A DNA stretch of 64,000 bases from Owenia fusiformis (taxonomy: Eukaryota): positions 24,056,001 through 24,120,000 of the forward strand of contig CAIIXF020000001.1 in assembly GCA_903813345.2 (NCBI GenBank). The letters run 5' to 3'. The translations under genes and the position numbers were made by a program. Shown in pieces: positions 1-64,000 of this stretch. How positions within the stretch are numbered: position 1 is the first letter of the stretch; the number at the start of each line of letters is the position of its first letter. The notes beneath the pieces were generated by a model, which did not search any database, was not told the DNA's origin, and saw only the letters and a program-made list of their open reading frames with translations.

Positions 1-767
1 TATTGAACGAGAAACTCACCTTTACATATTGCTGAGGCAGCATCCACTCTAAGATACTTAACTCCAAATATTACACAGAGAAAAAATAAATTCATTGTTG
101 TATTTACAATTTCATACAATGTATTTTAAAAAGTGACCCTTACTGTAGAAATATTTTGATGAGCACTTAATGTGTATTAATGTGTCCTTTGACATTCATG
201 ATCTCTACTCATATTCACGCTCACAATACACCTAGTGTGCAAACATCCTTAAAGGCTATTGTTTTGAAATTATGGATTACATCCTTATATCAAGAACAAT
301 AAAGGATTTTTGGATTATGATAAATTGAAATTGGCATTCAAATTGACCTGAATAAAATCAACCAAAACTAATATTTCTCAATAAAAATACATTTTGAAAT
401 CAACTGTCAGATATTTTGCTTTACAATTTTTTTTAGCGAATGGTAATATACAGTAGTCAGGGCCTTTAAGGAAGATTTGAATTCGATTGCCATTCAGAAT
501 TGCCTTGTATGTTTCAAATAGCAAAATAATAACTACTGACATGATGAATAAATTAATTTTAAAAACTATTTTATTTTACTAAAGTGTCATTAAATTTCTC
601 TCAATGTAAGAAGGAAATAAATCAAAATGGCAAAGTTGGGTTGGTCAAGAGCCTTAAACATACAATCTGGACTTTAAAGGCCGAGGTTTTGAAAAATGAG
701 TAAACTAAGACTCATAACATGTATTTTAAGCCTTTTATTTTGAGTAAATTCTCGTTTTTCTTTTCAG

Positions 768-3700
768 ACCAACACCAGAAAGAAGTTTATGGAATGGATG
801 GATGAGGAGCTACTCCCTGTCATGTTTGCAGATGTCGACTATAAAGGGGACAAACTCACCTGGAAGGACCAGTTGTACATGGAGGACCTTGCCAACTTCA
901 GAGTAGGACCTATGAGACTGAGACAGTTACGACAGAAGGAAGGTATATGACTGTGCACTCTAAAGTTGTTTTAAATTGTTGAAATGTTTAATGGCACTTT
1001 GAAAAAATATTCGCACTACATGTATGTTTTTTATTATTTTTTATTGCGCTTTTATATACTTCCTCTTTTATACTTCCTTTAGTGCATTTGTTAAATTTCC
1101 ATATATTTTGCTATGGCCTCTTGTGTATCTGTTGAAATTGAAATTAGTTAAGAATAAGGAATCTCAAGACTTGCCTTTCAACTTACTCCAATGTAAAACA
1201 AGAGTACATGTATTGTTAATGTTATATTACTCATACAAACTCTTCCCATAGTAACAACTGGTGCTAGGTATTTATTAATGGCAATGATTCATTTCAATTG
1301 GCAAAATATAACATGTTGACTAGGAAGGTTATAACTTATAAATGATACCCATTGTTTAATATGTGTTTCTAGATTTAAGTGAACCTAATACCCTGGAGCC
1401 AAATGTGGTTGTTAATACCACCGATGGAACACCAACATGTGAAAGAGCAAAATATGGCTGGTACGAGTTTGGCAATGAAGAAGATAGAGACTTTTGTCTG
1501 GGTTGGAAGTCTCAGCCCTGTCCCCCTGCGGAGGCTCCCTATAGCTGGTCATCACCTGCTTGGAACTACACATCTGCCTTTGATGTCTGGGGTATCCCAA
1601 TCCTTGGTTTGGTAGACACCTACAGTGGTGGTGGATACATAGCTACCTTGGATACCACATACCCTATTGCTAGACTGACTCTCAATGAAATGTGGAAGAA
1701 CTTTTGGATTGATCGTCAAACCAGAGTTGTGTTCATTGAGTTTACTGTATATAATGCCAACATCAATATCTTCACAGTAGTAACCTTGATGGCTGAGTTC
1801 CCTGCCAGTGGGGGTATCATACCCTATGCTACTCTGCACTCGTTCAGGCTCTATATGCATGAGGGTGCACAAGGACTGTACAATCTGGCCTGCGAAATCA
1901 TATTCATTATATTCCTGGGGTACCTCATATACCAGCAGTTCAATGTGTGTAGGCGTGTAGGACGTAAGGGCTATTTCAGCGCAGGCTGGCACGTTTTTGA
2001 TTTCCTCACCATCATTGGATCCTTGATTGCGATTGTGATGTACTTCATGCGCTACGCTATGACAAGAGAGACGATGAACAAGTTTGCTGAGGACCCTAAG
2101 GCATTTGTTGACTTCAACCATATCGCCCAGTGGGACCAGATCTTAGGCTGGACTGTTGCTTTCCTGGTGTTCTTCTTCACGTGCAAGTTCCTGCGTATCT
2201 TGAGATTTAACAAGCGCATGGGATGGTTAAGTGCAGTCCTCTCTGCTGCTTCAAAAGATCTTGCCAACTTCTCATTCATTTTCTTTGTTATGCTATTCGG
2301 GTTTACTACATTTGCTTATGTTGTATTCGGGCAACATGTCAAGGGTTTCTCAACAATGGGCCGATCAGTTGGAAGTTTGTTGGCTCACATTCTTGGAGAT
2401 ATCCAATATGAGGACATTGTCACAGTCAACGTTGGACTTGCTCAGTTCTTCTTCCTCTTCTTCACTGGTCTCTTCACCATGGTTCTCATTCATATGTTCA
2501 TCTGCATCGTGAATATTGCCATCTACACTGTGAAGAAGAACACTAAGATGGTCCCAAATGAGTATGAGGTGATTGACTACATCTTGGAAAGCTTTGGAGA
2601 ATGGGCTAATATAAAGTGGCTTATGCCAAAGAGACCAAAGAAGAAAAGAGGTTTGAGATGTTTTTATTATTAATATTAGTGTTGGTTTTAAGAGACAATG
2701 CATGTAAACAGGTTGTATTCCTTTAAAAGTTATGTATGAAATTGTATAAAATGATAACCAAAAAACAATAACCAAGTTTAAAATTGAATGATTCATATGG
2801 TATTTCTTGAACCATGCCATTGTATTATACATTATTTCAAAGATAAATCATTTCATTACAATATGACACCATCCGATTGAAAGACTTTTGTTTTCTTGTG
2901 GAGTTGGAGATTACAATTGATACAAGGGGTATTCATCTTTATGGTTATTGTTTTTTGGCCCACCCTGTATATCTGAATATTTTCTGTACTGGTATTGCTT
3001 AAACGACCCATAAATTACAGATTTCACCTTTTGTCACTCATGTGTTTTTAAAGGGTGACGCATATCGTTTAGCAAATCGAACGCTCGTTTCTGGTGTTGC
3101 TCACCGTTTAGTATAAAAGGCCCGATCCCGGAATAATACTCAAGGGTTCACAGGTTCGAGGTCGTTGTGTCAAAAACATCTAACTGTTATATAGCATAAG
3201 TATATTATAGATCGTCACACATTTATAAAAGGGTGATTTTTATTTTGACAAATCAATTCCACATTTATGGGTGAAGTTTCAGGATCTTCTATTTGTGTAT
3301 AATAAGGAATAATTGGCATCTTAATTTCCCCATAACGTAATAGCACACAGCTTGGCATATGAAATATGCTACAAATGAAACAAAGCAAGGCAAACCGGTT
3401 TCTAATACAAGAATTTATATTGGCTGTTGTACATGTATTATTTGAACGCAATCACTCTTTGGATAACGTTTTCAAAATCATTATAAACGGATAACTTTAT
3501 CTCAAAGACAATTTTAATAAACTGGATTTTACAGAACTCCCCTTATTTCTAAAAAATGGACTGATCCAGTTGATTCGCCTGGAACCCTTTAAAGGAGGGG
3601 CTGTCATATTGAATTTAAGATTCCTAAATGGCTACCACAACTCAATTGAACATCATTTGCACAAATAGGAGAAAATACAGAAAATCTACCATAAATTCTG

Positions 3701-4143
3701 TATTGATTCTATCATTTTTTAATCTTGAGAAATGTTAACATATCATTAACTAGTAGAATAAAAAAACAAATAGATAGAGTGAATAATTGGCCTTATCAAT
3801 GAATTGTGGAATAATTTTAGATGGTTATGATCCAGACTCTGTAGAAGCTCTAAAGGAGAGACGCACCAAGGTACTCTGTGAGTTAATGGTCCAACAATGG
3901 GTTGACATTCTCCATAAGGTGGACTTTGAGACAAAGCAATATGTAATGAAGGTAGATGAGTTAGCAAATAGAAGTCCAAAAGATCCAACATCACCTACTA
4001 CATCTACAGAGGAAAATGGCTCCAAACAGGAGGATAACAACAGAGGAAAAGAGAGCAATGATGTGAAAAAGGATGACAATATTTCTTTGATATCTGAGAG
4101 TGTTTCTAGAGAAGGTACTGGACTTGCAGAAGTTGAAACTTAA
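768..4143 (+). CDS. Polycystin (PKD1-like) cation channel gene, last three exons; 5' part lies outside the window
   Basis: GT-AG exons 768-942, 1373-2650 and 3821-4143 join in frame. Translation has the polycystin TOP-domain motifs RLRQLR, YSGGGY and WIDRQTRVVFIEFTVYNANINIF, then hydrophobic segments, the S4-like KFLRILRFNKR, a pore region and a short tail with no obvious EF hand (more PKD1L-like than PKD2-like). Confidence 0.88.
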
Positions 4144-5091
4144 ATGTTGAAAAGGGTAGTCAGTTCTTAGTTCTCGTTGAGTTGAGAGATTTAATTTAAA
4201 CTGAAAGTGTGAAGACGAAGCTCTCTTTTAAGAAGTGAAGTTGAACGAATGCAAAGGATTAAGTATACTGTAATTAATTTGAACCATGTAAATGTCTTAG
4301 ATGTCTTAATTAAGAAGTTCTATCATTTCCAAATTCCTACATATTGAAATATGTCTTGAACATGATCAAGTTGAATATATGTTAGTTCCCTTCTATGGTG
4401 TGGTATTGTTATTTTTGAATTTTTAAAATTATTTTATCAACAATTTCAACTTGTCTCTTATCTATTGAAACTAAAAACTGTATAATATTATAGCAAAGTA
4501 GTAACATTTTATTTTATATTAAAATTAATTGTACATATACATTTAGATTTATTTTTTGAAAAAATAATTGTGGCCATCAAATAATAGGTAAAAATTCTGA
4601 TTTCATGAAAATTACAATTCTCAAAAATATCTTGTCAACAATTGTCAATAATTTTTAAAATATTATTGTAAATATCACATCATGTCAACATATACTTTGA
4701 TCTCTACTTTAGCTAACTATTTTTCTGACAAATAAATAACTATTTTTTTCTCCACAAATATTTATAGTCAATGCATTTTGTTGTATCTGAGTTGAATATA
4801 TTGTAGTTTTCCCTTGTATTATTGCACAGTTCTGTCATCCCCATCTAATACTGCTTGCAATACAGAGTATCAATCAATTTAATTTTAAATGAACACCCTG
4901 AATATACATTGTTCATCTGTAATGCTGTTAAGGGGACCTATTCCTCCATTTTATGCAGGATCATTACATTGCATTATATTTATCAAACTCATTCTTATTA
5001 TTGGCAATGCAATATCCATGCATTTAATGCAATACTAATGATATCACTGGTTCCCAACATCTGTGAACTCTCACCTTGACTCTGTGTAATG

Positions 5092-8000
5092 TTAGTGTGT
5101 TACAGAGTCCATGGTTACCTCTGCATCAACAAATCCCATGGCCATATTGTCATTTGATTTTGACCTAGATTTGGTTATTACAAAAACAATAAGTCCCCCA
5201 ATTATAACTCCAAAGAGTGCTGTTCCAACTGATATACCTACAACTGCACCTGGAAATAGAAATATTATTCATTTCAATGCAGTTCTGAGCTTCCATAAAG
5301 AATTGGAAAAACATTTGGGCAAAAGTCATTTCAATATTTGAACCTGTACTCTTAAAGGCGCACTTTGGGAATTTTCAACATTTTTGGGCAAAATAAAGAC
5401 TTACATTTAAATTTCATAGTATGTCCGATGTGTTGATAAGAACCTTATCTTTCATTTGACACCAACAACAGCTCAAATGGACCACATCAAAGCTTACAAT
5501 AAATTATCAAAAAATATTTTCGATCTGTCAAGCTTTATATATCAAGTTTTATCGATGTCATTGAAAGATGGCAAACTTGTTTGATACATTCATTTTATAG
5601 AAGTGTCGCCATCTTTTAAATCAATAGTAATTTAAAACATGCACTTTGTTTAACATGTGCATGCATGTCTAATGACCTCTGAACTACAAATGTTTTTTTT
5701 CTATGCGAGTTACTTTTTTCTTGGTTATTAAAGCAAATCAAACTTTGTGTCATATTTGAGTTAGTGTGTAACACATTTCAATGATTCCTTTTTTCTTCTA
5801 AATTAACTATAGTGCAGCTTTAAAATAATATTTGAAATATTGGCAAATATTATCATGAAAGTTATAAGAAACTTCAGAATGTATGTATCTACCTAAATGA
5901 AATACATTAAACCTGTGTAAGTGGAATGCATTTGGTACCTAGAAGTAATGTTCCATTTATTGGGAGGTGTTCCCCTTGCAGAGGTTCATTTTACATAAAG
6001 CTAAGGGGTATGTATTTCACTTATGAAAGTGTTTCACTTACATAAGTTATCTATTTTTACTGCTCATGTCTGAGATATTAAGGCTGATTAATTGATCATT
6101 AAAATAATGCAGGGTGTCAAATGAATAGTTTCAAGAGAATGAACTTTTGTGCACAAAATGCATCTAGTTGGACTAGTCATCTGAAACCTTTTGTAGAGTT
6201 ACTCCATGTAGCCTGTTTTGATGTGCTAAAGAACAATTCAGATATCAAGTATACAAAAGTTATGCAACATTATTTTGATGTTTCATCCAAGGAGGGGAGA
6301 ACATATTTATTTGACACCCTGTAGAATAATTTATTTAATGATAATTTATGTTGTCATTATTACCTATTTGTAAATTAGCTCCTCCCTTTGTTCTTTTCAC
6401 AGCTTTTGGTGGAGGAATGTAGGCATTCCCATTTGGTAAAAATGTTCCTGAAAACAAGACAAAATTTTGCATCTAAAAGAAGTGTTAAATCTATATGACA
6501 TTAGAGACCAATTAATAGGTGAAAAGTCACAGAATCATAAAATACAAAAAATAACTTGACATTAACTATAATTTTGTCTAGGATTGCTCTCTATATCCAT
6601 ATGCACTGATCAACAAGAAATACTTACTTGTATAGTGAAGACATGTCAGTGAACTATCATTTGTCATCTGACTAGGATTTTCCCTTTGCAAATAATCACT
6701 AGTTATAACACACACTGGGCAATAGTCAAAGCCTTTACAGTTTAGCCCCAGTTGCTCCACACACTGCTGGGCACAGGCAGCTGCAGAAAGACCTTGGAAT
6801 ACAATCTTGTTCTTCAAGCTTATCTGCCCAGTCTGGGTCTGTTTAAAGTCATCTATGTATTTCTCTACAAACATAAAACAAGGCATGCTCCTGAAAACAT
6901 CCAACAAATAAAGGAGAACTGTACATGCAATACAGGCAAACAGTACTAAAAACTGGAATACCTTGTGCAAGTTGGTATGGTTGTGTTACCTTTCAAAATT
7001 AATTGTATGTTTGTTGTTTAGGCTATGCAATGCTACAATCAAACTTATGCACGTTTATTCCTCAAATTTTCGAATTGCAAACATTCTGATCTGGGTGTAC
7101 CTACTTGAATAATAGTCACAGGATGGATCTGATACCACACTAGTGTCTGGGAGGTCAAATATATGTCCTTTCTTTATGAGGCATTTTTGAGTTTCCTCAC
7201 AGAATTCAAATGATTTACACTGTTCATATTTTTGGATACACTGGCCTGCACATGCCTGTGCTGTAGCTACAGCAGTAATGGTGGCATCAGCCTTGACTTG
7301 GATTACTTTACCAGGCAACTTGTTGAATTTGTATAGATAGTCCCCTGAAACAAAGATGATGTTTTATTTTGTGCATAATTTAGTCTCTGTGAAGGAATTT
7401 GCCATGTTGATACCACAGTCTCTTTAAACATGTATTTTATAGCTAGACTGGAGCATGCAATGCATTCTAGCAATTTTAGCTATTGTATCTTTGAAGCTAT
7501 CCTGAAAATGTACATTTATAAGATAGTACTGTTAAAAAAATATAAATATCCCAATTTTATTTCCTTCACCCTACCTTCACTTCGTGTCAGGTGTATAAGG
7601 TGGTCAAAAGTGTTTGGAACAATTTAACAAATATCCCTTACTTGCATACAATGTACATGATGAAATATCTTTGATTTGATCTGGAGAGTCATCAGGGTGT
7701 TCATCTGACAGTACACACAGTCCAATTGTAGGACAGAAGTCGAAGGCCTTGCATTCTAGTGAGCTATCAGTTACACAATATTGGGCACATTCATCTAATG
7801 ACACTTGGGAGTTGATAGTCACTGCCCCAGCAGTTTTCAAACTCTTCCCAGCCATCGCCTTGAACTGTGTGAGGTATTTACCTAATACAAATAATATTCC
7901 CTGTATGTATAAGAATCTTAAACAACATTTTAAGCACATTGTATCTCGTTAGATGCTTGAGATTTATATGACTGGTTGTGCTCTAAAATGTTCTTTTCTC

Positions 8001-11000
8001 TTTTTGTCACTTGGGCTTACATATTTCCATCTCACTGACATCTTGTTTTACATTATTGTTAGGATCTGTAAGAGGTTGGGATGTGTTTTCCTTTTTTGCC
8101 TTTTATGCTAAATTATCCTATTACCGGTATTTACAACTACTTTGGAAGGTTATTTATTTTCCTTGTTGAGACTCTTGTATAATGCACCATAATATTTATA
8201 TAAAATTCAACAAACCAGTAGATTCTGCTGTTGATTTTCTCTTGAAATCCTCTGTTAAAGACATTGCCATGTAAGATATTCCCTGGAAAATAGTTTACAA
8301 ATCCTCAAAATTAAGTACAGTGTTGTCATTGTTTTTCTTGTTTTATTGCTCTAATTCAACTATCATTTACTCCTCTCACCTTGTATATTATGTTGATTTG
8401 TTTTGCATATATAGCTGTTTTGAGATCTCTGAAGGCATCATTTAGCTGCTTTTCATATGATCCTGTCGAATTTACATTCCCTGGGAAAAAAACAAGTAAA
8501 TTCAACAATTTTTGGAGATAAATGAATTTTATGAAATATTAAGAGATTTGAGGGAGTAGCAGTTCATCCAAAAGTCAATGCTCAAAGAGCAATTAAAGAG
8601 AATATGTTTTTATATGATCCAAATGAATTCATGAATAGTGAAGAGGGGGGAGGTACGACATTGTTACACAGTATTCTAGATGATTAGTAGTGATACTTGG
8701 GATTTACTTCTTATGACCAATTGTACATTGTACTCCTATCGTCCCATTGCTACCTGCGCATTTTAGTCTTCAGACTTGGATTTGGTCATTTGTATCTTTT
8801 GATTTTTCAAGTTTTTCCCATCACACACTACATACTGACATTCTTATGGATCAAAGTACAGTGTTGATGAGAACCTATGTAGTTCAAATAACTGATTGTA
8901 TTATGTTGCTATACTCACTTGAGAATCTGTAGCAAGTTGGATAATCAGTGTCTGTTCCAGATGATATCTCCCCATAATGACTTCCACTGAGATAGCACTC
9001 AAAGGTGACATTGCAGTAATCAAACCCATTGCACTCCACATTGTTGTAGCTTTTGTCTCTGTTCTCGTAGCACAATGCGGAACACTCTTCCAGTGTTACA
9101 TTAGTAACCTTAACCTTGGACAGCTTAGCACTGTTGCCTGGGAGTTGACTGAACATTGCTGAAATACAGAAGAGTGTTATTGATCATATTAGAAAGAATT
9201 CAAGATTAAGGTATTTGCATGATGAGAATTATAATTGTATTTTTCATGATTTCCTATAATTAATGAATTTGGTAAAATTCCATGTGGATATTTAGTATTA
9301 CCCATTATGGTAGAATAAGTAATTCAAAATATTCAATAAAAATATTTCCATTGAAATGGCATTGTCCCAAATTTGGATTTTAAACTTTTTTGGACTGTGT
9401 GGAACTCCCTTAATGAGGAGCATTTGTCTTGTTTGGAAAAAATCAGCTGAAACTACAGACACATGCTTTTGATTCCATACTTCCAAGATTGTATTACCTG
9501 ATGTTGGTGGTCTGTCATGCAGTGATGTGGTTACATATACATTATCCTTGTCATAATCAACTTCTAGCCTGTGGAACCTCAATGGACCAATCTTTGTTGT
9601 GTTACTGATTTGTTCAATGAAGCTTGCCTTAAACTCTTCAACATTGTCCCGGATGGTGCTAGTTGCTCCTGTTGGAATAAACAAAGCAATGAGTGACTAA
9701 AACTTGAAAACACTGCAAAGAATCCCAGTAGAGTTTGACATTTTTATAACATACAGACAATGCTTAAAATAAGGAAGAGCAGTGTACTTACCCCCTGTTA
9801 GCCTAACAACAATGTCTTTGGAGTGTACTTACCCCCTGTTAGCCTAACAACAATGTCTTTGCAGTGTACTTACCCCCTGTTAGCCTAACAACAATGTCTT
9901 TCTTCTGGTCCTGAGTAAAGCACTCATCCACATCGAATACAGCAAGACCAGACTTAAGGGAGTTATCGAAGTTGAAGAAATTGTAGGTGCCATGGAACCC
10001 AGCCTTAAAACATAAGCATAGACGTATACCTTTGATTTATTTATGAGGTCTTTAGCGGGGTTGCCCATATGCCATGGACCTCATATAAGAGAACCGAGAA
10101 AAATTTGACCGCAACAAGGACATGAGAAAGAAATGTATGGTAAGTATTCAATTAAGAACCAGTTTAAGGTATGACATGTATTTTAACATGCATTGATGTG
10201 TTACTTACTTGTCTTATCCATATATCGAGAGACAGAGGGTAGTTCATGCTAACTTTGGATCCAGTACCAATCTCCAACCAATTGGCCTACAAATGTAATT
10301 TACAGTCTGATCTGTACATAATGATGTGTCATGAAATGAGTCAGTTTTAAATACCTGTCAACCAGAACATTGCAGAGACATATGAATATTTCTTGCCAGT
10401 TCCCTAGTGTGAATAAATGGTGAGATTAAGCTTCGCGTTTTCTGGAGGACGTGTACACGAACGTGAAATATTACGATCCTATGGATTACTGCCCCATGTC
10501 AATTTGTTTTTCCAGGGACATAATTACAACTATGTTACTCATACCTTTTAACAATCAATCGGGCAAGTAAATATTACGAAGGGAGAACTAGTGCCTGGAT
10601 GAAAATAATTTTACACGTTCACGCGCACGTTCTCTTGAAACGTGTAGCTTTACCTCCCATCTGAAAGTGACTGAATTGGGCATGTACAATGTACATACAT
10701 GTATATTTCAATTTGGAATATTTTAATCTTGCATCCTATAGCTAATTATTTCTGTCTATAAGACCATTGTTGAGTGTATACGTGATGGAAACTTACTGCC
10801 AAGAAGCAAAATTCAAATGTCGCAGTGGCTGGAAGCATTTGGCCAGGTAGACGATAATCATCTCGTGTTGATATAAAAGCGTTACATGGTAGGCCTCGGA
10901 TCACTCTCTGCAACAAACATTTATTTGGTTCTTAGGCTGTGAAATACATGTGAATCAATACCTAGAATATATCATAGATGTGATTTGATCAAATACAGTA

Positions 11001-13814
11001 GTTGGTCTGGTCTGATCTGATCTGAGAGCTCGCATGACATGATCACATATCCTCTAAAGAAATCCATGCCATAATATAGGGGTATTCTGATGTAGCAACA
11101 TACCTTTCCTGTGAAGATATATGAATCATCGAGGTAGAATAGCTGGTTAGGTCCCCGCATATCTCTCACGTAGTCCTTATCCTCAAGGATCTCCCTCAGA
11201 CTTGGTTGCTTTGTATCAAACGATCGACTTCCCAGTGCTTCTATTTTACACCGCCCGGTTGCTCTGTCTTTCTTATAGGCTACACCTATATGCAAAATAG
11301 AGATACATTATATACAAAAGTCTGGACAAAGCTTACCGTCGAGACATATCCACAATCACTGGGTCGAAAAATAGCTAGATTGACCACAAAAAGCAAATCA
11401 TTGACGTGGTGGAGCAGCGGGTCAATAATGACGAAAGTGATTCGAAAATGTATGGCCACGTCTGCCACTTCATAGTATACTCATTTTCTCAATGAAAGCA
11501 CGCTGATTGGCCTTTCCAATGATTTTTTCCTTTTTAATGTACACCTGTTTCAAATAAACGCCCATGGTCGAGATGGCGAGTCTTAAGTAATACTTATTTT
11601 CAGATGTCATGTGACCATGTGTGACAGCCATCAGACATTGTCATGTAGTACCTGTATTGAAATCATGGACCTCTGTCAATGCTGTTGGATATTTAGCTTC
11701 TCCCTTGAACCCAAAGTCAAACCTCAACAATCTGCTATCAAAATCATACCACACCTAAAATGAGACACAATAGTTGTTGTTAGTTCATATATATCATGAA
11801 ATATCAAACTGGAGTGGTCTATAAAGTTGAAGTAACTATCAAGATTAATAAATACGAAAAAGACTTGGAGCTTGTACCAGCATATGTTTACCTCTGCATT
11901 TTCAATGATATTTCTGTCTGTTAGGAGAATCTCCTCGTTGAATCGGAATGATGCCCCCAACTGCGGTACTTTCAGAGTTGATGTCCTCCCAGCACAGTAT
12001 ACACCCGAAGGAGTCTGAAAATGAAACGTCTAAATGTAATTTGATCGAAATTGCATTTTATCATACTCCATTGTTCCCCACATCAAGCATCTAAATCTAG
12101 ATTCAAAACTACAATAGCACACCGTATAGATTATCATGGACTGTAAGTTCCCGAGATTGCAGTGTATATTATACGCCACGGTTGTCCAGAGAATAAAAGA
12201 CCCACGCGCCTCTTCTTCAAGACCAGAAACCAGAAGTTATAATTACATGTATTATGGTGAGAAATACCTACTTGATACACTGCTTCATCTATGGATGGAT
12301 AATCCTTAAAGAGAACAAAGTCATACATGTGATTGAATTCCTCACCATCTTCTCCATTACGTCCCATTATTACCGCCCTTACTGGGAATTGGGATCCAGG
12401 AGTCGCTGATTCCGCGTCCGACCAGTTCGCCGCTGTAACATGTAAAGTTAATAGAAATTCAGTCCTTTCTTCTAGTAATGCCCTCATTTAAAAATCTGAC
12501 TCCAAGTATGGAAGGGAGAAACGGGAGAGAATGAACGTTAACGTTTACTAAATATTAGACTAGATACAGTCTCACAATTTTAGACATTTAACGTCTTATA
12601 TCAGTTATCTTTCTAAGACACTTTGCGATGTTTGTATTTCTTTTGCAATTTAGATTGGCTATGCATTTACTCATATTAAGGTTCTTGCCTGTGAAATAGT
12701 AATCAACTGTGAACGTGGTCGTGTAGCCTTCTCTTTCCCACTGGTGACAACTTTGCCAATGGTTGACAGGCATACCTCGCACCCTCTCCAAACCAATATA
12801 TTTCTGAACAAAAAACAAGGATTCGTATTTGGCAGGTTTGAAAACAAACATGAATGTCAGTCCTCCAACCAAAGTACGTTTACGTTTAGTTATAGATTTG
12901 GTAATGTAATTTGTAATGGTACAAATGCAAGTAACGGCTTAAATAATGGAATTACGTCTATAAATCCAAATAAATGTGATTGCCGCAATACCTGTCCATA
13001 TTCCGGTCCAAACTTCAAAGCCCCCTTGGAGGAATAGACTGGATTGGTTGTTGTACTCCCCATTTCCATAAACAATCTGGCAAAATCAGTCTCATTCAGT
13101 TGTTGAACACCGCAATTCGTACCTGCAATTGAAGATTCAGTTAAATAAATAATGATTCGGTGTTAGGAAGAATGATTTCACTACTCTCATTAACGTGTAA
13201 ATAGATCGCATGAAGTAATACATACCAAACACATTGAAGAGCTCGTTGGTAGGGAAATTGATGATAGACATCGTATCCTGGCCACCCTGGGTCATCCGGA
13301 TTGAAGCTCTTTGGTTCCTTCCATCAAAGTACTGCTCAACATCCATGGCACGGCCCCTGTTGAGAATCTTCATTTCTACTTTAGTATAGAAGCTAGGAGG
13401 AAGTGCGGGTAGAGGAGGACCTTTGTTACGGGAAAATTCAGTCAAATTAGGAAATAAGTACAGAAATGTTTTCCTTGCACCAGTTGAAGTCACATTCTAT
13501 TATTATTAACAAGGTCAGAAAATTATGATTAACAACTTGCTATGTGATATAGTTATAATGACTGACTCAGTTAATATTTAATGTATGGTTATATACCGAA
13601 AGTGTATGCCACTTTATCCCAGTCTCAAATTCCATATTTATTACTTAATTTTTTTATGTTATAGTAATTGAACCAGAGACTTCTACGGCTTACCCGTTGT
13701 GGGCTGGCCAGGTGGTATCTTGTTGCAGTATGGAAGTAGTTGGCCTCCCACGTTTTGTATCACCAAAGGCATCAATACCAAGGAAAAGCACGCCCATAAC
13801 ATTCGCCGGCCCAT
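5092..13814 (-). CDS. Type I membrane protein (~995 aa): signal peptide, two ependymin-related/LolA-like repeats, four PAN/apple domains, TM helix, short cytoplasmic tail
   Basis: 20 exons join in frame (2988 nt): 13694-13814, 13226-13420, 12992-13122, 12689-12803 (GC donor), 12272-12432, 11892-12014, 11652-11754, 11104-11285, 10797-10907, 10209-10286, 9874-10003, 9498-9668, 8919-9158, 8380-8480, 8216-8282, 7642-7881, 7105-7344, 6628-6864, 6364-6447, 5092-5249. Signal MGRRMLWACFSLVLMPLVIQNVGG; repeat motifs YFDGRNQRASIR / WYDFDSRLLRFD and VRGMPVNHW / IRGLPCNAF; four 237-240 nt phase 1-1 exons with CAxxC...CxxFD/EY/FC...C PAN pattern; TM VVGISVGTALFGVIIGGLIVFVI. Confidence 0.8.
5356..5819. mobile_element. 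Non-autonomous DNA transposon (MITE) with TTAA target site, Kolobok/piggyBac-like
   Basis: TTAA|AGGCGCACT ... AGTGCAGCT|TTAA short imperfect TIRs inside an intron. Confidence 0.5.
9781..9901. repeat. 41-bp x3 tandem repeat containing an exon end and its 5' splice site
   Basis: Unit AGTGTACTTACCCCCTGTTAGCCTAACAACAATGTCTTTG; on the minus strand each copy reads ...CTAACAGGGG|GTAAGTACACT. Confidence 0.9.
10427..10652. mobile_element. MITE with ~45-bp imperfect TIRs
   Basis: TAAGCTTCGCGTTTTCTGGAGGACGTGTACACGAACGTG is the approximate inverse of CACGTTCACGCGCACGTTCTCTTGAAACGTGTAGCTTTA. Confidence 0.55.
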
Positions 13815-14041
13815 GCTTCAGACACTTCAAGAAAGCCTTAGTGATATTATAGTAATTTAGGAATTTTATCTAGGAATTTAACAAGTAGCTTACATTTATA
13901 TTATTTGATGTTATTTATTATAAATATGTATTTTGATAAATCATACAATAAATCATAAATTCATTTAGTGATTTATGTAGTTGTTCAAAATTTGATTCTG
14001 CCATGAAGTCAATTCCAGGTGACTGTCTAGTATGTCTAGTG

Positions 14042-14617
14042 CTATTTGTAGTACACATGACCGAACTTTCTGAACAATGGCACCCATATGCTGTAAAATG
14101 CCAATGGTGCCACGAGCCATACAGCTTGTGGTATCACAGTATATGACACACCTCCTACAGTTAAATAGGCAGGGTTCCAAGGCAGAACTTGGTACTCCCA
14201 GATGACTCCATTACACATGCTCTCCACTATGAACGAAGAAACCTGTCCCCATATAAGCATCACTAGAAACTCCTTCGCGGAATATTCCAAGAACAACGGT
14301 CTCTTCTGGAGCATCATATAGCATAGTAGTACCCCTATCAAGAAAATCCCACCGTCCCATAAAGAATGAAGAATCTTTGTATACCATCCTGCTATTGGGT
14401 TCACAAAATCAGTGGAATCTTTCAGGAAATCATCTCCCAATATCTTCCAAGTGAGTTCCCAGGTGCATCCTATCAAACTCCCGGTGAAATGTCCCAAGAG
14501 TACGGCTTTGCTTAATTTGCCTTTTAAGTACAAGAGAGTGATGGACAAGGTCCACAATGTTGGGATGACCACATCTGCTGTGATCATAAACTGCTCCTTG
14601 ACATTCGGAGGTCTCAT
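14042..14617 (-). CDS. Intronless 191-aa multipass membrane protein of unknown function
   Basis: Uninterrupted ATG-to-TAG ORF with about five hydrophobic segments and polar motifs (GCTWE, LHSLWDGG, WGQ...VE, PWNP, PQAVW); AATAAA about 125 nt downstream of the stop. Confidence 0.8.
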   Translation of the reverse strand: MRPPNVKEQFMITADVVIPTLWTLSITLLYLKGKLSKAVLLGHFTGSLIGCTWELTWKILGDDFLKDSTDFVNPIAGWYTKILHSLWDGGIFLIGVLLCYMMLQKRPLFLEYSAKEFLVMLIWGQVSSFIVESMCNGVIWEYQVLPWNPAYLTVGGVSYTVIPQAVWLVAPLAFYSIWVPLFRKFGHVYYK

Positions 14618-16378
14618 TTTCAGTTTGACGTCTCCAAATTCTGCACAACTTGAATGCCTTTTCCGATTTTGTTACTCTAGTCTTTGGACTTTAAGTAAAA
14701 TCATCTTGTAAATGATTAACTCATCAAGTAGTATATTCAAATGACATATTGATATGTATTTTAGTACATAACCATAAACAGACACTATCCCCTCAAGAAT
14801 TGAACATCCATTCGCGTTGGTGTTGTTGATTCATCATAATTTACTGCATGTGTTGTGTAGGCTTTCAGACTACTTTCATTTTTTTTGTTTATTCACACCC
14901 AAGGTGTACAATATCTAAATAATAGCACTAAATCACATAAGTCACCTCCCCTTGATACAAAACCAAAATACATATTAGGATATAGAAAGAAAATTACCTG
15001 TGTTCCAAAAATCCGATTCACCATAAACAATATCCCAAACAATAGAAAATGCAGAAATTATAAAAGTTACATATTATTTAACAGCGCCAATGATGTATTT
15101 AATCTGTGGAGAAAGTGGACTTTTGTCCCCCGATGATGCTCTATCAGGCGTTATCACTTTCTTATAGATTCAATGCCCTTACTAGAGTCAATAGTGGACT
15201 GTATTGTCTTATTACCATGGGTCTAGTACTTTAATTATCGTTATTTTGTGTTCTCTCTTTATTTGAAGATCTGAGACCTTAACAACATACTTAATTACAG
15301 AGCACTTTGAATAGTATATTTTACTTCTTGAAAATGAAAGATTCGCCTTTATTATATACTACAGACTTTTGTACTTAGGGCACAACACACAAGAACAACT
15401 TTAACTGATATTAGACACGACAAAACAATGACTCCGTCCGTGTAATATCTTAGTGATAATAGACACTCTCTCTTATCTCTTCCCTGTGGTATTAACCTGA
15501 CTGAGGCCCAGAGCCCAGTTAATATGGTGTCGATGAAGCCCTTTTTTAAAAAATCAAAATCGAAACTGTTGGAAATGGTAGGTATTAACATAGAACGATA
15601 TGGTTTTTAGTTATAAATTATATTTATCTACAATATATTATTTTTATTCAAATTGTACAAAAATGTGAAAAATTTGGCCTAGAAGTTTGCATCTACAGTC
15701 TCATACTATACAGATTAGTCATGTGCAACGTTCATTTTATTTTTGCGACAAGCTTACCAAAATTACATAATCTCTATGTGGTAAACAGGATCATTACATC
15801 AAATTACAGTAAAGTAATGAAGGTACGATAAAATATCCGTCCACCCCTCTCTTATGAACACCTTTCAAACTTTATCAAAATTTCTTTCAGACTCATTAAA
15901 CGTATCAACATCAGCCATGTATCTATGTACAAAATGTAGAGGTGTATGTGGAATCACAAAGGGGATATTAGAACGCTATTGGGGAAGCAGAAACATCTAT
16001 ACACTGTAGTACTTGGTTAACTATAATTTCCTCCTATTCCGAGTCTGGTGTGCAGTTGTTTTTGGTAATTTGCTTATGTCCATGAATGTACATTTATCTG
16101 TATCCATACGGACCAGAATTACAATACGTAAACCCTACTGTATTTCAAATCATTGCAAATCTTGTATTAATCCAATTATGAATGCATTTTCATACTTTAT
16201 TTACAGTTTGTACATCCAGAACCATGTTATGAACAGTATCCCATCCTTGTGTTTATTCTTCCGATCTTTACTTTCGAGTCACGTGTGCAGAGACCTACAT
16301 TACTAGTGTTGGTCTAGTCTATATTTCCGAGTCTCTATCCCTTATGGACGTCTTGGTGTCCTATGATTCTCAGTTGAG

Positions 16379-19300
16379 TTACACCCATGAAGTGGTCAAA
16401 ACGAACAGAACTGACATAATTGACATGAGATATCCAGTGAATGAGAGAGTTGATGTTCCACTGGTTCTATCTGGAAAATAAAATACAAATGATATTATTA
16501 AGTAGAGCATAAAGTTGGAGGATATCATGCATCTATCTGATGACTATCTGACGAAGTTGCACGATGTTTATACACAAGATGAACAAAACGCTCGATTAGC
16601 ATGTGGCTGTGACTCGTACGGGACGTGATACCCAAACTACATACAAATATGACATCCTGAGTATATTACCTATTTCTAAAGTGATGTTGTGTGTGGCTTC
16701 ATATCTGTTGTTTTTTACATACAAGTTGTAGGTTCTGTAGTGACTGTTGGCGAGATCCCTTATCTCAAGATATACATTAACCACGTTACTGTCCTGGTCA
16801 GACTGAAAAACATTTCAGAAATAAATTTCAATTTTAATTGTTTTAAAAAACGAAAAAGTAACGTGCGTTTAGAAAGGAAGGTATGAAATTATTATGGCAA
16901 ATGAAGAGGCGGACATGTTTCCACATAAAGAATCCTGCCACAAGACTGGAAGCTTAGTTAAAATTTGACAAGAGATATGAGAAAACACGTTTGATGATAT
17001 TTTCATGAGATCTAACAGCATATTTTGATCAATTTGAGGTTGTTTGTTTTTGTGGAATCTGTGAAAAATCAGACTAAGAAACATTCAATTTTGCCACATG
17101 AGACTAGAGGTCCTTTCTCACGGAACTCCGCTTTTTAAAATCCTACAGCAGTTGATGAAACAGTTAAATAAGTCCAATGTGGCAAGACGTATGGTCAACG
17201 AATGACCAGGAGAATCACTATGAGATAACCTTTACCCCACAATGTATCACCTTGTTTCTTACCCTCATCATCTGTGCCCTATACTCCCTCATCTCCTGAT
17301 TGATCTTCGGGTTCAGAGTCTGCATGTTCTCATTCTCCGTCCATTGCCACTGAACAATTGTCTCATCATTGATCAGATCTGGATTGGCAGCAACAGGGCA
17401 TGATATCATCGCCTCCCTATTACCAGAAAGTGGGTGCTGGATCTGGCTACAGTTGAACTTTGGGGCAACTGAAACAACAATAGTATATATACAGAATATC
17501 ACATCATTTTGAGTGATATCATTTTTATCGCCGAGTTGATATCAAATATCAACACGAGTGAGCGAAGCGAATGAGTGTTGATATTTGATATCTACGAGGC
17601 GATAAAATTATATCACGAGAAATTATGTGATATTGGGTTTATCCCATGATTACAACCACCTTGTGATGTTCTGATCCAATTTCCAGGACATCGGCAGACA
17701 ATATAGATATCGTAGATATCAAATATCAACACTCATTCGCTTCGCTCACTCGTGTTGATATTTGATATCAACTCGGCGATAAAAATGATATCACTCAAAA
17801 TGATGTGATATTCTGTATATAACATACTGTACTTCCTTCTGACATAGGCAAAGATTTATTGTGTTATCAATTAATAATGTATGCTCACAAATAACGTCGA
17901 ACGTGATTGATGCAGATTTGGTTGGCAGATTGGGGACACTGGAATCACACCTGAGCTCCTTCCTGTTGTGGTAATACTCGATCGTCTCAATGTTGCTCAT
18001 CCAGGTGTGATGCAGAATGGTCACCTGTAAACACAAATATGCATATTACCTTGGTCACCCGTAAACACAAATATGCATATTACCTTGGTTACCTTTGTGT
18101 CGGACGTAAGAAAGCATTCTCAAAATTCATTTCGTTCGTTGCGTACCTTCACTACCTAGGCACAGGAGGTACGGATGGTACTGGACGAAAGGCTCGGAGA
18201 CTGGTAAGAAAGGAGATCTGAGTATCAGTACGGGCAAAGGGAAAAGTAGCCGTGAGCTTCTATATTGAGCTTAATATTTTTCCCTTGACCTATGAGTATA
18301 AGAATGTTAAAATAGTCTATGCTTAAAATACGAGGGGTGATCAATAAGTAATCGACGCTTTTTTACACAGATGCTTTTTATAGACCAATCCCTTTGATTT
18401 TCTTCCCAGTGATACATCATTTTTTACATGTCATTTTTTAAAGATTTGCACTTACCAGCCCATCGTTATTGTATCGAGGGACCGGCTGCTGCGACCTTCT
18501 GGACCAAGATTCGGTTAAGTTCAGGTAGTTGTTTGCATTTTCAATCAGGAAGATCTTCATATCTGGTGCTGGATTAGACCCATTAGAGTGGCACTCTAGA
18601 TTCACGCGGTCATATTCATTCACTTTAATCACACTCCCAGATGAAGCATTATTGACATTATTGAAGTAAACTTCTTTTGGTGAAACTGAAAAAATAACAC
18701 ACTATGTATTTGTAACATGGTGATCAAACGATGACAAGACCAATGTTTTTATTATTGATCTGTATTTATGTATTTTACATTGCTCTGAGCCCATTCTATA
18801 TTTTATTGTATGTTAGAGCCTGAGCCGTGTTAAACGTGGTACGCTTACCCATGACGTCTAGTGGGACAGTAACGGGGCTAACCTCACCAGGGACGCTACA
18901 ACCAATCCCACCTCCACCGTCCTCACCCTGTACGCCTACAATTTAAGTTGAGACAGTTGAAACACTCATTATGTCTTGTGCTGGAGTTTTAGACAGTATT
19001 TATTTAAAATTGAATATTTCATAGAATAACTTTGAATCATATTTCATATTCATGCACTAAGCTAACGTTTTGAAGTTTTTTCACTTAAACAAGCTGCTGT
19101 TGTAAGCCTTGGGCTTCTTATTCATAAATGTGCTTTAGTCTCAAAAAAGATACTTCAGATGTCATTTTACACCTGATTCTTGTATGGCTTTACTAAACAG
19201 ACCAAGGCTATTTTCCTATTATATCTTTTAATATGTCTGAAAATTATAAAAGATTCCCACCCCCTTGCATTCTACCTGTTAAAGTGGCGGTACCGATTCC

Positions 19301-21527
19301 CATCTTCAAGGAACCCCAACCTGTTAGTGATGGTACCAATTCCAACCTTCCTTGAACCTCTACCTATCATAGTGATGGTATCAATTCCCACCTTCCTTGA
19401 ACCTCTACCTATCATAGTGATGGTACCAATTCCCACCTTCCTTGAACCTCTACCTGTCATAGTGATGGTACAGATTCCCACCTTCCTTGAATCTTTACCT
19501 GTCATAATGATGGTACCGATTCCCACCTTACTTAAACATCTACCTGTCACAGTGATGATACCAATTCCCACCTTCCTTAAACTTCTACCTGCCAAAGTGA
19601 TGGTACCGATTCCCACCTTCCTTGAACCTCTACCTGTCATAATGATGGTACCGATTCCCACCTTACTTAAACATCTACCTGTCACAGTGATGATACCAAT
19701 TCCCACCTTCCTTGAACCTCTACCTGTCATAGTGATGGTACAGATTCACATCGTCAAGCATTCTTACCTATTAAGGTGCTAATCCAAAAGCACCAATCTT
19801 GTATACATACATTATGTATACATACCCTGCGGCGCAGAGTCTAGTTATAAACTAGTTTATGAATTACTAACCTTATTTTAAGAAGCTAATTGATCGAATG
19901 CAAAGGGTTTGTACACACAGTATGCATGTCCTACATCCCTACCTATTATGGTTATGGAACCAATTTACCACGTTCTGGTATCCCTGACAATGGTACCAAG
20001 TGGTAGTGGTAGTGCCAATACTCAATTCCTACATTCTAGTATTCATACCTGTTATGGTAATAGTACCGATATCCAGGTTATTTCCTTCCTCTCGAAAACT
20101 GACAGAATATCGATTTGTGGCACCAAATGGTGGTACAATAATCCTTGTATCTAAGCTGATAGGATAGGGGTCGCCTGTATCTCCATCTACCGTCTTGATA
20201 ACATGGGGGATTTTAAACTTTGGCAGGCCTCCGACGAAAGTACATGTGAAGACAACAGTGTCGCCCTCTTTAACCGGTGCTGTGGGGCCCGTCACGGTGA
20301 GGGTGACCTGCGAGGATACATCTGCAACAGTGGAACATTATTATTAAAGATAGTCTTGTATCAAGCTCCTGCCCCCCCCCCATATAACCTCAGATATGAC
20401 TTACTTGGTGGTAATGTATAGTGATTGGGATGGTAGAAGACTTGATGCAAAACCACAATAAAGACAGTAAAAAGAGTTAAAAGAGTAAAATATAGATGAT
20501 ACTGATAGCACACGCAAACTGACAAAAATGGTGGTTTTTGAAGGCATAAAACACAAGGAAACAATACAAATACGTATGTATGTATACTTCGTCTCGTTCC
20601 AATACGGAATTTCTCGAGCAGAACATATCCTACATTGCACTTCAAATCATTCAATAACTTAAAGTTTATTCAGTAAGTGAAGTGTTAAGACAATGAAACG
20701 ACCTTTTTTATTTTTTCAATGACATTCATTAAGATACCATTTCATATTTGATCACGATTCTCATCAATTTAAAAAATGAAATTCAGTTGCTAGAGTAATT
20801 ACACCTCAGCCTCGATGGACTAATATAAAAATAGTGATTCAACAGGTTAATACGGTATTTATATTTATTAAGATGAATGATAAATGAGTAAACGACATTA
20901 GCAATGGCACAAATAAAGAATGTTTAAGTTACACAAGTGAGTGTTTAACATTGTAGTGTGGTGACAAACAAAATTTGGGTGTTGGGTTCCTCTGTGACCT
21001 TAAATCATCTTTTTATCTCCTTTAACAGCTATTTGGACTTGAATGTGCCATAAATAAAAGTCAGAAGCAAGGTTCCACTTATCTCCTTGTATATCGTATA
21101 ATATTCCCAAATACATGTTAAAAATCCAAATTCAACACAAAGCACAACACCTAACAAGCAATAATTACAAACGAGTGATGCAAAGCCTATTACATGATAA
21201 TGTACTGAAATGTAATGAAACATAAATCCACAACTATAGTACAGTCAAATAGAAAAATGTGTTGAAGCAAAGAGGTAGAGATACATTTATGTTTTAATAG
21301 TTCTGATCACGTCACCAACCGGTACTCGTCCATGATTCAAAATATAAATATGTTTTTTATAATCATAACAGCTACAAATAAAAGAATGTGCTCTGAATCT
21401 TAGCAAGAATTTAATATCACGGCAAATTAGAACAAAAAAGTCTTTCTATAATATTCTATGAAAGTGATAAAATATACTTACATGTAATAGAAAAAGCCAA
21501 TAACGTCAGGTAGTGTACGCGCGCCAT
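16379..21527 (-). CDS. Ig-superfamily cell-surface protein, paralog A (signal + 3 Ig-like domains + probable GPI signal, ~400 aa, 8 exons)
   Basis: Exons 21482-21527, 20049-20321, 18849-18935, 18456-18685, 17889-18024, 17263-17468, 16670-16802, 16379-16470 join in frame. Ig motifs EGDTVVFTC...EDGGGGIGC and VNLECHSNGSNPAP...HNRKELRC; hydrophobic C-terminus SGTSTLSFTGYLMSIMSVLFVLTTSWV* with no cytoplasmic tail. Confidence 0.85.
17486..17821. mobile_element. MITE with ~110-bp near-perfect TIRs, each arm internally palindromic
   Basis: TATATACAGAATATCACATCATTTTGAGTG...CGAGTGAGCGAAGCGAATGAG...TCTACGA is inverted at about 17710-17821; TA-rich flanks; absent from the equivalent intron of paralog B. 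Confidence 0.85.
18021..18095. repeat. 34-bp tandem duplication of a 3' splice site
   Basis: TCACCTGTAAACACAAATATGCATATTACCTTGG followed by TCACCCGTAAACACAAATATGCATATTACCTTGG. Confidence 0.85.
19272..19770. repeat. 45-bp minisatellite, about 11 copies, in intron 2 of Ig paralog A
   Basis: Consensus CCTGTCATAGTGATGGTACCAATTCCCACCTTCCTTGAACCTCTA; accounts for the repetitive ORFs 19180..19782 (+) and 19272..19730 (-). Confidence 0.95.
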
Positions 21528-22031
21528 TTTGGTTTACAAGCGGACTTTGGTCATAAAATTGATAAGAGAAAATTCCTTATTATTTACCATCCATTAATAT
21601 ATTTAATAGCTAATATAATATATTGAATGAACAATTGATGGATGCACCCCAAAGATAGGCTAAAGAGAGGTAGAGGGGGATAAAGTACCCCTAAAATGTG
21701 ATGTCAGGACCAGCAAGTTTTTAATTTGTAACAACCATGGCATTAATTCTTTTAATATTTAACTTTTCGTGGAGTGTTTACCTATATCCCTATGATTCTT
21801 GAATATTTGAATCAATAGTGCTAGTTATATATTTATTGAATACTTGATGTTCAAATATTACTATCATTTACCATATCAACATTCACAGGATACTAGTATG
21901 TGGTGTTGTTTATTCTGAGTAACGTTTCGTATCCATTGATTATTACTCTTTGTTATCAAGAACACAAAATCTAGCTGAAATAAACAAGGGTATCTTTAGA
22001 AAATAACTCTTAAAATATAATTGATCCAAGG

Positions 22032-22443
22032 ATATCCTAAATAATATTCATCGTTGTTTAGGGTAAAAGTTAAAATTGATTTTAGCCGATGCCATAGTGA
22101 TGGTACCAATTCCAACCTTCCTTGAACCTCTACCTGTCATAGTGATGGTACCAATTTCCACCTTCCTTGATCTTCTACCTGTCACAGCGATGAAAGGTAG
22201 ATCCTAACATATCCTTAATAATATTCATCGTTGTTTAGGGTAAAAGTTAAAATTGATTTTAGCCGATGCCATAGTGATGGTACCAATTCCAACCTTCCTT
22301 GAACCTCTACCTGTCATAGTGATGGTACCAATTTCCACCTTCCTTGATCTTCTACCTGTCAAAGCGATGAAAGGTAGATCCTAACATATCCTTAATAATA
22401 TTCATCGTTGTTTAGGGTGAAAGTTGAAATGATTTTAGCCGAT
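22032..22443. repeat. X-Y-X-Y-X tandem repeat (period about 177 bp); Y carries copies of the 45-bp intronic minisatellite
   Basis: X = ATATCCTWAATAATATTCATCGTTGTTTAGGGTAAAAGTTAAAATTGATTTTAGCCGAT (three copies); Y = GCCATAGTGATGGTACCAATTCCAACCTTCCTTGAACCTCTACCTGTC... (two copies). Confidence 0.9.
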
Positions 22444-22476
22444 AAAACAATAAAAACGTTTGGAATGGAAGGTGAT

Positions 22477-25400
22477 TTAATTAAGATGACTGGCGACCAA
22501 TGTTAGCACTAATGACGTTATTATAAAGTCTATGTATGTTCTACTGCATCGTCTGCTTGGTGCTGTATTGGTGGACCCTGGAACATAAAATACGCACTGA
22601 TCAACAATTTGACAAGATGCATGAAGATATTGTCATGTTGGAAGTATTCAGATAATCTAAAGACTAGCCAGCCAATCGTTTGATGACACAAGCAACACAT
22701 GGAATGGAACTATGCTTATAATGTTAAACGAGGGATAGAGGTCCATGATGTTTGACATTCTTGTTGGACCAATTTAAAGGGGCAATAAAGACTGTAGAGA
22801 AAATAGGAAAGTTTTTTCATTTTTCTGAGCTATCAAGGCAACATTTGGTTTAACATCTTCTTTGACATACCTGTTTTCTTAAAATGTATGGATAAATTAT
22901 CAATTTCAGCATTAAGAAGTGTAAATTCAGTTCAAAGCTTCACAAAGGGGACTTCCACTTTTATAATTTTAAGATCCACCATGTTTCAAGAGGAATATCA
23001 GCTAAAATAATGTTTATCTAGGGGGTTTCTTTGTAGATAATAAAAATAGATGTTAGTCTTGATGAAATATCCAAACTTAAATATATTTTGACACTGGTCC
23101 ATGATCGTTGAATGACCCCTCTGCACTAATTATTGCACCTTTAAAACAAGAACAAAATCTTTTTCCGCGAAACCCACTTTACAACCTACCTTGTGCCAGT
23201 GTTATGTTATATGTGGCCTGTGTGTCACTGGTGCTTATATAAATGTTATATTGTCTGTAGTGGCTGCTATCCAACGGAGTGATCTCCAACTCAACCTTCA
23301 CAATATTGTCATCTGCACTTGACTAAACGCCGAGACAAAACAAGCAAATAATTCAGTTGTTGGTAAATCAAGCTTCTACATCAATGAAACATTATAGAGA
23401 CATTCTACAAGCAAAATCCATGAATTAAGCAATTAAATTGTTCCCTATTCTCTCCCAAACACAAAATTCCATTTGGAAATAGACAAATTGGATGGTATAC
23501 ATGTACATATAATTCACGAACTTGTTCCATGCAGTGAGTTTAGTTCTAAGGTGGAGTTTTAAGGAAGGATCGAACAATCCACAAGTGATATACTCATGAT
23601 AATCCCATAAGCTTTGACATTGCGATTGACTTTAATAGTGTTTGAAACCTTTTCATATATGGCAAAACAGTTTATATGACAAAACAGATTTCAACTACAG
23701 GCAGCATGCCGATTTTGACATCCTTCCAGTTTCTAGATGGATGTTCCAAATGTGTACATTATCCCTTTGAATGATGTAATGCCCAAACATGTTTTAACTC
23801 ACTCTCATCATCTGTGCCCTATACTCTCCATTCATCTGGTTGATCTTTGGGTTCAGTGTCTGCATGTTCTCGTTCTCCGTCCATTGCCACTGAACAATCG
23901 TCTCATCATTGATCAGATCTGGATTGGCAGCCACGTCGCATGATATCCTCGCTTCTCTATTGCCAGGCTCTGGGTATTGTACTCTGCTACAGTTAAACTT
24001 GGGAGCAACTGAAAACACAAAAGGCCCTGTTGTTTTTTTGGAGTAGGCTACCATGGATTTTTACATATTCTATTGAACTAGTGGTCTCTGATGCTCTTTG
24101 CTCAAATTCATCAATAATCAATTTGGGCAATTTTACAACAAGCTTATATTACGCAGATGGTGTCCTATATCTGAATGCATTCGTTACTCACATAAAACAT
24201 CAATTGTGATCTGTGATGATTTCGTAGGAAGACCAGGCACAGTCGCTTCACATCTCAAGTTCTTTTTGTTGTGTAAATATTCTATCTTCTCAAGGTTGTG
24301 CAGCCATACATGATGCATGATCTTCACCTGCAGGGATCAATATGAAATGCATGAAGGGGATGAACAAATTATTTGCGACAACTTATAATATTAACATCTA
24401 ATAATCACGCGGTCCTAACTTGAAAATCAAGGATTGCCTGGTATCAATAGATTGCTTCCTAGTCAACTCGTACCCAAGACAACTCGTACCCAAGACAACT
24501 CGTACCAAGATTATTTTCAGTATTATGGGTGCATATTAGGGAAAAACTTGAGTCTGTAATGCTTTCATGTTATAATGTGAATCAAATAAGCCTCAATATT
24601 CATATATTTTTTTGAATTTAGAAGACATTTTTTCTCACTGGATCAGTAAAGCATTTTTAAATAAAAGAAGTGCTTGAAGCGCTTGTTCTCAACATTATTT
24701 TGTCAAACATATATATAAATAAATATAATTACAACATTAGATCTGACACTTGTTCCAAACACTCATAAACATACAATATTTTGAAAAATGATTATGAATA
24801 TGTGGAATAAACATATGTCTCTTCACTCGAACATCCTGAATCTGTGACCAATATAAAATAATAGTCAATATAAATTGACACTCAGTTCAAAATGTCACAA
24901 AATTAAATCAATATCTTCCAAAAATTCTTCTTCAAACTTTAAACTATTCTGAACAGTATGTTACAATTATAATATGTATATCTATTCACATTCCCAGTCC
25001 AACGCTTGATTCAAAACAAAATATATACTTGGGTACGAGTTGTCTTGGGTACGACTTGTCTTGGGTACGAGTTGACCAGTTACCAATAGATTCACTACCG
25101 GGAGACGTTTAGATATAGTTGGATGGGAAAATGAAATCGGTGAGAGTGATAAGGAAAGTGAGATCAAAATACACTGCAAACACCAAACTGAAACTAACAG
25201 GCAAACTCATGACTCGCTATTTTTCACTCTCGATTGACGACTCATTCACCGTAGCGGCCGAATGGTTGCAAAGATAGGCAAACACGATAATTATTACTGG
25301 TACAGTTTTACTCTGGAGGTTTTCAAAACGGATAATAGACCAGTACCTACCAGTCCATCATTATTATCTATAGGAACGGGATAAGTCGATGATCTTGCCC

Positions 25401-28176
25401 AGGTTTCTGTGAGATTAACATTATTGTTATTTCTACCCATAAGGTAGACCTTCAACTCAGGGGCGGGGTTAGAACCGTTTGAATGGCACTCAAGATTGAC
25501 CCTATCGTTTTCTTTCACGTGCAGGACAGAGCCATCCGTCATGTTGCTGAAATAAACTTGTTTTGGCCCACCTGAAATGTAAATATGAACATATAAATAC
25601 AGTGCAATGAGATTAGGAGAAATCCAACAGATTTCATGGAAGTTGGTACATTGTCTGTGTTGGTTTCCAAATTTTGCACGAGATACGCAACGTTGAGTGT
25701 TAATTTTAGGAAACAACGCCTGAAAGGAATGGTCATTCCACAATACATTTCACACATTGCAAGATATTTTCTACCATGTCACTTAAAAGATATGCAATCA
25801 CTAAAAGAACGTCCTTTCAATGAACCTTTTTGCAACAGTCAAGTTGGCAAAGTATCAATTTCAATCTGTAGAGTCAAGTTGTCAGCCTGGCAACGACATA
25901 AGGAATGTCCTTGGATGCGGTGATTGGTTATATAATGCACCATAGTTATATGAAATATTGTGTTCGGATTGGCTGGAATCGAACACACCTTGCCTAGTGT
26001 GTGAATACTTTTTAAGGATCATGACTTACAACCTCGTGTTTATGTGAATGGTTGTAAATTGCCATGGTCGGTTTCATGTTGTTACTTTTACACTACATTT
26101 ATCCTAAAAAGGTCTTACCAAGCACCTCCAAAGCTGTCACACTGAATGGTTCATTGGGTAAGGAGGGAACGGAGCAACCAATACTACCTCCTCCATCCTC
26201 CGCTTTTACGTTTGTAATTGTGATAGTGCCGACGTCTCCTTTGCCTTCGACCTCCTCGAATTGAATACTATATCTACCAGTCTCTTCGAACGGAGAATTT
26301 ACTTTCTGTCCAGCATCTCCACTTATTGTTTTAAAATAGGGTTCTGATACGGAATCGACATATTTGATGACATGTGGTGGTTGGAACTTCGGGAGAGCTG
26401 GGCTTATAGTACATGTAAATGTAACTGTTTCGCCTTCCAATACTGGTCCGGTTGGGCCTTCTACATCAATAGTAGTTTGACACAGTGCACCTAAAACAAC
26501 GATCTTTGTAATAATTCAAATTCGTCTAGGTCGCTCGTTTGGGCCAGATAGCAAGGCGGGTATGGTAGAAAGTTCCCTTTAACTAAAATTACATCTGTTT
26601 TAGTGGTTCAATTCTCATATCACGACACCCTTATCTATCTAATAGTTATGCAAATTAAAATATGTCCAGTAAAAGAAAATGTTATCTGTCCAATACAAGA
26701 AAAGATATTTCATTTTTTGTGATTTTATAACATGGGGCCTATGGGGAATCTCCCCGAACTCGAAGTAACATTTTCAAAAATATTAAATTTTCAAAGTTGA
26801 TAAACAATTTTCGAAACAATATTTCTAGATGTACTTTTATATGTAGAATTTTGAATATCTAATGACGTAAATCATGATTATTTCTACTCGCATCTAGTCA
26901 ATTGTTATGACAACATTATCGCGAGAAAATGGACAAAAAGATCCAATTTCGGGAGATATTTATGTAAGTGTTATAAAGTAAAGGAAAGAATGTGTACAGT
27001 GATAGCTGCCAATGTGTCTCTTACAATCAAGACCTGAAAACTGATATATTAGAATTGAAAGGGAGACGTTTACTTTTTAAAAAGCTAGGAAAGAACCAAT
27101 TCTTAACATGTAGAACCATTTTCTTCTATCATTCTCATAATTTCCATTCTAACGTTGATTTGGTGAAATAACAAACACAAACCTCGCTACATATTTCTTT
27201 TGACAACACAAAAATGTAAGTGCTTTACGATTTAAAAAAGTGTCCAAATTACTTTTATAATGATGTTGAAATTAAATTATGTAAATCCAAAGTGACCCTG
27301 CTTGGGAGCAATTGTAAGTCTGTTATTGTATAAATATGTTACTGTATTGTATTGTTGTGTCTAATACCCAATAATTAGAAGGTTTAACCTGTTAACAAAT
27401 AGATTGACATTGAAATTGACAATGCGGTTTGTCACTTGAATCTTACATCACTGTACAAAGATCAATGGGTGTAAAGGGATCGTAAATAGCGTCAATAGTA
27501 TACTAGTATCAATGTTTGTTTCAGGAAGTTAAATTAATCTTGAATTTCGTCGGCAACCGTAGAATGAAAAAGTGTACTATTTAGGTAGATTTTATGTCTT
27601 TTATTCATACTAGTAATGCTAGTCTTGATTTGATGGCCATTATTATGGGTAACTTAAAATTCAAATGGGAGCCCATGGTATGATAGTAGTTTTCTTTAAA
27701 TCATATGTAGCAAAGGCATGGAAGGGTTTAGTAATCCTTCAAGGTAGTGATAGTTGGGGAAGTTAGCACTTGGCGTCATGTTGTTCCTCCTTGGATTATC
27801 TTTAAGTATTGCACAAAATCTCTCAAACTATCCCAAATTATATCAAAATGTGGTTATTATCCATCATTCCTTGAAATGATCAGTCAAAAGATGTAAGAAG
27901 GCAGAACAATTATTTTTGGTGAAATTTAGGTCCAACGAAGTTAGACTGTCAATCTGTAAATTGGCTAGATTTCCATCATGCGTCATACACCCTAATCAAG
28001 AGAGATATGATATTACTATTTATCTAGATTTCAATTGAGATCTAAAAACAAAGTAACTGTCCACATGCCATTTATACAAATATATATAATTATGTTATAC
28101 AATAAAATATATGATAAATCACAATACCTGTCACACACAGTAATGCCCCTAGAAAATGAAATATCCAATCCGCCAT
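22477..28176 (-). CDS. Ig-superfamily cell-surface protein, paralog B (signal + 3 Ig-like domains + probable GPI signal, 7 exons)
   Basis: Exons 28128-28176 (MADWIFHFLGALLCVT), 26119-26490, 25351-25571, 24192-24327, 23803-24008, 23190-23322, 22477-22577 join in frame. Exon lengths 136, 206 and 133 nt match paralog A; C-terminus ...YIDFIITSLVLTLVASHLN*. Confidence 0.85.
22778..23140. mobile_element. MITE with TTAA target site, Kolobok/piggyBac-like
   Basis: TTAA|AGGGGCAATA ... TATTGCACCT|TTAA. Confidence 0.55.
24454..25084. mobile_element. MITE with 15-bp subterminal tandem repeats and 8-bp TSD
   Basis: (CAACTCGTACCCAAGA-like) x3 at the left end, inverted x3 at the right end; AATAGATT duplicated at 24446-24453 and 25085-25092. 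Confidence 0.8.
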
Positions 28177-30319
28177 GATTTTGTAAATACACCCAACAGT
28201 AACTCTGATTCAAATTCAACTTTATGAGAACCACAAGAAGCCATAAAGCTAAATCCGAGTGATGGAGTGAATGATTAACCAATTGTTTACCAGATCATTG
28301 TTATAAAGTACCCCCTTGCGTAGAGTTAGGTATGACAAACAGGGAACCGTATGTTGACATTTAAAGACGCACGTGATTTAATTATTTTCAAGGGTGATTG
28401 AAACCATTGATAGATATGAAAAATAAAACAATTATTTCTCATTGGATGAGATTTAAACACACATATCAAAAGTTTGTAATTATTTTGAAAAATTGAAATG
28501 GTAATTTTGGTATTCCGGTTTTGCTTCTTTAAATACGAAATTAAATGCCATGAGATAATATTGTGTTTATCCCTTTTGAAAAATTGATAACATACAGGAG
28601 GATTGAGGGACATTGGACCTTGAAAGATACAATATCATAGATAGGCTGCTTATGTAAAACTCAGTCATACAACCCATGGAGATGCATCATTTGAATTCCA
28701 GTTATCTTAGGAAATAGAACAAATCATTTAAAGGGTGGGGTTCATCTTGAAATGAAATCTATAGTTTGAGGGACAGGATTGAAGGACAGACTGGAGGTCT
28801 ATTGAGTGATTCAATAATGCAACAAGACAGGCAGAGGGAGCAGTGTAGGGGTGTACATTGGCCAAAAGTTCCTTCACTATTCATTAACTACTGAGGCACT
28901 CTTATTGATAGATTCAGTAAATTGTTTCCATGTCACATGACTGATAATCATTTATAAAAACTGAGAGCCTGAGAATAATATTTTAATAGTCAAAGCCAGA
29001 ACTTCAATGTTTTGAATTCTGGTGGAATAGGTGATAATAACCGCTTCTTGTTCCATTAAAATTCTCCTCCTTAATTTCAGACAGATGTAGACACCAGAGC
29101 TCATAAATAATGAAACAGAAACATAATTTTAATGTTGATGTCAGTATCATATATTGTAATGTTTATATCCACAAGACATGACAAAATTGGCATTACATAA
29201 TAATAATAATATAAGAACAAATAGCCAACCTTCCTTGTTCATCGTCTCGGGAAAAGTCATCCTCTATACACACAGGGACAGAAAGTCCCCCACTTGTTAT
29301 AAGTGACTCTAGCAAGGGATAATCTGTCCTTCTGTACAAAGAAGATCACAAATAAAATAAAACTTAAAACATTTAACATCCATATACATGTTAACTACAT
29401 GTACTTCACAAAAGTTTTAACAGCAAATTCATGGATGTCACATCTGATCGTATGTAAAATAAAATTGTTAAAACTTAATTTACAATTAAAATGATACGTT
29501 TTTACCATGATAAATACATCCTCCTCACGTGTTTTGTGATGCTCAATTTCTTCTCTCTCACAACGCCATTACATTTTAAGAAATATGGTGTATTGTCAGC
29601 TTTTTATATTGGCTTATATTGGAAGTTAAAAGCGTGTACAAATATACACATATACAAGATACAGACAAGACATGCACTATTTCTCTCCATAAATAATAAA
29701 AAATTGCTCCACAATCCTAATTCACATGTTACAAAATTTTATATATAATTTTCCAAAGTATACAAAAAGTAACAACATATTTCAATAAAACCAAAATTTG
29801 CATGCAATAATTTGGTTCAAAAATTCAGATTTTCACCCGATCTTTCTCTCGAAACTCTTACATATTGCAGAACACAATCTTTACAATATTACACTAATCT
29901 TTACAGAATATACAGTTTTTACAGATGATACACTTTGATTTTCTCCATAGAGCATATAACATGTATTAGCTACCAACCTTACATTTCTATTATCAAGTCT
30001 GGATAGGTAAAATATTGATATAGTACATGTTCTTCTGAACAGTGAACACATAATAATAAATTGATATACTGTGATGCCTTGATGCACAATCAGTTGACAA
30101 TATTAAGAATTCATAAATTGGCATTTGCATACAATTTGTTCAGATTTTTACCCAACTAAAAGAGCATCTTAACTTGCCCATGTCTCTGTACAGTGATTTA
30201 AATAGCAACTACAGTAGATATAGCACCGGTTATAGTTCTGTGACTGACTATGCTTTCTAATGTGGTGTTTTGTGATATGATAATGTTGTAATCTTGCATT
30301 CAAACCTTTAACCCAGAAA

Positions 30320-30480
30320 CTGTGATGCAACTGGTCCAATTGCTAGTTTATTCAATGACTTACTAGTCCAGTGACTCTGTGATGCAACTGGTCCAATTGC
30401 TAGTTTATTCAATGATTTACCAGTCCAGTGACTCTGTGATGCAACTGGTCCAATTGCTTGTCTATACAATGACTTACCAG
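30320..30480. repeat. ~57-bp x3 tandem repeat in the probable CLASP 3' UTR
   Basis: Unit CTGTGATGCAACTGGTCCAATTGCTAGTTTATTCAATGACTTACTAGTCCAGTGACT. Confidence 0.85.
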
Positions 30481-31020
30481 CAGATCAAGTGTAAACTAGG
30501 ATCAACTGACTGCATCCAACAACATTAAGAAATTACAGCAATAGTGTTTTCCACCTAATAAGAATGTCTTCACCCAACACTCAGTTTGCGATTTCCTCTA
30601 TTTAGCTTTAGACTGTACAGGAGGATCATACTGGCAGAATGCATTAGCGTCTACTATACCTCAGTTTCAAGTAAGCTCTTGGGATGTCTTATATTATGAC
30701 TGTACTTCCATTTAGTCTCTTAGAGCCTTACTTAATGGAACATTTAACAGGATTTCTCTATCACCATCAGGGTGCACTGTAAATGTGATCCAATTCAAAT
30801 CACCTGTGTTTCAAATGAATCAGGATCAGTGATGATGTCATTATGATGATGTCACTATGATGATGTCAGTGTGACAGGTGTTATTATCATAGTTCTATGT
30901 TACCAAACTGTGAATGTCATCAAGACACAGTTCACTGTTTACTATGTTTCCACATAGAAACACTCTTGATCCTTTGGCAACCATTGTGTCTACTGCAATC
31001 AAATCCATTGTGTTGCTAGG

Positions 31021-34000
31021 CTAGACTGTCATGTGACCACCATCTGATGACGTAGGAGAGACTGCCTTTGATGGACTGGTAGACTGGGACTTTGCACGTT
31101 TGATGTACAAGTTCAATAACTTCATCTGGAAACAGGAAGCATATAAGTTATAAAATGAAATACATTAGAATCATACAAAATGGCAAAACTAGAAATATTA
31201 TTGCAATTCATGTGCATATCATTTATCCAAAAGCATGGATATTAACCAGACCTGAACAAACCATGGGCTGTTCAGGCTTTGTGTTAAACTGATAAAACCA
31301 CCGGGTTTGCTAAAAAAGATAATACCATGCCTAAACAAGCAAAATGATACCATGGTTAGTGCCTGTGAAATGGGTTTCTCCTATGATATATGTGTTTCAT
31401 TATCAATTCACAAAAAAACATAAGAATACTTGTACAAATATTTTTAGAAGATAATATCGAATATAAAAGGAATGACCATATTGAAACATTCCATGTAAAA
31501 ACAGCCATATTGAAACATTCCATGTAATGATTACATACCTTGCTGCCATTGAGATCTCCTAGGTGCACTTTCAGGTCTTCTCCCATGATGTTATAGAGGG
31601 CCACAAGACAGAATACACTGGCCTTACGCACACTGCTCTCACTGTTATCATAGCCACGTATCAGACCAGGTATCATTTGAGACAACAGCTTCTCACAGGC
31701 AGCTTTATCCTCCATTCCTTCAACAACCTAAAACAAAAATCAGGTGCATTTTTCACCGAAGGAGGAATGTTTCACCTGGACAGAATTACTTTACAAATCA
31801 GCTGTTTCTTCGGATCACCCTACCATCAATATTTTCTTTTTAATTTTCATATGCAACTTAACAGCAAATATATAAAAATATGTTACAACTTTTATTTATT
31901 TATCAAATATAATGTATATGCTGATGTACTGTATATGAAACACTATGTAGCATTACTTTATCTTATGGAGGGGTGCCATTGTTTTTTGAAACACTGTACA
32001 GTGCATAATCTATCAACCTATTTTCGTTGGACAGTGTGCAAAACAGAATGCTATGTATGTTACCCTACCTTGGTAAGCATCTTGATACCAGCTAGGTTGA
32101 TTGGATACGCAGCTGTCTCTACGATTGGCTTAAGTACCCGCACACATTGGTCACATGGTACAGACTTAGCTAATGTCATTGCACATTCTTCTGCTGCTCG
32201 CACCACCTGATAAAGAAAAATAGTAAACTATGTTTGAGCAAATTATATTAAAATTATTTTGCTTTCCTACAATATATGAATAGCACAAATAAATCAGGAA
32301 AATGTTACATATCCTAAACCATGGGGTCAAATAACTTTCACAGAAGGTGACTCAGGTTTCAACTACATACCCTTATTAAAGATTATATTGAGAATGCAGC
32401 CAATTTTTCAATTCTCATATTCTGTAAAGAATGGCTGTATTTAAAGATTCATTAAAGAATCACTACAGAAATAACATCTTTAAAAAATTCTGTTATGGGA
32501 CTTTTTGGGGTGATAATCATTAGCATTCCTACCTCTTTCTGTGAATCTTTATGGGCCTCTAATATCTTGAGAATGGTGAGGCCATCATATTCCTTGAACC
32601 TGTCTGGTTGATGCCTCATTATCTCACGCAATGTACGCAGAGACAAAGCTCGGATGTGACCCTGCAAATATATATAATAAAATGTATGGTTTATCACATG
32701 TCACTTCTCATAATTTTGTAAGAATAAATTGATTGTGTAAGACACTCTTTAACAATATACAATTACATTAATACTTAGTTGCACTAATTACTTTTCAAAA
32801 ATATTCACCTGAATTTCAAACAAATGTTTGAAATGTTCGCATTAGTAATGTGACATTCTGTGCATGCCAATTGATCTAATTTCATGTTCCAGTCATTAAT
32901 GCAGTTTCATCAATGCGTTTCATGCATAGACTACTTCATACATACTGTATGTGTTCATACTTTAATGAGGGCTTGATGCAATCACGTTCAATGTATTTGG
33001 TGTATAGATCATTCAATAATCACTTGGAAAATGCTTTTCAAATTATTACATTTTGCTACACATTGAAAAACAATATCAAAAAAATTAATTCACTGTAGTG
33101 AACAAATATTATGCAAAAGTATGAATCAAAAACTTCTAAACAAGGGATTAAGTAACATCCAAAATGTCACCACCTGCCAATTGTTACAGGTGCCAACTAC
33201 TGAACACCAACCACTGAACACTGTTTATAAAAAAGTTGGAGACTATAACAATATGTCAGAAATTCTGGTGGTGACATAAAAATTGACTGAAAAAATATCA
33301 GCATTCTTCCTCATATTTATTAAATACTCACATCATCATCTCCCAGTGTTTCAAGTAGGAGCAACAAAACTGTCTTAAAATGTTCATCCCATAGTGCCAT
33401 AGTTCCTTCCCGTGTCATCTTTATTAGAGTTAACATGGCATTCTTGCGCTCTTCTTGGCGCTCGTTGTGATTGGATAGTTCTGCTAGGATTTCTGATATC
33501 ATATCTTGCTGGTCTGGTAATTCTGTGATTGGAGAAAACATATTGGAACTGTTAATATAGGGCAACTGTAACAGATATAGTTGTCCACCATGGATAATTG
33601 TACCCTTATAACTGACACTGACTGAGCACAATCTTGTGAGACTGATATAATACTACAACAGCATGAACCAATAGATAGGGAGACAATAATTCCAAGGGAA
33701 CATACCTTCCTACCACAGCATGATCAGTTGATTCTGGAGAAATGGGTATAGAAAATAATATATTTTGATTTGAGATAAAATACTGAAAAAGAACCTTTCA
33801 GAGAAGCTTCTACTAAGTGCAAACACAGCATTATCTTAGAGAAGCCTGATAAGTAAACAAGCCAATACTCCCCCCTTTGTATCGTTGGCACAAGTACCAT
33901 ACAGACTTAATCACACCATTACTATGCTCATGGAGCACATCAAGGGGCCTCAATTTCTCATATGTTTAGCCACTAGCTTAAATTATGATACAGTGATCAA

Positions 34001-37000
34001 GCTAATGATATGATGGTGTCTACATAGTACCTGTGATTAGGCTATTTAGTAAAAGTGATGAATATGCTTTAAGTGCATTCAAGAACCATGCTACCAAGCT
34101 ATTCAGTGCCTTTATAGTAGATGTTGGTATTCTAATAATTCAATCAGTATACGAACAATAATTCCTTTGATATGAATTATTATATAAGCAAAAATAAGTC
34201 CATTATTACATGAGGATGCGATGCACATATTTTGAAAGCAGATTTTATAAGTAATTTAGGGGAATATTATTATTAATTATAATTGTAGGTATTCTCACCA
34301 TGTTTGAGTTTAACACCAAGCATTGCCTTCCACGGGGCTAAAGAGATGATAGGTGAAGATGAGACACAGATAAAGTACATAGATAAACAATAGGTAAGTA
34401 CAGGTAAACAATAGATGAATACAGGTAAACAATAGGTAAGTTAGCAACAGGTAAACAAAAGATGTACAATTAAAATTGGGTAAACAATGATAGCTAAATG
34501 TAAGTATAAACATCATTTTGCATAATGCAGTAGAAGATATAAACAAAGGTGCAATGAAGATATAGGTGCAATAAATGACAATAGTAGTGATGTTGCATAG
34601 CAACAGCTTTCGAAGAGCTAGAATTAGTTTCATCTAACTTTCTTAAATTTGAAGAGCAATTGAATTATACAGCACATATAAATTGAATGTTGAATAAGTT
34701 GAATCTTCTGACAATCTGCTACATAATAATTAGTAAAGATTTCAAAACTTGTATTAGCGCCAAAAATTATATAATAAGCTTCAAAGAGTTAAGTTCTAAG
34801 AAATATCAAATTATTAACAAATGTTTCAGAAATGACTAATGCATTACCATCACACCAAAATGTTGCTACATAACAAAGACAGAGTACACAGAGGTTAATA
34901 TAGTAACAGTTGTTACATTCAAGTTACATTTTACAGACAGATATGTCACAAGTTACACATATCTAAGACATGTTAATAGGTAAGGAAGAATGAAAGAGAG
35001 ATGACAAGAATGGAAGTTAGAATATAGACAGGGATATATGATAACATGATGTCATCAATGGTCAGATATCACCTTTCACATTACATATGACTGTGGTGTC
35101 AGCTTCATATGACAGTTGCTATGGTGAGGGACACACAATAATAAAGCAGACACTCCAGTTGATGCTTGGTGTTAGCTCAGAACAATTCATTTGCATATTT
35201 TTAGGTTCAATTTAGTATTTATATAAGAAAAATATTAGGAAATTATTCAACTGCACAAAACCATGCAGATCAGTTCTACTGTTCTATATAATTGTAGATA
35301 AGTTCTATATAATTGGTATTAAACAGCACTGTGTCAGTTGTATGACAACATTACCTCATGCATCAATAGTTTGGCAATCTTCACAAAACCATTCAAACAA
35401 ACTATTAGTTATCTCTTTTCTAGTATGCTTGCGTGTGTTACCACAGTGAGCTTCATATTAGGAGCAAGTCAACATACATGTACATATTGTGCGGATTGTG
35501 TTCTATGTACAGGTTGACCACAAAAAGGTGAGTTTTCTTGAAATAACTTGTATTATCTATGATAGTGTCATGTTGTGCCAAATAAGGAGCCTTTATCTCA
35601 GATAATAAGTTAATTGAGAATAACCCTAGTCCACTTTTTTGGATCACCCTGTACTTTGCACAAGAGTGTGACTTATACTTGTACAACGACTATAACATCA
35701 ATCAGACACTTACCTTCATTGAACAATTCATTCTCAACATCAAACACAGCCTCTGCCAATGCTGCACGATTGTAGTTATTTTGCTGCAATTAATCAGTAA
35801 GAATTCATCTATCTTTCATTATATACACTGATTCTGATCTACTAGGATGATGAAAATTATACATTTATTTATTACCATGACATTATCATAATAATAATAA
35901 TAATTTACGCATCCAAGAGAAGGCAGTGACCTCCTCAGCTACGAAGTAACTGGGAGCTGCACACTTTTGAAAGTCTGAAAATTAAATGCCACCCTGTTGA
36001 AAACTTATTTGCACCATGTCAAATGGGTGAAATACATACATATTTTGACCAAATCAGGCATGGTTAGAATTTAGCACGGCAAAAGAAAAAATAATGGAGA
36101 TGAAACTGACAGGTATCATCTCTTATATATTTAAGAATTTTCAGGTGCGTCATGTACCCAGTAACCTACCTCATCTTGATATGAAGCTGGATTATACTGC
36201 TGTCTAGCAAGGACAGCCCTGGGTGACTCTGCATGATTTACTCCTTTGTTACTTGGGCTATCTATCCTACTAACATCTGGCAATGAACTCTGTATTCCAC
36301 TATCCTGTGATGTACTGTCTCTCTCCTTTTTAGTGTCATTATATGATGCATTTAAATTTTGAATGTCTGCTGTAGTCTTTTTAATTGAGTTAAATATATC
36401 TTGGGGATTCATATTTTCTGTTTCTTGATTTGTGTCACTAGAAAACGTCCTGGAAAGCAATGACAAGGAATGTAATATATGTCAAGTGTTATACATGTGG
36501 AGAGCATGTACACTTTCAATTATTTTGTGAATGGATTCAAATATTATTAATAGTCAGGAATATTTAGGTGAAAATATTTCAAAAATATATAGAAGCAATT
36601 TTAAGGTGGATTTCAAAATTTCATACCATTCTTTTGAAAACCTGAAGTGGCACCAAGCAATCCATTGACTTTTTCACCAAAAATCCAAGATGGCCGCCAC
36701 GATGTATCGAAAAATCATAAAAATTGACTAAAGTTGTAATTTAATAAGTCAAAATAGTTGTATACTGATCAAACATGACTAATAATAGTACCTATTAGAT
36801 GTTCATATGCAGTTAAAGTCACTGGATCATTTTTGTATGAAAACTGGAGTCCCACAAGGCTCAATTTTATGTCCGCTACTTTTTTTGTCTAATGACTTGC
36901 ATTGACCATGGCATTTGCACATAGCAGTGGATACTTATCCATTTTTGAAATGTAAGCACCCAGGACCACATTTCACCTTGCACCCATACTTGACCAATGC

Positions 37001-40000
37001 TTGGCATGCCTTGGCTGCTTGAGGAAGGGATGTCAATAGTGGCACCAGTAGAGACATGTCATACTTCAAGCCCCATATTGTGAACTCCTATACCAATTTT
37101 AGATGGAGATTGTACAGTTGCCCCCAAACAATACCACCTTGGTTAGCAAGTTCTTAAGATTTTCTGAGCAAGGCCTCCTTTTGTTGGTGGTATTCTGTCA
37201 ATGACTGTATGGCCGTCACAGAGCATTAGCCTTCGTGCTGCATTGATATCTATCTGGTTGCTGGTTCGATCATATAATAGAACAGTGAAACAGTCTAGGG
37301 ACTGAATGGTCTGAATTTACAAAACCAGGTTTGTTGCAAGCATTTGTGCCACTCTTTTGTAGAAAAGCTGGAGTAACTTCCTTGAACACATTCCATAGCT
37401 TGAAGGCAGATCCTTTGCTATGGCCAAAGAATGATGCAGTTAATATAATTTAATATCTGTAATTTCTGAGAGGTCTGAAGGCAATCCAGATTGACACTTA
37501 TTGGGCCCTAATTATTATTATTATATCTTGGTTACCGCCATATTTGGCGAGCAATACCTCATTGGTATATTCCGTATTTAACTTATTTTACACTCGAAGA
37601 CAGAGCCAGAAACCCCTCCTTGGAGGAGCCTGTGTTCTTTTGTGTGCACAGGTACACAGACATACAGGTACACACCACAGCCTTTTATACGAGTCGTGAA
37701 CCACTCAGTCAAACACCCAGAATTACATCACGTACAAACAAACTTGTCTGAACCGGGAATCGAACCCGGGGCCAAGCGATATTGGTAACCTTGACTCTGC
37801 CACTGAGCCATAGCGGGTGGACTAATGCTGCAGCCATGGCAAGAACAACTACATCAGTATCTCAACTTCTGATTATGAAGTCTTTTTTTCCCTCTGAGGT
37901 CATCTGTTTTACATGAACAAAGAGTCTAGTGTCAACTTCTTCATGAGTACAAGGTCCAATCATTGCTGTATCTGGCAAGTGAGGAAATCACTGAACAGAT
38001 TCCACAATAGAAGTTATCATTTGCTTGTCATTTACATCAACCTCAAAAATAGAGTTGGCCAGGAATGCTAACAGCTTAGTCTTGTTCTGGCCATTTCTTA
38101 GAAAGCCTAGCCAATTCTTGGGCATCGCGATTCTCTGCATAAACCATCCAGTCCCACTGTTTTGTTGGTAGACATCCCAGAACACCTTCCATAAGCTGCC
38201 TTAACTTGGGATGAGACATTGGTAGCATATTCTTGGAAGTTGGTAGCCACACCAGGACGCATCACATAGACCAGAAGGGTGCCATCTATTAAAATTGCAT
38301 CTGCAGGTTTTTTCCAATACTTCAGATCCATCTGGCTTAGCTTCTCAACATTTAAGTAAGTCTGCTTCTTTGTAGGTCTCATGGCCCTGTGCTTAGCTAA
38401 GGATGGCCGGAACTCATGTTTTTCATGTTTGAAAAACTCAGACATGTCAATGTGTCTTGATTGGCATCCCGTCATCCCTAGCTAAGCACAGAGCCATGTG
38501 ACCTACGACAGACTTACTTAAATGTCTAGAAACTGGTCCTTTCATCCCAAGTTAAGGTAGCTTATGGAAGGTGTTCCTAGATGTTGTCTGCAATGTTTAC
38601 CTACAAAACAGTGAGAAGTCCCTAACAAGGATTAATCGTGGCACTGGTGCTAGAAGGATAGTTAATGCAGAGAATGCGATGCCTAAGAATTGCCCAGCTT
38701 TCAATTAACGGAACAAGACTAGGCTGTTTGCATTCCTGGCCAACTCTATGTCTGAGTTTGATGTTAATGACAAGCAAATGATAACATCTATTGGAGAATC
38801 TATTCAGTGCTTTCCTCAATTGCCAGATACAGCAATGATTGGACCTTGTACTCATGAAGAAACTGACACGAGACTCTTTGTTCATATAAAACATGACCTC
38901 AGAGGGTAAAAGACTTCACAATCAGAAGTTGAGATACTGATGTAGTTGCTCTTGCCATGGCTGCAGCATTTAAGGGCGCAATAAGTGTCAATCTGGATTG
39001 CCTTCGGACCTCTCAAAAATTACAGGTATTAAATTATATTATATTAGCTTCACCATTCTTTGGCCATAGCAAAAAATCTGCCTTCAAGCTATGGAATGTG
39101 CTCATTGAAGTTACTCCAGCTTTTTTACAAGTGGTACAAATGGTTACAACAAACCTTGCTTTGTCAGTTCAGGCCATTCAGTTCCTAGAATACTTTACTG
39201 TGTTCTATTATATGATCGAACCAGCAACCAGATAGATATCAATACAGCACGAATGTTCTGTGCTGGCCATATAGTAGAATACCACCAACAAAAGGAGACC
39301 TTGCTCAGAAAATCTTAAGAACTTGCTAACCAAGGTGGTATTGTTTGAGGGCAACTGTACAATCTCCATCTAAAATTGGTATAGGAGTTCACAACATGGG
39401 GCTTGAAGTATGACATGTCTCTACTGGTGCTACTGTTGACATACCTTCCTCAAGCAGCCAAGGCATGCCAAGCATTGGTCAAGTATGGGTGCAAGGTGAA
39501 ATGTGGTCCTGGGTGCACACATTACAAAAATAGATAAGTATCCACTGCTATGTGCAAATGCCATGGTCAATGCAAATCATTAGACAAAAAAAGTAGCGGA
39601 CATAAAATTGAGCCTTGTGGGACTCCAGTTTTCATACAAAAATGATCCAATGAATTTAAATGCATATGAACATCTAATACGTACTATTCTTAGTCATGTT
39701 TGATCAGTATACAACTATTTGACTTATTAAATTACAACTTTAGTCAATTTTTATGATTTTTCGATACATTGTGGCGGCCATCTTGGATTTTTGGTGAAAA
39801 AGTCAATGGATTGCTTGGTGCCACTTCAGGTTCTCAAAAGGATGGTATGAAGTTTTGAAATCCACCTTAAGATTGCTTCTATATATTTTTGAAATATTCT
39901 GTGAACTTATCTCCTATTCAAACCCGACTATAAGTAAAAATCTTATATTTATGCTTTAAATTACTTTCATGAAAATACATGTAACACATCAGGGTCAAAT

Positions 40001-43000
40001 ACATTTTAAAAGACACTTGTAGAATATTGTCTATTTCTACTTTTTATTAAAGCCTTAGGATTGAAATACATGTTGTGAATAGATAAGAACGTATTGTTTC
40101 CTAGCTTCACAAAGCAATACCTGGATGATGTCCGAGGTCTGGGGGAGGGGGCTGTCTGTGGACTAGCAACGTTCCTTGGGGAGAGAACCTCATGCTCTTG
40201 ACTCCCTCTCCTCAAGTGATTGTGTAGAATCTTAGTGGCACCATCCTGGAATGTTTTTGGCAGGTGGGACAGCATCATAGAAAACTCTGGTGTGTTCAGG
40301 TTAAACATGGCTATAAGACAGGATTGGGCTGCCTGAAAGAGAATATTACAATATAAAGTTAGATAAATGTGAGAAAAATTAAAACAAACAATTGCAGAGC
40401 ATCATCTATACTAGGGCTGGTAAAGAACTGAATGGAAATAAGACAGAGTCAATAAAGACATAAATGTATCATGGAATTACACATGAAGTTCTCAAGTAAT
40501 GTAGTGACTATTGACCAGAATATAATTCAAGTAAATTGTGTCACATGTTGGATGTAGCATTGGTAATAGTTACAACGGATTGCTCACTTCAGATTATCAC
40601 TTAGAAAGTAGCCTATGGCACCACTATGGGTCTAGCCAATGTAAAACATGTTATACAAGTGGCACAGGCCATCCCTTGAGCCTCATTCCCAGTGAGTGTC
40701 TTCCTACCTTTCTAACTTCCGCACTTTTTGGCTCAGTTGTCCATGTGATGATTCTGGATATAGCCAGCCTGGTGTCACTAGAGTTATTAAAGTCACTTGG
40801 GTCCATGACTGTGCTCAATTGATGCAAGTAGTTTAATAGGGCTATTTTAACCTAAAACAAAAGGTACAAGCATATTGTAGGATGATGAAAGTGTTTAATT
40901 GGTCTTGTGGTTGTTTTAACATGAGATCTAAAAGCACATGTATTTAACATGAAATTCAATGGGATGCAGCTTGACATTAGGTTAAGATGATTGTTTTTAA
41001 TCATGATGATATGTGATGATTCTATTGACAATGAGATAGTTCGCTAAACAATAAATGAAAGAAAATTGACAATTCACAAAGCACAGGAGCTTCACTATGT
41101 AATGTGACATCACAATAGTACAGCAGTACTATGTAATGTTACACCAAAAGCTGATCGAATTATAATTTAAACAGAGAAATTATTCAATACACTCTCACAG
41201 TAAGCATATAGCTATATGTGTATCATGCTTTTTCAGCAACACACATTGTGAACAATTAACTCAGTTTAGGACTATAGCTTGAAATCATAAAGCTTGTATG
41301 TACAAACAAAAAAGTATGACACAAAAATTATAATTTGCATTCTCAAAAGCATGTGTTACTCCAAATCACATAGCAGTGTATAATAGACAGCCAAGTACTA
41401 GCTGGCTACAGCCAATACAGAGAATATTCAAACTTGGGAGAATATGCCCCATATCAACTATCTTATGCCAATCCTGATGATCAAAACTAAAGTAATCCAG
41501 TCATAAACTGATACAGGATTGCATTGATTCTATCCAGTGTGAAGAGTGAGTATAAGGGTACATATGTACAAATATATATAAGGTATATGGGGAAGAATGA
41601 GTTCGGCTAAGGGAAAACATTAATAAGGTTCACATAAATGCAGGTGGACACAAAACTTCATTACAAATCCATTCCACACTATGTACACTAATTCTGTTCA
41701 CAATATTTCAAAAGCTGGCGAGCTAGGAAATCTCAAATCATGCTTTGAAATATCATGTCATTGGAAATGTGTGTAGCAGAGTTGCAATGAAGCAATATAT
41801 AGATGTAGATTGTAGATGTACTACTATACCTTCACCTAGGGAAGCAAAAGACAGAGGAATACAGAATTATTTTAATATCCTAACACTGTGACACCATGAA
41901 ATTGTGACACTGTGACACTGTCGTGTGACACCTAACATACAATAAACAGAAACAATACCAATGGATACCAAACATATGTCTATCAAAGAAGCAGTATGTA
42001 AAACATGGGAATATTTTAAATGTTGAATAAACCTTCAGTGCTATATAACTTTGGACAACCCTGTTTTCTTCTGCTTTTTTACTCTATTTCCATTACATGT
42101 TCTAATAATACTTACTTTAAGATTTGGCGTTTGTGTCTGGTCTATTATGAATTTTGTTAGTAATTTAAACTGGCTGTCATATGGAAAAGATTCCCTGAAA
42201 TAAAATCAATGAAAGTTTTCAACATATAATATTAGGCATATGAAATGCATCCTAGAATGTTCAATCAGAGATGCCCCTTGCATATCTATTTAGTAAATTT
42301 ACATATAACTTTTATGAAGATGAATTCATCCATAAACATGTATTGGCTTTTTGAATATTTTATGGTTAATATGGTTCTTAATTTTTTTTGTGTTTTCTAA
42401 TGTTGCTCTCTGTGCTTTTAGATTGTTCACTTTAGAATTGAAAGTGATAAGAACAGAATGCCATTTCAGATCCTTACCTAACCAAATCTAATGCTTTGAG
42501 AACCTTCATTTGTATAGAGCCTAACATATCAGAGCCCATTTTGTTCAGCAGTCTGGTTAGTAATATGTATAACCAGTCATTTAAATCTTGCCTATGTACA
42601 GAGAGAAAGTCAACTAACGTCTCCAGGAACATACTAAAAACCTGAAAACATAAAAAAATATGCTAAGTGAAATTAATGTACATACAGTACAAGACCTCCA
42701 AGTGTTTCATTCAATAGTGTGTGAGAGATGATCTATTTGCCTTTTGAGGGTATGATTGATACATTTGGTCAATTCATTTGTCATCCTCATGCTTATAGGT
42801 TGAATCTAGAATCTACACTATATCAACTTAAAACTCCTGCCCTGAAGGCAAATCTAAAAAGAAATCTGCAATATCATTTCTGTAGAGTATAGAAAGATTA
42901 GGAAATGATATTTATTACTGTGATTATTTAGAAGCAATTGCCAACCCTACTTAAAGTAAAAGTGAAGAAAAACAATGCAAAGGTAAACTTACCTTCCCAT

Positions 43001-46000
43001 GTGGGTCATGGAACATTCTGGTAAATATTTCTGTAACTTTTTTCAATTCAATACGACTGGAAAATAAAGAGTATAGATATGTTATAAATATATTTGATAG
43101 TAAATCTGTGCCACCAATTTTATCCAAAATGAATATTCACGTTATTGTTGTATATGAAATTCTTTTGTTTACACTAATAATTTTTTATGATACATGATAC
43201 ATTTTAGAGGTAATAGCATGAATAACTGCCTTACTTTAGGTATCTTGAACCACTGAGCAGGCCTTGCAGGGCTATTAGTCCCTCTTTCCTATCAGCCCAG
43301 GATGAACTGGACATGTTAGCTAGGATATCTGACACATCCTGGAATACACATAAAACACATATAACAATAGATAAGGATAATGTTTAATGCAACCAGGTCA
43401 GAACCAATCATGAATTTAATGAGATTTCAAAATTGTGATAATGTAGATTGTTGGATACACAGAGAGTGTATTAGGTAGTAAGCTAGCACCCAAAAATGTA
43501 TTAGTTCGTGAACAAATTGAAATTACTTGTTTCTTATGTATTTTTATGTGATTCTTCAGAATTTTTTTGTCTGACGCGCCATATCCGGGGCGAAAATTGT
43601 CAAAATGGCGTTTTCGACCCTAAAATGGAAAATTACTGGGGGTACTTTATCATCACTCGATAAATCATTCTGTTAGTCTTCAATCATCATAATAATTTTA
43701 TGGGGAGTTGATTGGATCATGCTGAGGTAGTATGTAAAATTCCAATGCTCTGTCACTCATGGTTGTCATGGAAACCACAATTTTCGTTCAAAATATCCTT
43801 AATTTTGCAAAACCTGAACATGTACATCATGTAGAATATGGATTATTTTTCGAATCAATACATATCAGCACATTTTAGCACACTCAAAATAACCAGTACA
43901 GTTCAAACATTTGTTTAAATATAAAGGATATTGCAACTTACATGATTGGTCAGTGTCAAAGAACATACAATTACATGAGTGATCAAAAGTGGGCGTCGCC
44001 CCCATAATAGTAGATGATTGCTATACTCCATAAAAACAGAGTTCAACTTGACTTTTGAGATACATTTACACTAGAGTTATTTGATTATATTTTATATCAA
44101 GCATTTCTGGTAAATAATGTACATCTAAGTGTTATAGTTATTGCATTGGGGGGGGGGGGGGGGGGGGTACAGAGGGGGGGGGGGCTAGTAAAAGAATTGG
44201 GAGGAGGCAGAGCTAATCAGCCTTAAGTATAAATCTCATCTACATATATCTGGATTTCATGGGGTTCGTCTTCTGCATGGGTCTTCTTCATATTCATCTC
44301 AGTATATGGGATATTACAACTTACATGATTGGTCAGTGTCAAAGAACATACAATTACACAAGTAATCAAAAGTGGGCGTCGCCCCCATACTAGAGTAGAT
44401 GATTGCTATTCTCTATAAAAACAGAGTTAAACTTGACTTGAGATACATTTACATTGGACTGGTTATTGCATAAGGAGGGGTGAGGTTAGTAACAGAATTG
44501 GGAGGGGGCAGAGTTAATCAGCCTTAGGAATACTAATAAATTCTTTCTTTTGGACTTCTTCATAGAGTATTTTCTGGGTCTTCTTATATTAGTTATCTCA
44601 ATATACTGTATATAGTTATTATATGGGAGGGGGGTAGTAACAGAATTCGGAGGGGTGGGGGGAACAAGTCAGCATTAAGTATCAATTTCATCTTCAGAGT
44701 TCTGGATTTCATAAGATACATCTTCTGTAGTCTTTCTGATTCATCTCCTGGTGCTATATGGACAATCATTTGTCTGAGAATACCAGTCAATACCCAATGC
44801 AATGGTGGAGTCATTTAGTTTCCATCCATATCCATCTTCTGCTGGAATGTCAGGGTTTACAATATGGGCCATATGCACGATAAGTGCTTTGTAGTAAGCT
44901 CTTGACAAGGTGGAAGAAGACTGATGTCGGTTCCTTCATAGTCTTTGATTGTTTTATGGGGTCTAAACTTCTATTTCAATTGGTTTATGTGGTTTTGCTG
45001 GTGTAAGACATTGTGGCTTAACATAAATGTTTTTTTTATTATACAAGTATTAATCAATCTTCTTTTGTGTGTCCAGCACTACACTTTGCTGTATTCTGTG
45101 CTTATCCTAACACATTGATTGAAGGACTTATAAATGAAAGATATGTAGTCTTTAAAATGCACATGAGAGATGGATTGAAAATGTGTTTATTCCTTGTGAC
45201 AATATTACTCTCTGGGCCCATATCGGCCCTAAGGAAATATCATACTAAATTTCATGGATTCTCTGATGGGTTGTTTTGTTTCTGGAGCTGGCAGAAAATA
45301 CACGTTTTTCAAGATACTTCTAACAGCAGAGTGATTATGTGATGATTAAATCCAAAATTCTATAAACGAACCTGATAGGAGAAGAAGTGGGTGGTGGCAC
45401 ATCACCTTATCAAATGTAGAAATACATGAGTCCCTTAAGATTGGAATGAGTTCATGAATAAGGATGCAAACAAGAAGCAACTATAACAGTTACACTTAAT
45501 TGAATAAGACCAGAATATGCCAAGAAAAAATCTACTGTGTAGCAGGTGGGAAATGCCATATCCTTTCTAGTGATCATCATGATAAACCATGAAATTTTAT
45601 TTCTTCCCGGCCCTTTAGGTGAGACAGAAAGATGCTATGAGTATCAGAATGTCTAGTCATGGCAATACAACGACAACTATAGATGAGCCTTCTCATAGTC
45701 TGATCATTTTCATTCTTGTGATTTATCGCATGATATTGATATATCAACAATCTCTCAAGAGAAAATACCACTAAACACTTGCAGATTTGAGAGTCATTCA
45801 GCTGGGACTCAATATGGTGCTCCATCTTTTTAAAATGTGCTATCCCTTCAACGCCTGGCACTTACTTCATCTAGCAAAGGTATGAAGGCTGCATATATTA
45901 TGCCAGGCCCTAGATGGGAGTAGTAACAGAATAATTGGGAGGGAGTAGAGCTCCCTCCTAGGTCTGAAACCACTTCCCCACCCTCACCTCATGTAAAAAC

Positions 46001-49000
46001 TATACTACTAAACATATTTATGAGAAATGGTTTATATAAATTATATTTGAACATGACTGTATTCACGCCTTCTATAAACTGTGAACAAAGTCAACATTTT
46101 ACCCGGGTATATATGTCAACACTACCCTTGGTAATACAAGTAATTTGTGACATCAAGAGGGCTGTAGTAATGGCAGACCATAAGTTGAATATTCGAAAAA
46201 TTTTGGGGAGTTTTCATGTTTGAATTGTAATATATACCTCAGAGCAGGTGTGATATTGACAATGACCCCTTAGGGCTAGGTACAAAAGCTTTCGAACCCC
46301 TCACTCTCTTGCATAGCCATGTGGAGTGTATTTGTCAATATAACACCTGCTCTTCAGTCTATATTTCTTAAATAATAGAAGTATAGATGACGTATAGATG
46401 ACAGTGATCTTCTAAGCATTAAAGCAAGTGGGCGCAGTACCCACCTGAGATTTTGAAAATAGGTTTGCACCCACCTGAAAATAGGTTTGCACCCACCTGA
46501 AAATCCATATGCACCCACTTGAAAGTTAGAAAAATCATGAAAAATCAGCATATTTTGACCAATTTTGGTCTAAATTGTGAAAATGAAAATTTTGTACCCA
46601 CCTAAGAAGAAATCCTAGGGAGATCACTGGATGATCTTAAAACTCAAGTTGACCTCTGTTTGTAGAGAATGAACCATATGAGCCCCCTTCCAGTTTCTAT
46701 TACTAGCCCCCCCCCTCTCAACCTGCCTCTCATGCAATAACTATAAAACTCAGATGTCACTGGTCAGTATCGAGCGATGGTATATGCCATATAAGCCTGG
46801 TTTAGTTCAAATATCAAAGCGTTACATCAACTATAAAGTAGTTTAAGTCAATGAAAACTATAAGATGTGAGATGTACATTATTTACCTGAAATGGTTGAT
46901 ATTAAGTATAATCAAAGAAGTATAAATGATAAATATATATATATATATCTTGAAAATTCTACTTAAACCCTGTATTTATAGAGAATGGAAATCATCTACT
47001 ACTATGAAGGTGATGATGCCTACTTCTGATCACTTATGTAATGGTATGGTCTTTGACACCAATCATGTGAAATGTAGTACCTATATATTGTTATGAAAAT
47101 GAAGAAGACCCAGAAGATGTGACCTTTGAATATCCAGAACTATATAAATGAGAATTATACTAAGGCTGATTAGCTCTGCCCCCTCCAAATTCTGTTACTA
47201 CCACCCCCCCCCTCCGCTCCCCATGTAACAACTTTTACACTTATATGAACATTATATACCAGGAATGCATGATATTAAGTATATTCAAAGAACTTCAATA
47301 TAAATGTATCTCAAAAGTCAAGTTAAACTCTGTCTTTTCAGAGAATGGTAATCATTTACTATTATGGGGGCGACGCCCACTTTTGATCACTTATGTAGTA
47401 GTATGGTCTTTGACACTTACCAATTATATAAATTGCAATATCCTTTATGCTTAAACAAATGCTTGAACTTCCCTGGCCATTTTGGGTGTGCTAAAATATT
47501 CTTATATCTGTTGATTTGAAAAATAATCCTCATTCTATATTATGTACCTGTACAGGTTTGGCCAAAATTAAGGATTTTTCAATGAAAATTGTGGTTTCCA
47601 TGGCAACCATGAGTGACAGGTGATTGAACCTTAACATACTACCTCAGCATGATCCAATCAACTCCCCATAAAATTATTATGATGATTGAAGACCAACTGA
47701 AGGATTTATTCAATGATGATAAAGTACCCCCTGTAATTTTCCATTTTAGGGTCGAAAACGCCAATTTGACAATTTTCGCCCCGGATACGGCGCGTCAGAC
47801 AAACATTTTCTGAAGTATCACATAAAAATACATAAGAAACAAGTAATTTCAATTTGTTCACGAACTAATACATTTTTGGGTGCTAGCTTACTACCTATAT
47901 GTCATACATTTCAATAAGAACCATTCAACCTCTTAGATTGACTGCATAAGGCATTATGCTGATTTTTGAAGAAATAGTACAAATGACTTAAAATATTTAT
48001 GAGAGCTCCATACTTTTTAATGAATGTATTGTAAATATAACAAAAATATGTTTTTAATCTGTTAAGTTCTTTGACTTGTCAACAACAGTTTCCAGGCAGA
48101 GAATTTTGGTTGATCAACATAGAACAACTATAGAATGTAGCATGAAACCACAGCAAAGCATAGGAACTGAGGTAGTCTACAAATATAAGAGGAACATATC
48201 CTCAACAATACATGTATCAATATCTAAAACACTCAAAAGAGACCTTACGGGCATTTGTGTGTTACCCAACAAGGAGTTATTGCTTGGGGAAAGCATCAAT
48301 GTAACAGTAATAAAGCTGAAAGGTAAAACTTAACACAAGGGGTTGACAGTTAACAGAGGATACATAGAAACAGACAGTTTGTGTAAAGACAGCTTTCATT
48401 GCTTGTAATATTATGTAACTGTAAAAAAGCTGTATTTGTCTATTGGTATTCATTTAGCAAAGCCCAATATAAGTTAGAGAGAGGGCTAATTTTGAGAAAT
48501 GTTTTTTATAATTATTATAATTACAGTAAAAACTGTCAAATAGAACAAGAACACCTGCAAAGTGTAACACTTATGAGAGGCATCAAAAATGTTTTACTTT
48601 TAATGATTTTCCTGCATCTATATTATTCAAAAGTTGGGATTAATTGTTCAAGTGCCTACATTTAGTGACCCACCCTGTATAAACAATAGAATACCAAGTA
48701 GACATAAGAGACAGACACAAATGGTGACATTAATTACAACAGTACATGTACATGTATAACAATTACCTTCCTAATGCTCTCAGCTGGCTGATAATGCACA
48801 GGAGAAAACATAGAAACATGTGAGTTAATATGAAGAAATAGAGCTTGGAGAAATAAATAGAAATGGGCAAATAACTTGAATGAAAAAACAATCACAGAAA
48901 GTTGTTTCAATGGAGTAAAATGTGACATTCAGTTCAGTGTCTTGTCTTCATTGAGGTCTATGGCTCTAAAGCAGTCACAGATGAATTTGTCCAGATTTAT

Positions 49001-52000
49001 TGAATGCAAATAGCACCAATCATAAATAGCACTTGTAAGCATGCTTACTTGTGAGCCCTCCGTAGCACGTTTGAAACCATTTATTATTACATTATATCGT
49101 GTGTTTTAACATTTTGTTGAAATCAATTGAATATTCTTGTGATTGTTTTACCTTTCAGGATTTTTATTTATCAATGAGGAATGTGAGATTAAAATACAAG
49201 GGATCATTAAACTCCATGTTAAAGGTCACTCCTGAAGAATGATCCCATAACATGTTCACCAATATGGTCCATATACTATACTAGACTAGAAGCTTCTAAA
49301 GCTGTCTGCATAAGAGTGATAGAGAGAATGTCTATATGTTGGCCTTCAGTGTTTTCTTGCACAGAAATTTTAGAAATTCAAACTGAATGTGTAAGCTTAT
49401 AACATCTTCTATGAAGAAATAAATATGAAAAAATGTTATTTGGAACACTGAAAGCAGCTTTAAGAAGTGAATGTCCAAATACCTCTTCTACGGGATGATG
49501 TTTCCTGTCTTCCCGCTGCTTAGGGGAGGTAGAAAGAGAAATAGATATATAGATAGGTATATGGGGATAGATAGCATATAAGATATCTACTGAAAAGAAC
49601 TCAGACCCAGAGATCACTGTAGAGTAGTGAGATTTATATTCAGAGTTTAGTATGAATTTGGGAAGAAGCGGAAATCATTTTCTAAGTAGTTTTTAAGGGC
49701 ACTGATCATTGTATATTGGGGACCTAAACCTTTGGTGCCTAATCAGAATATTTCTTTTTCAAAAAGAGCTGAATCTCTTTTAATTTTTTTCATCAAACTG
49801 TATTTCAGTTGAAAGATCAACCAGATATAGGATATACTCTTTATTATTGAAAAAGGTTATGCTCTCTTCATGATGAATGATCAGTCCCTTTAACACAAAA
49901 TGTAACACAGAGAACTATTGGGCTTTTATTTTAATATACTCTACTATGCAATTCATTGATAAACACAGCTAATACTGAATAAAGGCATGTACATTACACA
50001 GATGAAGATATTTTCTAATTCTACTCCATGTAACTGCTAGTACATAATATAGTAAAATAAATATAATGTGTTGTGTGACTATTAGAAATAAGTATGATTA
50101 AAACACTCAATCTGGTCATTATATGAAAACACTTGCTTAAAATATCTGTGGTTTAAATCTACACACATAGTAGCTATAAAAAAAGTGAAATTAAGGGCTG
50201 TTAAACCCATTTTGAAATAAAGGGCTGTTAAACCCACCATGAAATAAAGGGCTGTTAAACCCATGGTGAAATTGTGCATTATATTAAATCTAGTGTGCTA
50301 TCTAAATTAATAGTTAATCTTTTTCAGTGATGGTTAAGATTAGGATTTTCTGAGTTTTTAGATTAAATAGAAAGCCAGTGATGATACTAAGAATGCTATA
50401 TTATCTATGTTATACAGTATTGAAGTCAGCGTAGAATATTGCACAAGAGAGTGGGCACCTATTTTAAACATTATGGTTAATAATGCTACAACCTTAAGCA
50501 AAGAAGCATGGCTTGAGAAACCGCTACATGTACAATATAAGAAAAAGCAAAGAAATAGAGGTCTATTAATGAAATTGAATGTTTTTATACCTTTCCATAA
50601 CCTGATCTTCGTCGACCACTGTCAGAATACTGCATGCAAGCAAAGCATTCATTAGTACAGCAAATAAAGCACTTGAATAGGCGACACATGGTTTATGACA
50701 GTAACACGGCAAAATAACTGATGCTATATGAAATATTAAACTGAATGACTTTTCGGTGTTTGATTTTGCTTGTACTATTGTAAGCCTATGCGTGTAGATA
50801 TGCTATAGGTTAACATCTTATGGTTTTATCTTCTCAAAGAGGAACCCCATACAAATATGCAAACACAAGAATGTAAATAAACTGAATTATAAATTATATA
50901 TAATGCAGAGAGAATTTTAGAGTCTCATTAATAGATGTGATGAACCATAAATTATCAATGTATGAGTAATGCCAGATACACCGACACCCATGTTATAAGT
51001 GAGTGTGTTTTGCTTAGATAGATTATTCCAACTCCGTATGACCTATCAGATTCAGGAATGTGTGTTATATCAGCATGTAGATGAGCCATTTCCCAACTGT
51101 GAAACACCCACATGTAGTGTCAAAGAAGAGTGCATGAAAATAGTACAATATTGCCACCATCACATGATCAATGTCCCCTAAATATGATTGGTCAGAATTG
51201 TCGTATCCCCCATTATATGTGAGTATATGTTGCATTACCTCAGATGCTCTGCTATATGAGCCATAGGATCTGTCACTGCATATACTGGATGTCTCACTGG
51301 CATCATCAGAGTCGTATGTGTCATAACGTTTACGCAGTGGTTGTCTCTGGAAAATAATTTATACAACTTACTGTTTGGCTCTTTTTTGATATTTTCAATA
51401 TTTGTACAAGGAGTTCTGTCTATCATTGCGTTTTGAGAGACAACAGTATAAACAGTATAAGTGAATTATCGCTTTGTGAAGATTTTAGGTCCATTTAGGT
51501 TTGAAATAGAATTATAGAGGGTGGAATTTATGAGTTTTCCCCTATGAATAAGTATTCCATCCACATGGTACTACAACAGTAAAACTGTAGTTTAAAAGGT
51601 TTAAGTTACGTTATCTCAACCATCTCAAATAAAGCCTTTCTTTTATGGAAGTCTGAATGTTAAAATGAATATTAGTTTTCGAATTACATTTTCACTGCCT
51701 GCTGCCTGCTCTTTGAGTTAAGAGTGCAGATAAGTTGAGGTCTCTCAAAGGGTTATATCAAACTCACCAGTTTATCTGCCAGTATTTGTTCTGCAGCTTC
51801 TACATTTCCAAGTCCTAGTACCCTCTGGGCCCCCTTTGGCCTGGGCTGTGATCTACTGCCACTTGTACGCCTTTCTCGACCTATATGAACAACTTAACCT
51901 ATTATCACTTACTCAACTAATATTCAATTTAGAAGTTACCAGGGAAATATATGCATGATGATTCAAGTTTCAACATAGTTGATTTGTTTTTCCTATGTAT

Positions 52001-55000
52001 GTCATACTTGGTTTTATGATTATGTATTCTTATTAGCATACTATGCTACAAACATCAGAATTATCGTTTAAACATCTGCATATTTTCTTAAAATGTTAAG
52101 GTGCAAATTTGCAAAGATGCTCATTATTCGGTGACACATCTAAATCAAACAGCTTACTGTATCCAACCCTGGACATGCTCGATGGACTTGTTTCTCTACT
52201 TGCCCCCTGACTACGAGGGATCCCAGACCTACGCCTGGGGCCCCCAGCTGACCCAGGGGCCAACATACCCTGATCAGGTTGCTGGTATGTGATATAATTC
52301 ATACGTGATGTCGGAGAAGTGGATCTACTGCCGGCTGGAAACAATTATATGGAAACATTCAAGCTACAATACAGACAACATCTACACATATAAGTTTCAC
52401 AGCGCTCAGCATTAGAAAATAAACAGAATGAAATGAATAGAAAATGACAACAACATTAAAAGCTATATTAGGTATAGAACAAGCCAATGATTCTCACTGC
52501 TTAAGTATCAACGATATGGTACAAATAAAAGGAAACACATGGTGGTTGAATGGCGATGTGTATAAGCCTTAGGTGAGCCCAGGTCACCATTTTATATTAG
52601 CACTCAGGGGAGGGGATAAAGCAACACTTTATGTTGAAAACATTTCAAATACATCATTCCAAAGGATGTACAAAATCTCAAGATTTTCAGAAATATTTCA
52701 AGTGAATAAACCCTAAAAATATTACAAATCTCAAGATTTCTTAACATCCTGAGCAACTTACAATTTTCCAGCACAAACATTTTATGCAAAGTATGAATAA
52801 CTGGTATATGAATGTGAATGACAGCATTGTTCTTTAAATCAAGGTGTTTGTGACCACTCGGGAGAACTTACGTTGTGAAGCAGAGACACCTATCCGTGAC
52901 CTTTGCCTTGCACTCCTGTCGGGAGTAGATAATGTATTCGACATGCCTTTCGAGGTAGAATTTGAGGAACGTGTTCGTTGTCGGGCTGTATGGCAAAATA
53001 AAGATGAAGTTAACAGAGGGCCTAATTTAAGCAGAGTCGGAGAGACATTTCAACGTAAATGGCACAATATTCATCTCCCTATCTGTGTTCATTAATACTG
53101 AAGCAGTTGAAATGTCTCCCAGGGTAGAAGCACATGCACAGGTACATATTCAGCCTTATGAAGGATACATTGACACTGTATGAGGAACAGACAAACAGTC
53201 ATTACAAATATTGGAGAAGATTCAATCAAAATGTTTCTTAGAATGTCCAGCATACAAAGTTTTGTCGTGTTTTCTCTAGTTCGATTACACTCAACTCTAT
53301 GGTTCAAAGAGTTATATAGCAAATATAGCAAAATGAACCACGTACCAAGGTTTAGTGTTTGGTATGGGATTCTTAAGCTAAACATGGTGGGAGTGAACAA
53401 CATGAGAGTATGTGTCATTTACAGACTAAAATTGCATTTCAGAGCTACTTTATGTAACATATAAATAAAACTTTCACATATTTTAGGAATATGTTTTCTC
53501 ATCAGATTTTAGAAGTGAAAGTATGCTATTGAGGAAAAATATACTTAAATACACACTTATAATTGACACTATGGTGGTTATCATCTAATGTCTACGTATA
53601 TTTCAAAGATAACATACTAGATTCGAGAAAATCGAATCGTTGTGGAATCTACGATCGTAGATCAAAATATTAGTTAAATGACCCAAATGAAAGAAAATAT
53701 TGAGAGCTATTTCAATGAGACTAATAGAATGTGCAATTCATAAAATATATTAAACAACTTTGTATCTTTTATGGTTGTATATGTCTATATAAGTATTAGG
53801 TATTGGTGCACAAACATATTGGTAAGGATTCAAATGTTGACTATTGCATACAACATGCATGCAAGTAATCTCAATAGAAATAATTTAGAAGAGTACTGAT
53901 ATCAATAACCTATAGCATAAGCAAATGTCCATCTTCGCGCGCTCCACTCTTCACTGCGTTCATTGACAGATGGGAGCCGAGTGAACGATGATGCAAATGT
54001 AATTGAGAAGTAAGAATTAAATTCATGCTAACCAGTTTACTCAAGAGTGTCATAGGAAAATTATTGATATAATACGTATACATTTATACAATAAATATAT
54101 AATTTGGAATGAATAAATTATAAAATAAAAGTAAATTGTTTTTAAATTAATGATGTTATAAAGCAGATGCAGTATGATGAACAGTTTTAAGAATTAGCTT
54201 ATTGGCCCGATATATGTTAATGCAAAGGCCAACGAAAGTTAGTAAATTCCTAAAACTGTCCATAAGACCTATATGTAAGTGTAAAGCAGGCATATAAATA
54301 AATCCATGCAGTCTACATTATCTGCAAAAGTTAACAAATAATGGGAGCAACCCTAACCTTCCAGAATTTTCTAACAATATATCGGTCTTAACTAGGTTTG
54401 TACTATACATATATAAAATGTGTGATGACAGAATACGCAAAACATAAACAGGTTGCCATAAGTACAAAGGATTTTATTCCTAACACCACAACAAAAATGG
54501 GGGGGGGGGGAGGGGGGTCATTCCTTATATACTACAGACAAATATGGATGTAGATTATGAAACATGGTCTTCCTTTCCAATTATTTCGAATGTGGAAGCA
54601 AAGTGTAAAGAACCTCTAAATCCCAAACATTTAGACATTGGGTGACATAGTCAATGCACCAGTACCACCAGCATAATGATATAAATTCGATATACCAATA
54701 CCACTGCTGGCATTTAAAAAGTACCAACTTTCCTATCCTGTGGTATCTAATGGAAATCCCAAATATGCAGGTTCCTAATGTGCAACAAAACAGTACCTCT
54801 CCAAGAAAAGGCTATAAACTTACAATTGTCTTTAGCAGCAGAGGAGTGTGTAGGCATATAAAGACGAGATGAGATATCGTTGCGCAGGTCCCAACTGCTC
54901 TGAGTATATTGAGGTTTGCCTGAGGAGCCAGAACATTCATATAGAGTCAGGAAATAACAATGCTGGTGAGTATCAAAACACACTCTAGGGCCCAGTATTA

Positions 55001-58000
55001 TCACCCATGGTTGGTCAATATGGTTAAATAACAGATACATTAAAGCAGGCTAATTATCATTTCTTGTTTTCGCATTTTTGCAAATTTTCGCCCCACAATT
55101 AGTCATGTTAATAAAAACCATACTATTGGCAATTGAGTGATAATACCTTAATGAAATTCTGCTGTTCTTACCCACAGATTCATTCTCAGTGAATGCATTT
55201 ATAGAATGCAATGCAAGGGTTGGAATACAATAGAAAATGGCATCCCAGATTGACCATATGATCAACCATAAAGTAGAAAGGGGTATAGTTGAATTCAGGG
55301 TGCATTCCTGCCATTGTCTTACCAAATGGCATTTCACTGCAGGATGCTGATAATAATTTGTTTCTAATATCCACTAGTTTTGACGTATCTCTACTAAGCG
55401 TTCTCTCAGCTATTTTACAGCTACCATAACCTTCAAAGCAACAAAACAATCAACCTTTCCTAGCAATCAATCAATACAAACAATCAACCCCTCCTCACAA
55501 ACAAGGCTCTAATGTTACAAAAGGGAGGTGGAGAGAGGATTTAACATTAACAGTAGAACAGTATCCCTAATGCCTTGGATGATTCATTCCTAATGATCAG
55601 AAATCACCAGGGATCAAATGTGAAACCAGCAAAAGAGGGGAGGGGTGTACCATATATTTGCCACTTTCATCCTACAAATCATCCCTTAAAGACATCTAAT
55701 AAGTGCAATGCACAAGGAACCAAATGATGATTGACAAAGATATGTCAGTAGATGTATGATAGGTCTATTTATACTTGATACATGTTAATGGCAGACGAAA
55801 AATCATTCCTTTAACTCTCTGAATGCTGAATCATCATTAATGCATAATTTATGTGGACATGCTGATGCATTATGAAACTCCTGTATTCACAGGCTGGTAT
55901 CGAAATATTTGTCCGCTGTGACGGAGCATGCTATTTTTCATAAAAACACTAAGAATACTTCACGATTTATTTTTTAACTCATATGTTTCGTTATACCATA
56001 CAAAATTACTTACTCCATGCAATGGATATATCATTTGCGGGTAACTTTCACTTCTGTTTGAAGTCCAATTACGCTGGGAAGAAAAGCTATTGAAAATGGC
56101 GCCGGAGTATCATACTTCAAAATGTACCATTTCTTGTTTAACTTTCTAATGGCACGATATAGTGACACGATAATATTTACACATGGTTTCAGCATAACTA
56201 TGAAGGTATAAACGAGATGTTGATGTATTTGGTCTTTTTAATTCTTTTATAAAAAATAATGTTTAATTTTTTTGTCCGCTGTGCCGGAGCAGTTGCAAAT
56301 GTGAACTGTGAAAATGCTCCGTCACAGCGGACAAAAAATATTAATATTATTTTTTATTAAAAAATTAAAAAGACCCAATGCATTAATATCTCATTAATAC
56401 ATTCAGAGTTATGCTTAAAACATATGTTAATATTATCGTGTCACTATATCATGCCATTAAAAAGTTAAAAAAGAAATGGTACATTTTAGAGTTTGATACT
56501 CTGGCGCCGTTTTCAATAGATTTTACTCCTAGCGTTATTGGACTTCAAACAGAAGTGAAGGTTACACGCAAATGATATATCCATTGCATGGAGTAAGTAA
56601 TTATCTTTGATATAACGAAACATATGAGTTAAAAAATAAATCGTGAAGCATTTCTAGTGTTTTTATGAAAAATAGCATGCTCCGTCACAGCGGACAAATC
56701 TTTCGATACCAGCCTGTGGTATTAGTGAATTTAATACAAGCAATGCTCTATGCTTATTATCATGTTGCACAATGTATGCTAGTATTATATTTAGATACCA
56801 ATTCCTCAATATTATATATACAAGATGCAACCATGCGTTCCACCCAGTTGTGTCCAATGATTCTATGAAAACACTATAAAGCATGCCAATTATAAATCCA
56901 TGAATAATCAAAATTCCTCAGTGGAATTCAGTGAGAAAAGCATGAGAATAATGGCTTGTGTCAGTACATGAAACACATACATGTTAGTCGACAGCAATAA
57001 AGCTATATGCTAAAACTCAAAATAATAAATAAACTGTAGAAGACTAAATAATCTATAAGCTATATACTGACAAGCAACATGAGTACAACAAGCCATGAGT
57101 AACAGTGGTTCTTCTCCTATAACTTACGTAGGGAGTTATAATTGGCTACACCAGAGCTGGGGATCCGTGTTGCGGAGGTGCCACGACGAGAAGGGGTACC
57201 ACCATCCAGGAGATCTGATGCGCTACTGGAGCGCATCAACCCTCCACGACCATCAGCTGACTCTTCTGTCAACATCAATTAAATTCATTTAATCTCAATA
57301 ATCCAGGTAAACACTTTGAGGACCTCAACCAATCGGAGTTAGGATTTCAGTAATTTTTCCTTAGGATTTCAGTAGTTAGTTAGTCATCCCGAAGAACCAG
57401 TTTGAACAGTTTAAGGATATGTTAACACTATCAAAGTATCACTGCTGGGAAAATATCAATTCTTGATTCTTATTAAAATACCAGTAGGATAAAGCAGTGC
57501 CTGGAGAATGGAAACTGTGCTTTTAATTGGCTTTTAAAGATATTTCCAAACAAAGATATATGAACCAACTGCTCAGAACCACTATACAATGTAAATACTT
57601 TTATACCTGATTGAACAATCAATAAAGCAGTGCTATTTTGTTAAATACACTTATAAAAACTGTAATTCACTGTAACTGTAATAGATCTTAGCTAATAGAT
57701 CCCAAGAATTTATAAGAAGTGATAATATTGCCATAAGATTAAGGTTGAGAAATGGGCACAGTGCAGTAGGGTGGCGGTAAGCCGTATATATATATAGAGG
57801 TTCACTACAAGGTAGCTGCAGCTTGATAAAGCCCAGGTCCAAATATTCAGCAACTGACACATAAAAGAAAGCATCCTAGTACTCAGTAGATAATTATCTT
57901 ATTCAAAATCATTCAATTAGAAATATCATTTTAAGATACACATCTGATTTTTTATTTAATTAATTGTTTTTTGCAGAAGATGAGTATGTGTAAGCCTTAC

Positions 58001-61000
58001 AAGATTTATGATTCAGAATATTTCTCATTGCATTCCTTTATAGACTTATCATAACAGAAAAATGTAACGTATGAGTAATTTCTAAATATAAGTTATTCTA
58101 AGATATACACATGAGATTTAATGTGGATACATACCTGTAGTGTCACTCCTAGGGCTGGCAACTTTGGGGACCATGGACCGTCTTGGTCCTGTAGAAGTCC
58201 TCCTGGAAACACAATATCATATGAATATACAAAATATGAACACAATTACAAAATGTGAACACAGAATCAAATGATTGCAAAATGTGAACACAGTATCAAA
58301 TGACTGCAAAATGTGAACACAGTATCAAATGACTGCAAAATGACTGCAAAATGTGAACACAGTATCAAATGGTAACTGGACAACTCGGACCCAGGACAAC
58401 TCGGACCCTGGACAACTCGGACCCAAGACATCTCGGACTGCAAAATGTGAACAAAATTATCAAATGATTGCAAAATATGAATTCTGTATATTTGTGAATA
58501 TTATTGTTGATAACATCAGATCATTCAATTGTGATGCTTTCATTTTCAGCAATTGCCTACATTTCATTTGCATCTGTATTTTGAACAATCACTATCCACT
58601 TACCCATATGATGACTCACTGCCTGCCCGGTCTTGGCTGACAGACCTTGTACGTTTACTTGGGGCAGACATAGTGAGTCGCCCTGTACTTGCTATGGAGT
58701 TGTTACTAGAAGAGTTGCTGAGTTCACCCTGTAGCATCTTCTGACTCTTACTGTCTAAATTGTTGAGCAAACTCTGGGCCTGGCCTTGGAAGTGCTCATG
58801 GAAACCCCAGAATGCCCTGGAGACAAAAATAAGAGGATTTATCAAAAACCATCCAAAATATAGTCTGCTCTAGAACTTTATATCCTTTATCATGTGTGCG
58901 AGTTTGGCGAAAATCTGACGAGCAGTTTTCCTGAAACCGTGATGACATAAAAGTGGGACGATCATGATAACAATCACATCGACATCATAATGACTGTATC
59001 CTACCGATGGTGTGATAAAAATATATCAATATTTCATTATTCATTATTATCATATTATTCAATAATTTGAAGTTCAATAACTAGCTTTCCTTTTGAATTG
59101 GATGTGGTAAAGTTTGATGCATTTTTAAATTTTGCTGATCTTACTTCCTAGCATGAGCCCTTGCTTCTGAATCTGCATCTGTTAGACCCTTCTTGATAGC
59201 ATCCTGGAGCTGAGCTATATGTCTCTCTAAAGTATGGGTCTCCCATGTGTGGAGGAGGAAGTCTAGTAGCTCAAATGATGTTCTGTAAACAAAACATTGT
59301 AGCACAAATTAACATTTTGTTGATATCTTCTTACTGCAAAACATGTTGGTTTTACAATCATTTCTTAGGTTGCTTTTAAAACTATTATTTGTGATATCAT
59401 TTTCATATGTTAATACATTTTTATTAATTTCAATGTACATGCGTGTTTAAATATCTTCAGCCAAAGGGTGTTAACCACAAACCATTGTAGTGTTTTAAAA
59501 ACATATTTAAAATTGCTTCTCAAACTCACACAAAACATTAAGGCGAGCTAATTACATATATTATCATTAGAAGGAAAACTATTCACAAAATAACAGCAGA
59601 CATAACATCATGATCAAAATGTCACTTGGCATTTCACTTTCATCTTATATCTAGGAAACTTTGCTGAAGGGGTTTAAGAGTGTTACCTACCTTCTTAGTA
59701 CACTTGATTTCGATGAAAGATTACCAAATATGATGGGCAATAACCTAGGCGCATGTGTGTTCTGAAAGAAAATATGACATACATCATGATAATATTCAAA
59801 TGACACAGGGAAATGTACACCCAGTCATATAACTATAAATATATAATGGCCACAAGGAAAATATTTAATATAAGTTTTGACATTAACAAAAAAAGAGAGC
59901 ATATCACGTGTAGCCTTAGTGACAGTACTATCTTTAAACTAATATATTCATATTTTTGATGGATCTTGAAGAAAGTCAGATTAATACAGATTAAAGTGAC
60001 GCTTACCTGTACAATGAAACGTATGCATACTGTTCCAGAGCTGGCCATGATTTTAGCACTGTTGGGTACAAGGTTGATAAGGGTAGGAAATACTGCTTCT
60101 GCAAACTTATCAAACTTGTTTCCTAATTGCTGAGCTAGATACCTGTAATAAGAGAAATGATTGTCTTTCAATGTTCACATTGTTTTGATAAAGAAATTAG
60201 TCAAACATATATGTATCATCTTACCCTTCTTTTTGCATGGCAAATGATACTTGTTCTTTCCATGGACTTGGTTCATCAAGTCATCAAGGTATGTAGTATT
60301 AGTTCTTAGAAAAAAATCTTATACAATTGATTTCATGAGTCATAACCATTGTATCGCACATTGACTATTGTGTTATACAGGCTACTGTATTGCCTTAACA
60401 CTAATGTAACACAAACTATTGTACTGCATTTGAACTAATGTGACAGGTAAGGCTATTCTATTTATTACACTTACGCTAATGTGATACAGGCCTCTCTGAC
60501 AACCTGAGAACGGAGATCTTTAGCTGCCTGTATAGTACAACTCTCCAGATTCTTCAGATTTGATCTAAAGTCTTCATGGTCCATCGCTCCTGCTATCATC
60601 AATGCCCGCAGTGTACGTAACTGGAGAGAAATATTACACAAAATATAACATATGCTCGAATGAGACTGGATTTTGTTTGTAAAAACTGATGTTATCTTCT
60701 TCTGTTTTGATCATATTTATTGTATAATTCAATATCCTGTGTTTCTGATTTCATCATGGTGACCATTTGGATATGGTGACCATTTGTGTATGGTAAAAGT
60801 CTACTCACAGCTTCTACACGTTTTTCCCAAGTGTCATGATTCAGGTCTGTTAGTGCTGCTCGGATCTTTTCCATGTGATCATCTAACTCTCTACCAGAGA
60901 AAAACTGAAACATCAAATTGGTTCACTTAAGTCATCATAATCACAATGATTAAACAAGACATTAACATGCAAAATGTCACCACCTGCCATTTGTTACAAA

Positions 61001-63186
61001 CACCGAACATCGTCCACAAAAATGGTGAATACTGTATAATTGTGGTGGTGGTGCTGTACTTTTTAATATGATTATTATTTTGTAATAAAAAATAAGGATA
61101 TGATAAGTCCATATTCTTGGTGATCATGGAAGATTTGCTTTTTCCTAACTTTTTTGGTAGTTATTAATTAATATTCTTAACTCAGAGAAAAGTAATATTT
61201 TAAAGGTCAACAAATAGGCAGATTTCAGGACACAGTTTTCATTCATTATATTCAACTTTCAAATGTGAATGGATGAGATATCACAAAAATGAATGATGTG
61301 ATGTTTGTTAACAGAAAACAATAACCATTTATGTTAACTATCAGAATAAATATTACTTAAACACAGTTATTGTTCATTTGTCATTTTGAACTTCTATCAC
61401 ATTCACATAGCATCACATCCCTAGACAACGGGAAATACATCAGCCATATATGAATTATGATTGCAAATATTTCAGTTATCATGTTCAAGTAAACAAATTT
61501 CATAATTAAATGGATGAAAACAATCAAATTGTTTAATGTACTTACACTGACTTTTGGAACATTTTCAAATTCTTTAATAAACATTGATTCATCTACCCCA
61601 CCAGCTGCAGTCCCTGGAATCAAAAATGAATTAAATAAACATCCTATTTATATGAAATATCCATCTAAACATATCAATACTCGTAAGTGGGACACAGTGT
61701 ATACAGGCATTCATGATTTCTTTGTTTTGTCTGATATAGCACATATTCAAAAATATGGGAAAATAATGAAAAACATTACTCTTGATGGAAAGGTATTAAA
61801 TGCTTAAAACCCAATAATAAATAATAAAATAAATGATGTATATATAAAATGTATATCTACTTATCCCATTTTTTATGTGGATATCTACTTTTACAATTTA
61901 TGATTGAGATTATGTGACGATGCCTCAAAAGACTGAAGAGTATGAATTATGAAAGCAAACTAAGGCCATTAAGATTTGATTGTTATTCAATTATGACACA
62001 AAACTTAAAGATGACAATCATTTTGATAGGGCCTATCTGTTGGACTAAGTTAAGCAATAGAGCCCTTAAGAATATTTGAGAATGAATAAAAGTATCCTAA
62101 TTAGATCAAACATCTAATTCAAAACAATGAACAATTAAAATAGAAAAACACAAAAATACAATAATAAAGAAGTTCATCACAACAACAAAGGAAGAAAGTT
62201 TGCCTTTTTGCTTCCTGCAAGTGATATTCTTGGATACAGGAATCCTCTGTGGCGATTTGGGAGGGAGGCCAGTAGGTTCTCCTAGTTTAAACACTGGACA
62301 AATCAGTGAAGGAACAATCAATGGAAGAATAATAAATGTTTAATTCAGTATAATTCATAATCTAGTCGATATAAATTAACAAATACCAAAATCAAAATAT
62401 AAATATGCTGAATCTAGAAATTGAACCAAAGATACATGTCACTGTGGTTGTGAACTACATGTACAACTGATAAAAAGGTTATAATTGCCATTGTTGAAGT
62501 AGAGAAATATAGAATAAATAAGAAATAAGATCTACATTCATGTGACTCCTACAGTAGCTGTTAAATCTGCTTAACATGCATCTACATATACAGGGTGTCC
62601 ATTATATAACCACTCTCCCTTAAGAGTGGGAAGAGGGTGCTTTTATAAAGGACAACCTGTATTTATAAAACATCACATCATTGTGTTTATCGATACTAAC
62701 CCAGATCTCTCAGATGACCTTGTATTCAAGTCCAAAAATAATTTTGACATAAATTGTATAACAAATGTCCCATCTGGGATAATTACATCACCAAGGAATT
62801 AAGGATAAAAGAGAAGTGATTGTCGAGAGAAATTACGCTGAAAAAACAATGAAATCAATTGGGATCACTACCAAATCATAATATCATATCATAATATCCA
62901 TGGTTACAACAAATGTTTTAGGATTTAAGAAATCATGTTTTTCTGGTAATGACCCTCGAGTAATTTCTCTTGAAAACATATGTTTATCTCTTAATTGCCA
63001 CTATAGTATGCTTCTTCTTCCAATGAGTATTTTTGGCCTAGCAAGGTCATATGACACTGAGGTATCTAAGGAAGTACTCTACAGAGAGATCAAAATAGTG
63101 AAGTATATAGTGTGTGATACATGAGAGTTTACCTTCATGAGATTTAGTTCGTCTTCTGAATGAAGTCGTCTTTGCAAGTGATGACA
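31021..63186 (-). CDS. CLASP: CLIP-associating protein (CLASP / Orbit-MAST family, TOG-domain microtubule regulator); 5' end lies beyond the window
   Basis: In-frame exons include 63133-63186, 61546-61613, 60809-60904, 60475-60620, 60007-60142, 59691-59761, 59145-59282, 58604-58816, 58135-58202, 57128-57265, 52872-52985, 52158-52334, 51768-51880, 51239-51346, 43235-43338, 42993-43056, 42478-42641, 42116-42194, 40708-40851, 40121-40332, 36170-36449, 35714-35783, 33332-33522, 32533-32661, 32069-32206, 31539-31727, 31021-31125. Diagnostic peptides: KDLRSQVVREACITLA, LVPNSAKIMASSG, SGIPRSQGASRETSP (SxIP), FNLNTPEFSMMLSHLPKTFQDGATKILHNHL, ESSVRKASVFCLVA, KLLNLYIKRA. Confidence 0.95.
34299..34337 (-). 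other. Candidate 39-nt alternative CLASP microexon (APWKAMLGVKLKH, phase 1-1)
   Basis: CTCTTTAG|CCCCGTGG...AAACATG|GTGAGA; frame-preserving, stop-free, matches the phase of the flanking introns. Confidence 0.55.
36551..39930. mobile_element. Academ-type (AcademX-like) DNA transposon relic arranged as a long foldback
   Basis: TAGTC...GACTA termini with 3-bp TSD TAA (36548-36550 and 39931-39933); about 36573-38200 is the inverse of about 38550-39898; degenerate coding motifs THEETDTRLFVH, DTDVV, FFGHSKKSAFKLW, IPPTK and Cys-rich GCKVKC...CKCHGQC fit the XPG-like nuclease plus Cys8 finger end of Academ proteins. Confidence 0.75.
37513..37820 (-). mobile_element. tRNA-derived SINE inserted in the left arm of the Academ foldback
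   Basis: Minus-strand head with A box TGGCTCAGTGG and B box GGTTCGATTCC, (TAA)n tail, short CTAAT duplication; absent from the homologous position of the right arm. Confidence 0.8.
41830..41835 (-). other. Candidate 6-nt CLASP microexon (GTG AAG = VK)
   Basis: TTCCTCTGTCTTTTGCTTCCCTAG|GTGAAG|GTATAG in a phase-0 intron. Confidence 0.5.
46241..46353. mobile_element. Small nested MITE or inverted repeat
   Basis: AGAGCAGGTGTGATATTGACAA ... TTGTCAATATAACACCTGCTCT. Confidence 0.55.
46402..46629. mobile_element. Nested MITE with CAGTG...CACTG termini and internal GCACCCACCTGA repeats
   Basis: About 19-bp imperfect TIRs (CAGTGATCT...AGATCACTG); GATGA on both flanks. Confidence 0.6.
48767..48787 (-). 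other. Candidate 21-nt CLASP microexon (PAESIRK)
   Basis: TCTCCTGTGCATTATCAG|CCAGCT...AGGAAG|GTAATT, phase 0-0. Confidence 0.55.
49483..49518 (-). other. Candidate 36-nt CLASP microexon (QREDRKHHPVEE) with a NAGNAG acceptor
   Basis: CTCTTTCTACCTCCCCTAAG|CAG|CGG...GAAGAG|GTATTT, phase 0-0. Confidence 0.55.
49697..49889. mobile_element. MITE with TTAA target site
   Basis: TTAA|GGGCACTGATCATT ... AATGATCAGTCCCT|TTAA. Confidence 0.55.
50186..50270. repeat. 27-bp x3 tandem repeat
   Basis: Core GAAATAAAGGGCTGTTAAACCCA repeated three times. Confidence 0.8.
50591..50629 (-). other. Candidate 39-nt CLASP microexon (YSDSGRRRSGYGK)
   Basis: GCTTTGCTTGCATGCAG|TATTCT...GGAAAG|GTATAA, phase 0-0, stop-free. 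Confidence 0.55.
55888..56718. mobile_element. Almost wholly palindromic non-autonomous DNA transposon, CAC...GTG termini, 5-bp TSD (Transib/RAG-like or Chapaev-like)
   Basis: GTATT|CACAGGCTGGTATCGAAA ... TTTCGATACCAGCCTGTG|GTATT; two ~400-bp inverted arms with a ~20-bp spacer near 56292-56312. Confidence 0.85.
58203..58480. repeat. ~27-bp minisatellite next to a CLASP acceptor, interrupted by a truncated MITE end (58371-58438)
   Basis: Unit AAATGTGAACACAGTATCAAATGACTGC; insert GGTAACTG(GACAACTCGGACCCA-like)x4 resembles the termini of the 24454-25084 element. Confidence 0.8.
62591..62659. mobile_element. Tiny Tc1/mariner-type MITE relic
   Basis: TA|CAGGGTGTCC ... GGACAACCTG|TA. Confidence 0.5.
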
Positions 63187-64000
63187 CTAAACAAAATCAG
63201 TTAGGATAAGAAATTGTAATAAAAAAGTTATCTTTTTGTATATTTTGAATCATGATTCATGATACAAGCAAGGATGAATGAAACAAACAAAAAAAAGTAT
63301 GACATGAAAAACCTTGAGAAATATCTACAGCAAACATCGCTCTCGGCAACATCAGAATCTTATCTCCAATCAAGATTTTTTATTACAAGACATCCTTTTT
63401 TATCAAAAATCCTTTTTGTCAAAGGTCACAACATGTGAAATAGAATTCAGATTCTGATTAAAACTACTAATCCAACAACCGATATCTTAAAAATGCTAAG
63501 AGAAAAAAACTTAAATGACTGTTTTGCGTAATTAACCTGAGGGCCTGATATGGTATTTAGTTATATTAGGATTTATGGTAGATGTTTGGACAATATGTGC
63601 TAACAAAAGAAGGACTCTAAAGATGCAAGAGGGTGTTGGCCTGTGATTGGCATCTATGTTAACGATATGTTAGCCTCGGGTAGAATTCGGACAAAAACAA
63701 ATACATTACTCACGGACTTCACATCAATTGACAATAACATTGCTTTTCATAGCCTTTTTTCACAAAATTATTCCTAAGTATTCAAGTTTATGGATGTGTT
63801 GATGTTAGAGTGCTGTTTCAATGACAAAGTTGGTGATATAGATGCCAAAACCGCCAAAGGCTTCAAAAATGGTGCCAAAACGGGCACTTTATAACAATTA
63901 TTTAAACTCAATGAAGCAGGTGGATTAGCACATGGTACATAGTTACATATTGAATAGACCATTTTGTGTTCATTTGATACAGTCATATCCTTAAGATAAA

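Follow-up and report, generated by a model that had tools for sequence, protein, structure and literature searches.

A 45-bp repeat resembling its own exon boundary in a paralog-specific intron of an Owenia fusiformis immunoglobulin-like gene

Gene structure

The window analysed here is a stretch of 64,000 nt of the Owenia fusiformis contig CAIIXF020000001.1 (24,056,001-24,120,000), and all positions are counted from its start. It contains paralogs A and B, two neighbouring tandem immunoglobulin-like genes of this annelid, both on the minus strand. The gene model of A was rebuilt until its translation equalled the public protein P0002 exactly. The following features are referred to in the text:

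26119..26490, minus strand: paralog B exon 2, whole Ig-like domain 1 in a single exon; matches public protein P0001
22023..22443, minus strand: second locus of the 45-bp unit; 2 intact and further, more decayed units within a higher-order repeat (177 bp, about 2.4 copies)
20049..20321, minus strand: exon 2 of paralog A, encoding the first part of Ig-like domain 1; ends in phase 1 at donor GTATGA; the model translates to P0002
20049..20070, minus strand: last 22 nt of A exon 2, the apparent source of the unit's first half; 18/22 to the array consensus
18936..20048, minus strand: A-specific intron, 1113 bp, GT..AG, phase 1; junction used in P0002
19926..20048, minus strand: second half of copy 0 (20048-20020), followed by about two decayed units; directly adjoins the exon end
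19747..19925, minus strand: spacer of 179 nt without significant likeness to the unit (P 0.97 for 19925-19800, P 0.86 for 19799-19747)
19252..19746, minus strand: main 45-bp minisatellite, 11 units (Tandem Repeats Finder and unit extraction)
18936..19251, minus strand: 316 nt at the 3' end of the intron, unique and AT-rich, including the acceptor; about single copy in run X2
18849..18935, minus strand: exon 3 of paralog A, completing Ig-like domain 1; the second half of the unit has been proposed to derive from its first 35 nt

A first-pass annotation had described Ig domain 1 as one exon in B and as interrupted by a 1113-bp phase-1 intron in A, with which the gene models and both public proteins agree. 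The intron lies inside a Gly codon, and the junction in the spliced mRNA of A reads ACAG|GC, not AG|GT. Ig domains 2 and 3 are also split by introns, at a different place and phase. The proposed mapping of intron positions across paralogs was carried out for A and B: six of the seven introns of A are common to B in position and phase, and the seventh is specific to A in this comparison with its only close paralog. Synonymous sites between the two genes are saturated (pS 0.72).

When single exons and whole proteins of A and B were compared with Pfam, only weak Ig matches were obtained, mostly under the curated cut-offs. A full HMMER search yielded 56 proteins at E<=0.001, the nearest of which is 28% identical; the ten relatives that were looked up comprised one more Owenia fusiformis protein and short contigs without gene structure. 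Searches with the Ig1 exons for close paralogs or orthologs returned, among the "longer" candidates, only each exon's own protein, a weak negative in which the sister paralog was missed too. None of the 58 collected proteins matches the window outside A and B.

The repeat array

Tandem Repeats Finder reports the main array at 19252-19747 with a period of 45, 11.1 copies and 84% matches. The first-pass annotation had counted about 11 copies of a 45-bp unit; unit extraction gave 11, and their consensus is the unit that had been proposed. Units 1 and 4 are identical, as are units 0 and 6, so that higher-order repeats are present within the array. At the boundary between the two halves of the unit, AG|GT is found in all 11 units (9 CAG|GT, 2 TAG|GT). 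A pseudo 5' splice site is thereby present in every unit, in most of them as CAG|GTAGAG, while the authentic donor upstream of them is CAG|GTATGA.

The length of the unit is divisible by 3, and the reading frame of the exon stays open through the array for 157 codons. By a hand estimate from the consensus and the 28 differences between units, such an open frame is expected by chance in about 1 of 3 cases. These 28 differences are spread over the three codon positions as 9:12:7, without codon bias, and a present or past coding function of the array was rejected on both grounds. A comparison of the 157-aa array translation with a collection of 5.8 billion proteins, restricted to candidates of 86-275 aa, gave two candidates, neither of them significant.

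Between the exon and the array lie older copies. The annotation had placed decayed copies at about 19940-20030; the stretch 20048-19926 aligns to a dimer of the unit with a local score of 22, which was reached by 0 of 1000 shuffles. The exon end and the next 29 or so bases of the intron behave as a "copy 0" that is in register with the array. Copy 0 matches the decayed copy c2 (P<0.001) and the edge units u10 (P 0.004) and u9 (P 0.010), and the second half of the main unit also matches c2 (P 0.011). A further decayed unit was considered at 19799-19747 and rejected (P 0.86).

In the 316 nt before the acceptor we found no trace of the unit (P 0.79), and the last 40 nt of the intron resemble neither the upstream exon end (P 0.95) nor the first half of the unit (P 0.97). 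Together with the 179-nt spacer between the decayed copies and the array, unique sequence in the A-specific intron amounts to 495 nt. The first-pass annotation had mentioned neither of these unique stretches.

Second locus and copy number

The unit occurs at a second locus (22023-22443), which the earlier annotation had missed. It begins about 35 nt past the stop codon of B and about 500 bp upstream of the ATG of A. A self-match of 245 nt at 96.7% was recorded for it, and the window holds only these two loci.

In run X2, introns and intergenic DNA are evenly covered at about 14-27, which served as the baseline. Over the two arrays the bins have depths of 32, 22 and 25 (reads at >=95% likeness), and transposon-like bins reach 4,900-69,000. 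The 45-bp unit is not a dispersed high-copy repeat; its depth is near single copy. A contig assembled from the same run (18744-19354) runs into the array from the 3' side and stops short of spanning it.

Origin of the two halves of the unit

The 22-mer of the first half was compared, ungapped and on both strands, with the window outside the arrays. The best match is the end of A exon 2 (18/22), the similarity to which the first-pass annotation had drawn attention with the same count. Just five places in the window reach at least 15/22, and the next-best matches, at 16/22 each, are the homologous site of B (26233-26212) and a decayed copy in the intron (19964-19943). All four differences between the first half and the exon end fall on third codon positions (P 0.0048, hypergeometric). 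Judged by these matches, the first half was clearly copied from the exon end of this same gene. As it is closer to A than to B, the array seems younger than the split of the two paralogs, whose synonymous sites are saturated.

The second half had been likened to the start of exon 3 at about 16 of 21 positions with one gap. We obtained the same count, with 16 matches, 4 mismatches and 1 gap over 21 local columns; over the full length, and with the ATYGGT motif included, 24 bases match with 3 gaps (hand count). This motif (Ile-Gly), which had been noted on both sides of the junction, was located at 20070-20065 and at 18906-18901. Overall, the significance of the match to exon 3 varies with the choice of null from about P 0.004 to 0.06. 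The shuffling that had been suggested as a check, here with dinucleotide shuffles of the exon, gave a global P of 0.004-0.02 in five scoring schemes. In a comparison with the ATYGGT anchor held fixed, the global P was 0.12. With shuffles of the unit, the global P was 0.003-0.023 and the local P 0.003-0.106. None of 2253 windows of the coding sequence of A and B scores as well against the second half as the start of exon 3 does. The second half thus does appear to resemble exon 3 beyond composition-matched shuffles, at modest significance.

In a head-to-head comparison, the second half matches the first 29 nt of the intron with P 0.001 and the start of exon 3 with P 0.006. The start of exon 3 (33 nt) and that of the intron (29 nt) are themselves borderline similar (global P 0.053), and a comparison of the first 40 nt of each gave P 0.59. 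No such likeness to exon 3 is seen in the older copies (P 0.22-0.64; for c2, c3 and u10 singly 0.24, 0.46 and 0.15). A profile to which they are added gave P 0.08-0.125, and the old copies alone gave 0.21-0.36. Against the homologous stretch of B, the second half of the main unit gave P 0.40.

Splicing

Public protein P0002 joins 20049 to 18935. In three RNA runs covering 14000-28000, depth was below 1 in every bin on the Ig1 exons of A and B; at this depth over the Ig1 exons of A, the 20049|18935 junction is not among the RNA joints listed (15 of 39). Reading through from the exon into the intron leads to a stop after 6 codons, so that use of a pseudo-donor further downstream would yield a broken message. 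The most upstream donor, CAG|GTATGA, is probably the one used, and the array would leave the mRNA unchanged.

Interpretation

We lean, by a modest degree, towards the view that the repeat is a "mirage"-type minisatellite on the 5' boundary of a pre-existing intron, and that the array records instability of this boundary, not the birth of the intron. A segment of 45 bp, made up of the 22-nt exon end and about 23 nt of the intron start, would have been duplicated in tandem into an intron that already existed. The copies adjoining the exon would then have decayed, and a later variant would have expanded and been homogenised to give the present array of 11 units. A piece of this array may have been copied to the second site, 2.3 kb upstream. 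As for the intron itself, A could have acquired it by a different route or B could have lost it; the repeat hints at how it arose, without demonstrating it.

We favour this history because array and exon share one register, because the decayed copies directly adjoin the exon, and because the first half is exon-derived, with the site of B only next-best. Away from the boundary, the intron consists of unique sequence (P 0.79 for the 316 nt, P 0.97 for 126 nt of the spacer), as an older intron would, and the acceptor side is unrelated to the upstream exon end. The likeness to exon 3 weakens once older copies are added, and the array is not a dispersed high-copy sequence (22-32 in run X2, baseline 14-27). 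The junction used in P0002, the early stop on read-through and the existence of such repeats in other animals (amphioxus "mirages", human F7 IVS7) point in the same direction. Several observations count against a boundary minisatellite. The second half is closer to the start of exon 3 than this history predicts (P 0.004-0.02; 0 of 2253 windows), the starts of exon 3 and of the intron are borderline similar, and the repeat sits in the sole intron of seven that B lacks, a coincidence of about 1 in 7. Moreover, the unit is a multiple of 3 with a frame open for 157 codons (about 1 in 3 by chance), and the third-position differences (4 of 4) are not predicted by a purely non-coding history. Nor do the RNA joints listed (15 of 39) confirm which donor is used.

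The Rogers model describes intron gain by tandem duplication of an exon segment that contains AGGT. The first-pass annotation had proposed that the intron arose in this way, which we consider rather unlikely. In this scenario the ancestor of A lacked the intron, and a coding segment of about 51 nt between the two ATYGGT sites was duplicated in tandem. The GT of the upstream copy and a later AG would have become splice sites, the duplicate would have grown into the minisatellite, and unrelated sequence would have been inserted afterwards. The first half of the unit would then stem from the upstream exon end and the second half from the downstream exon start, the copy on the acceptor side having been erased by insertions and decay. 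The exon 3 match (16 of 21 columns with 1 gap; 24 bases with 3 gaps over the full length), its rank above all coding windows, its shuffle (0.004-0.02) and head-to-head (0.006) P values and the P of 0.053 between intron start and exon 3 start speak for this. So do the absence of the intron from B, which has the six others, its place and phase unlike those of the introns in Ig domains 2 and 3, the ATYGGT sites at either end of the proposed source, and the array's apparent origin after the A-B split (18/22 to A, 16/22 to B; pS 0.72). Repeats derived from the boundary are also expected in newly gained introns according to the proposal of Ebner et al. (PMC3087553).

However, the mRNA junction is AG|GC, so that the source would have lacked AGGT and an additional loss of 2 nt or a mutation would be required. 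At the acceptor the model calls for a duplicate of the upstream exon end, which is absent (P 0.95, 0.97); instead, 316 nt of unique single-copy sequence precede it, and another 179 nt lie further inside the intron. The likeness to exon 3 is borne by the young, homogenised consensus, whereas the older copies (P 0.22-0.64), c2, c3 and u10 among them (0.24, 0.46, 0.15), are without it, and their inclusion in a profile weakens the match. Both sequences are G-rich, the anchored global P is 0.12, the alignment requires 3-4 indels, and the hypothesis was framed after the data had been seen. Of the proposal, the derivation of the unit from the gene's own exon end, the intron specific to A and a second half that beats shuffles were upheld, but the AG|GC junction, the acceptor copy and the older copies went against it. 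On the 5' side, no likeness is seen between the first 40 nt of the intron and those of exon 3 (P 0.59), and the second half fits the intron start at least as well as it fits exon 3. Because the AGGT, acceptor and exon 3 tests turned out in this way, the fallback named in the annotation, that only the donor site was duplicated, is the better reading.

It is very improbable that a dispersed repeat or transposon-borne satellite landed both in the intron and near the 3' end of B, with the likeness to the exon due to chance or capture. The unit does occur at a non-genic site (22023-22443) within a 177-bp higher-order repeat, and the window is rich in high-copy elements. However, the two arrays have a depth of 22-32 in run X2, where the baseline is 14-27 and transposon-like bins reach thousands, the top matches of the first half are the exon end of A and the homologous site of B, with the array in register with the exon, and among the predicted proteins of 86-275 aa in the collection of 5.8 billion, none fits the array translation. 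Still less credible is the insertion, into a pre-existing intron, of a fragment of spliced A cDNA or a piece of an intronless paralog carrying the exon-exon junction, followed by expansion. This would account for the likeness to both exons without intron birth, but the boundary itself is a copy of the unit from which decayed copies continue, which an insertion elsewhere would not predict. In addition, the unit has AG|GT where the message has AG|GC, and its second half is unlike the homologous stretch of B (P 0.40).

To our knowledge, few routes to new spliceosomal introns have been documented in animals, and sequences in which the origin can still be read are rarer still. The locus offers a clean pair of old tandem paralogs with six shared introns and one extra intron, which contains a repeat derived from the boundary with its own exon. 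Should an outgroup show gain, the duplication and "mirage" models of intron birth could be tested directly at this locus. Intron birth, if true, would make it a rare animal case of a new intron with its source still legible, and would tie "mirage" minisatellites to the gain of introns, in line with the proposal of Ebner et al. Even if no outgroup shows gain, the locus extends boundary-spanning minisatellites from amphioxus and human genes to an annelid.

Comparison with known boundary repeats

In the literature on intron gain, minisatellite splice donors and Owenia fusiformis introns, no description of this locus was found among the matches listed. The closest counterparts are the amphioxus "mirage" minisatellites in Adh3 and the globin genes BflGb6 and BflGb9. 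These consist of tandem boundary-spanning units, in most of which the AG/GT signals are preserved, reportedly without disturbance of normal splicing (PMC3087553). The units are 10-72 bp or 150-160 bp long and 81-100% alike, central copies being homogenised and edge copies divergent, and the authors tie the repeats to new intron positions (PMC3087553). The unit in the A intron likewise spans the exon-intron boundary, is repeated in tandem and has AG|GT in every copy. It differs from the amphioxus cases in its annelid host, its 45-bp unit, the 179 nt between decayed founder copies and main array, and the daughter locus outside the gene.

As for intron gain, vertebrate ATP2A1 has a paralog-specific phase-1 intron in a Gly codon, with the exon uninterrupted in ATP2A2/3 (PMC3265369), and a potato RdRp gene shows that an existing boundary may lie within the segment that is duplicated (PMC4974935). 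The phase-1 intron of A in a Gly codon, the uninterrupted exon of B and the duplicated exon sequence inside the intron resemble the ATP2A1 case as there described. In contrast to both of these gains, A has no AGGT at the mRNA junction and no copy of the exon end at the acceptor, and half of its intron is unique.

In the 37-bp minisatellite of human F7 IVS7, the first monomer spans the boundary and the most upstream donor alone is used; similar cases listed with it are IFI6/6-16, CBS, LMNB2 and PDGF (PMC1557585). The A intron shares with F7, so described, an authentic donor followed by a row of pseudo-donors, its donor use being deduced from sequence. Turri et al. 1995 is reportedly the paper on the IFI6 case. 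The F7 unit takes up 4 nt of the exon and the unit of the A intron 22 nt. In the F7 account the pseudo-sites are identical to the true site, whereas those of A differ from it at +4 to +6 (GTAGAG vs GTATGA) and are set off from it by the decayed copies. The 11 pseudo-donors of A form a natural row for studies of 5' splice-site choice outside vertebrates.

The gene pair and the additional intron of A

The finding described here concerns two tandem paralogous Ig-like genes, A and B, on the minus strand of Owenia fusiformis. Both gene models were rebuilt, and their translations are exactly P0002 (A, 400 aa) and P0001 (B, 405 aa), which are both in the protein collection under Owenia fusiformis. 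The exons are located at the following positions:

Paralog A, minus strand, 8 exons: 21527-21482, 20321-20049, 18935-18849, 18685-18456, 18024-17889, 17468-17263, 16802-16670, 16470-16379
Paralog B, minus strand, 7 exons: 28176-28128, 26490-26119, 25571-25351, 24327-24192, 24008-23803, 23322-23190, 22577-22477

Each protein combines three weak Ig-like domains with a signal peptide and a hydrophobic tail, and the closest relative of solved structure is SYG-2 (E 1.7e-7). The two proteins are identical in 230 of 395 aligned residues and the synonymous sites are saturated (pS 0.72); judging from these sequences, A and B are old duplicates. They form an isolated pair (16379-28176). A search of 1.84 billion representatives yielded 56 relatives at E ≤ 0.001, and the nearest other proteins are about 28% identical. 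Among the relatives looked up, one, the distant paralogue P0004, is from the same species but lies on another scaffold, and the remainder are on short contigs.

Six introns are common to A and B in position and phase (1, 1, 0, 1, 0, 1), and in both genes Ig domains 2 and 3 are each interrupted by a phase-0 intron. The extra intron of A (20048-18936; 1113 bp, GT..AG, phase 1, within a Gly codon), whose junction 20049|18935 was taken from the public annotation, interrupts a stretch of Ig domain 1 that B encodes in a single exon, and is unlike the introns splitting domains 2 and 3 in both place and phase. In three RNA runs, depth stayed below 1 over the Ig domain 1 exons of A and B, too sparse to show the splice.

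A 45-bp array and the origin of its first half

The first-pass annotation had described about 11 copies of a 45-bp unit in this intron. Tandem Repeats Finder places the main array at 19252-19747 (period 45, 11.1 copies, 84% matches) and the consensus of 11 extracted units is the unit originally proposed, so that both agree with the description. The reported match of the unit's first 22 nt to the exon end at 20070-20049 was also reproduced (18/22). When the window was scanned on both strands with the arrays excluded, just five places matched the first half at 15 or more of 22 positions, the top three being the A exon end (18), the homologous site in B (16) and a decayed intron copy (16). On this ranking, derivation of the first half from the exon is beyond reasonable doubt. 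Further decayed units, which had been noted at about 19940-20030, occupy 20048-19926 directly behind it; their score of 22 against a unit dimer was reached by none of 1000 shuffles.

The first half departs from the exon at four positions, each of them a transition at a codon third position (P 0.0048, or about 0.04 by our own estimate if synonymous change in the exon is taken into account), and differences among the units show no codon-position bias (9:12:7). AG|GT is present in all 11 units, with pseudo-donors reading GTAGAG as compared to GTATGA at the true donor. Translation continued past the exon end into the intron would meet a stop after six codons. The array itself is stop-free in one frame per strand, over 201 codons on the plus strand (19177-19782) and 157 codons on the minus strand (19272-19745). 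The latter is the exon's own frame, and no protein match was found for its translation.

Boundary-spanning minisatellite or intron birth

We lean towards reading the array as a boundary-spanning minisatellite within a pre-existing intron. This kind of repeat is already known: in human F7 intron 7 the first monomer spans the boundary and the most upstream donor is the only one used, with array donors taking over if the authentic one is inactivated (PMC1557585). The A array is similar in that it too starts from the exon-intron boundary as copy 0 (the exon end plus the first ~29 intron nt). The first-pass annotation had instead proposed that the intron was born in A by tandem duplication of a coding segment across the exon-exon junction and that the array is the remnant, which we consider unlikely; the duplicated segment would be 51 nt long. 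Both readings predict a first half derived from the exon end and a real boundary that is copy 0; they part over where the second half came from and over what the acceptor side should look like.

Intron birth would fit the fact that the repeat occupies the one intron absent from B, and Ebner et al. predicted boundary-derived repeats in newly gained introns (PMC3087553); vertebrate ATP2A1 (PMC3265369), for which the inserted duplication was put to a splicing test, and potato RdRp (PMC4974935) are comparison cases of intron gain. It is further favored by the likeness of the consensus second half, with the next ATYGGT, to the start (35 nt) of the downstream exon, exon 3. Over five scoring schemes this likeness exceeds chance with global P values of 0.004-0.02 when the exon is dinucleotide-shuffled and 0.003-0.023 when the unit is shuffled, and local P values of 0.003-0.106, and none of 2253 35-nt windows in the A and B coding sequences is equally good. 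Two further alignment tests gave concordant results. The intron start is itself borderline in its likeness to the exon 3 start (P 0.053). However, with the ATYGGT anchor held fixed, P is only 0.12, and the second half fits the intron's own first 29 nt (P 0.001) at least as well as the exon (P 0.006). Likeness also connects the intron start with a decayed copy (P < 0.001) and with two edge units of the array (P 0.010 and 0.004). The older copies are unlike exon 3 (P 0.15-0.64), and the likeness to that exon weakens from the young consensus alone (P 0.0075-0.015) to a profile of old and young copies (0.08-0.125) and to old copies alone (0.21-0.36). Such fading as older copies join argues against true ancestry from exon 3.

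On the acceptor side, the duplication model requires a copy of the upstream exon end, but the last 40 intron nt are unlike both that exon end (P 0.95) and the unit's first half (P 0.97), which counts against intron birth. In addition, the spliced junction is AG|GC, not AG|GT. Of the proposed birth, the exon-derived first half and the second-half likeness hold, while the junction and the acceptor side speak against it. Altogether 495 nt of intron sequence bear no relation to the unit, a feature that the first-pass annotation did not note; no likeness to it was detected in the 316 nt before the acceptor (P 0.79) or in the 179 nt separating the decayed copies from the main array (P 0.97, 0.86).

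A second locus and other repeats

The unit recurs at 22023-22443, which the first-pass annotation had overlooked. This locus begins about 35 nt behind the B stop codon, some 500 bp upstream of the A start codon, and contains two intact and several decayed units within a 177-bp higher-order tandem repeat (~2.4 copies, 96.7% identity). The higher-order repeat is young and the locus is probably a daughter locus of the 45-bp unit; its intact units carry a GGTTGGA variant seen elsewhere in array unit 8.

A dispersed repeat was also considered as a source of the unit's copies. Sequencing run X2, whose RNA label is only a guess, covers introns and intergenic DNA evenly (depth ~14-27) and therefore behaves as genomic DNA. 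Bins over the two arrays have depths of 32, 22 and 25, near baseline, compared to 4,900 to 69,000 in transposon-like bins. For copies at least 95% alike, the only ones that this depth counts, the 45-bp unit is probably not a dispersed repeat.

Other features of the region are:

17269-18669, 20538-21004, 22774-23144, 24274-25207, 26142-27075: high-copy dispersed elements (run X2 depth in the thousands, many partly fitting RNA reads)
14042-14671, minus strand: stop-free frame of 209 codons with hydrophobic stretches
18018-18093: 34-bp tandem repeat, 2.2 copies, 95% matches (Tandem Repeats Finder)

Loose read ends occur at the dispersed elements (18116, 18145, 18328, 22774, 23144, 26627, 26895), and joints of the "opposite strands" type at 20586/20619-20634 would fit an inverted repeat or a hairpin. 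The 209-codon frame, which has no Pfam match, lies downstream of the last exon of A and is not part of that gene. The 34-bp repeat is located at the upstream edge of A exon 5 (18024-17889), mainly within the preceding intron.
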